From the NCBI GenBank assembly GCA_002189035.1, contig NEEC01000008.1, positions 2,418,001 to 2,482,000 of the forward strand: a stretch of DNA of 64,000 nucleotides, in the 5' to 3' direction. Both the position numbers and the translations under genes were made by a program. The notes beneath the pieces are model-generated. The model worked only from the letters and a program-made list of their open reading frames with translations. It searched no databases and had not been told where the DNA came from. This DNA is from Utricularia gibba (taxonomy: Eukaryota; Plantae; Magnoliophyta). This document shows positions 1 through 64,000 of the stretch, one piece after another (the first letter of the stretch is position 1; every line of letters begins with the position of its first letter).

Positions 1-1
1 G

Positions 2-1596
2 TATCGTAGTTTTGCTGCACTTGGTGTAGCAGGGATCCAGGGGTTAGCTGTAGCTTCATTTGAGAAAGAAGACGCAGAAAGACTGTTGTTTTTCTACCCA
101 GTGGAAGAGAAGAATGGTGTTCAAAATAATCTGAAATTCACCACGCTTCCTTACTGGTTAAAACCACCTCCCCCCAGTGGAAAGGAGCCCCTGGTTTACC
201 AAGGAACTGGCTCCATTTCTGCAAATGGTATAGTCAAATTGGGAGATGATGAGAAAAGCAACGAAAAGATGGCTTCCCCATCAACAACTGCTCACCAAAA
301 AGTTAGAATAGCTGCTCTAAGACCCATTCCTCATGTGCGTCATTGGAAAATGCTTCCCTTTTCAGCTTCTTCAGAGACAGACATGTACGATGGAAGTCAA
401 GTGAAGGCAGTGCCCATTCTTCCTTCAAAACACGGTAGTGCTCTTGGGGCTTCTGCTGGCCATCGAAGATCTGCACCTAGTTCTTATCAAGCTAAGCAAG
501 GTGTGTCGTTAAATCACCTTCCTCTCAAGAAGCATGCTTGTGGGAGAAGCTCTTTACATGTGTGCTCTGAGGTAATCCTTATTCTTCTTTTCATTTGTAT
601 GGCTCGTGATTAAAGTTTCCACTCATTGCTATTTCTAATACTCAAGAGCTTTTTCCCCTTTGTCATCACACAAGGAGGAGTTTTTAAAGGATGTAATGCA
701 TTTTCTCATCCTTCGGGGACATAACCGGCTTATTCCACAAGGTGGGCGTGCAGAGTTTCCTGATGCTATACTCAATGCAACCAGACTTGATCTCTTTAAC
801 CTGTACCGGGAGGTAGGATGCAATATAACAAGCATGGAATATGACTTGGTCTTTGTTTGTGCCAGTCCAAGTTTAAAGTTGGTTTGATCATGGCCCAGGT
901 TGTGACTAGAGGTGGATTTCGTGTCGGCAATGGCATCAACTGGAAGGGACAGGTTTTCTCAAAGATGCGGAATCATACTGCAACCAACAGAATGACTGTA
1001 TGCCTTCAAATTTGGCTCGCACCTGTTTCTGTTTCATCTCTTCAACATGCATCTGGTTGGCTAAACCGCTTGCTCTTTCTGCTGTCGTCTAGGGTGTGGG
1101 AAACACCCTCAAAAGGCACTACGAAACGTATCTTCTCGAATATGAATTGGCTCACGATGATGTTGAAGGGGAATGCTGTTTGCTGTGCCGCAGGTAGCAA
1201 CTTCTACAGTCTCTCTTCCCCCTCCTCGCAACATTGTGCCTGTGTTTGCCTGTGAGCTGACAGGATGCTTACTCGATTCCCATGTCCTCAACGTGCTTCT
1301 TCTTCTTCTTATTCTTCTTCTTCAGTAGTGCATCCGGTGACTGGGTAAACTGTGGCTTGTGCGGAGAGTGGGCTCATTTCGGGTGCGATCAACGACCCGG
1401 CCTGGGCGCTTTCAAGGTAAGACAAATGGACTTCTATTGTTCCTTTTTTTCGCAGCACGGGATGTATGAATCCTTCCCGTCGATGGCGGTGCAGGACTAC
1501 GCGAAGAAGGATGGATTGGAGTACATATGCCCACAGTGCAGCATCACGACGTACAAGAAGAAGATGCAGAAAACTGGGCGCAACGGATACCCGTGA
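2..1596 (+). CDS. ARID4: AT-rich interactive domain protein 4-like (ARID plus C-terminal PHD-like finger), 3' part; starts before the window
   Basis: Frame open from nt 2 (YRSFAALGVAGIQGLAVASFEKEDAERLLFF). GT-AG spliced exons give FLKDVMHFLILRGH..LDLFNLYREVVTRGGF..WKGQVFSKMRNHT..LKRHYETYLLEYELAHDD, then CCLLC..WVNCGLCGEWAHFGCD..YICPQC, with TGA at 1594-1596. Confidence 0.9.
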
Positions 1597-2754
1597 GCGT
1601 GAATGGAGGAACAGATAGGAGAAAAAAAAGACCCAGAAACTGGGGCGAGGCCCGTCCCCGTTGACAGCGGACAGCGACGGCGCGAGGCTGCCGCCGTCAG
1701 CCATCGGAAGCTCCCCTACTTGCCAAGGTTGTCGGATTCTTGCAGGGTGAGCTCGTTCCCGCCACACGCATGGTTCACGTATTGATTGTACTAGAAGCTT
1801 CCAGACTCATGAGCCCATCAACATGCCAACCCCCAACATAGTTTCATTTTCAATCTAGGGTTTAAATTTCAGAGTTTTGTTTTAAAATTGTATTCACTAC
1901 ATTTTTTTTATTTTTCTCATAGTTTTGTTGAAATTTATTTATTATGTCCATATTTGTTTTTGAATTATTTATTTAAGTATATTTATCAAGAATTAGTGTC
2001 AAATAAAGGAATCATAAATTTCCCCAGAAGAAAATTAAATGAATAAACGCTATTTCAATTGGATGATTTGATCATGTTATTACTGAATTTTAATTGCACA
2101 TAAATGCATGGAAGAATTTTGGTCTTTCTATTAATCTGGGTCCCTTGCTGCCATTTAAAGATGTCGATTTAATTTTTTCAGGAAATTACAAATAAATCTT
2201 ATTTAGAATATTTCTTTTCAAAAGAATAAAAATAAAATAAAGAGGATAATAATGATGCCCCTGGGGGTGCAGAATAAAATACAATAAAAAACAAAAAATA
2301 AGAAATGCTGGGGGCATGCACAGCAGCCAGCACATGTGTACCATCCTCTTGCGGGTATTTGATATGCATCAGGGAAGTGGCCTCCAGCTCATTTAATGCA
2401 CGTGGCGTTTATTGTAAAAATAAATTAAAAATCATAATTAAATCAAAAAAATGAATTTTAGTGGACGAAGGGATAGGTTCGTTCTGATTGGGCGCAACTG
2501 ACGATTATTTTGATATTATCATCTTTGACGCCTGCTTACGTACCGACAAAATATCTGGGGTACCACAAGGGTAGTTTGGTAAACGGGACAGGGGGATGAA
2601 GGGTATGATTGTCAATGAGTAGTGGTAGCCCGCCTACCTGTCAACTCCGGCTCTCCTTGATTCACTGCATCTGGTCGGGCGTATCAGTTTCATTGATCCT
2701 CTCTCCCTTACAAATTGCGGTGGCTCGAGCAAGTTTTCGGAAGAGGAAGAAAAG

Positions 2755-4089
2755 ATGTGTGGAGGAGCGATAATATCGGATGTCTTGCCTCCGCTGAGCC
2801 GAACCTCGCGGCGGCTCACGGCGGCGTTGCTCTGGGGTTCGGATTCCGGCGAGCTCGCCGGGAAGGGGAATCGAGGGGTTATCACTCGAAGCCTTTGAGA
2901 TCGCCTCCTCTTGTCAGCTTGGACGATGATTTCGAGGCTGATTTCCAGGATTTTAAAGATCATTCTGACGTTGACGACGAGTTCGACGCCAAAGGCTCGT
3001 TTGAATTTGCTGCTTCTGCGTTTAAAGGTGATTGTCTTGCCAGTAGGTGCTGTATCTGCTTTTTTTTTTTTTTTCTGGAGAGTTGTTTCCAGTAGTTGTT
3101 TTAGAATCTCGTGAAAATGGTAACTGCTGTTCTTCAGTCTTGGCAGTTTATGCTTCGATTTAGAAGTCTATGATTTTTAGTCGATGAGGCTCATGTAAAA
3201 TGTATGATTTTCGATCTTCATCTTTCCATGATTAGGAGGGTTGAGATCTCTCGATTCTTGTGAGTCTGATGAGGAGTGTGAGAAGCCTTCGAAACGGAAG
3301 AGGAAGAATCAGTATCGAGGGATCAGGCAGCGGCCGTGGGGTAAATGGGCAGCTGAGATCCGTGATCCTAAGAAGGGTGTTCGTGTTTGGCTTGGTACTT
3401 TTAATACTGCCGAGGAAGCTGCCAAGGCTTATGATGAAGAGGCTAGAAGAATCAGAGGTAAGAAAGCAAAGGTGAATTTCCCTCAAGATGCCCCTCATAC
3501 TGGTGCGAGACGTGATCTCAAGTCAAATTCACAAAAAGCGATCTCCCAGGAGAACAGGGACTTTGATCACCCCCCTGCAAATGAAATGGAATATATGAAG
3601 ATGCTCAACAATGGCTACTACGACTCTTTGACGTTCTTTGATGAGAAACCAGAAATTAAGCCAAAATGCTTGAATGGCGTTTATGCCCCCACGACGAATG
3701 TGGAGCCAATAGCTCATACGCTATCTGATGATTACTTCAGCCCTGATCAGGGTAGTAATTCATTCTACTGCTCAGACTTGGGGTGGAGTGAAACTGAGAT
3801 CTGTGCCACCGTGCCAGAGATTTCAGCTGTGAACTCTGCCGACATTGAGGTGGGTCAAGCTCAATTTCTAAGCAATGGTAGCCCACAGAATTCATTGCCC
3901 CGCATTGAGAGTTCAGATGCTACAGCGTTTGACTCCCAAATGAAGATGTATCAGGTGTCATACCTTGATAACAACTGGGTCTCTACGATTGATGCTCTCC
4001 TTGATGGGGATGCTACTCAAAATACTGGGCATTCCATGGACCTGTGGTCATTCGATGATGTTCTAGATATTGCTGGTTGTGCCTTCTGA
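2755..4089 (+). CDS. RAP2.12-like: Group VII ERF transcription factor (RAP2.2/RAP2.12-like), 2 exons, with an apparent 1-nt deletion in exon 1
   Basis: ATG at 2755 gives the [10 protein letters not shown]-degron, followed by the [11 protein letters not shown] motif. Intron about 3028-3238. AP2 domain [37 protein letters not shown] and C-terminal MDLWSFDD. Adding one G to GGGG at 2875-2878 joins the two frames of exon 1. Confidence 0.93.
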
Positions 4090-5387
4090 AACTGCCTCTT
4101 CCTCTTGACGCCATTTGGAGAATGCATGTAAGTGCTTTTATTTAAAATATGTTTGTGGTATTCAGCTAGAACGTCTTTAATGAATTTTCACGGTTCTTTC
4201 TTCAGGCATGTGTGCTTCTTACGCACAAGCATGCAGAGAAGATGACTGAGCCCGTTGAAGCCATGGACAATCATGTAATAAAATTTCTATGTTGAAGGAT
4301 ATATGCGATGTTTATGGTTACTATTTGCTGTTAGACTTTGGAGTGATGCTTGTCTTTGAACGAATTCGTGTAAGACTTTTCGTGAACAAGCGTGTGTCTA
4401 CCAACAATGCACGGTTCTGCCATCTCATGTTTTGTTACGAACTAGTTTCACCTACTTACCTATCTAGTTCCATGCGTTGATCATTGGAAGAGATGTCCTG
4501 CAGGAGGATGTATATGTCTCTGTGGGTGGTAGTTGAAGCAACAGTGGGGGCCGAGCTTGAACTTTGTTTGGTTGGCATACGGGTTTTGACACATGAACAG
4601 TTAGCAGGTGAAACAGGATCCAGAAGCAGATTTGTAATGCACTGTCGTAACAGCAGCTTGCAACAGGTTCAGGATAAGATTCAGTTCTTTGTATAAACTA
4701 GATGAGGAGCATTGTATTCAAGATCAGTCTACAAATAAAGAGGACATTCTGTTGCTGCTGTTTTGCAGAGAATGTGGAAGGCACGGAGTTTAGTCCTGAT
4801 TGATTCCAAAGAACAAGTATTCATAGTATGCTCCTACACTGCCTTGTTCCATTCACCGAATGTCGTTACTGGTACATGATTCATCTCCAAGGTAATGAAC
4901 TCTCTCGGCATCTGGAGCAAGGACGTTTGTGCCAAACATATTGGACAAAATCATGAAACCCTGTGCAGCTGCGAGCATCAGAGGCTTTATTGCCCACAAC
5001 TGTACGATGCTGCAGCTTACACATGCTGTCCATATGCAATACGATGCAATGGGTGCAGCCCATCACTTGATGTAAACTTCATAACCGTTTCTTGTAATGT
5101 TAATTTATTAAATTGAATACGCCCATGCAGAAGGATTAGGCAATCATTAGAAGAGGAGCAGGAGGAAGAGTTTTGAAATCAAATGATTACCATATGTTGT
5201 CTGTAACCATCTTATGAGTCCACCAAGAAAATGGTGATACAAAACCAATGCCTCGCCTCTCTCTTCTTTCACTTCCCTGCATCGAGGTCTCCCTCAACAA
5301 GTGCGCACACAGACGATATACATACAACACAATACAATAACCTCAACAGAATCCAGGAGGGTGCTTCCCGTTCACAGTCCTCGACCA

Positions 5388-8300
5388 TCATCGGGGCTTC
5401 CACTCGCTTCCTTTTCCCATGAAGGACGACAGGGAGAAGAATGACCTCGGAGCTGCACAAACAAATAACCAATGAAAATTTTAAACTGCGGAGGTGTTTG
5501 TCCTCTGGTCGGAGAAAAGGTATCCACCAAGCTCTACTGAAAAACACTAGCACTTCCAAATATGTTTGCTAGTGACCAGCAAAACAATAAAGGAAGCAGC
5601 GGCAAAGTCTGCCTACATTGCATTAGTGTGTGTACCTTTCATAGCGCTTCCAGATGCATGATCCTCTTTCAGTTTGAAGAGGGATGGGGATTCTGGGATG
5701 GAAGAGTGTACTGTGGAAGAGAAACAGATCAAAACATCACTAAAAGTTGCCAGGCACACGATAGATAGATGCATTTATGATCTATGGAATACCAGAGTCG
5801 TTGAAAAAGTCACTCTCATTGTAATTGTCTTCAGAAGATGGGTGAGCTTGAGGAAATCCCATTCTCGACTTCCTGCTGAGATCATCTGAAGACCGGTTGG
5901 CTGGATCTCGCCCATCCTCCATATCATCATCACCTTCACTGGTGGTGGCGGATATCCAGTCAACAAAATTCTCCAACCCACGACTCTTCCTTCCGAATTT
6001 CAGTAATCTTTTAAACCCCTTGGTCACATCCTTGCGAGATGAGTTACTTGGGTAATGGGAAGCCAGAACAGGTTTCTGGGCTACTCCCATTTCTTTCTCA
6101 TATGAGAGGCATCAGTGTTCAAAGAATTCGAATTCCAGGAAGCAGGACTTCCAACAGGGGAATCTGCTGAGGCATCAACATCCGACATCTCATGCTGATA
6201 CGGAAAGAGATTTCGGCTTGGAGAGTTCCATGATATAGGGCATTCCCCAGGCCACTCTGGCACAGAATCACTGGCCAAGAACCTCAAAGAGATTTCATTA
6301 GGATACCTTGGATCAATGTGAGAATAGGAGGAAATATCACCATCAACAATTTTGGAGCTGAAACTCTGGTAATCATCTGAAGCAACCATCAGCATCTCCC
6401 CGTCTCCTATAGTATTACTCACCTCAGTTCGGGGGGTCTCAAAATTATGGCCACCAGAAACACTGCTCTTGAGTTCCAAAGTGTCGGGGCATGGTCATCA
6501 TTTTCTTCTACGGGGTTCAAAGGCTCAGTACCTGTAGAGACCTTTGATCTGGTTGCATCTGATTGTGAAACAAACCTTGCACGACTACCCTTTTTGAGGA
6601 AAGGTTTCATCCCCATACTTTTCTGAATTTCTTCATCAAACTTTATAGGCGCCAATAAAGCACCTTCAGAGTCAACAGAAGACTCCGAAAACCCATTCCC
6701 TGATTTCTTTAGTGAATGTAATCTCCGTGGTTTCTCCTCTTTGTCTGTAATTGTTTCTTCACCTGTAACTTTGCTACGAGGCTGGTTCCTTAGCTGTGAA
6801 CGATTTGTTTTGTTGCTTCCAGAAGATGGCTTAGTGCTTTCCTTACGGAGCTCAGAGAAGTTAGGGACAGATAATGCAACCGGATTCTCAACCTGCATCC
6901 TCCGTTTTCCCAAATTGGCAGATGCCTTGGAAGCAGATTTTAGAGCCGCTGCACTGCGAGGAGTAGAAGATGGCAAATTTCTTAGCTTACTACCCTGCAT
7001 TCTACCACTTCCACTGGAAAATAAGACATCATCTTGAGCCCTCTCTTCGTCATCACATTCACTATCTTCAAATTTTAACACCTGCTGTCATGATGTATAT
7101 AAAATTTGTTATTAAATCCACATACATGTAGATAGATACTTGACAGACAATGAAACACACCTGTTCCCTTTTTGTGTGTCCACTGCTATTAAAGGACCGG
7201 ACTCTCTCTGCACGCTGGCGAGTACTGCTCAGGGAATCCTGTCCAGAAGCAGCAGATTGGCCTAGTTTAGCCTTCATTTCTGAACTATTTCTCTCAAAAC
7301 TATCCTGCAGATTCTTCATCCTTGCTTCTTTCTGTGTTTTGTTGGAACTCCACCCTTCTCTCAACTTAGCGTCCCTTTTCTGTACATACTGATCATAAAG
7401 CTTCCCGCGGGAACCCTCAGAGACACTAAGATCGGAGAAATTCTTGTACAGAGAGTCAAAAGAGCTCTGATTGTCACTTTCATCAACGGTGGGCGTAGTG
7501 TTGAACTTGGAGTGTTCCCTTGAACTCCCAGTACGTGCATTTGACTTGGAATAACCAGATATTGAAGGAGTTGTATCCGCTGCTGTTTTTGAGTTGGGTA
7601 AGCAGGTTTCTGGCTCAACAGATAGAGCGTCTAACTTGCATGTATTTTCAACCTTGGATTGATCCCCAGCTACGCGTAACTTATGCTCAGCAAAGAGCTT
7701 TTCAAGTTCATTTGCTTTAATCCTCAATTCATCGTTGACATCATGATTTCTCCTGAACATCCTTGCACTTTCAGGCTGATCTGGACACGGAGAGGAAAAA
7801 TTAATGTAATTAGGCGGATCTGAAGTACTTCTAAGAGAAGGTGGTGCATTATGTCCACTGAAAAAGCCTTTATCTCGCCTGTTATTTGCCTTAATTCCAA
7901 GCATAGCTGATGATTCTTCCTTACGACGTTCCAAATTTTGAGGTCCTGAATCTTCAATTCCCAGCGCAGAAGCATAGGGCAACATCTCGGGGGTATTCAA
8001 CTCTTTCTCAGCCGTGCTCTCAACAGACCTTGCTCCTTGCTGCGCCGGCAAAACACTAGCTTCACTACTAGCTGTATCATAGCGAGCAGCAAAAGGCTCC
8101 TGGATCCTTGAAACAGGAATACTGCCCTCCAATATCCCAGACCCAGCCACCCTTCTCTGAGTGGGTTTCAAATTCACTTGCAACGCAGCAGAATCTCTGG
8201 ATTCAGTGTCTTCTTTCTGAGTTAAGGTATCAATCTTTAGACCACCTTTGCTTCCACTTTTCCTAGTTTGTTCCAGTGAAGAGCTCTGTTGCTTCAATTC

Positions 8301-10313
8301 AACCATCTTTGATTGGGGCTTACCAAGGTCAAAGCCAGTCCCCTTCCCTTGAACACCAACAAAATCATCACTCTCATTTTTACCGTTGAAAGAAGCTTTT
8401 GAATAATCCAAATTTTTTATATTTTCAGTGTTTCCAGCGGGGAAAATTGACTGAGCCTTGCTATAATCCTTTAGCGCATCACCTAACAGGGCCTTCCTAG
8501 GCACTTGATGCTTCAAACCATCGGTTTCAAAAGGAAATAGATGAGAACTAGTCTGGCTAGACTCAAAGGACATTTGAGACGCATTAGAAGAATTGCCCTC
8601 CAATCCGCTATTACTGAGCTTCCCCAAACCAGCCAGATCCTTGACCTCCGATTTGAGTACCGAGGAACTCTCTGATGGTTTGTAATTCTGATGCACGGTC
8701 CTTATCTCCTGAGAGGCAGTCAAAGAGGATGGAGTGCATAATGGACTTTCAGCATCCTTCTTCTCAGCACTCAAATCAATGCTCATATCACTTGCTCCGC
8801 TCCAACGCCTTAGGACTGCTTTATCTGGAGCCACGCCGACAGTTGAAACATCAGAAGACATTCTGCGCAACTCCACAGACTTCGTAGTAACGGGTTTCCC
8901 CCAGAATTCTCCTTCTGTTTACTTTCGAACATATTTATTCTGTCTTGAACACTCAGTCGTCTTGTTGGCTGAGAGCTTTGAATGGACTCGCTCTTATCAG
9001 AAGTTTTACTCTCATCTTTCTTAACATCTGCTTCTTCCTCAGTTTCAGTGGCTTGCTTAACTCCTCCATTTCTTTCATCACTGAAGTCTCTACTGATCGT
9101 ACGATGGAATGCGAGGGTTGTGGGGTTGGATAGCTGGGGCGGTGGAGATGGTGGATCGGAATCTATGGACATATCAGACCCATATGAAGAGCGAACTGCC
9201 CGATCCTCTGAACCACATGTTCGCCAGTTACTGATGAGGTTGGGCCGCTTCTCGCACAAAGACAGAAACTTGCCACAGGCATCGCTGAGTTCATGTAACA
9301 GAATGCATATAAGAGAAATGAGAAACATAAAAATTCAGTCTTTTTTTATAACAGGAGCCAACAGAAAATCTTACTTGAGGCGATGAGCACCAAACTTCTC
9401 AGCGAACATTTGTAGTTCAGAAACATTCTCAACGTTAAAACCTGCAGCAGCAGCACGTGCACAAGATGAAGAAAGATCCTGCTGCACTGCCTCAAGCCTC
9501 ACATCGATTGCTCTGAGCAGCTCCTTCCTGCACATGGATCGCATCTTTAAGAACTGAATAGCCAAAAGAGTACTACAACCGATCGATTATGGCATTGAAA
9601 GGGAAAAAGAATGCAGATTGTCAACAACTGATGCAAGAAGCTGAGTAAATCAAGTGCAAGAAAAACAAGAGCAGATGAATACTTGGTAGCGTCATCTGCA
9701 GCTGTCGACCCAGACAACTGATTTCCTGCTCCCTGAAATAAGTGGAGGCATAGAAGGAGAACACTTCAGCCTTTCACAATTCCACCAACCAAGAATCATG
9801 CAATTAAACTACAAAGTAAATGAACCTGTGCATATATCCTTCTGGCAGCCTCCAGCTGTGACATCTCAGCATCATGAGTATTGACAGCTTCTAGGATTTC
9901 AGGTGTGCTGACAAATCTAACAAACCTGTAGAAGGAATATTCAAATGATTTTAGGTGGATGCATTGATTGAATTGCCCAGATAAGTTGCTAAGGACGAAC
10001 CTCTCAAGCGTTCCCTTGGTGAACCACTCTTCACTGTTTCTACATCGTCCTACTTCAAGCTTAAATGACCGCGCAGCACTGGAAAATTGTTCCTCTACGC
10101 CCTTTAAATGCGCAGCAAAAGGTTTCAGCAATCCAGAAGCTATCTTCTCAGTGTTACCACCGGTAGAGATGAATAAATCACATCTGAAAAAGAAAAAAAA
10201 CCGCAATGAATGCTCAAGTCAAACAATATAAAGCTTAAAAACAAAATAATTCACCTGGAGCGGTTTGGCGAAAGCTGAAACACGGCGTAATCCAGAGGTG
10301 CTCCCGTCTTCAT
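5388..10313 (-). CDS. COP1-interacting protein-related (CIP7 / At3g14172-like), multi-exon, with three apparent 1-nt deletions
   Basis: ATG at 10313 gives [20 protein letters not shown], then [94 protein letters not shown], ending [20 protein letters not shown]. Frames are restored by +1 at 8898-8902, 6486-6489 and 6086-6088. Confidence 0.85.
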
Positions 10314-12442
10314 CTTTCTCCAACCTCCTCAAAAAGTCAAGTGGCTGGATTGCGGTTGCTTACAAAACTTCTCGCATTCCAAATGTGGAAGCTGAACCCA
10401 CACCACATACGAGTTATAAATTCAAACTAAAGTACAGCTCCCATCACGAATATGACAAACTAGTTGCGAGATCCAAATTCAAAATCGCATCTCCGGCAAT
10501 GCAGCTCCACCGAATGCTTTTCTGCAACGCAAATCTACGAATTCCGCACAAGCCGTACTGCCAATAACAAACACGGTAAGAAAAAAGACAGCAAGGAAAT
10601 CAAGTATTGCCTGAGATCTGATTACCCCAAACACCATATCGAATTCAGGTAAGCATTACAAAGCGCTGTATCAGCTAGAACTATCCAGAATAGGACCCAA
10701 ATAACGACAATCCACATGAATCTGGAACAGCATTACCACAATGTGAACCCCAAATCTTGAGTACCACAAACCGATCGTCCGATTCAACTCAAACTACAGA
10801 AGATTTCGGAAAAGCTGCTTCGCGACAACACCCAGACGAAGAGGCCCCCCATTTTCTCTCTAAACTTGCCCCTCGCAAACCCAAAACTGTTACAATTCTT
10901 TGCTCTGCTTCTGGAGACTTAAAAGGACACAGGGAAGAAAGTCATCGTAGGAGGAAATTTGCAATTGCTCGATAGTCGACACTCGACACTTGAATTCCTT
11001 GATTCCTCTTATCAAAAAATAAAAATAAAAATAAAAGAATATTTGATTCCCTTCAATTAATAAAAAAAAGTCAGGTACTAAATGATATGTGGTGTACTGT
11101 ACAATTGGCCCATTAAATAATTACCATTTCATGTTCACGCTCCTACTTGAAATTTCGATCGTATAATGAAATTTTGGTACTCTAAATATGATCTTATGTT
11201 AATTTTCAGTGAAATGATAAAGTGGTCAGGATGATCAAGACATTGCGATTCAAGACTTCCATCTTGACCTAAAGATAATTTCCGATTTAAATAACGTCCA
11301 TTATGATAAAATGACATTAAATTTTGAAATTCGGATACGAGGGACGTCCTTTGTGCAGAACAAATTTTGGTTGGGAGAACATAAGTAATGCAGTGAACCA
11401 AAAAGCTAAAACCAATTATGACAAAGTATATCAAGAATCGAGATAATGAGTTTAAATTATCAAAAAATTAACATATTCGTTAGAAAAAAAATATTTTAAA
11501 AATAATAAATATTTATAAATTTATATTCTTTGCAATAGAGCTAGCATTACTGTACTAGGTTTTGGAAATTATTCCAAATCAAATTAAAAAAAATAATTTT
11601 TAATCAATAGAATTATGTATTCATGTAACACATTTTATTTTTATTTCCATAAAATACTTTTGATTTTATATTGAATGTAAATTAAAAATAAAAATGGATC
11701 ACTCTTTAATTTTAAAATATATTTTCCTTATATAAATTTAATTTCAACAATAATTTTGAAGAACATTCATAATTTTATTTCTATACTTATAAAAATATTA
11801 AAAATAAGTTGATCAATGTTAAAGAATTATATTGTCTAGGAATGACAATAATAAAGTGTTCTTCATTTCATAATATATATTATAATCAAGTTGAATATAT
11901 ACCTTATTTTAAATTCAAATCATTAAGGTAAACATGTATATAATTATTTAACAAGTAATGTCAATAAAAATTTAATAAATGAAATTGAAGAGATAAAAAG
12001 CAAAATATAATATAGAAATAATATATTATTTTATATATTTATTTGACATAAGTGTGAAAAGCATAATTTTGATAAGACAATTTCTCTTTGTTTTTAGGTG
12101 TCATTTATAAAACTTACCATTGTCACATTATCTCACACATACACAATCAAAAAATTTTAATTAAAGATAATTAGTTTTATTTTACATTAAAAATAGATGA
12201 CCAAATTTATAATACATCTCGTTTTAGAGTAAATTTAATTATACTTAAAATGTAAATGCTATTTTTTAAAAATAAAATTTGGCTTGATTGTTGATGTACG
12301 TTACTCTGCGGATGGATTGAATCGGTGGACCACAAGAACGGGAAGTTTTTTTTCCTTTTTTTTTTAATGCAGTTGATTACTACTACACGCCACTCCTGGC
12401 CAGTGAGTGATTATTATGCTTAGGGAGGAGCCAATGGACGAC

Positions 12443-12451
12443 GACCACGTG
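12443..12451 (+). promoter_or_regulatory. G-box/ABRE (CCACGTGTC) about 90 nt upstream of the subtilase ATG, near a CCAAT
   Basis: Exact motif in the proximal promoter position; function inferred only. Confidence 0.4.
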
Positions 12452-12540
12452 TCCCAAGGAGGGCCTCCAGTGAGTGTGTCTCATCCCCAACTTGATTTAA
12501 CACGGCCTCCGGTGCTCTACTCCATACACCTGCGAAGAAG

Positions 12541-14858
12541 ATGGAGAGGCCTCGTACTACTACCGTCGCCGTCGTCCTTTTATCTCTGCTTTTGGGTCTC
12601 TTCTCCCACGGCGGCTTCGCGGCCGACCGCCGGACTTTCATAGTTCACGTCTCTAAGTCCTCTATGCCCCGCGCCTTCTCATCGCATCGCCACTGGTACT
12701 CTAACATCGTCTCCTCTCTGCCGCATCCGGCGCCGGAGATCCTATACACCTACGACCGCGCCGCCCAAGGGTTCTCGGTCCATCTCTCGCCTTCTCAGGT
12801 GGATGCCCTCCGCCGTGTCCCTGGCGTGGTCTCCTTGGTGCCTGACCAGGTCAACTATCTTCACACCACGCACACGCCCAAGTTCCTTGGACTTGCGGAT
12901 ACCTTCGGGTTGTGGCCTAATTCGGACTATGCCGATGACGTCATCGTCGGAGTGCTTGACACCGGGATCTGGCCGGAGGGACCGAGCTTTTCCGATGAAG
13001 GTCTGCCTCCGGTGCCCGATCGATGGAGGGAGGGTGTGTGGATGCAACAGATTTCCCCGCGACTTTGTGTAACAGGAAGATTATCGGCACAAAAGCTTAT
13101 TATCTAGGGTATGAAGCTGCGAGGGGAAATTCATTGGAGGACGAGAATAAATCCAGATCTCCGAGAGACACGGAAGGCCATGGAACGCATACGGCGTCGA
13201 CGGCGGCGGGATCTAGGGTTGCGAATGCAAGTCTGTTTGGGTATGCGCAGGGAGAAGCTCGTGGTATGGCGGTCAAGGCCAGGATTGCGGCTTACAAGAT
13301 CTGCTGGGCTTTCGGCTGTTACGATTCCGATATCTTGGCGGCATTTGAACAAGCAATTGAAGATGGAGTCGATGTGATCTCGCTTTCTGTCGGTACAAGT
13401 GGTTACGCGCCGGCGTACTACACAGATTCAATCGCGATTGGAGCATACAAGGCCGTGGAACAAGGAATTGTGGTATCTTGTTCCGCTGGAAACTCAGGTC
13501 CCGATCCCTACACCGCGGTAAACATCGCCCCCTGGATCTTGACCGTAGGTGCTTCCACTCTGGATCGCGAATTTCCGGCAGATGTGGTACTCGGTGACGG
13601 AAGAGTATTTGGTGGCGTGTCGCTGTATTCCGGTGAGCCACTTGGAGATAAACTATATCCTCTGGTATACGCAGGAGATGCCGGAAGCAGATATTGCTAT
13701 TCCGGAAGTCTTATCCCATCAAAAGTGGCTGGAAAAATTGTAATCTGTGATCGCGGAGGTAACGCCAGAGTAGAGAAAGGAAATTCTGTTCACGTTGCCG
13801 GCGGCGCTGGCTTGATATTGGCTAACTTAGCAGATTCAGGCGAAGAACTCCTGGCCGACGCACACTTCATCCCGGCCACTATGGTGGGGCAAACTGCTGG
13901 AGATCAAATTCGGAGTTATGCCAAATCAGCTGCAAAACCCACTGCGAGAATAGCGTTTAGAGGAACGGTGATAAGCACATCTCCGCCCGCTCCCCGCGTG
14001 GCCTCCTTCTCCAGCCGTGGCCCCAATTACCGGACGGCGGAGATTCTTAAACCTGACGTGATTGCTCCGGGAGTCAACATTCTCGCCGGTTGGACTGGTT
14101 ACGTTGGCCCAACAGATCTCGATTCAGATACAAGAAGAGTGGATTTCAACATTATCTCCGGCACATCAATGTCGTGCCCTCACGTCAGCGGCTTAGCGGC
14201 TCTACTGAAAAAAGCTCATCCCACTTGGTCGCCTGCGGCGATCAAGTCTTCTCTTGTGACATCTACTCACAATCTCGACGACACCGGCGCAGCGATATCT
14301 GACCTTGCCTCCGGCAAGACGTCCAACCCGTTCGTCCACGGGGCAGGCCATGTGAGTCCGAACCGCGCTCTGGATCCAGGACTCGTATATGATATCGAAA
14401 CCGGCGATTACATCGACTTCTTGTGCAGCATCGGATACGATTCGAGAAAAATTGCAGTTTTCTCCGGTTCGCTTTCCGGCTGCCAAGACTCGGGGATAAA
14501 AACTCCGGGTGATCTGAACTACCCTTCCTTCTCAGTGGTGTTCAACGACGCCGCCGGAGAGGTGAAGTACCAAAGAAAGGTGAAAAACGTGGGATCAGAA
14601 ACCGACGCCGTCTACACGGTGGAGGTGATCCCTCCAGCAGGGGTGGAAGTGAGCATATCGCCAGAGAAACTGACATTCTCCCAGGCTGTGACTGAACTGT
14701 CTTACACAGTAACGTTCAAGAGCAGCGGTGGGTGGTCGGATATTCTCGTCGGGAGTTCGAACTCTGCGTTTGGGTCAATTGTGTGGAGTGACGGCTTACA
14801 CCGCGTGAGGAGCCCCGTGGCGGTCTTGTGGCGCCTTTCTGCGGCGGCGGATATTTGA
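12541..14858 (+). CDS. SBT1.4-like: Subtilisin-like serine protease (SBT1.4/SASP-like), intronless, with an apparent 1-nt deletion
   Basis: Signal peptide, I9 prodomain and LHTTHTP processing site. Catalytic motifs GVLDTG, HGTHTAST and SGTSMSCPH, plus PA and Fn-III-like domains. ORFs 12541-13107 and 13023-14858 join as RWRGGCVD with +1 G at 13028-13030. Confidence 0.95.
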
Positions 14859-15348
14859 GGGAGACATGGGAATGAGACGGCGAATTGTTACTGGGATGCC
14901 TGGGCCTGTAGTGTCAAATAATCCGGGAGCCGGTGAACAGCTCCAATCGCATGTACAGAATTGGTATGTATTGTAATGTCACCCACAAGTTGCTTGTTAA
15001 GAAATCTGCATCTGCAAACAAGCTTTTAAGTATGCCGCCGAGAGCCATCATCAATCGATCTGGTCAGTCGACGGCGCGGTGGTCGAACCACGAGGTATAC
15101 CGTACAATCTGCTTCCGCCGCCCAACTCCGACCCACTGTCACATGAGGTCATTTTTTAAAATACCCACTGTCATACAAGTAATTTATAAAATTATACAAG
15201 GTGTGTATTGTGTACGTTTAGTGTGTGTAACTTTACTAAATTACACTTTATTACTATATATGTAAATATTGTGTTATAAATATTATAATTTATATTTTAT
15301 AATACTAAATAATGATTTTCAGTATAATGTTTTATTGAAAATCATCAC

Positions 15349-15622
15349 TTAAAATCAACTCATTTTTATAATAACCAATAATTTTTAAATAATGTGAACA
15401 TTAATAATATATATTTCATAATCTCAAACTAATTTTTGACTTAAAACCAATTCGTTTTTATAATAAATAATATTTTTTAAATAATTTTAATACTAATAAT
15501 ATACATTTCATAAAATCAAAATAATTTTTAATCTAAAATCAACTTGTTTTTATAATAAACAATATTTTTTAAATAATTTTAATACTAATAATATACATTT
15601 TATAAGATCAAAATAATTTTTG
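15349..15622. repeat. AT-rich tandem repeat, about 92-93 bp unit x3
   Basis: taataatat..atttcata starts at 15402, 15494 and 15587; aaaa(t/c)caa(c/t)t starts at 15351, 15443 and 15535. Confidence 0.8.
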
Positions 15623-16856
15623 AAAAAATATAAAATATTATTTACTAAAAACATTTTATTGAAAATCATCATCAATTATTATAAAAATACAAGTTATAAT
15701 ATTTACCATATAATATTAACATATATATTTAAAAAAGTACAATTTCATAAATGTACATACACACACTCATACAGTGTGCATTTGTAAACAAGTTTTATGG
15801 CAGTGAGTATTTTTATAGTAAACAAGCTTTTCTGTTTTTTTTTTAAAAAAATGTTTTCAAATTATATCATTTCTTTTAAAACTTGATCGAAATTCTGGTT
15901 TTTAATCGAATTCGAATTTTGAATATTGACTATAATATATTGGAAGCGTGAGTATGTAAAAAATAGCAATTATAGCTATATTTTTTTAGCAACTTTATTG
16001 ATATACTTATAAAATAAAATATTTGTGTATTATTTGAATATATATAATAATCAAATTATAAATCAAACACTTTTTTTAAGAAAATGAATAAATGCTATGA
16101 TTTTATATAATATAATTAATATTATCGTATTATAAATATTAATTATATTACTATTATCTTATCACTGATCATAAGAAATTACTATTATCTTATTAATAGT
16201 GTATTATTATTATAATATAAAATTGATAAAACCCTCTAAACCCCTAGATGACACTTTTGGTTTTGATCAAGAGTCAACAAGCTGACTAAATATCTTTTTT
16301 ATTCTGGTGTCAACTGTCACATTATCTCACATACTTAATAAAAAAAATTAATTAATAAAAATCAATTTTATCACATACTAAAAATAGACTGATCAGATTT
16401 GTACTACCTCTTTTTAAATTTATAAGTAATATTAATATAATAATACATTTTAAGACAAATAGCTTAATTTTTTTATTTGATTTCAAAAAATTATAAATTA
16501 CTGAAAAATAATTTATTCTTTGTATTTTATCTTATCTTTATAATTTTTTCGTTTTTTTATGTTATTAATAATATTTTTTGGATTTAAAATTTAGGGTTTC
16601 AATTTTAAAGGTTACTATTTAGTATTTTCAACTTAGAAATATTATATATCAAGTTTTCGTAATTTATGATTGTATCTTCACCAAACGCATGTTATTGTTG
16701 CACAACTCACAACTCACAACGTGAATATATTAATATTAAGGATAAGGAAAGCAAGGAGAGGCAGCACAGGGCTCTCTGCTTTCAGTAGAAGACGCCAATG
16801 CGGATCCCCCGACGGAGGAACTTTATTGCAATCGGCTCGACGGGGAGAGTTGTTCT

Positions 16857-17175
16857 TCAGGGATCGTGGACTGGTGGCCATGGGAACGGCGTCCCGTAGG
16901 GAGTTGGGTGGATCTCAATCACACGCTTCGATTCTTCCAGCGGCCCCAAAATCTTCCTGTTGCTGTAGGGCGATGATGCCGCCGCAGCCGCACCTTCAAA
17001 AAAGACAACCATCACCAATATCTCAGTGATCTGCAGCCTATTTGCATTGCTCTCCTACCTATTTGGGGTTTGAAAACAGAAAATTTGATCTCAAGAAAAC
17101 TGAGCTCACCTTGGGGATCAGCGCCGCCATGATGAACAGCAAGATTGCAAAAACAACTGCAGCTGTCTTGGCCAT
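16857..17175 (-). CDS. Candidate small secreted peptide precursor (PSY/RGF-like), 2 exons; not in the ORF track
   Basis: TATAAA near 17260 and a gccATGG start at 17175. Exon 1 (17175-17110) encodes MAKTAAVVFAILLFIMAALIPK with donor AAG|GTGAGC. An acceptor at 17030 (in frame) or 16993 leads to GAAAASSPYSNRKILGPLEESKRVIEIHPTPYGTPFPWPPVHDP*. Confidence 0.65.
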
Positions 17176-17539
17176 GGCGATCAACAAATCTGGGCGGCTG
17201 GTGTCTCTCTTTCTCCTGCAAAATATGTATGAAATACACCTCCGGGGTGTGGAAATTTATAGAACAGGAGCTGGGCTTGTGTGGGAGAATCCTTATCAAT
17301 GCTCCTGATTCCTTGCCCTTCTTGTGCGGATTTTACGACCACCCCAATTTGAACATTCAAACCAATGCATTTTTCCTGCGTGAATGTTATGTACGGAGAA
17401 TCTTCTAAATAAGAAAGTTCCAGTCATGCTTTAAAAACTAAATCGTTCCGAGTACTTAGCGGCAACGGTTCACGCACACACAAATATTAAGTATCTAAAC
17501 TGTAATTTTACTATGGTTTTGTATCTTATTATTTAATGA

Positions 17540-19176
17540 TTATGGAGAATGCCTGTAGCTTGTCTCTCCCAGAAAGTCAAGAGTTGGCGCCGTCGCATGC
17601 TGCACATTCAGGAAGAAGAAGAAGATGAGTAACTGGAAGTACTTTCTAGTTTTTATATGTATATCAGATGGGTCGGGGGTACGTACTGGATTCAGATCCA
17701 TTACCAACTGGAAGAACTCGGTATCATAGGAGAAGAGCAGTTCATCGGAAGAAGGCTCGGGATGGGAGGCGCAAGTGGGAGCCGATGCAGGGGCCTCTAC
17801 AGTGCCTTCGAAGGGGTGAGAGCTTCCGGCGCCATCTTGGCCTACCGTGGCGTTGTCGGGATGGCCGGAGGGGTCTGCAGAGGTGCTGGGCTGGGGGACA
17901 TGCATGATTCCGGCATGGACCCGAATCTCCTGGGCTTGGGGTTCTGCTCGGGATTGGTTGCTGCCGGCAGTGTTTGGGTTCCTTGGTCCAGAGATCTCCG
18001 CCTGCTCGATGCTCTCCAAGTTTCGTTGCGACATTTCTAGTGGAGAAGAGAAGAAAAACCAGTTGGGTTGTGAGAATGAATGTTTAACATAACCTTCAAA
18101 GCTCATCAGAAATTCACAAGCTTTTAGGGTTTGCATTTTTTCTGATTTCCAAAACTGAAGCTTTTAGAAGATGGAAGGTGAACCTGTAGATGGCTTGCTA
18201 CTTGCAACCTCGTTAGCCCTTCAACATTCATTAGTTCAAGAATATCCTTGGGGAGGCACCCTGCAAAAAGCAAGAATGATATCCAGGCCAAAGGAGAGTG
18301 AAAGGAGAATGATCTTACTGTCAGGGCCGAGCTGCTTAACAGCAGCCACGAACTTGGCGTGCAGCTCTTCAGTCCACTCGATGCACGCCTTCTTCTTCGC
18401 CTTGTGAGTGGTGCTATGCATCATCTCCATGCCATGAGAGTAAGGGTCGTTGCTGTATAATATATCTCTGGTTCCATAGTCAGATTCAGCCATTCCACAG
18501 CTCCTTTCCCTCAGCTTCTCTCGAAATAAGTGCTGCCATACACATTCCAATACCTCCACGTCCAGGGGCTTCATTAGGCACAAGAATGCTCCGTTTTCAA
18601 TGGCGGTTGCAGCGAAGAGCGAGGTATCCTCATTGCTGATCACTGATTACACAAAAAAACAGGGGCTCGTTAGTTCGAACGTTATGATCGACCCATTACC
18701 TTGAATTCATGTAAATTGAATTTGCTGGAGTTACAGATGAGTGGGAAGCCCATGCAGGACGCCTTGTGAAGGAGGTCGAAAACTAGGAGCCCCATTGAAT
18801 CTATGCTCAATATCATCACGTCGAATCTTCTATCGTCCACGCCCACCACTGCACAGATAAGCATCATCCATCAACGGAAATCAATTTCACGTTAGTACCA
18901 CTCCAATACAAGATACAGAAACGAGCACATGAACCCTAGTTCATATTTCTTTCTGCAACTAGTGGGAATCACTCCCTAATGAAGTGCAAGTACAGAGAGA
19001 GCGAACAGATCCCTCAGTATACCTCTATAATTGCACAGCTCGAGCAGCCTAGTGATGTCTCTCCGGCTTTCCACGTCATTATCGAGTATCAAGACACGAA
19101 TCTCATCCATCACCGCCGTGTACGAGGCGGCGGCCGTGGAGGACGATGCAACAGCACTCTCCCTCCAGGAATTCAT
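17540..19176 (-). CDS. Type-B response regulator-like protein: pseudo-receiver plus GARP/Myb domain, about 6 exons
   Basis: Spliced reading IRVLILDND..LCNYR|VVGVDDRRFDVMILSIDSMGLLVFDLL..|ISNED..GAFLCLMKP..KKACIEWTEELHAKFVAAVKQLG|CLPKDILELMNVEGLTRLQVASHLQ|KCRNETWR..RRFGSMP. TATAAATA at about 19226-19219. The 3' end and start codon (19176 or 19110) are less certain. Confidence 0.8.
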
Positions 19177-19866
19177 GGCTCCAACGAACTCTGTAGGAGA
19201 AGAAGAAGAAAACGGAGCTATTTATAAGGATACAGAGGTATGGGTGCGAAATGTCAAAACAGCCCTCGTTACACAAGATTTCACTACCCCACTTTTCAAA
19301 ATCAATTCTTTGGCGTTGGTAATATCCCTAATTATACAAATACAATTCCAATATTCTCAATCGAATATAATTAATTAATTAATTAATCAATTATTCTGGT
19401 CAAGGAGTGTTGACCGATTTGACACACATTCGGAAGTGAAGGCATGAAATTTGCAGTCGTCACCTCCACTCCACTCAGACAAACAAAAGCCAATAGGGTC
19501 TAGAGGTAATATTGTCCTAGTTACACACCTGCAAAAATATAAAAAAAAAAGATAGGCATGAATAATAAATAGTTTGTTTCTATCAATTAGATTATAATAT
19601 TGATAATTATTTTAGGGTTTATTATAATAAAAAAATATTTATAACTAGAATCGACATTTTATTATAATATTGTAATTTTTTTTCGATGTCGGTAAAAGCA
19701 CTAGGGGTGGTGTGAACCACCGCCTTGAAAAACCTTTTTTTAAAAAAAATAAGAAATTTCTGTGTTTTGGAATATTATTATGAAATTTAATAAATTTTAA
19801 ATAAGTGGAAAAAAATTAAAACATTTTTTTGAAAACATAATGAAAAAAACTATAAATTTTTTATAG

Positions 19867-19892
19867 ATCACGTGGCGAACAAGCCACGTGAT
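19867..19892. promoter_or_regulatory. Pair of inverted G-box/ABRE elements
   Basis: ATCACGTGGC-gaacaa-GCCACGTGAT, a perfect 10-bp inverted repeat between divergently transcribed genes. Confidence 0.55.
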
Positions 19893-20190
19893 GAAAGTGA
19901 GGTGCGTGTGTTGGGGCGTACTCGTCTTTTAGCACTTGTGTTGGCTATTCGGGTTTGGGCCCAGGAGGAAGATGGGCGGGTCCATTGAGCCCATCTCAAT
20001 TGGTGGGATTAGGTATCGTGCCGCAGCTTTGTTCCCTCTTCCCGTGTCTCTTTGCCCATCCAATTTGCTGTGGAATTGAAACCGCAGAACGTCGTGGGCA
20101 GCATAAATTTCAATCACGATCACGCCCCGACTCTCAATTTCCCCAAAATTCCCCTAATTTCAATTTCCCCCAATCGCCGGTGAAGGAAGG

Positions 20191-20688
20191 ATGGCCAACT
20201 ACGGTACCATTCCCGCGGTCAAGCTCCAGTACATTTCTGAGGCCAACGAGCGGCTGAAGGAAGGCCTGGGCACGCTCCGCCCCTGGCCTCAAATGATCGA
20301 GCTCCACGCCTTCGGATTCCCGAGATCGTTCGCCGAGACCACCGCTCGCGTGACCAAGAATCTCGCCTACTTCCGAATGAACTACGCCATGGTGCTGCTC
20401 CTGATCTTGTTCCTTAGCCTCCTCTGGCACCCGATCTCGCTCATCGTCTTCATCGCCATGATGGCTGTCTGGCTCTTCCTGTATTTCCTCCGTGACCAGC
20501 CGCTGATGGTGTTCGGCAGATTGATTACGGATCGAGTGGTGCTGATCGTACTTCTGGTGCTCACGATTGGAGTTCTGCTCCTGACTCGCGCTACTCTCAA
20601 TATCCTGGTCTCCCTGCTCATCGCAGTTTCCGTTGTCCTGATTCACGCCACCGTGAGGAAGACCGACGACGTACCTGTCGAGGTGTAA
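20191..20688 (+). CDS. PRA1.F: Prenylated Rab acceptor PRA1 family, F clade; intronless
   Basis: MANYGTIP start, LRPW, RVTKNLAYFRMNY, two long hydrophobic segments and a HATVRKTDD end. Confidence 0.93.
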   Translation: MANYGTIPAVKLQYISEANERLKEGLGTLRPWPQMIELHAFGFPRSFAETTARVTKNLAYFRMNYAMVLLLILFLSLLWHPISLIVFIAMMAVWLFLYFLRDQPLMVFGRLITDRVVLIVLLVLTIGVLLLTRATLNILVSLLIAVSVVLIHATVRKTDDVPVEV

Positions 20689-21596
20689 GGCGGTGCGCTG
20701 CCCGGAGTTTCTTCGATTCTGTTGTGCCGGCAGATCTGATCCTCTCCCTTAATTTTTGTTATTCAAAGGCCCTTGGACTCGATATTAGTACCTGATTAGG
20801 GGAATAACCTGACCTAAACCTCCCTCTAAACCGCCTCCTAATCCCAAACCGGTAACTTAACTACCCAAGGAAATAAACTACTCTGAAAATAAACGTTATT
20901 ATCAGGGGTTTGTTTGATTGAAAAGGAATTTATTGGGGGTTTTTTTTGGTAATACCATTATTTTATGGGCTTAAGCATCACATTAGGGTCGTAAATCTTT
21001 AACTGGTTTTAATGTTCTTTAACTCCGTCTCTGGTTTCCATTTGGAGATTTTCGGGTTTTTATTCAAATTAAATACAAAAAGTATCAAGTGGGGTTGTAA
21101 CAAGATAGTAAATAGGGTTATTTACAAATCTAATCATCCTAATATGATCTCTCAGTATACTAAATTAAAAAATTACAGTGAAGTTGAATAGTATTTTTAC
21201 ACATATATCATTAAGTGATCAAATGTAATTGCAAGGAGTTTGATAACCATATCTCATATTTGTTATCAATGAGAAGGATATATGATTAAATAATAAAGAT
21301 TTTTTTAATCATATATGAGTTTAAGCTTTTTTTTTCGAAAGAAAAAATATATAATTGAAAAAATCAGATGACTAAAACAAACAATAATTAGATGATTGAA
21401 ATCAGCAATATCTTATAAACAGTAATAGAATAAAATTTGGGGTGAAAAATGTAATTTTACGATTTATTGTGGTCTTTTTAAGAAAGTAGAATTATCTCGA
21501 TCCCGTAAAATATTTAATGGATTCTGCTCCTTGGCTGAATGGTCTTAAATTATTTTATTCTTTTTTAATAAACAGACGAGAAGCGAACCGGAACCA

Positions 21597-24500
21597 ATGC
21601 AATTGCAGGGAGGCACGGGAAAGATGGGCCGCGGCGGCGGGAGTGCTGGAAAGAAGACTATTACGACTTCCTCGATCAACCGCCCTGCTTCCGGCGGCCG
21701 TTTATCCGTGGGTGGTGGGGGAGGAGGTGTTCGAGGCCGCGGAGGGGCCTCTTCCGCTGCAATCTCATCTCCGACCACCGGGTCGCTGCAAGTCGAGGAA
21801 AGTTTCAGCCTTGTGAGGGAGAAACCATTGAATTTCGGGATCGCAATAAAGCTAGCGCCTGACCTTGTGGAGGAGATCAAGCGCGTGGAGGCGCAAGGTG
21901 CCACTGCCCGTATAAAGTTCGACGTCAATGCTAACAATCCTAATGGGAATGTGAGTGCCCAACTTTATCTGGGGTTTTTTATTGAATCGTTTGAAACTTT
22001 CTATTTTCTGTTTTTTATATCAAGGTGTAAACCGGGATTTGTGTGTTCTACTGTATGTTATCATTGCTAATTCGAGTGTCTATGCATGTATTAAGCCAGG
22101 ACTTGGGATTCAGTTGAAAACTTGGGTGATCATTTGGGATTGGTGCTTTTTCATTGGATCAAATCCCCATTGCTCGAGTCAATTTCCATTATAGGTGTTA
22201 TGTTATGTTGATATTCTGTTAAAGTTAGGTCCTTTTACCTTTGGCGTTTTCATCACGGAAAACGGTTTTTTAGCTTCAATTAGTGGAGCCACCAGTGTAC
22301 GAAATGTCATGTTAATTTATTGAAAGTACCTTGCGTTGGTAGAGAGCGATCATTTCTGCAGCCCAAAGCGTTTTTTCTCTCGCATTGTGTGCAAGAACTG
22401 GTGAAAACATTTAATATCATTTTTGGGAAAAATCCCTTATTGCTTCACTACAGAGCTTCTCTTTGTTGTCTAGGATATTTCTGTTCGAATTGTACAGTGG
22501 GAATAATGTTGGCTGTCGTGTTATCACTATGACTGTTATTTCTGTGGCCTTTCGACTTGAATGAAAACATCTTCTAATATGTTTCCAGTTGCTTTTTCTT
22601 TATTTATGTAAACTATCCTCATCACAGTTTTTATCGACAGGTTATTCATGCGGGAGATAAAGTCTTTAAATTTACATGGTCAAGAGAACCTGGGGACTTG
22701 TGTGATGTATATGAAGAATTTGGAAGTGGTGATGACGGAAATGGCTTGCTTTTAGAGTCTGGAAGCACTTGGCGTAAGCTGAATGTGGAGCGAGAATTAG
22801 ATGATTCAACTAAAAACCACGTCAAAAGGCTTTCAGAAGAAGCTGAGCGTAAACAAAAATCACGCAAGTATGCTTTCTTTGCATGAATTTTATGAAGTTG
22901 ATAGCAAATATTTGCTCTATCATTTCTGCTGTGATATTTATGTGTAACCTTTTTCTTTGTGGACATTGAGGGATTATCCATGTTTAGTTCACTAAGAGTT
23001 TTTTTTTTTTTTTTTTGTTGCATGAAACAGAGCGATTGTCTTAGACCATCAAAATCCTTCCATGAAGAATCATATCAAAGCAGCTGCTAATGTTGGGTGT
23101 AAGTCCTTTTTAGTTTTCATGTTATATTCTCTCTATGTTTAGACAATGCAATGACAAGAATGTTTCTGATAGTTGTTTTATGCGCTGAGGAACTCGGTAC
23201 TAATTCCTTATTTTTGTGATCTCTGCTGCTATGAGTTGAGTTCTTATGTGATGTTCTGTAGATACTTTTTTCCAGCTTCCCACCCATCCCCTGTTATCTC
23301 AATGTGAACACTTTATTTGATGAAAAGATGGCAGATCATGTAATAAATAGTGTGATTTGTTTTGCACAACAGTATATGCTGTTATCTGATACGTTACATG
23401 TCGTTTCTGTTTCTTAGCTCATCCATGGAGAGGCTTAAAATCTCGGAAGGAACCCCCTTTCAAGAAGATGAAGCCTGAACCTCCTTTAGGTAATATTGTA
23501 ATAGATATATTTTTTTTTCTTATGTGGTATCATATTCTAGGTTTGTGCAAACCCAAGGTTATATACTTTTTTTAAGAAAAAAAAACTAATTAGACAGTCA
23601 GTGGTTTTAGTTTTAGTTTTACTATGTTATGATTATTCATAGCCTTTGCCTGTCTATAAATTACCGCAGGTGGCCCTCCTTTAACTTTCTCTAAAGCTGG
23701 TTCGTCAACAACTCCCATTTCAAAGGTTAATTTGTCCTCTGGGTCCCCTTTGCTTTCTCTACAAGAGCAACATGGGCCCCAAGCATCACCATCTAGCTGT
23801 GCCCATGTGTTGAGAGGCAATGCTGGTGCAGCAGAAGTTTCATCCACTAAAAGTACAAAGAAAATCAGTGGTGACAATGACACACACATCAGGCCTCAAA
23901 GTAGTAATGCTGGCGAACAGGCTAAACAAAATCGTAGCTCAGAGATCAAACCTCCTGATTTACGTGGTTTGATGATATCCTTGCTTCTAGGGAATCAAGA
24001 CAAAGGAATGACCATCCAAGTAAGACACAATATGCAGAAATACTTATATTTGCAATTCCTTAGCCCATTGCTTTCTTCACATTTCCATTGAAAGAGGGGA
24101 CATGAACTAGAAGGTGGTGATGTTATCCACTGAAGTTTTGTATACATTGTGTTAGAGTGCATCAAGACATCTTGTGGGAAGCAGGCTGCGGTGGTGTTGT
24201 AATATTCTTAATCATGTTTCTTTCGCATTTTCTTTTATAGGATTTGGAAAGAGCTCTTGGTGAAGCTGCCCCCAACTCAACCTGGCAAATTGAGCAAACC
24301 TTGAAACAAGTATGTGTCAAAAATTTTTAGTGATAACAAATGGTGCAAACTCTGGGCACTTATCTGAATTGTTGTTGTTCAGATTGCAGTTTATCATGCT
24401 TCTGGGAAATATATTTTGAAACCAGGAGTGGAGATGGAAATTCTGAATAAACAGCCGTATCAAAGTCAAAGGTCTGTGTGCCTTACAGAAGTCATTTTCA

Positions 24501-27224
24501 CGTGTTTATTATATTATTAGGGATGTTTCTGATTTTTCTTTGAATTATAAAAGAGCAGAGCTCTCTTAGGCGTGAGTTTGTGTCACAAAATCATGTTATC
24601 CAGCGCTTCTCCTTCATTCATGCAACAGTTGAAGAATAATGGACGTGCTTAACATTTACATTGTCGAATTCTGATGTCTTGTTTTCTTTCAGTTCTCCAG
24701 AACTTAGTCATCACCAGGCACTGGATTTCCAGAAGATCAACAGTCTTTCTTCTCAAGATCCTACTTCCACCACTGCAGCAGCTACCAAGAATGAACAGAA
24801 AAATGTATTGAGGGCCAGTCCGGTGGTAACTGAAGACATGGAGAAAATTGATATACTAAGTAACTCGCCAGAGCATTCAAATGAAAAAAAGAATTCCAAC
24901 AACAGTGACGGTACAGCAGGCAGCTCCAGTGATAGCAGAAGTGGAAGTGAAAGTGGTGATAGTAGTGAAAGTGAGAGTGATAGTTCAAGTCATAGCAGAA
25001 GTAAAAGTAGAAGCCCGCAGCAGAGTAACAGTGCAAGCAGTTCGGATACCACTGTCAGTAGCAAGCAGGCGTCTGATGAAGATGTAGACATTATGACAAG
25101 TGATGATGATAAGGAATCAATTCACAGATTGAAAGATTCTGGAGTGGCCTCATTCAAATCTCCCATTAATATTGGGGATTACGGAAAGCCTGATGGTATT
25201 TCTGATAATGCTGAAAGACAAGCAGCTAATTATTTGTTTCGTAATGGAGAAGATGAAGAACCCGTAAGAATCTTATCAACTGGTGAATGTAAAAGACAAC
25301 TTGATGATACTATGTATGACGACAAGTCTCATGACAGAAAGAGGTTCAAGAGCAGAAACTCAAGTCATCCAGTTTCTGGGACTCTAAACTTTATTTTTGG
25401 TGAGAGCCCTTCCAACTCTTCTCCTGATTCTCCTGTTGAAAGTCCTGGTAAAGTAGCCACCACTATGACCGATCGCAATGGTACAACTGACCTTACTGTG
25501 CAGTCAGGTTTGAACCAAAGAATGCCAAGCTCATACACCTCCGATACTCAGAAGGGAGTTCATAGATCCTCAGAAGCTTCTGTAGTGACTGAAACCTCAT
25601 CTAGAAAAAGAAAGCCTAACACGAATGACACTTCAGTACCTTCAGTTAAGCATTCTGAAAAGGTCAAATCAGCAGCCCGGTATCAACATGGTGTTGGAGA
25701 CAAGCATTCAACATTGGCTGGGGACGTCAAAGAGACTGTCTCTCATGCTAGCTCTCACGGTAGATCTCCAGTGATGGATGTGCGCCACAATGCACTCCGA
25801 AGAGAGTTTTCAGACCTTGAATTGGGTGAACTACGAGAAACAGTGCATGATGAAACTTCTGTAGGTAAGGCTGAGTTTCAGAGTAAAGTTCTTTCCAAAC
25901 AGTTAGAAACTAGATCAATGGATCCAGGATGTCAGAATTCAGACTTGAACCGGGGGAAACCATATGAGAAAATGACTACTGATGTGGGAGAATTGTCTCC
26001 TCGACAGCCAGAAGCAGATTTTTCTAGCAATGTTGATGTGGCATCAAAGAGGAAGGCAGCTGACAATTCTGCAGATAAAATTAAAGCATCTCAATCTCAG
26101 AACAAGCAGAATCAATTTTCTGGGGATTTTGTAGACTTTGGAACCCAGAATGTCAAAGTTACTGAGATGAAAATTAAAACTAAATACAGTGATGCCCGAA
26201 GTAAGGGTGCAGCGACGAAAACCCCTGCTAATAAGGTGCCTGTGGATTCAGTTGAGCAGTTGCATGACACTGTTGGAGCTACTGGTTCCCATGTCACAAA
26301 AGTCAGCAAAAAGCAGAAGCCTGGTACAGTGGGGCAGTCAAATGGCAAATTGAGAGCCCCTTAATGAAGGGGAATAATAGGGGAGCCCAAGAAAGTAACG
26401 AATCTCCAGATGAAATCGCATCCTTGTTCATCAAGTATGAGAAGGAGGCGCCTGAAATGAAGGGGCCCATAACGGATGTTTCACAGTGAGTATTAACATT
26501 CATTTTTTAACTAACGGTCACTGTGAAAATGTTCTTACAAAATTCATCTGAGATTAGTGTCTTATTTATGCGGGATTTTGCATTTCAGGTATGAAAATTA
26601 TGTCAAAGAGTATCAAGAGAAGTATGAAAGCTATTCCTTCTTGACTAGAACACTTGGGTCATACCGGTAATATACGCTGATCCGGAGGATCATTCCAATG
26701 CCAGTGCTTAAAGTTAGCTGACTTTTTTATTTGCTGCGTGCTCAGGAACGAGTTCAATAAACTTGGGAAGGAGCTTGAGGCTAGCAAGGGCCGGGATGCA
26801 AAGAGATATCACGATAAACTGGAGCAAATGATGTCATCATATCGTGAATGTGGCGAGGTACACCAATCACTCGTTTTTACAGTCTCAATTTCATGTTGCC
26901 AGTGTGTTATTGGTAATTTAGGGCCTGAAGCTCATTCTAGTTTCTATTATCTCCATGGTTGATTCAAGCACTTGGACCACTCTTAAAATGGTCTCTAGTT
27001 TTTGCTTCTGACAAGTTCTTCTTCCACAGAGACATAAACGAATGAAGAAGGTTTTTCTTTTGCTTCATGAAGAATTGAGGGTCTGACCTCTCTCTCTCTT
27101 GATGTTTCTTTAGGGTTATCAAGATTTCATTTCCTCATTGCTTGATCGTTTCCATTCTTGTTGTTATGTGCAGCATTTGAAACAGATGATTAGAGATTTT
27201 GCCGCCTCATACAAGAAAAAATGA
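21597..27224 (+). CDS. Protein with C-terminal occludin/ELL domain and Ser/Asp-rich middle (At3g21290-like), multi-exon, with an apparent 1-nt deletion
   Basis: Exons encode LAPDLVEEIKRVEAQG..KFDVN, FTWSREPGDLCDVYEE..WRKLNVERELDDSTKNHVK, an SSSDSRSGSESGDSS tract and KYEKEAPEMKGPI|YENYVKEYQEKY..RNEF..HKRMKKVFLLLHEELRHLKQMIRDF. +1 C is needed at 26357-26360. TGA at 27222-27224. Confidence 0.85.
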
Positions 27225-28169
27225 ATCTTCACTCTTCTCACCCACCTTCCTTGATAACCCTTTACACCATTAGTATCTCTGCGACAGAAGATATTCCATT
27301 TGATTGTCTTCTCCTGCCGAGGACTGTTGAGGTGGCGAGCTTACAGTCAAACCACTGACACCTTCCGAAATTGCCCCACAGAAAGTTGCCTGTAAGCTTC
27401 AGCTTCTTATTCTGATGGAATTGTATTCCATGGTGCTCCTATCAGTTATTGCTAATCTTCTCTTGGGGCAAGTGGAACTCTGGGCGGATGCAGAAGCACT
27501 TGTATATAGTATGTGTAAATTAGCTTTCTTTTTTTCTGGGGTCTCCCTCCTTTTGAGATTGTACATGGCAGCTTCTTCTCTTAGCTTCCTTAACCGCATG
27601 CAACCTCATCCATCAGTTTTGAGATTTATTTCCATTCCTAGTGTGAAATCATTGGAAAAAGAAAAAAACTGGACTTCTCAGGGGGGGAGCAGTTTCAATT
27701 TCACTGTTACTTTTCCAGATTCCTTATTGGGGTAGAAGCTCATCTGTCACTCTTTCTGGCATTTCAATATGATGGGGCTGCTCATCATCAACACCCACTA
27801 AGCAATATATCCACCTCAAATGAAACTCCGGGAAGATTGGACAATATCCCCATGTACGGACGTGTGTGCTGCGTCTGGTTTTTTTCTTTCTGTGAGTGGA
27901 TCCCCTTTGGCATAGCAGATTTTGAAACTGATTTTTATTGTGATTAAAGGGTAGCTTTTGGACAACTCCATCCAATAGAATTAAAATCTCACGAACAGTC
28001 TGTAGAGGAAGAAGCATTGTCATTTGATTATTCTGATGACATCTTTAGAATCAAACCTTCACATCCAATTCGATTGAAATGCCTTTTTTTTCTTCAAAAA
28101 CATGTAAAGATTTATTTTTTTTTGGTGTGATTCTTTACTTTTTTTTCAAAGAAAGGGCGCCGCTGTGAG

Positions 28170-29986
28170 ATGTACCGAATGCCTGCTCTCCATTTGCATT
28201 TCAACAGGAACGGCGCCTTCACTGCTGGGAGCAGAATCAGGTACTCGTCTACGTGTTCTCGCTTCAAGACAGAGATCCGTCATGCCACCCTTTTAAAAGA
28301 TGGAACCATTGAGATCCCACATTTTTGTAACTACTTACTTACCCTGTATATGGACACTCGGCATTCAGATTCTGTAGGGAAGCTGTTCGACGAAATTACT
28401 CAAAGAGATGTTAGAACTTGGACGATTCTCATATCGGGTTTGTCCAGACGGGGGCATTACTTGATTGCCCTGGACTACTTTCGTCAGATGATGGCGGAAG
28501 GAAGGGTTGTCCCAATGCTTTTACTCTGTCGAGTTTGCTCAACTGTTGCTCTTCTCTAGAAAGGGGGTGGCGATGGGGGAAGGCGGTTCATTGCTGGATT
28601 ATCAGAAATCCAATTGGTGTTGATGTTGCATTAGAAAATGCGCTTCTTGATCTGTATGCTAAATTCAAAGGTTTCCATTATTTGAAACGGTTCTTTGAAC
28701 TAATGGAGGATAGAGATTCAATATCTTGGAATATTGTGATGGCCGCGGAGATAAGCAGAGGTGCAGTGGAAGATGCTCTTCGTTTGTTTTGGAGGTTGCC
28801 ATCCAAAACAGTTTCAAGTTGGAATACTATGATTGATGGGCTTCTGAAACATGGATTTGAGATAAAGGCTTTGGAGCTTCTCCACGACATGGTAAAAGCT
28901 GGAACCGCTTTTGATCATGTCACGTACTCGACGTCGTTGGCTTTAACCGCTTCACTACAGAATCTGCAACTAGGGGCACAGATTCATTGTCGTGTGCTTA
29001 GAAATGGGATTCATGATGATTCATTTGTACATACCGCACTTATTGACATGTACTGCAAATGCAGGGAAATGGGGAAGGGTTCACTGATTTTTCAAGAATC
29101 AAAAGGAGGGTTGGGATCCAGTCATGATTTAATGACAGAAACTATTTCTCGAAGTGCACTTGTTGCAGGATATGTCCAAAATGGTATGGTAAATGATGCC
29201 TTGAAGTGCTTCAACTCCATGATTCATGAACAGCAGGAAATCGAACTCTTTACATTTACTAGCATTCTTGTAGCCTCATCTCATGCTGCTTTATTGGAGC
29301 TTGGTGAGCAGATTCATGCTCATACAATGAAGTCTGGGGACATTCAAGATATCATATTGTCTGCATCCATGATTGACATGTATGCCAAATGTGGAAAACT
29401 GGGCAATGCCTGGTCCTTTTTCAGACAAACTCAATCAAGGAATGTTGTGCTCTGGAGCGTGATGATATCCAGCTATGGAGTGCACGGCCGTGGAGTAGAA
29501 GCAGTTCAGCTGTTTGAGTTAATGAGAAACAAGGGGATTAAGCCAAATGAGGTCAGTTTCCTGGGACTTCTCACAGCTTGTAGCCATGCTGGTTTGGTTA
29601 AAGAGGGCTGCAATTACTTCAAAATGATGATAGATATGTGTGGTATTCACCCAGGCATAGAGCATTTTCTCTGCATGGTAGACCTTTTGGGCCGTGCTGG
29701 TCACTTGAAAGAAACGGAATACTTCGTTTATGCGAATGGGATCCACCATTTAAGACAAGTGTGGAAAGCTTTTTTGTCAAATTGCTGGCTTCATAAGAAT
29801 GTTCAAATGACTAACTGGATCTCAGAGAAAATTCTTGCACTGGAGGGGCGGGTGATCCATCCCAATCCTGATTCCGACTCCCCAAAATATGTTTTGGAGG
29901 AAGCAGCTAAGTTATGTGATCACATGCTGCAAAATGGAGTTGTAAAACACCCGGGCCAATCGTGGATCTATTTAAAGAACACCTGA
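28170..29986 (+). CDS. PLS-class pentatricopeptide repeat protein ending in an E-domain motif, with an apparent 1-nt deletion
   Basis: Repeated motifs such as RDVRTWTILISG, ALLDLYAK, DSISWN, ALIDMYCKC, MIDMYAKCG and HFLCMVDLLGRAG; ends KHPGQSWIYLKNT*. The two ORFs join as GRVVPNAFT with +1 C at 28511-28513. Confidence 0.92.
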
Positions 29987-30612
29987 ATTGTTGTAATAAC
30001 ATTTTATGGGAATGAAGAACGCTGGGAGGAGGAAACTCCATGATGAACTTGGCGTCAACAACTGATGGCTTTCTCCGGTTGGAGCGTAGTCTCTACAAAG
30101 CGCCGTCAGAAGGAAGATGGGAGAGTACTAGTGTAAGAAGTGCTGTGATCCTCTCTTCTCCCATGATTCCCCTTTTCCCAGTGTATTGGCTGATGACATT
30201 TTAATTGATGAAACACTGGATTGTCTTCCGTTCATCGTCCAGGAAGTGAAGCTGCAGCGAACCCCGAGAAGGTAGCCTAGCCGCTGGTGATACGTGAACC
30301 CAGAGCAGTTGAAAGAGCATTTGAGGAACGCAGTGCCGTTGAGGAGGATCTGAAGCTCCTCCCCTGGTTCTGTTAGTTGCAGACAACTTCAAGTGATGGG
30401 ATCACGTTGAGAAACAGCCAACATGGAAGCCATTCATCAGCTATCCTAACAACACGATCCATTGACAGACATTTTCATCATTGCAGACGAGAGTTATGTT
30501 CGATGCTACTGTGGGCATTGCATTGCTGCTGCGATACCATCGGTATGTTCCAGTACAGTACCATGATCAGATGTTGGGACTCAACTACAACATGAGGAGA
30601 AGGATGGTGAAC

Positions 30613-31584
30613 CTAAGGGAATGTAACAACAGTAACAGTGCTGCAACCTGAGGTTGTAGCAGCACTTTTTACTTCAAGTCCCTTTCTTCGGCTCGGAGAT
30701 GCTGTGCTGCTTGCTGCTGATTCGTAGCGCCGTAAGGAGATCACAGGGGAAATGAGAGGTTTGAAGAAAAGCAACGCCATGATGAGGAAAACATAGAAGG
30801 TTGTCCAGACGTACAGCGTCCATTTCCACATGTAAATCAGGTTCTTTGTCCAGGGGAGCCTCGACTCCACGACGAGATGCGCCTTGTACAGCTCCGGGAG
30901 GAACGAAGTACCGGAGCGCGGCAGTAGAGTAACCTGAATGAAGTCCGTCCGTGGATGGTTTACTTCTCTGTGCTTTAAGATGGAGACACTCATCATCTGC
31001 GTCTCGCTGGTCAACCCCAGGAACAAAGGTACGCCCATGAAAAATGTTCGCAGGACTCGAATGGGCCAGCTTGTGAACTTCAAGATGCAGGGCTGGCTTG
31101 ATTTCGCCACCCTTTCGCCGCTTCCTGAAATTATTTCACCGGTCACCTGCAACAGAGAGGTTACCTATTTGTTCGAGCTTCAGTTCAATGGAGGGTTGTT
31201 CATTCATTGACTCACCTGAAACATGCCCAGGTCAGTATTGTAGTCTGATTCGGGCAAGAGAAGAACTAATGAGGCATGGATGGTTTGCCCGACGGGAACT
31301 CCTCCGATGACAGGAGCGACGGCGGAAGGACGGGGTTCCGAGTAGTCAAACTGCAGAGGCTGCCTGAATTGAACGGGTTCTTCCACCAAGTACCTCAACA
31401 GCAACACGGCCAAAACGGCAGCCGTAACCAACGCCATGATAAGCACCATCAAGACATACGCCGCCGCGAGTACACCGACGGCGATCCTCCCGATGAGATC
31501 AAACGGCTGTGATTTCCGGCGGGAGAGGATTGAAGATAAGAATGATAATTTCAGGGGGGAGAGCGACGAGGATCCCTGATCCAT
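30613..31584 (-). CDS. SEIPIN1: Seipin (lipid-droplet biogenesis), 2 exons
   Basis: MDQG start at 31584, an N-terminal transmembrane segment, VEEPVQFRQPLQFDYSE, LLLPESDYNTDLGMFQ|VTGE, KSSQPCILKF, PELYKA..SRLPWTK and a second transmembrane segment. Confidence 0.9.
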
Positions 31585-31664
31585 TCCGTGAAACCAATCA
31601 AGTTCCAGTCCCCTGTGTTTGAAATCAAAGGAAACAGATGGATGTGGCGCCGGCCGGCCGGACG

Positions 31665-31740
31665 CATGCAGACGTGCCCACCCGGACACGAACGGGACAC
31701 GTGGTGCACGAACTCCTTCGCACCAAGACACGTACGTGCA
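31665..31740. promoter_or_regulatory. RY element plus ACGT/G-box cluster upstream of SEIPIN1
   Basis: CATGCA at 31665-31670, GACGTG at 31671-31676, CACGTG at 31698-31703 and ACACGTACGTGCA at 31728-31740, all within about 160 nt of the ATG. Confidence 0.5.
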
Positions 31741-32572
31741 GTGTACAAACAAAAAAAGAAGAAAAACCCTTATTGGGCTACATGTTCTCAAATGCAGAGG
31801 CCTGAGGTCCAAGGTATGTCTTTTATAAGTGGGCCACATTCTTATTGGGCTGAGTTAGCCTTCAGCCCGTTACTAACAACCCCCACCCCTTGGGAAGTGG
31901 GAAGCGAGAACCGATCGGATGCGGGGGCGGGCATGGACCGCACCGGGACTGGGAGCTTCTTCTGCAGTCACCACGATAAAAATATCTGTTCAAAGCGGTA
32001 TGAACGCATGCCCATTTCTCAGCCAAACAAATCTGCATTCGTTCGAGGTAGGCTGATACGGTCTTTTTTCGACCACTGGTTTTTTCGCGGGGAGGATTTA
32101 TATTATTTTACTCTAGTCTTGCATCTCGGCAAAATCTTGAGGATTATTGCGTCACTGATTACGTTGGATGATCTTCTTGATATCTTTTTCGGGGTCGCAG
32201 AAATTTTTCCAGAATGGGTTTGAGTTGGAGATTTTCCAGGAATTGCTGTGTAAATGAAAGCAGCTCAGGTGGCAGAGAATTTTTCCGTGAACAAATATTG
32301 TTGTTACTTCGATTTAGTTTCCTGTCTTCGATATGTGTAGGCTGTGGTTTCTGATTCTGTCGATAAAATTAAGTTTTTGAGGTTTCACTGAGCAGTCAAG
32401 TTCTCACAATCATGATCATGTGTCTTGCAGGAATAACTTATGGGAGTTGTAGTGGAGAAGACTTCTATCTTCTTTGGCAAAGTAATTAGGGATTGAAAAG
32501 TTCTTTCCGCTAAGAAGCATTCAGTTGTCCCCTTTGACGTATAATTGGGTTTTTTCTCTACAAATACCGAGG

Positions 32573-34983
32573 ATGAGTTGGACCAGAAGATTTTTTAAGG
32601 TTTCTGATTGTGAAAATGAGCCCGGAAGTTCATATGAAAATGTGCCTCCTGGGTGTCCCGATGGTGATTTTTCACACTGTACAAAGATTAAATCAACTCC
32701 TCAGGAGCGCCTGACCCATGTACTTCCTGGAAAGGCAACATCATTACCCGTATCCCCAGTGAAAATGCTGCTAGCTAGAGAGTGCAACTACAGTGGACGA
32801 GGAAGGTTCTCGAATTCAGATTCCTGTCATGTCTTGAGCCGTTATTTGCCTACTGGTGGTCCTTTCAAGATTGACACGCTGTCTAGTTGTGCATACGTGT
32901 CTCAGTTTTCAGCTGATGGTTCTCTTTTTGTTGCTGGGTTTCAGGTATGTGCTTCTAGTTTTGATGAAGCATTTTAGCTTCTGCGTATAGTTTCGAAGTA
33001 ATTAGCATCTCCATTTTTAAACAGGAGAGTCATATTAGAGTTTACAATGTGGATATGGATTGGAAAGTTAAGAAGGATATTCTAGCCAAGAACTTGAGAT
33101 GGACTATTACTGATACTTGTCTTTCTCCAGATCGCCGTTTTCTTGTAAGAATGTCTTACTTGTTTGCAATCCTTTTATCATGGTTTATTTCTTTGTATTG
33201 CTTCATTTTTAATGTAGGTACTCTGATCTGTTTTTTTTTTTTCATGTACTATATTCAGGTATATTCCAGCATTACACCCGTTGTTTATATTGTTGATGTT
33301 GGATCTGGAACCGAGATTCTCAGGCAAATGTCACGGTCTGTATTTCAATTCTCATCAAGATTTGCATTAGAGAAAATTATGAAAAATGTGCTGAGAAAAA
33401 CTCATAGGTAGATATGCATTGGCTATTTGTATCGCATATTTCATCTGGGAATATTGTCTTGATTTTACTTAAACCAAATTCTCAGGATCAAACTTAACAT
33501 GTCCTGCCTCATATCTACTTCAGGAAATTCATGAAGGTTTAGAATTTTTGTCCGATGGTGATGATTATGGTGATAATTCGTTTGGAATATTTTCTGTCAA
33601 GTTCTCAACTGATGGGCGGGAAATTGTGGCTGCCAGTAGTGATGCATCTATTTATGTCTATGACCTTGAATCTAGAAGGCAAAGTCTCAGAATCCCCGCT
33701 CACAGTGTAAGGTCAATATACGTATTTTCTCCTTGAGCTATTGCTTATGCTGAATAGCTATATTGGATCTGTACATTAAAATGCAGTCAGATGTGAATGC
33801 TGTTTGCTTCGCGGATGAAACTGGAAACGTCATCTACTCAGGCAGTGATGATCACCTATGCAAGGTACCTTTTGTGTGTTTCACCTTTTTTCCTCTCTAA
33901 AATAGTAATTCATATCAACAAGCCGATATCCAGTATTATATGCTCCTCGTACAATTTAGATACAGGGTATTATGTGTAGCTCATAAACTTCATTTCTTAG
34001 GTTTGGGATAGACGCTGCTTTGTCTCAAGAGGCCAAGCTGCTGGAGTTCTTATGGGACATTTAGAAGGCATTACCTTCATTGACAGTCGTGGAGATGGCC
34101 GATACTTCATCTCAAATGGGAAAGACCAAGCCATCAAACTTTGGGATGTAAGGAAAATGTCGTCAAATGTCAATTAGTACGTCAAACTTACTCTTTCTAT
34201 TGATGTATCTTTGCTATCTAGACAAAGTATAAATAGCCAATGTATAAATTTTACAGTTTCCAACTTGTAACACCTATTAGTTTGTTTGTCTTACAATTTC
34301 TATGTTTTCCTTGTGGGTAGCGTATTTAAACGTCAACCTTTGGAATGGGATTACCGGTGGATGGACTTTCCGGAACATGCAAAGAAAATCTGTCATCCTG
34401 ATGACATCTCCATAGGTACCTATAGAGGGCACAAGGTGTTGCGGACTCTCATACGCTGCTATTTCTCCCCGGAATACAGGTAGTGCTTACCCTCAATGAG
34501 AAGCTCGTGGCTTATCTTTCTGACGTTTAGTGTAACTTTTGTGTATTTGGCTGATGAATATTGCAGTACTGGACGAAGGTATATATACACAGGATCAACT
34601 GATGGGTCGGTTTTCATTTATGATGTGGTACGCATATAACCTCATCCATGTTCTTCCTCAACGTCATCGCATTAGCTTTTTTTCCCCACTGAGTGCATCC
34701 ATGTCGAACCCGCATATGGTGTGCTGATGATGGATAAACCTGCATCCTTGGTTTCCTTCCATGACTACTACTCACCTCCTTATATCATGCGCAGTTGACT
34801 GGTCAGCAAGTGGCGAAACTCGACTACCATGAGGATCCAGTAAGGGATTGCAACTGGCACCCATACTGTCCGATGCTGGTGAGCTCATCTTGGGATGGAA
34901 TACTTGCGGCATGGCAGCCTGGACAAAGGGATAACCCAGTGCCGGTGAAACGCACCAGAAGAAGGCGCAGGTTTTTTTACTAA
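32573..34983 (+). CDS. LEC14B: LEC14B / DCAF11 (WDR23)-like WD40 protein, multi-exon, with an apparent 1-nt deletion
   Basis: Exons encode AYVSQFSADGSLFVAGFQ, LRWTITDTCLSPD, FGIFSVKFSTDGREIVAASSD, GHLEGITFIDSRGDGRYFISNGKDQAIKLWD, WDYRWMDFP, YRGHKVLRTLIRCYFSP and VRDCNWHPY. +1 G at 33307-33308 restores SQANVT|EIHEGL. The start codon is uncertain. Confidence 0.9.
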
Positions 34984-35506
34984 GAGGTAAGTCCTCTTCC
35001 ATGAGACGCTGCTGCTACTTGCTACAGAGCTGTTCTTCAGGTGTCAAGCAATAGCTCCAGTTAGCAACCGTATAGGATGCAACAGCCCTCTTCTCCAAAC
35101 AAGGAAATGCCTGCTGCCCATCTATCTATCAGTGTGTGTAGTATATCATAAATAAAATGCTGGTGACAAAATATTGTACAAAACATGACAGAGGAATCTG
35201 GATCTTTGTCTGTGTTTCATATCAGTGAAGGCCTTCTGTGGTAGCCCTCCTGTTTTGATGAGTCTCAAACCCAGAACTGTCAAATCATCTTCATGTCTTT
35301 GGACATGACAAAGCATCTTGTCATGTCCAATCCATGCTTTCTTGTCTAATCCATGGTTCCTCGTGTAATTCTCCTTTGTCGCCTTGCAGCATACTCACAA
35401 CCCTCACAAGCAACATCAACACCCTCAACAAGCAGAAGAACTGCCCTTGTTGTAAAAAATGGACATTGAAGAATTAAATACAAACTCGTAACATATAAAA
35501 TATATG

Positions 35507-35510
<4 letters not shown>

Positions 35511-35541
<31 letters not shown>
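35511..35541. repeat. (TTA)n microsatellite, about 10 units
   Basis: Directly visible run of tattattatt... Confidence 0.9.
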
Positions 35542-36394
35542 TGAACAATTATTACCAGGTTCAAGGAGTATATTGGAAGACATGGGGGCCGCCATAGGGG
35601 ATTTTTCTGCCTGAAAAGGCAAGGCCCGGAATGCTCTTAAAAGGACACTACTTGTACATCCACATCCAATGAATGCGGCGGTGCCGGAAAAGGAAGGCGG
35701 GGACGGAGAAAGGAGGAGTGGGAGTCAAGAAACGTGGGGAGGATAAATAAAATACACCAATAAAATCCCTCTCACGCCCCGCCAGGCGCCACCACAGACA
35801 CGTGATCCACATGGTGGATGATACTCCCCACATGAATGAATAAATAAATAAAAGAATTGGAATAAATTACGTAATTAACATAAATATCCCCGGTCCCCAC
35901 AAGAGACAGAGATTATTAAAATATTACATAGTGGACGGCCAGGGGTTGACCGTGACTTTGACATGTTCGATTGAAATCACACGCCAGCGAAGGAGGGAGG
36001 CTTCTTTCATTTAAACCACGTTTCTAGATAACCCTAATTCCCCATGTGTGATTTATTACCCGAGGAGTTGCATAAACCCTAATTTATTACCGGATGGGGG
36101 GCATAAGCAAACCATGAAATGAAAAGGGGATTTGGGGTTGATTGATTTGACGGAAAATGGGTGTTAAGACAATTCCTCGTCATTTGTGCAGTGTTTAACG
36201 TGGATGCCTATCCAGATTCACAGTTGAAGAGTAAGCTGGAATTTTCTCTTGGTTGCCATTCCATCAAGCAACTTCCTTCTCGCCTTCCATTTCCTTTCGC
36301 TTCTCCTGCTCTGTGTGTGTGTATATATAGCCAAGAGCTGGGGGTGGCTCCAAACAGTTTTGCAAGATAGGGCCAATCGATCAACGGAAATTCG

Positions 36395-37018
36395 ATGGTG
36401 GCCGGGAGCCAGGCGGCCTTCAAGGGCCTGAGCAGTCTCTTCACACATCTTCCCACCGGAACGGTCTTCCTGTTCCAGTTCCTCAGCCCGATATTGACCA
36501 ACAACGGCCAGTGTAGACCGGTGAACAAGATCTTGTCCAGCTCCTTCATCTTCCTCTGCAGCTTATCATGTTTGCTCTTCGCCGTCTCCGATAGCTTCAC
36601 CGACTCCGACGGGAATAAGGTCTTCGGCATCGCCACCAGGACGGGGATGTGGCTCGGGTCCCGGGCGGTGGCTCGAGACGACTTGTATGAATATAGACTT
36701 CGGGCGGGGGATTTGGTGCACGCCTCCTTCTCTTTGATTGTTTTTGGTGCCGTCGCGCTTCTTGACTCCAACATGGTGAACTGCTTCTACCCGGAGTTCC
36801 AGTCCACGCAGGGCATGCTCGTCATCGTCATCCCCACCCTCATCGGAGCCATATCCGGCATTGTGTTCGTCATGTTCCCGAACAAGCGCCACCGACTACG
36901 GTATGCTTTGTACTATTGGTACCTCTATTCATTCTATAACACACACAAAACTAGAGTTCCCCGTCATGAAACCCTCTTTTACGTAAACCCGTACGGCATA
37001 TCGGAATGTGAACTTTAG
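36395..37018 (+). CDS. DMP: DMP (DUF679) membrane protein, DMP2-like; unspliced reading, possibly exon 1 of a DMP-RRM fusion
   Basis: LPTGTVFLFQFLSPILTNNGQC, SDSFTDSDG..GIAT..GMW, YRLRAGDLVHA, LLDSN..CFYP and FPNKRH. The expected GIGY tail is replaced by RLRY. Confidence 0.88.
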   Translation: MVAGSQAAFKGLSSLFTHLPTGTVFLFQFLSPILTNNGQCRPVNKILSSSFIFLCSLSCLLFAVSDSFTDSDGNKVFGIATRTGMWLGSRAVARDDLYEYRLRAGDLVHASFSLIVFGAVALLDSNMVNCFYPEFQSTQGMLVIVIPTLIGAISGIVFVMFPNKRHRLRYALYYWYLYSFYNTHKTRVPRHETLFYVNPYGISECEL

Positions 37019-37109
37019 GCACCGCATTGTATTTATCGTATCGTCCTCCTGCATGAACAATTGTCGTTCCGACGGGCATTCTAATGAACTCTTTGAATTG
37101 TCGTTTCAG

Positions 37110-37623
37110 ATTGAAGCAAAAGGCAGGTGGTGCCTGGACGGTGGAGAGCGAAGAGACGCAGGCACCAGAGATGAAAAAGGAGGAACACGCACCAGCGCAG
37201 GGCGTAGCATTTCATGAACCAGAGGAGCAAACTCCAAGCATCTCCTACTTCGTCACCAACTTCCCCGAACACATGACAGCAAAGGATCTCTGGATCATCT
37301 TCACCAGATGCATCGGTCCCGTCGTGGACGTCACCATCCCCGGCGCCCGGACAAAAAGAGGGGCCCGCTTCGCCTACATCCGCTTCCCCGTACGGTCTCT
37401 AGACGAAGAGCTGGAATGCGCCCGCCGGATTTCCTGCGCCTGGTGGGGCGGCTACAAGTTTGTGGTCTGCCCAGCCCACTCGCAGAGGTACACCGATCAC
37501 TATCATCCGATGCTCATTTCTTGTCCCCCCGAGCCGCCGCCACCGGTGAACCACGCGGCCAGCAGTAATTCTAGGTTGCAGCCCCCGGCGCACCAGCTCA
37601 ACGAGGTTCGTGTTGAAAGATGA
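37110..37623 (+). CDS. RRM-domain exon/ORF resembling the RRM of plant LINE ORF1; own ATG at 37171 or spliced to the DMP exon
   Basis: RNP2-like SYFVTNFPE, then DLWIIF..GPVVDVTIPGARTKRGARFAYIRF (RNP1-like) and CAWWGGYKFVV. No reverse transcriptase or endonuclease sequence downstream. Confidence 0.7.
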
Positions 37624-39132
37624 ACCTCTTCTTCTTCTTCTTTTTTTTTTTTTTAATAATTTTTTGAGAGAAGGTTTGAAATCAAACCAATTCTCTAACG
37701 ACATCCACAATTCATTCATTTTTTTTTAATTTGACATATTTTTTTCTTGTTGCAATGTACATGTTTTATCAACTATTACATTTTTTTTATATTATTACAT
37801 ATTAATCAGTGTCTTACGGTTCAAATCATATTATCGATTGGGTCCATATCGCATCGATTCGACTTTGAAATCCGATTTTGAAAACACATATGCACAATTA
37901 TCTTATCAAATAATACTTCAAAGGCGGCGACAATTACATAAAATGAGACGTGGAAGACTCCCTTATCTAAAAAATTGACCTCCTGGATCAAATAATGTGT
38001 CACTATCCATAATCTTATAATTTTACATTCTTTTTTTAAAAATACTTCGTACAAGACTAGAAGTATTCATCTACCATTTGTCACCAATATATTATATTGT
38101 TACTAGCCTCCTAAGCTCACATAATGGTTATGTCCAAATTCTAGGATTAGGGTTTGGGTTAAAACTAAAATGCTTTCGGTCGATCCGTACATTTCTAACC
38201 GGGAAAAAATATTATTTATTACATAATTTATCTTGTCTGGTGTATAATTTGTTATTTAGAGAATATTATTGAATGGAGATTTAAATTACTTAATGATGAT
38301 ACTCGATGATCCAATGCCTCATTAAAATATTATAAGAAAATTTACACGTATTAATTAATAAAATTACCAATTGAATTTGCAGGTGTGAACTTGGGATTTT
38401 CGTGAATTTCCACGTGTTTCAAAGATAACCCCCGTGTCCGTGTCTAAATCCGTGTCATAGCTTCCGGATCGGGGAATGTATGGCCTGCTGCTTGTTTCAG
38501 GTTCCTTCAACTTCTTTTTTCCTTTTTTAGACGAAAAGTTTGAAGGGGACAACGCACCCACACCCCAAACCTAGAAGCAAGAACCCAAACCATCACGTCT
38601 CGACATGCAAAATAATTATTAATTAATTGATTAAACTTTAGAATATGCTCTGCTTATTCCTCCCTCAAGCATTAAATTCCGAGAAAATCTTACAAAATCG
38701 ATCTATGAAAAAAAAGTAAAGTTAATATTAATTAATTAATTTTTTTCTGCCAATAATTTAAAATTTAATATTAAACTTTGAGTACTTAAATATTTTTTTC
38801 GCATATACGTCTAATTTGATGTTTTTTTAAATGAATGTATAGAACTAAATGATTAAGGGTAGTATAGTAAATAAACACATTAAAACATGTTAAATTGAGA
38901 ATTTTCTGATTATTGATGGTTCTTCTTTTATTTTTCTTTTCTTTTTTTGTGTTAATTTATAGTAAAATGGTCAAGCTGGGTACGGGTCGGATTCAGCGGG
39001 TTATGAGTTGAACCCACCGGGTTGGAAATTGATTTCATGATTCAGTGGGTACGGGTCAACAGGTCATAAAGGACGACCAGTCTCAGGTCATGGGTTGACT
39101 TGGGACAGAGTAAATTGAAGTTATTTAATGTT

Positions 39133-39290
39133 TAAACATTACAATTGTATGTTTATAATGTCTAAGAGAGTCATTGAAGTATTTTATATTTAGTCACTAT
39201 AATTGTATATTTGTAATGTATGAAAGATTTATTGAAACACTTCGATATCTAGACACTACAATTGTACATTTGTGATGTTTAGAAGAGAGC
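39133..39290. repeat. Degenerate tandem repeat, about 59 bp unit x2.7
   Basis: Three copies of a core like ca(c/t)ta(c/t)aattgta..ttt(g/a)t(a/g)atgt spaced about 59-60 nt apart. Confidence 0.6.
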
Positions 39291-39892
39291 ACCAATTCAA
39301 ACTCATTGACCAGTCGAGTCAATCCATGCACCTCTTACTTGTTACGATCCATTTTGGATGATTACAAATAACGTATCAAATCCATCACAAGTTCTTTAAT
39401 AGGTGTATCCCATTTCTAGTAAAATGGTCATGTGTATCCCTTTTTTTAAATTAATTTTTTTTTCAATTTCAAGTTCTTTAATAGGTGTATTTGATTGAAT
39501 TCAATAATTACGAGTGGTAAAATATGTTATGATATTAATGTTCCTACTATTTGAATAAAAAAAATAAAAAAATTAAATATTATTCATCATAATAATTATT
39601 TGATGATTTCAATTAGTAGGAGTATATATATTTTTATGTAATATTTTATATAATTATATAGATTAAATGTCATTTAAAAAAGAAAAAAACATATTTGAAT
39701 GATTTTGTTTGAATGAAGAACATGAACCTCGTATCACTTTATTTATCCCATCTTCTTACAAATCTTTGTTCGAGAACTTTGTTACAAACAAAGACAGTTT
39801 TCGACGCCCTGATGCGCAGCACAGGGCAGAGGAACAAGAAAGATACATGGTTTCATTCAGTTATTCATCAGAAGAGATCTCTCTGCTTCTCC

Positions 39893-42800
39893 TCAAGCTG
39901 CAGCTTGGGCTGCAGCTAGCCTTGCAATCGGCACCCTAACAGTTTAAAGGCGACATCTTTACAACGATGGCAGAAAAACAAACACACAGTTCAGTCTCAT
40001 GTCGTTCCGGTACCTGAAGGGAGAGCAGGATACGTAGTCGAGTCCAGCTTCAGCGAAGAAAGCAACCGATGATGGCTCCCCGCCGTGCTCCCCGCAAATG
40101 CCGATCTGCGGTTTCGCTGTGTTAGTTGTTGGGTTGCTGTCAGAGGAAGTTATAAGCAGAAGGATGACAAACCTTGAGGTCTGGTCTGGCGGCACGTCCG
40201 CGCTCTGTGGCCATCTTGACGAGCTGCCCAACTCCTTTCTGATCCAGTACCTGATGCAGTTCCATTTCACACAATCAGCACTGTTGAAGGGGGTGGGGTG
40301 ACTTGAATAGTGAGTGTTCTGGAGTGGACGAACCTCGAAGGGATCGTGTTGGAGGATCCCTTTTGCAAGGTATATGGGGAGGAACTTTCCGACATCATCT
40401 CTGCTGTATCCGAATGTCATCTGTGTTAGGTCATTCGTCCCGAAGGAGAAAAACTCGGCTTCCTCCGCGATCTGCGAAGATTAGTTGTGTCTGAATGCAA
40501 GTTTTATGAATTGAATCAGCTGAAATCATGAGGGTGTATGCTTCTGTTTACCTCATCTGCAACTAAGGCAGCTCTGGGAATCTCAATCATGGTTCCCACC
40601 TTGTAGTTGATGGTAACCCCTGTTTCAGAGAACACTTTTTTGGCAACCTCGCGAATCAAACTCACCTGATGGCCAAGTTCCTGGAAAGAGCATAAGACGA
40701 ATCTCCGATTATGATGTGAATTAGAAGCGAAAAAAGGCAGTTACGAGCAGACATGCCTGAGGAGTTCCGATGAGGGGAACCATGATCTCCGGGAGTACGG
40801 TGATCCCCTGGTGAGTTAAAGAAATGGCTGCCTGGAATATTGCTAGGACCTGCATTTGTGTGAGCTCCGGGTACGATATTCCGAGGCGGCAGCCGCGGAA
40901 GCCGAGCATCGGGTTCACTTCGGAAAGTTTCTCAACTCTCATGTACACATCATCCTCGCTCATCCCTGTATCCTCTGTCACTTGTTTCACGATCTGATCG
41001 ACGTCCCCCTCTGGAAGAAATTCGTGAAGAGGCGGGTCTAGGAGACGAATTGTTACTGGAAGGCCATCCATGGCCCGGAAAATGCCCTCGAAGTCAGCTC
41101 GCTGGTAAGGTAGGAGTAAATCCAGGGCCTTTTTCCGCTGCTCTGTGGTGACCGCCATGATCATCTTCCGCACGGCCTTGATCCTCTCATCCGAGGCAAA
41201 GAACTGAAACTCAAAGATGCATACATGATATCGTAGATTCAGTCACTGGTTTGAATGATGATGTTAAGGAAGGAGACTTGCCATGTGCTCTGTTCTGCAT
41301 AATCCGATCCCCTGAGCGCCGTTGTTCCGAGCAACCAGGGCATCTTCAGGAGTGTCGGCGTTGGCCATAACTTTGATCCGTCGTATCTCGTCAGCGTATG
41401 ACATGAAGACCTCAAGGTCTCCGCTGAGATGCGGCGGCGAGAGAGCCTGTTGTCCGAGGATAACTTCTCCTGTGGAGCCGTTGAGAGAAATCCAGTCTCC
41501 TTCAGCAACCTTCGTGTGAGCGACACTCGCCACTTTTTCATCCTCGTTGACACGGAGATCCGAGCAACCGGAAACGCAGCACTTTCCCCATCCCCGAGCT
41601 ACCACCGCTGCGTGGGAGGTCATTCCACCTCTCGCGGTTAGAATTCCGGCGGCTGCGTGCATCCCTCCGACATCCTCTGGACTCGTCTCCGTCCTCACCA
41701 AGATGACACTCTTTCCTTGTGCGTGCCACGCCTCAGCATCTTCAGCACTGAAAACAACTTGGCCAACAGCTGCTCCGGGCGACGCCGGGAGGCCCTTGGC
41801 TATCACGGAATCTTTGTAAGCTGATGGATCATCGAACTGCACCATCAAGTAAATCTCAGAACTTGACAAGTTATGAGAAGATGCTTTTTCCCATCACTGC
41901 ACCTGAGGATGAAGAAGCTGGTCCAGATGCTGAGGCTCAACCATCTTCACCGCGGAGCGCCGGTCGACCAGCCCTTCGTTAACCATGTCGACGGCGATCT
42001 TCACCGCCCCTTTTCCCGTTCGCTTTCCGGTTCTGCATTGCAGCATATATAGCCTGTTGTCTTGAACTGTGAACTCAATATCCTGGCATGGGGAAATCCA
42101 GAGCAATTGAGTAACGTTTCTCCTTTTTTATGCACTGAACTTGCACCTTTAGGCCTTACCATCATGTCTTTGTAGTGCTTCTCTAAAATCAAGCAATTCT
42201 CCACCAGCTCATAGTACGCGTCCGGCATAGCGTTCTTCATCGCCTCGAGGTCCAGCGGCGTCCTGATTCCGGCAACGACATCTTCTCCCTGGAATCACAG
42301 ACTCCACCATCAGCCCTTCTCACAGTTGAGCTCAAATACACAAATGAAAGGAAAATGAAGCAACCTGAGCATTTATAAGAAACTCCCCATATAGCTTGTT
42401 TTCACCAGTGCTGGGATTTCTAGTGAACAGAACCCCTGTTCCTGAAGTATTCCCCATGTTCCCAAACACCATCGTCTGAATGTTGACAGCAGTTCCCTTT
42501 AGACCAGTGATTTGGTTTATGCTTCTGTACTTTATCGCCCTGGGGCTGTCCATGAATCAAACACTGCCTTCACTGCCAGTTCCAGCTGCTTTTTCGGATC
42601 TTCAAAAACCATCGAGGTATGAGATTTCAGGAAGAATTGGTATAACAGAAGGGATCAGGAATGGGACATTGAATCGTTTTACCAGTTGGGAACTTTTCAC
42701 CCGTTGCCTGTAGGTAAACTCCCTTGTACTCTTCCACGAGGTGTTTCAGATCAGAGGCTGTGAGTTCAGTATCCTGCTTTAGTCCCAGAGTGATCTTCCT

Positions 42801-43611
42801 CTTCTCCAGCTTCTCCTCGAACAGAGAATGCGAAATCCCCATCACCTTCAACCAGAATCCGTTTCTCAACCACCATAAGCCCCAACTACATTTTCAGAGC
42901 TCTTAGTTGCATCGATCATCTTACCACATTTCCAAACATGTCCAAGAATCGTCTGTATGAATCGTAGGCGAACCGGTCTCCGCTCTTTTTTGCCAATCCC
43001 TCGACAACTTCGTCGTTGAGGCCGAGATTCAGGACAGTGTCCATCATACCAGGCATAGAGATCTGCATTTCGCCACACGTTAAGCACCATGCTAAACTTA
43101 GCATAGCAGAAAGGGGTTGCAGTAGATGAAAACTCACAGCTGCACCAGAACGAACGGAGAGAAGCAGAGGATTGCTGGAGTCACCCAGCGAAGAACCCAT
43201 CTCTTCCTCAACCAGCTTCAGAGCATCCATTATCTCCTCCCACAGTCCATCAGGCAGCTGTTTTCCGGCATGCTGATAGTCCTGGCAAGCCTCCGTTGAG
43301 ATCGTCAGCCCCGGCGGCACTGATAACCAATGCTCGACATCTCCGCCAGGTTCGCTCCCTTCCCTCCCAACTAAAACAAAAAACAATTCAATCCAATAAA
43401 TACAATACAAGAGACATGAAAAACCCATCACTAATCACTCGCTCACCAGGGCCTTCATGCCCTTGTTCCCATCACTTCTTCCCTTGACGAAAGTGAACAC
43501 CCTCTGCAAAGAAAAATGCACGAAGTCAGGGCAATGCAGGCTGGCACTCATCCCTTAAAAACCCATCAAACGGCCAACCTTGATTGGCATTTCGTGCTTC
43601 GCAACACCCAT
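39893..43611 (-). CDS. PPDK: Pyruvate, orthophosphate dikinase, short (cytosolic-type) form, 15 exons, with two apparent 1-nt deletions
   Basis: TATAAATA near 43665. Exon 1 [11 protein letters not shown]|RVFTF, then [18 protein letters not shown]|[29 protein letters not shown] (catalytic His and regulatory Thr), [18 protein letters not shown] and GICGEHGG, ending [13 protein letters not shown]. +1 is needed at 43327-43328 and 42550-42551. Confidence 0.96.
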
Positions 43612-45590
43612 TCTGAGATACCACCACCTTGGTCTTCAGAGTGAGAAAGGCGAAGATATTTATTTATAGATGGGAGCGGAGAAAATATCAGGATCAAGCA
43701 CAAGTAGGCTGAGGAGGACCAGCCATGCCAAAGATGATGATGGCTGCTGATGATGGCGCAATTGTTTATCACAGTAGAGAAACGGAATTTTTCGTTGTTT
43801 TGTCTCAACTCAACACAGGGACTGTGGGCGGAGGGTACGCACATTGGAAACAGAGAAACAGCCTCGGAGTTCTCTGAAAACCTCCCACCATGCACATTAA
43901 TGGGAAAAGATGTTAAGCCTATCTCTCTTCTTCTCCAGATTCAGCAAAACCTTAGCGGATGACGAGGCGCGCGGTCTTTGCTCTCATCTTCTTCTCTGAC
44001 CTTCCCCTCTCTCTTTTTTCAGATTGCGAGGAACCCACACCACGTCACCCGTATTATCCAATCGTATTTATTAACTCCTTTATCTACTAAATTCTAAAAA
44101 CGAACCTCATGGATCCCTAATTCGATCTTGAATCCGATTTAATTTAAGTTTTATCCATCAATGTATTCATTTTTTATTAATTTCTGTATTACAATTAAAA
44201 TAAAAATAAAAACTTACTCATTCCTCCTTGCTCAGAAACAAAAAAAAAAAAAAAATCCCCAAAAAAGACAAATTCAAGGTCAAGTCATTTTCTTGTCAGC
44301 TGATAGGAATCTCTCTATATCATGCCTACCTATTTATTTCATTATTTTCCTATTTGATAAAACAATTTTAATAATTGTATCTTAGAACCTGTTAAAATAA
44401 ATATTTGTCTATGGTTGATTTAGCTTTATATGATATTAAAAATGAAAAATTCTAGTTATTGAATTCAAAATTAAATTTCTTTGTAAATGACAAGAAATAT
44501 GAGTATTTTCTTAATAAAGCAATTATTTATACATTATTTTTTTTTGTAATGTCTATCTTGCACAATTAGGTTCTATTTAAATTTATGATTAAATCAAATA
44601 ATGATTTTAATCAGAAGTGGATTCCCGTACGGAATCAGGCACATGTGGTTGTCTGACCTTCTTGGTGATTGGTGTGGCTCGAGCCAAAGAGGGCTCACGG
44701 TTCGATGGCTTGGGGACCCGGGCAGACCAGCGGCTCACCCCCTGGTGCACCAGGGGGGAGCCGGAGATGATCGGTTCTGGCCACCAGAGACGTCGGCATC
44801 CTCCTGATCGCGAAAGCAGAACACACAGACGGCTCTTTCTTTGTAACTGTGGTGATCAGATCAAATGTTGACCTGCTCATTCAACTGTAAAAGCGAGGGG
44901 TGAAGAAGCTAGTAGCCATCCCAGGAGCTGGGAATGGCAAGAAAATTCAAACCCTTTTTCTTCCTTACAGTCATAGTTAGCTAGCTACATGATTGACAAC
45001 AAAGAAGAGGCATCCTGGTCCTCTTTTTTCTGCATCTCATGAACATGAATTCTTAAAATTTAACATGTGTTGTGAGATGACTTTTGATCTCAATGTGTTA
45101 TTTTGGCTTTAAAATACAGAAAAATGGGGAGATATGTTCTTTGTTTGGTTTGGCTAAGCAGGTTTGAATTGGATTTGTCTATTGGTGATGACAATTGGGA
45201 GGGCCTCAGCCACACAAAGGAGCATTGTCTTATCTCACCAGCTTCTGTTTGATAATTAGTTATCAACATTTTTATTATTGAATTTTATTAAAAAAAATTA
45301 CAAAGATATCCATATTATAAAATTATATTTTTTAATAAAAATAATGACATGGAGTAAATCTTTTTTAAAATGTGGATTTGTGTTTTATTATAAATTATAT
45401 ATTAAATAGTAAAAAATATGAAAATATCTATTAATTAGTATAATATATTCTTGCATATTCTGAGTGGGGAGGGTAGGATTCGGATCCTCACCGGGTCAGG
45501 TTTAATCGGGTAAACGAGTTTGTTTATTTATTTATTGTGAGATACAAATTGGCCTTGGCTCCGATTCGTGTGAGTGCGGTGCGTCGCACC

Positions 45591-46002
45591 ATGAACGAAC
45601 TCTCAAGCCCCGACCCTAATTCCGACGCCACTCCCATCCCTAATCCCGGTCAAGAAGCGGCGATTCTTCATCGGGATGATGCCGATGAGGAAGATGAGAG
45701 CGTTAAGCAGCTTCGAGAATGTTCTTCCGTTTACTTATCGTTGCAGGTACACTACAAATTTTATGCTTTTTGTGAGCTTCTGCAGATTTTTAATTCCGAC
45801 TCTATGCCGCAGAACTGCCTGGTTGATAGTAATAGAAACTGGAAGCAATGCCAGAGAGGTATCACTAAATTTGTTGTTCGATCATGCTTTCAAGGGGGTG
45901 ATATTTCTTAGTTCTCATCATATCGTGTGCCGGTTCTTGTAAGCAGAAGTTCAAGCTCTGAAGGCGTGCAATGATAGGAGGAAGAAGGGGCCTGGCGTTT
46001 AG
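45591..46002 (+). CDS. Twin CX9C (CHCH / Cox19-family) small protein, 3 exons
   Basis: MNELSSPD..DESVKQLRECSSVYLSLQ|NCLVDSNRNWKQCQR|EVQALKACNDRRKKGPGV*, containing two C-X9-C motifs. Confidence 0.85.
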
Positions 46003-46274
46003 GAAACTGAGTGAGGATGGATAACTGGAATTGCTTGCTGCTGATGGTATTTCAAATGGTAGAGGTTAAAGTTTCTACCTTTTTTCTGTTGTTGATTGAT
46101 TACAGTCCTTAAGCAATGGTGGGAAATGATGCACCGTTGTCTATACATCATGCTCAGTAATTTGTTGAAGAATAATAATGTTGAGATTGAAGCACATTGA
46201 GAAAGCATGACGCGTTCTCAGAATGAAGTCACAGGGCAATGCCCTCACAGGTAGTAAACTTAAAGGACTCAAGC

Positions 46275-46837
46275 CTATTGAGGAGGACTTGGGGCCGGGA
46301 CAAAGCTGATCGATACGCTATTGACACAATGCCTCTCATCCGTGGGTACGGGATGCCCCTCTCCTTTGAATACATGCCCTAGGTGCCCCCACAAGCTGTG
46401 CAGGTGATCTCTGTTCTCCTTCCATCAGGATCCGGCTGAAAACACAGCATAAATGCAATCAGGTTAGTCTCTTACATTAGGAAGCCATCCCCAACTATTA
46501 TGAATCACAATATACAGAGCGAGTGATGGCTCCAGGGAGGCCCTCATAGAAGGCTGGCCATCCGCAGCCGGAGTCGAATTTAGTGTTGGATTTGTAAAGA
46601 GGGGTGGCGCAGCCGATGCAGTTATAGATCCCTTCTTCATAGAACTTGTCATAGTGTCCAGTGCCCCGCGGCCTGCACACACGAATACCTCCACATCAGA
46701 GATGAGAAAGTGTAGCAAGGGGACTGATGGCAGGTGACTGACTCAGTGCCCTTCTCCCGGAGGATGCGGAACTGCTCCGGCGAGAGAACCGCACGCCACT
46801 CCTCCTCCGATTTCTCAACAGAGAGAGGCGCCGCCAT
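46275..46837 (-). CDS. MSRB: Peptide methionine sulfoxide reductase B (cytosolic type), 3 exons, with an apparent 1-nt deletion
   Basis: [76 protein letters not shown]. +1 is needed in the C run at 46386-46390. Confidence 0.94.
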
Positions 46838-47502
46838 CGTGAACAATGCGTAGGGTGGTGTGGTTGGCAGTGGCATTTTATGCTTGGCTCCCACCATTTG
46901 AATTGGAGCAAAGCATCAATCAGCATTACCATCGGACATGAATGTGGACGGGATCTCGGGTCAGGATGGATATTTCGAATAATAAATGGGAAAATCAGAA
47001 ATAAGGCAAGCCTCTTTTCCTTTCCTTTTATTTTATATTAAACATTTATTGAGATGAATGTTTCAGAACCGTTATACCTCCTCCCATTCATATTTTTTTT
47101 GAGTTCAATTTAATGATTTTTATTAAAAAATAATTTATTATAAAAATTCAATATAAAATTATGAATAAATATTTGAATAGATTGAACCCGGTTTAGTATA
47201 TGATTGGCATGAACATTTGTTTAGGGGTACGGTACCGGTTCTTGGAAAGAACCGTATGTTTGGTTATGGCAAACGGTCCGGTTTGAAAAAACTTGAAACG
47301 ATTTTGTCCGGTTTGCACCCCAAACGACGATTTCATGGAGCGTGGGAAGGCGACTCTTCTCAGGTATCCGAAAGCTTTCGTTTTTAGTTTGATCAAGAAG
47401 AATCCGCAATCGGACAGTGACCAAGACTTTTTCTTCCGCAGGAGGCTGGAGTAATTCGGTCGATTCCCAGATTAGTTTCGTGTTTGTCTCACTAAGGTGA
47501 AA

Positions 47503-50100
47503 ATGTCTTTCTCGTTTTTCAAGCAATCAAGGAGTAAAACCCCTCAGGAATTAGCCAAGCTGCTGAAGGACAGTCTCTCGGCGCTCGACTCCAAGACGGT
47601 AGCCGAAGTGAAATGTCTTGAAAAGGTTGTCACTTTTTTTCGTGGTGTTTGATTCATGATGTGTTTTTTTTTTTTTTTGTTTTTGGAGGGAAGCTATCGT
47701 TGTGATCTATCTGGTCTATCAAGAGTTGTTTTTTTTGTCCTAATCTTCTTCTGAAGTTTGGGTCTTTTGAGGTATGGGACTTAGTTTTGGATCACAGATG
47801 AATGGCATTCCTCGTAATGTAGGTTATGGGATTTGAGTTTACTGATACACAGGATTTTTGAGTTTTTCATTTTTGTTGTAATTAGGTGTAAAATGATCTT
47901 TATAAAGCAAGCCATAGGAAATTCTGCACCGTGACCATATTGACCGGGAGGGCTTTTTAGCATATAAGCCATTCTTTTGAATGTAGAGTAGTTGGACTTC
48001 TTCTGTTTCTCGTTTTCTGTTATGGTATTGGTTGCTTGTCATACATGCTAATATGTTAAGGTCTAGGATACAGGCGTTAGAGGATGTAGAGAGGAATGTC
48101 GCGACAATGAGAAGTATGCTGTCTGGAGATGGTGAAGTTGAACCCAATGCTGAGATGATTTCCCAGTTAACACTTGAATTATGCAGTGAAGATCTTATCT
48201 CTCTTCTAATTCACAAGTTACCCATTCTTGGATGGGAAGTAAGTTGTTGAAATCTATTTTAAGTAGCTTGTTGGTTGCTTGGTGCCTTTGTAATTAGTGT
48301 TGCTAAAATTTGCTGCATCCTTCTGCAGGCTAGGAAAAATGTTGGCTACTGTTGGTCAATTTTGCTAAAGCAAAAGGTTGATTCAGTATTCTGTTGTGCA
48401 AAATACTTAGAGCACCACTTAGAGTTGCTTGACTTCCTTGTTGTTTGGTAAGAGCGATACCTTATGAAACATGAGTACAACATTATGGCTTCTATGCTGC
48501 AACAATAATAATAAGAATCTGCCATTCCCTGTGGGCAGCTATGATAATAAAGACATTGCTTTGACTTGTGGGCATATGCTGAGGGAGTGTATCAAAGTAC
48601 CGACTCTTGCAAGGTAAGGCCGGCATTCACATCCCTGCAGAAACACACTTTTTGAACTCGGATTTTCCAAATCATGTTTAGCAAAGAGGCATTGGTGCCA
48701 GTTTGCATATGTTTCTGTTGTAAACTGCATTTTTTGTATCAGATATATTCTGGAGTCTCCCAGCTTTGAAATCTTCTTCAAGTTTGTTCAGTTGCCTAAT
48801 TTTGATGTTGCATCTGATGCATTCTCCACATTCAAGGTCGGATTTCTTCGTTGTAGCTAATACAATCGATTGATTTGCTTTATTTCTTAGAAAATAAAAA
48901 AAGATTATGTTTTTCATTTAGCGCCTCCCCATAAAATCTTCAGGATCTACTCACTAAGCACCCGACTGAAGTTTCTGACTTTCTGAACAGGCACTACGAT
49001 GAGGTAAATCACTATCTCCATTTTTTTTATAGTTGAGGCGATGGTGAAGAAGAATTTGATAGCTAACTCATTTGAGTGCAGATTCACATCTAGATTCGAG
49101 CTAAACTCATTTGCGTATGCTAATGATAGATTTTCTACTTTATCCTGCGCTCCCAGTTTTTTCAGCAGTACGAAAAACTTTTGACCTCAATCAATTATGT
49201 CACAAGGCGACAATCATTGAAGGTTATTGTTCTATTTGACAGTCCCAATCCTCTAAATATTATCTTTACTGAATTAAGCCTCATTCGAATTTCAGCTTTT
49301 GTCCGAATTTCTTCTGGAATCCTCCAATACCAACATAATGAAACGCTATATTGCAGATATTCACAACTTGAAAGTCATGATGACGTTGCTGAAGGTAATA
49401 CTCTCTGTCTTCTTCCATTATTTTTGATTCATGTGTATTCGTGAAGGCTGATGAGATCCTTTCTTTGGTTGCAGGATTCTAGCAAAAACATCCAAATATC
49501 AGCATTCCATATTTTTAAAGTAAAAATTTGCTGGGTTTTCCTCTTCTTGCATTTTGGTTAATCGTTTATACTGATACATTACCTTGCTGAAGGTCACGAG
49601 CATTCTGAATTCAGCATCATTTTCGTTTGTTTCCATCACCATGTAATGTCATCTGCAGGTTTTTGTGGCGAATCCTAATAAACCTCATGATATAAAAGCT
49701 ATCCTAGCAAAAAATCGTGATAGGCTGTTGGACTTGCTGAGCAATCTATCTCCTGGAAAAGGTTCGTTCTTTCCATTGAAAATTGTGTTAAAACTAATAC
49801 TCAGTTCACATACCACAAGAGCGACTCAAATGAACTCATGGTTTTTCGATTTGAATCTGCGTTTTACTTGGTTCGTTCTGGATGAGTAGTCTTTTTTTCA
49901 ACTCTATCCCATTATGCTTTACGGCAAAACTGGAGCGTTAAAGAACAAGCGATAAACTTTCATCATCATCCAGCAAGCTTTGGTATTATGTTTTCTGATG
50001 TGTGGATGCAGGGGCGGAAGATGACCAATTTGAAGAAGAAAAGGAGCTACTAATAAAGGAAATAGAACACGTTTCTCGGTTGACCAACATCAAGTCCTAG
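47503..50100 (+). CDS. MO25: MO25/CAB39-like protein, 11 exons
   Basis: MSFSFFKQSRSKTPQE, LPILGWE|ARKN, CGHMLRECIK, NFDVASDAFSTFK|DLLTKH, NYVTRRQSLK|LLSEFLL and AFHIFK|VFVANPNK. All junctions are GT-AG and in frame. Confidence 0.95.
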
Positions 50101-51273
50101 GTACCATTCCAGATCATGCTTGGTGATGTGTCACATTATCCATTAATCCTCTCCACGCCATTTCAATCCTAATGCCCTTTTTTTTTATTTAACTATAGAG
50201 TTTGCTCCTGTTACACAATCTTTGTGTCAGGATTTCCTTAGACTGTGAAGACACCTTGTAAACACAGTAACTTCTTCGATTCTTAGGGTTATTCTGAACA
50301 TGCTTGCCATTTATTTTTTCATAAGCATGCATTTTTATATGTACTCTAGTTGTGTAAAAGTAATGAGGACTAGAAGCAGAAGCCAAAAGCAGGTACGTTT
50401 CCCTCTCCCTTCTCAAGGCTGCAGGGATATATTTCCTTGATTCTGAATGAAAGAGCTCTGTGCTCAAACTCTTTCCACTCTTGCTTATCTGAGAATGGAT
50501 CTCAGTAGTAAATGACTGTGGACGAGCCTTTACTCATGCATTATTATGGTCCATGAACCTTAGGATTTCCGACCACCTAAGTGTAGGGTGCAGACCTGCT
50601 TAAGGGCCGTAGCTCCCCAGTTCCATCACTTCACCTGCATGCACCCTTAAATACACCTCGCACGTGCGCAGCTCTCAGGATGCTTGTAGTAGCAACCCGC
50701 TGACTCTCCCAGTTGAGATCATCACTTCTTCTCCAGGTCACTTGCAGCTGTCATAAAACATGGATCTTGTTAGAAACAAGGGAGGATGTAAGATGTTAGA
50801 ACCAAGGGTGAATTAAATATATAAATTATTCACTTAAATAAAAAAATAGCATATGTAATGCATTTTTAATTTATATATGTGAGAAAAAATTAATAGAAAA
50901 TCTTACTGATATTTTTTAGATTTAAATGGGAATAGGAGTTTTAAAATATATTTTAAAAGTTGGGGAGAGTGATAGACTATTTAAAATAAACAAATAAATA
51001 AATACACTGGGGCGGTAACGGCTAGCTATGTGATGGATGCTCCGCTCTACTGTCTGCTTGAGCTGAGCTATGGTAATGGATGGTAATAGTCAACACAGAG
51101 AAGAAGGAGGGTGGACGTGGCTCTTCTCTTCCCGTCCGTGGGTGGCGTATCTGTTATGGCCAGGCATGGGTCTCCTCCTCTTGCCGTTGGATCCTGCTGA
51201 GACCACCCCCTCATGATATTCCTTCCTCGATTTGTGCACTTGCCGGTAGGGGAATCTGGGACATTGAAGCCCC

Positions 51274-52403
51274 ATGGATTTCTTGAAAACAGTTTTATCG
51301 GGGACCTCGCCCCTTCGTCTCCCAGTTCTTCACCTCCAGATTCCGATCCCGAAGATTCCGCATCCTCGTGGACGTTTGGGTCCAGTCTCATGCAATCTAT
51401 AGCTTCAAAGTCGGAATCTTTGCTTGGAAACTACTACAGAGATATCCAAGAATTCACCTCCGGTTTGAAGGATGAGAGTTTGGTTATTCGTGAAGCCGCA
51501 AGCCGAGCGTTGAGGTACTTCCCTGCCCGGCTGGATTCCGGGGCCGCCATCGCACAGGAATCGCTGGAAGCGGTGGGTCAGTCTATTGATATCGTTGCGG
51601 AATTGATTGGTAAGGAGATGAATCTTGCGAGAGGGAACGGGTATTCGAGAAGCGGCGGTGATGCTAAGTTGAACGTGATTGGTAGGCCGTATAGTAGGTT
51701 GGAGGCGGTGATTAGCGGGTTGCAGGGGGACGCTTCTACGTACTGTGATGAAATTGACGACAGTAGTAGTTTCAGTGACTGGAAATTGGAGTTCAGGATC
51801 GAGGGGAAAAGCGAAGAGATAGATAGGCTATTGAAGGAAAATGGGGTGATCAGAGAGATTCATGATGAAATTGTTCCCCAGAGAGTCGATGATCAGACAT
51901 TCTGGTGTCGGTACTTCTATCGGGTAGAAATGGCTGTTAAAGCTGAAGAAACCAGGGCATCCATAGTAAAGCGTGCTATTTCAGGAGATGCAGATGAGGA
52001 TTTCAGCTGGGATTTTGATGATGATACTGAACCTGCCGATGGTGGTAATGTTGATAGTCCCACTGAGGCGGCGGAGGAAGAAAAAGAAGCATTGAAATCT
52101 CAGATGAAGGCCGATCCTCAGGCTGATGAAGTGAACCCAGGGGGCAGATCATCATGTAGCGAGAAAGAAGGATCGGATGGAAAGCTTGGAAGCGATATTT
52201 CCATTATTTGGAGCCAAAAAACTCCTCATGCTGAGGATGACATGGGGTGGGATGAGATTGAGCATATCCCTAGCGGTGAACAGAACAAACCAGAGAGCCA
52301 CCGGAAATCTGCACAGGAAGATGAAGGCCTGACCCACTGGGGAGGAGAGGATGAGGATGAGGATGAGGATGAGGATGAGGATGAGAATGATCCCGCCAAG
52401 TAG
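51274..52403 (+). CDS. BSD domain-containing protein, intronless, with an apparent 1-nt deletion
   Basis: The likely true start MDFLKTVLSG at 51274 joins the long ORF with +1 G at 51300-51303. It continues SIASKSES..YYRDIQEFTSGLK, PYSRLEA..LQGD..TY, IVPQRVDDQTFWCRYFYRV and an acidic tail. Confidence 0.9.
52347..52385 (+). repeat. (GAGGAT)6 coding microsatellite giving an (ED)n tract at the BSD C-terminus
   Basis: Directly visible in the sequence. Confidence 0.9.
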
Positions 52404-53348
52404 CGATACTGATACAAAGAATCACATTGTTGGTTTCCTCTTTGTACACATGCAAAATCATTGTTCCTTTGGAATCACATATGAAATAATAACCTTTCAC
52501 TGTATCCTGCCTGTGCGTGCCCTCTTGCTTCCTGTGTGAAAAGAGCATTTATTTATCCATCGTCAAACACATGGTCGGCGCTTCATCGGAGACGGTGCCC
52601 TTTTACTTCCTGCCCTGGAGCCAACGGAAAGTCATTCCCAGTTTCTTCTTCTTTGGATCAACCATCCACATCTCCAGTTAGTTTGTGTGGTGCTGCACTG
52701 TACGGATCCCTCACCTTCATGTCCTTAATGCAATATAACCTTTTTTTAAAATAGAATTAAATCCATTTATAATTCTTTTTCTTTCGAATTTTAATTTATA
52801 TAAAATGAGAAATCTCGTGTGAAAAAAATGCGAGAATTCTAAGTAACTAAAGAGCATACATAGTGATTTAAAGAGGCGCTTTAATTTTTGAAAGAGAAGG
52901 TGATGTTGCAGCATGAAAAGGATAGTCGGTGTTTAGTGTTTCCAGAAAGAAAGAAAAGGATGTAGACTGTAGAGTCGGTGCGAAACTAACTCCACACTTA
53001 ACCATGGTTAGACCATTCACCAGGGTTCATGCATATAAGTCCCGGGACTCAGCTAAAGCAAGGGACGTTATCTAACTTTGTTTTCTCGTGGAGAAGAGGA
53101 AGTAGAAGAGGAGGCCTTGGTTGAGTTTACAGCAGTGCGAGCTCCCCATTCCTTGTTTGTGGAGTGTGTTTCGTCTGAGGTAACTTTAATTCCTTGTCTG
53201 GCTTCTGTTTCTTTAGAAGGGAGGGACTAGGAAAGCGTTTTTGTAGATTGTTGTTTTTGAGCCTGTATCTGGGTGGCTGAGTTCTTGTCTTTTTTCAGAT
53301 CTATCCCTTCATCCTCGTCTCTGGCTTGATTCTTCGCCTGCTTCCGCA

Positions 53349-54681
53349 ATGAGTAGAGACGACTGCTCGAAGATCCAGGTGCCCCACCGACGTTCTCTCT
53401 TTTCTTTTCTTTTCTTTCACTGTCTCTCCTTGCAGGCGTAGCGTTTAAAAATTTTGTATTTTGATTTCGATTCTGATTCCCTCGGTGTGGGAAAATGGTA
53501 GCTTTAGCTTACCCTGTCTAAGTAAAATTCTTGTCCGCAACTGCAGACGTGTGTCCTCAAAGTCAATATTCACTGCGAAGGCTGTCGTAAAAAAGTGAAG
53601 AAGATATTGCACAAGATTGATGGTATGCTTCCTCTTTGGCAACCCTGTGCTTTTGGAGCTGTGGATTTTGTTTAATTCTTCTTTGAATCGCTTTGTTTCG
53701 TGTTCGCAGGTGTTTGCAACACTGTCATAGACACCGAGTCGGGGAAGGTGACAGTTTCGGGCGCGGTTGATCCGGCGACGCTTATTCAGAAGCTTAACAA
53801 GAAGGGTAAATATGCGCAGCTCTGGGGAGGAACGAAGCTTCTGGGAAGCAACAATCTGATGAATAATCAGATGAAGAATGGGAATTTAAACAAGGGGGAT
53901 GCAAAGATTGAGGCTTTGAAGGGACAGGGTAATACGCAGCCTAAGATTGTGGTTCCTAAGTCTTTGAACCCACAAATTCAGCAGCTGAAGGGGTTCCAGA
54001 ATCTCATAAATCAAAAAAATGTGAACGCGAAGGGTCAGAAATCGCCCGTGTTGCAAGAGGAAAGATTGAGTGAAGATGATTCTGAATCGGATGATTATGA
54101 GGACGATGACGATGGCGAGGAATATGATGAGGATGACGAGGAGGAGGAGGAAGAGGATCCTCCGTTGAATAAAACGAGGCCCATGCTTGGAAATCCTCAG
54201 CAGATGGCAATGATGATGAGCAAAATGTTGAATGCGCAGAAGGGGGAGAAGGGCGCCGACACCGGTACCGGAAATAAAGGAGGCGCCGGTCTCGGGGTGG
54301 TGGTATGGGGAATAAAAATGGTGGTAACGGCAATGGAATCCGGGAAGATAACGGCGGCGCTGGTGGTGGGCCTTTCAACATGAACAATTTCATTAGTAAC
54401 AGGTTGAAGAAAGATGGGCCGAACGTGAGTGCTGGCATGCCCCACCCGCTGGCCAGGCCACCCGGCGCCCCGGGAATCCGTACCATCAGCCGCCCCAGCT
54501 GCAGCAACAACAATACGCGGCGATGATGATGAACCAGCCAAGGGCGTATGGCAACGAGGGATTTCAGCCGACGGTATACGGCCGGCCTCCACCTGGCGTT
54601 AGCTACATGCCACCCATGACCGCCGATTATCACTACGACATGTTCAGCGACGAAAACACTCAGAGCTGCACCGTGATGTGA
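53349..54681 (+). CDS. HIPP: Heavy-metal-associated isoprenylated plant protein (HIPP), 3 coding exons, with two apparent 1-nt deletions
   Basis: [10 protein letters not shown]|[25 protein letters not shown]|[16 protein letters not shown] domain with CxxC, then acidic and Gly/Asn-rich tracts and the C-terminus [12 protein letters not shown] (CaaX). +1 is needed at 54294-54297 and 54468-54471. Confidence 0.92.
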
Positions 54682-55636
54682 TACCAGACCCGCCAGTCGG
54701 AGATTTTTCTTGTTTAAAAAATACCAAAACAGTGGCTTTCACTTTTACTCGCGCTCCGTAGTTCTGGAAAAGAGATACCTCCTCCATACACTCATGAGGT
54801 TTATACAGAAACCCGTATAGTTACAGAAAAGAAAGAAACTTATCAGACCATTTTTCTTACAACTGAAGTGCAAGGTTGGGGCAGCCACCAGGACGATGAA
54901 GCCACAGAGGCTCTGTGGCAGCTCCCCACGCCCTTGATTCAGCGCAAAGCAATTAGTTACTCGTTACATCTTCTGCCTGTGTCGTCTCTCTTGACTCATA
55001 ATCTGCCTCTGGAAGGAAGGCGATGGGGACATTGTCGCCGGCGGGGTCAACTGCACAACGCGGTTTCGGTGGCCGCATCGGAAAAATGAATGCAACGTGG
55101 GATTTAATCCTTCCCGGTCCCAAGCTCCAGAGGAGCACCCCCCACAGCCACACCCCTCATAATCATCCATCATCTGCCCTGTCTTCAATTATTCATACAG
55201 CTGCATTTTTTTTTCTTTAAACAACGTGCCGACAACACAAAATAAAAATAAAAATAAAAATAAAAATTAGAATAACAAGCAGAGGAGGAACCATCTTTTC
55301 TTTTTTAAATAATAATAATAATCACATATGTATTTTTAATATAACTCTTAATTATTCACATCGTGCTTTGTTTTATTTATATTCAATGTATAATATAAAT
55401 TATATGTATAAAAATTATTTTCGGGTGAACCCAAATTATTGATGATATATCGTGATTGAATCGTTTTTAATCGCAAATCATTCATGTAAACTATTCATGG
55501 TTTTTTTGGTCATTCAAAACACAAATGAAAACTAGATTTCACATGTACATGCGTTATGTGCAAGAGAACAAGGTCTTTTGTTCATGTTTCTGTCTCAGCT
55601 CATAAGCAAGCAATGGAAGGAACAGCATTAGGTGTT

Positions 55637-58413
55637 TTAGATCACAGATCCATCTTTTATGGTAGAGTTTTTCAGTACTACTGTAACTCCTGATCTGATG
55701 TAGAATCCCTCTGAAGATCTATCAGCCTCTTGTACTCCCTGAAACAGAAGAAACTTTAATGCTCTGTGGAATGTCAACCTCTCCTTTTTGTGTCACTAAT
55801 GGTAGGTACCTCTGCGTTCTGGATGACAACGTTTCTACCAATTCTTGCATTCTTGTCAATAATGCAGCCCCTGCACACACAAGTTCAGAGAAAGTGATGA
55901 TTCTTCTATGGAAAAACCATCCTAGAAGAAGCTGTATTTGTGGTGGTATCTACTTGATTCTCGAGTTCTCTCCGATCCCGAGAGGGACCTTTCCCTTGGC
56001 CAGGTTGAAGGCAATTTCGGAATCAGTTTCATAAAAGTCAGCTCCCAGCATTACTGTGTCCTGCAAGTATTACCAAACAATTTTTAACATGAGTGTCTTT
56101 GGATGTGAGGATGGTTCCATGGTTGGAGATGCTTGGATACAGAAATGGGACCTGCAAATGCACGTTAGAGTTGATCCTTGATCGGATGCCAACCACGCTG
56201 TGCTCGATGAAGCAGTTTGTAAGAAAACTTCCATGAGATATGATGGAATCAACTATCTACAACATGTGATTGTAAACAAGATAAAAAGGGGATCTATCTC
56301 CACATACAATGGATGGATTCTTTAGTATGTACCTTGCTGCTATCAATATTGGAGGGTGGCAAATTTCTCCTTGAAGTGTAAATGGGCTTTGTTGCATCGT
56401 AGAAACTGAATCTTGGTGGCTGAAAATAAACCCTCTAGGCTCAGATGTTGATAAAGAATGAAGAAACTAGTTGGGCAGGAGAGAGCATCTTACATGCTCA
56501 GTAAGGGCTAGATTTGCTTCAAAAAATGATCGAATGGTTCCGATATCTTCCCAGTAATCATTGAACAAATAAGCCTACAGAAGAACTCATATTAACAGCA
56601 TCAGAAACACCTTTGAGAAGTACTCTCATGCGGGTACCTTGATGAAGAACTCTTTAGCAGATGCAGGGATGATTTCTGATCCAAAATCATTGGCCGTTGG
56701 AAAACGCCATCTAGATAGCCAGAAATGGCGATACTTACATTCAATGTGAACTTTGTTGGAGGTTGCAACAGATGTTACCTTAGAAGGTTTAGAAGTATGT
56801 CCTTCTTGAAAACATAAACTCCCATTGAAGCAATGTAGGGCTTCTTCTTTGCTTCCTCCTTGGAAAGTCCCAAAACAGTTGTATCAACGGCCTGAAGTAA
56901 GATAAAGAAACATTCACTGTGAGATATCATATGACAAGTTTGAGGAAATTGTGTTAGGCGCTAAATGTACCATTGCTTTCAAATCATTCCCCTTTGGCTT
57001 TTCACTGAAGGAGAGGACTCTTCCGATGTCATTAATCTTCATTAGACCAAAATCCGAGGCTCGACTATCATCAAAAAGGGATTATTCAACGTGAAACCAA
57101 CCTCACTGTCATACACTGAGCTGATAGCCTTTTACTGGGATGAAAATGTAGAAACAAGTATATTTTACCTTTCATCTATTGGTAAACTTGAAATAGTAAT
57201 ATCCGCTCCACTTTGTCTGTGATCCTAAAGAACAAGTTGCCATTAAATACCAAATTAATAGTGATCTTATCTGATATCAGATTTGACATAGAACAAGCCA
57301 GTAAATGCTCAATTACCTGAACAAAGTCCATGTAGTCCATTCTATATAAGTGATCACCAGAGAGAATCAAAATATCTTCAATATATTTACTTCTTGGATC
57401 CTATATGTCATGAAACTGGAATCAAATCTCACCAAGATTAGCATATTAATTATTTCATTTTCATCCTTACCTCAAAAAGCCAGTGAAACTGCCTTACCGC
57501 ATCCGCAGTACCCTGAAACCAGTTTTTACCTTCTTCTCCTGGAGTCTGAGTGGCTGCTAACACCTATGATACAAAAGGAAGTTGAGTTTTAGCCATGCAC
57601 TCCAATAAAATGGTGCATCATGGTCTTTTCTAAAACCAATATGAAATGCTCCTTGTAGCTTTACTACTAACCTCAACGAACCCATCTCCAAAAGTAACCC
57701 CACCTCCAAAATTGTAAGCTCTTGCAAGATGCCTATTCAGGGATGCAGAGTTGAACTGAGTGAGAATGTATACTTTGTTGATTCCACTATTTATGCAGTT
57801 GCTCATTGGCACATCTATCAGCCTGTATGCTCCTCCTATTGGGACCTGAAACAAATTGTGTTCAGATTGTGCATAAACCACAAACCTATAACTCTTCCAG
57901 CGTTCTATATTACAAAAATGTGAACTCACAGCGGGCTTTGCACGACGTTTTGTTAGAGGGAATAGGCGGGTTCCAGCCCCTCCTCCAAGTATAATTGCCG
58001 CTACTGTTCTTGAATCATTTTTTTCCAACTCCAAATCACTCACCTGCATATAGCAAGAAGCATGAAAACTTTATTAGGCACTAAAGATAACGTAAACCGA
58101 AGACTTAAAAAAAACATCGATCAATTCATCGACGAAATAGAGACTCAAATCGGGTACAATAGAAGCTCACCTCGGTCTCACCTGCGAAATCAGTGGTAAG
58201 GATCATCCGGCATACGAGGCTCTTTCTGTCCCCAACAATCCCGCAACCGTGGCCACCATGCTGCTTAATCTTAACCGTAAGCTTCTTCCCCATGAATTCG
58301 CCATTGCAGAAGTTGACACAAGTGGCGTGTCCTCTCTGGTGCCATGATCTGGAAGTGACGGTTAACTGGCACCCGCTGGAGAAGAAAACTCCGGCTTCGG
58401 CAAAGGACGCCAT
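55637..58413 (-). CDS. APL1: ADP-glucose pyrophosphorylase large subunit (APL1-type), multi-exon
   Basis: Transit peptide, [23 protein letters not shown]|[77 protein letters not shown], ending [11 protein letters not shown]. Confidence 0.96.
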
Positions 58414-58451
58414 AGATGGAAGTTGAAGGCTGTGGCGAAGATTGCGATTTA

Positions 58452-58475
58452 GCTGCTGCTGCTGCTGCTGCTGCT
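58452..58475. repeat. (GCT)8 microsatellite in the APL1 5' leader
   Basis: Directly visible about 40 nt upstream of the ATG at 58413. Confidence 0.9.
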
Positions 58476-58804
58476 GACGAGCGAAGAAGCCATGGGACGC
58501 ATGCGATTGGTCACTTAATTCCCATTATCCAAATCTATTCACGTCCACCGATTATTTATATTTTCATTTCCATTTTTTCAATTATAATTAATCATATATT
58601 TAAATTATAGTCAAAAAATTAAATTCATCCGATTTCCATTTTTAAACTTTTTTGACGGGCATCAAGTTCAGAATCATCTAATTTTGGAAACATTGCAAAA
58701 TGGTGCATGGATTTTTCAGAGACGGCGGCGATGGGCGGATGCTGCTCGGAGGCTTGGGACATTAGATGCTTCTTCTGAGAGGTTCGCCGTACGGGTCCAC
58801 TGCA

Positions 58805-60942
58805 TCAGCCGGAAGAGAAGTGGCCCGGCGACGAGAGCGGGGAGGGAAGCACAGCCATGGGAACGGGGTTGCATGAGCTATACGCCGGCGGATATCCAAA
58901 CGCCTTCCTAGAACGGTCTCTGTATTCGTCTCGCCGCGCTGAGGAATCCGTACTTTGGGTTGATCCAGGGTGCTTGTCTTGTTCACCGGCCTCTGAAACG
59001 GAACACTCGCTGCTGAGTAGCTTCGGATCCTCCGCTGCTTCATTCCCATTCCCGGGAACGCGCTGATGATCCTCATCGAACTTGAAGGTGAACTCTTCAA
59101 ATCGGCCGTGTACAGTTCCGCATCCGTGTGCACAGCCAACAGCTGAGGAGTAGCCGGAGATTGAGTCATCCAGATGGCAGCTCTTGCAGTGACCAGTGCT
59201 AGAACTACCCCTTTTCCATTCCGGTACCAAGGAAGCGATTTCCTCATCCATCAAGTGTGCAATTCTGGTGACATCTTGATCGGTGATATCCAACTCTGCT
59301 ACCATTTCGGCTGCAACACTAAGAGGGGTATCGCTCTGGACATCAAAATTGAAGTATATGTTCCGAATGCAGCCTGATAATCGGGTTTCCACACCAGTTC
59401 TTTAGTTAGAATAGCCATAAGCAACCATGCTATTGACAAGCATTTACCTTCTTTATCAGCAATCCTGAGTCCTAAAAAAACATTGCCATCTTCTTTACTC
59501 TCTCCCTTGATACTGATCTCTACATTTTCCGGTAGATCAGCTTTAGCGGTGTTGTAGTTTGAATTCGGATCTGATCCAGTGCAAGTCAGTAGAGGCTGCC
59601 TGACGAGACTTCTTGTTTCATCGTAGCTGCCAGGCCAGAGATCACACCCATGATCATCTATTTGAAGAAAAGGATCATTTAGCAGCTCCCAAGCAGAGAG
59701 CCTGTGGGACACCTTGGCCAAACATTTTTCAATAAACATACGAATCACAGGTTCCTTAACCTTAGAAAGAGCATCTGGTTTCCTTCCCTGAGATATTAAA
59801 AGAAGAATAGCATCACTTTTAGTGATAGAAGACAAGGTTTGAAACAGAGAAAAATGTATTCAGAGCAAGTTCCTACAGAGATCACTTTCTTGTAAATTTG
59901 TGCAGGATGGCTGCATTCGCTGTAGGGATACTCCAAGGTGAGCATTTCCAAGAAGCACATCCCAAATGAATAAATATCCACTAATTCATTATACTTCTCT
60001 TCATAAACTTCTGGAGCCATGAATTCCGGTGTCCCTGGTCAAGGTTGCAGCATCATTGTGATTAAGTCACACAACACTTTTCGAAAGGCTCTAAGTCCAC
60101 TAAATCCAAGCTGAATGACTAGAAGTAAAGAATTACCAACACAGCGAGCAATGTCGGATTTCTTGAGAATTGCAGCCAGACCAAGATCACCAATCTTTAC
60201 TTGCCCCTGATTTCCATTGATGAAAATGTTATCACACTTGAGATCTCTATGAATAATTGGTGGATCGTGGCCATGAAGATAAACAAGTCCCTGCAAAATC
60301 TGTCTGCACCAATTTTTGATTGCTCTGATATTCATCCGTCGATGTTTCAGCCGATACCTTATCAGTTAAACCACTCTAGCATTAACAAACACGAATCTAG
60401 AAGCCTCAAAAAAAAAAAAAAAAGTCAACCGCATACTGTCTGAGAGTGCCGGAAGTGAACATTTCCGTGACAAAATTGATTCTTCTGTTTTGTGCATCCA
60501 CCCAAGACGTGTAGAACTTCATAATATTATTATGTTTCAATGTCTTGAGGAGATGAATTTCGTGATAGAGACGCTCGAGATCTTCTGGGCCTTGCAGAAA
60601 ATCACCAAGCTTGACCTGGTTCCACGCTACTTCAATTCCCTCATACTCATCAAAGGCTCTGAAACTGAAGGAAAGTAAAAAAAACGATCAAGAACCTCCT
60701 CACCCAGATAACAGACAGATATGATTCTACTCTAAGTCAAGAATCATACACTGTTTTGGAAGACCCTTTTCCGAGAATCTCCTTGTACTGTAAAAGGGCG
60801 TAAAATGAGCGTAAAAATTCCTCAGAGGAAGCAGGGGATGCAAGAAAACAAGATCTAAGCTAGGACTCCATACCCTCCTATATCTTCCAGTGGGATCAGC
60901 TTCAACGAAGTTAGAATCTTCGGAATCAGTAACACCATTCAT
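58805..60942 (-). CDS. WNK: With-no-lysine (WNK) protein kinase, 7 exons
   Basis: [66 protein letters not shown] and the autoinhibitory region LRIADKE|[11 protein letters not shown]. Confidence 0.95.
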
Positions 60943-61680
60943 ATCTACCCAGAAGCCTAAAACATGGTCTCCTCAGGGATCTTGAGCGCGCAAAACGAAC
61001 TCCCAAGACTGATTAGAGGCCCTCTCAAGCAGAAACACAAGGCGCGCTTTGTTGATGCAGGCTTGTGGAACTTCACCAATGGAAACCATGAAAGTTCGAG
61101 ACTTGATTTGTCTTCCTAACAGTTCATTGACAACTGTAGCCCCCCAGCGGTAGGGGAGGACCCTATTCCTGCCAAAGCCGACCGTCACTTTCAAGCAGCG
61201 ACCGGTGGAACATGGGAGTGAGTTGTAACTGGTGGAAGACAGAAAATGGTGTTTCAAAATAATAATTGTTTTTTTAGATTCAATTAAATAATCTTTTTTA
61301 AAAAAATTAAATTTTAAAAATATTTATTTTACACAACCTTTTCACAACATATTGAATTCTTGAATTTAAAATTACATATAATTCAGAAATAAGTTGAATG
61401 TTATTTTAATAATTTAATTTTGAATTATAATAACTATATTATATATATAATATATAATAATTTTGTGGAAAAAATACCTAAAGAAGATGAAGAGGAGAAA
61501 ACTCATGTAATCCCAAAGTGGAAGTCTTGATGGTGTTCCTTGATTTTCTCCATGAATCTTGAAAGTAAAACCATCCATTTTTGGAATCGTCTTCTCCGAG
61601 GATCCTTCACCATTCTGGTTTCTGTTAAAAGCCTTGAAACCAACTAGAACAAACTTCTCTGGCATTGATCGCTTGACAGG

Positions 61681-62730
61681 ATGGCCTGCCGGAGCTTCTC
61701 CCTCTCCTCCTTCATCCGCCAGCTCGGCCTCCTGTCTCTCATTCTCCTCCACTCGTCCACCGCAACCTCCGCCGTACGCCTTCACCCGGGCGGCGGGACT
61801 GTGCTTCCTTCCTTTCGTGAAGCCCCCGCCTTTCGCAACGGCCGGACATGCAAATCCTCCAACGGTCAGACCATCCGCATTGTGATGCCCTTGGACGTGA
61901 ACTATATTAGGGGAACGATGGCTGCCGTCTTGTCCATCTTGCAGCACTCCACATGCCCTGAGAATGTCTCCTTCCATTTTCTCACCATTCACATGGAGCC
62001 CGAGTTCCTGTCCCTCATCAAATCTACATTCCCTTACCTGAGCTTCTCCATGCATAGATTTGATGCCAGTCGTGTCCAGGGTAAGATATCGAAATCCATT
62101 CGTCAAGCCCTGGACCAGCCTCTAAACTACGCAAGAATATACATGGCAGACATCCTTCCGCCGGAGGTGAAGAGGGTCATCTATTTGGATTCAGATATCG
62201 TGGTGGTGGATGACATCGCCCGCCTCTGGAGCGTCGATTTGTCGAACAAGGTGTTGGCTGCACCAGAGTACTGTCATGCAAATTTCACCAACTATTTCAC
62301 AGAGGCTTTCTGGTTGGACTCCACCTTGTCCTCAACCTTCAAGGGGCGCAAGCCGTGCTACTTCAACACCGGCGTAATGGTGGTTGATGTTGAGAAATGG
62401 AGGGCGGGACGATATACTGAGAAAGTGGAGGTGTGGATGATGATTCAGAAGCAGAAGAGGATTTACAACTTGGGGTCATTGCCTCCGGTTCTGCTCGTCT
62501 CCGCCGGGAACATCAAACCGGTTCACCATCGATGGAACCAACACGGGCTTGGAGGTGACAACACGGAAGGCCGATGCAGGAGGCTCCACCCCGGGCCTAT
62601 CAGCCTTCTCCATTGGAGCGGCAAGGGGAAGCCATGGCTGAGGCTCGACGCAAGAAGGCCCTGCACTGTTGACTACTTGTGGGCACCCTATGATCTCTAC
62701 CGTTCTTCCCGTGTCGCGCTAGAAGGGTAG
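61681..62730 (+). CDS. GATL: Galacturonosyltransferase-like (GATL, GT8 family), intronless
   Basis: [36 protein letters not shown] (DxD motif), [19 protein letters not shown] and [11 protein letters not shown]. Confidence 0.95.
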
Positions 62731-63511
62731 CTAGCAAAGGGTAGAACCACGAGAAAGAAGACCACTCCTCCTCCCATGTGAATGAATTCAAACATCTTTC
62801 ATCAAAGTTCAAAGTACACAGTCTGCGGAGGCGAGTTGTTGTAGACGATCCACCCCACGAGCAGAAGAGCGGAGAGCGCCATCGGCGACCGTCTCGGACG
62901 GCAGAAGCACTCGCCGAAAGCAAATGGGTAGCATCAGAAAGGATCGATGTCCCCATTCGTGATCTCTTCTGACATCACAAGCTCTCCAAACAGAAACCTC
63001 CAATCTTCAACGCATAGTTTCGTTTTCACGAAGCTCAGACCTTTTTCCTGGTTTTCAGTGCACAAAATGCCCAAAGATCCTTCACAAATCTTGGGGGTTT
63101 GTCAAAAGTCGAAAAGGCAACCGAATTGATTCCGGAGGAAATAAGTTCAGTATTAAATGAATTAACTCTATTTAAATAATACTTTACATATATATATATA
63201 TGTATCTATAAAAATATTAAATCAAATTCAACGTCAATCCAAATATAAACAAATTAGGTTTTCGTGAATTTGGGTATCTTCATGTTCTTCTTGATGGTGT
63301 CTCTCTCTCCCTGAACAAGATAAATGGCTTCTTCCAAAAGCAGTAGTTACTGAACTCAGGACACGGAAAACCTGTTTAGAGGATTAAAAGGCTTTTACAT
63401 GAGACAGAAAAGAAGATGCAGCCAACCGAAATCGTTTATTTTGTAGCTGCTGTACAAATTTTTCTCCTGTTGTGACAATGTTACAGACACGGGTGTTGAT
63501 CTACGCATGAA

Positions 63512-64000
63512 TCACATCAAGCTTGACCTCTTTTTCTTGTTCCCTCTCCAAGTCAAGCTGTTCAGGTGAGTTTTCCATGCCTGTAGACTACCTGTTTGTG
63601 AACTTCCAGCTTCACATTTGGGAGGGGCGTGGTGGAACTTGAGGCTGGTGCTCCCTGCTTCTTGCTCTCGTTCTTCATGGTCGTCATCACTGTCATCTTC
63701 TTCATCTTCTTGATTCTCTGCCTCGATCTCCATTTCATTCTTTAGACTGGGGATTTTGTTCACTGAAAAATGATTGCTTGCATGGGGCAATTCATTGCTG
63801 CTGAAGATGGTGTTGGTTGGAGGATTCTCTTTGGTCCTTTTTGCTGGATTCCTCGGGGTATCATCCTTGCTCACCGTTTTTGTCCACTGAGAATGAGCGA
63901 CTGAATCATCACGAATAAGCTCCTTTCGACGTCTCTTACCAGTAAGGAGAACATCAGCGTTGAATCCTGAACTCTTATCTGGCTTGAGTTCAGGTACATC
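63512..64000 (-). CDS. 3' end of an unidentified protein (basic NLS-like cluster and acidic tract); continues beyond the window
   Basis: Frame is open from 64000: DVPELKPDK..GKRRRKELI..EDEEDDSDDDHEE..FHHAPP..WKTHLNSLTWRG..*. No family recognised. Confidence 0.6.
   Translation of the reverse strand, partial: DVPELKPDKSSGFNADVLLTGKRRRKELIRDDSVAHSQWTKTVSKDDTPRNPAKRTKENPPTNTIFSSNELPHASNHFSVNKIPSLKNEMEIEAENQEDEEDDSDDDHEEREQEAGSTSLKFHHAPPKCEAGSSQTGSLQAWKTHLNSLTWRGNKKKRSSLM

Follow-up and report, generated by a model that had tools for sequence, protein, structure and literature searches.

A spliced transcript of Utricularia gibba joins a DMP membrane domain to an RRM of the plant L1 ORF1 type

The locus at 36395-37623 on the + strand of the window (the whole 64-kb stretch of Utricularia gibba DNA analysed here) is likely a real, transcribed gene of two exons, the first encoding a DMP (DUF679) domain and the second an RRM. 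The product would likely be held in the ER or endomembranes with the RRM in the cytosol. The existence of a spliced DMP-RRM mRNA with an open reading frame is very probable, and the spliced form was the only form assembled in the four sequencing runs that were mapped.

All features of the gene are on the + strand. A candidate TATA box, TATATATA, was read directly from the sequence at 36322-36329 and may act in the promoter; it sits 38-65 nt 5' of the contig starts at 36367 (run X5), 36371 (X1) and 36387 (X2). The 5' UTR covers at least 36367-36394 according to these starts, with no joint farther upstream, and no ATG precedes the one at 36395 within the contigs. The coding part of exon 1 (36395-36900, 168 codons plus 2 nt) carries the DMP domain, as supported by PF05078, alignment, hydropathy and the contigs, and it ends in the basic sequence KRHRLR after the last hydrophobic segment. 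A GT..AG intron of 209 nt (36901-37109) is absent from the contigs of X1, X2, X5 and X6. The coding part of exon 2 (37110-37623) has 171 codons including a split Arg, with the contigs in register from 37109/37110, and its stop codon is TGA (37621-37623). The RRM, which is of the plant L1 ORF1 type and is supported by Pfam, phmmer, AlphaFold and Foldseek, occupies 37237-37476, which corresponds to residues 43-122 of exon 2 and 212-291 of the fusion protein. The 3' UTR (37624-37800) was delimited by the contigs and by composition. It is AT-rich with a GC content of 0.22, and the contigs end in this AT-rich sequence at 37789 (X2) and 37800 (X6).

The splice signals were also read directly from the sequence. 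The donor CTACG/GTATGC (the slash marks the splice site) is at 36900/36901, with its GT at 36901-36902. It stands in the context CAC CGA CTA CG/GTATGC, where the DMP frame reads FPNKRHRLR. A CTAAT motif at 37081-37085 precedes the acceptor by 25 nt, and the acceptor, TCGTTTCAG followed by A, is at 37109/37110. All three were present where an earlier, sequence-only reading of the locus had placed them. Joining the exons gives 506 + 514 = 1020 nt, made up of 339 codons and the stop TGA. CG+A at the junction forms the split Arg codon, followed by LKQKAGGAW. The donor GT spans two codons, taking its G from the last position of codon 169 and its T from the start of the conserved Tyr170 codon, which puts the splice site within the old GIGY motif. 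The intron-retained frame would meet an in-frame stop at 37016-37018, and no database record matched the 207-aa unspliced ORF exactly. The GC content of the intron was 0.42, compared with 0.57-0.59 in the flanking exons. GC3 was 0.80 in exon 1 and 0.79 in the RRM core, whereas the intron and the whole window both had a GC content of 0.42.

A search of sequencing runs found words of the query in nine runs from three studies of one organism. The best four runs contained 0.80-0.82 of the sampled words, and exons make up about 0.82-0.83 of the query. Four runs (X1, X2, X5 and X6, from three studies) were mapped as assembled contigs onto 35400-38600. Each run gave one contig, and all four contigs omitted exactly 209 nt, passing from 36900 to 37110 with GT..AG borders; the shorter arm of the contig at the junction measured 166-255 nt. 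Contig coverage was limited to 36367-37800. The depth was 10-96 in the exons, 0.19-2.7 in the two intron-containing bins and zero in the flanking genomic bins. Since both exons were present, the intron was omitted in all contigs and flanks were missing, the assemblies were taken as transcriptomes and the joined form as spliced mRNA. The + strand was assigned because GT..AG reads on that strand. The RNA nature of the runs is recorded as a guess, and the contigs give no strand, abundance or rare unspliced forms.

A joined form of this kind could also arise as a DNA retrocopy or as an assembly chimera rather than as a spliced transcript, and the guessed run type and the strandless contigs would agree with that origin. 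However, the identical GT..AG junction appeared in four independent assemblies from three studies, and X1 and X2 matched both exons at 100%. The runs contained no genomic flanks and omitted the intron throughout, whereas plant DNA libraries would contain both. Transcriptomes would also account for the assembly sizes of 8-86 Mb and for contigs that begin and stop where a transcription start and a 3' end are plausible. The artefact is thus very improbable, and it was rejected on the four concordant junctions, the lack of flanks and the transcriptome-like assemblies. The sequence-only reading had proposed the 209-nt intron and had named transcripts ending before 37110, or running unspliced with no junction, as evidence against it. 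Every contig was spliced as predicted. The in-frame product of 1020 nt and 339 aa that it had derived was upheld as well, and its frame is uninterrupted in the window as well as in two variants.

The DMP domain of the fusion protein was investigated by profile search and alignment. DUF679 (PF05078) matched residues 11-168 with an E-value of 7.8e-54 and 182.4 bits against a cutoff of 25, covering profile positions 2-161 of 163. In this full-length match the protein resembles the DMP2-like proteins (AtDMP1/AtDMP2 group); it also retains their conserved LPTGTVFLFQFL..P.LTNNGQC segment, and its last helix likewise ends in FPNKRH. The alignment comprised 14 sequences, the window protein and 13 DMP2-like proteins. 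Its 44 invariant sites were retained, including the loop cysteines C40 and C130, which match the pair proposed as a disulfide in AtDMP1 (PMC5383025). Kyte-Doolittle hydropathy with a 19-residue window and a threshold of 1.5 showed three strong segments, at residues 43-69, 104-128 and 138-163; at about 19-37, the counterpart of TM1 is conserved yet stayed under the threshold.

The protein also differs from the DMP2-like proteins in clear respects. Those are intronless and have about 180-210 aa, whereas the fusion has two exons, 339 aa and a second domain. The usual N-terminal leader of 15-20 residues is missing, and GIGY is replaced by RLR and a foreign exon. The decay of HGIGY to HRLRY at the junction, noticed earlier from the sequence, was confirmed: the motif reads RLRY unspliced and RLRL spliced, and G167R and G169R are unique among the 14 DMPs. 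These two belong to a set of seven private changes, each at a site where the other 13 proteins do not vary. The published norm for the DMP family is a single domain, about 180-210 aa and mostly no intron, and a survey of 240 DMP genes in 24 species found a single DMP domain only (PMC11477165).

The identity of the window's DMP (36395-36898) to other Lamiales DMPs was 55%, while those Lamiales DMPs shared 77% with one another. The neighbouring gene GATL4 of the same window (61681-62727) showed 76% to other Lamiales and 77% among them. The DMP part therefore appears either to have evolved unusually fast or to belong to a paralog lineage unsampled elsewhere. The divergence fits relaxed constraint as well as it fits a new function. 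This neighbour is an intact, intronless GATL4-like gene of the GT8 family, with 349 aa at window positions 61681-62730 (+); its best matches are from Lamiales, with the top identity, 81%, in Genlisea aurea.

The mRNA could be real and still be a neutral, lineage-specific accident, in which a relaxed DMP2-like duplicate was joined to an RRM fragment lying 3' of it, its GIGY codons served as the donor, and the whole is now decaying, with a product that does not work or is at best a crippled DMP. The accelerated DMP part, the seven private substitutions at invariant sites together with the lost GIGY, and the absent leader all argue for such an accident. The 44 retained invariant sites and both loop cysteines argue against it, and further evidence on both sides came from exon 2.

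Pfam identified RRM_1 in exon 2 with an E-value of 8.1e-6 and 26.1 bits against a cutoff of 20.7, over profile positions 2-47 of 70. Both domains expected by the sequence-only reading, DUF679 and RRM, were thus recovered above the cutoffs. The AlphaFold model, which was built with the family alignment, has the order beta-alpha-beta-beta-alpha-beta over residues 43-121 with a pLDDT of 90-96. The modelled strands are at 43-49, 73-75, 86-93 and 118-121 and the helices at 57-67 and 97-108; both flanks of the RRM have low model confidence. The top PDB matches in Foldseek were the RRMs of Fox1, RBM7 and Tra2 (RRMs or RRM-containing chains, probability 1.00). The full fold is present in the model; therefore, the partial Pfam match understates the domain, and the RRM of exon 2 is complete as modelled. 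Fifteen of the 16 invariant or near-invariant RRM positions of the family are kept, and the sixteenth has changed from F to Y. By alignment, the RNP aromatics are also kept, namely F47 in YFVTNF and F87 and Y89 in RFAYIRF. Exon 2 consists, in order, of an acidic linker of about 42 disordered residues, the RRM and a proline-rich tail. The conserved family positions and RNP aromatics speak against neutral decay of this exon, as does its strong GC3 periodicity.

The source of exon 2 was investigated by protein searches. A word-index protein search gave no matches. Exhaustive phmmer found 659 proteins at E ≤ 1e-3, all aligned via residues of about 35-130; the best matches had an E-value of 1.2e-15 and identities of 40-46%, and the range for the plant L1 ORF1 proteins was 35-46%. 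A library of 1.84 billion representatives contained nothing above 50% identity to exon 2. The closest relatives are plant proteins in which the RRM is N-terminal and DUF4283, Exo_endo_phos, RVT_1 and zf-RVT come after it. Eight long relatives were tested, of which six carried RVT_1 and/or Exo_endo_phos, several of them with zf-RVT and DUF4283 in addition. Shorter relatives had RRM_1 with or without DUF4283, and some relatives bear the source name RNA-directed DNA polymerase. The aligned region opens about 8 residues ahead of strand 1; it takes in the pre-RRM segment 'EDxxxxIS' and weakly reaches the Pro-rich linker of ORF1 proteins. Exon 2 also shares the signature xFVTNFP...DLW...G.VxDVxIP...K.G.RFAFxRF...xW.G.YK with plant L1 ORF1 proteins of the BNR-like lineage, which have an RRM and DUF4283 and are followed by an EN/RT ORF2. 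An RRM-type ORF1 of plant L1 elements is described in passages of PMC5203782, which cite Heitkam and Schmidt 2009. These results make it quite probable that the RRM originated from the LINE ORF1 family.

Unlike plant L1 LINEs, the locus has the RRM with short flanks only, and a host gene for a membrane protein uses this RRM as its C-terminal exon. No other LINE parts were found in the 64-kb window, where tblastn with ten LINE-type proteins matched only 37129-37602. Remnants of DUF4283, a zinc knuckle, an endonuclease or an RT were likewise absent from the window by tblastn, and no second copy of the RRM or the DMP was found there. Around exon 2 there was no poly(A) tail, A-run, flanking direct repeat or target-site duplication; a T-rich run follows the stop codon. 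In view of the missing LINE remnant, poly(A) and target-site duplication, it is family membership only that points to an origin from an element, and a retrotransposon copy that landed here would be no more than a putative source. The exonisation of a LINE-type fragment, as first proposed from the sequence, was therefore supported with respect to the RRM family of plant L1 ORF1, but the traces of an inserted element did not appear.

The same observations bear on a different source, namely a host gene of the RRM family instead of a retrotransposon, with the RRM exon as its copy or its remnant. The family includes many stand-alone 'alpha-beta plait' proteins, and the two best matches of exon 2, with 213 and 184 aa, are short and contain the RRM alone. 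A host source would also agree with the missing DUF4283, endonuclease and RT remnants in the window, with the missing poly(A) tail and target-site duplication, and with the GC3 of the RRM (0.79), which is like that of the adjoining DMP exon. LINE insertions are usually 5'-truncated, and a fragment of the 5' part only is atypical for one. However, the short matches come from Tanacetum draft annotations that are rich in TE fragments, and one of them has a duplicated RRM segment of the sort that such fragments often show. RVT_1 or Exo_endo_phos in six of the eight long relatives and the recurrent DUF4283 are further points against a host gene, and so is homology that reaches 'EDxxxxIS' and, more faintly, the Pro-rich linker of ORF1. 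Such a source is considered improbable, and the LINE ORF1 family is the preferred origin of the RRM.

The combination of the two domains was searched for in other proteins. The best 120 DMP relatives were DMP2-like proteins of 114-362 aa with identities of at most 57%, all annotated with PF05078 alone, and no RRM occurred among them. This agrees with the earlier statement that no DMP with an RNA-binding domain is known. No DMP domain occurred among the best 150 of the 659 RRM relatives. The architecture, which the sequence-only reading had suggested looking for in relatives, was accordingly without a match in these two sets, and no ortholog with it was found in other species among the 120 DMP and 150 RRM relatives. 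A full-text literature search for DUF679 together with RRM returned one unrelated paper. In the searched literature, neither DMPs nor plant RRM proteins are described as having a four-pass anchor with an RRM. Plants offer well-documented cases of chimeric TE-gene transcripts and of TE domains that were exonised or domesticated. The locus resembles them in that a coding fragment of a TE family lies 3' of a host gene and is joined to it by a new splice junction. It differs from the usual cases in that a complete folded domain has been recruited, which stays in frame and serves as the last coding exon.

Sequence variants were compared between the runs. X1 and X2 were identical to the window over both exons. 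X5 had eight listed coding differences and an in-frame GCC insertion behind 37532, and X6 had 12 coding differences. The GCC insertion was the only indel; it falls within the CCG/CCA proline-repeat tail, is a length polymorphism and keeps the frame. The forms look allelic because each run gave a single form, with a paralogous source as the alternative. The 339-codon frame was free of stops in the window, X5 and X6 forms, which differ by 1-1.5%. In exon 2, nonsynonymous and synonymous changes numbered about 3:2 in X5 and 6-7:4 in X6, numbers too small for a selection test, and with so few changes the ratio was not distinguishable from neutral. The RRM core had one nonsynonymous and one synonymous change, compared with about 8 + 5 in the disordered tails.

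These variants complete the evidence on the neutral accident. The mostly nonsynonymous changes in exon 2 and the failure to find an ortholog with the DMP-RRM architecture are in its favour. The frame kept intact in three forms 1-1.5% apart, the few changes in the RRM core relative to the tails, and the assembly of the transcripts in three studies weigh against it. A neutral accident is a serious possibility, though one with somewhat less than an even chance. A product that is translated and kept by selection for an RNA-related role has a similar or slightly smaller chance.

The location of a fusion protein can be considered from the properties of AtDMP1. Both termini of AtDMP1 are cytosolic, and replacement of GIGY by AAAA or the addition of a C-terminal eGFP impairs its export from the ER (PMC5383025). 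In the window protein, the basic stretch KRHRLRLKQK directly follows the last hydrophobic segment (138-163), and hydropathy analysis detected no hydrophobic segment in exon 2. By analogy with the topology and export of AtDMP1, and from the basic stretch and the hydrophilic exon 2, the product is most likely an ER or endomembrane anchor with a cytosolic RRM. The loss of GIGY together with a C-terminal cargo would retain the fusion protein in the ER/endomembrane system. The DMP part would anchor it in the membrane, and the flexible acidic linker would leave the RRM exposed to the cytosol, in a position to hold RNA at the membrane. RNA binding by the fusion protein is putative, as is any function. 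A maintained new gene, in which a LINE-type RRM is tethered by an export-deficient DMP on the cytosolic face of the ER/endomembrane system, is rather unlikely as a whole.

If such a tether exists, it could hold specific RNAs at the membrane, for instance to localise translation or to sequester RNAs from LINEs or elsewhere. Independently of such a tether, the locus is a clean, transcript-supported case of gene birth through domain capture, in which the codons of a conserved motif conceal the splice donor that links a membrane protein to a complete RNA-binding domain of retrotransposon type. DMPs are of practical weight in gamete fusion and haploid induction. A protein that is made and maintained would be a rare integral-membrane RRM protein and would offer a natural experiment on DMP trafficking, combining GIGY loss with a C-terminal cargo. 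If the fusion is neutral, it would show how easily such chimeras gain stable expression in a compact genome.

The surroundings of the locus are gene-dense and otherwise without LINE sequences. The neighbours include an AP2/ERF gene (3241-4089, +), a gene for a PPR protein (28418-29986, +) and a gene for a BSD-domain protein (51213-52403, +). A further neighbour at 12541-14858 (+) encodes a subtilase with Peptidase_S8, PA and fn3_6, whose N-terminal part may be a separate ORF (12541-13107). Two long ORFs have no Pfam match, one of 602 aa at 7068-8876 (-) and one of 567 aa at 24661-26364 (+). Both are Ser-rich and of low complexity and are probably large exons for disordered proteins.
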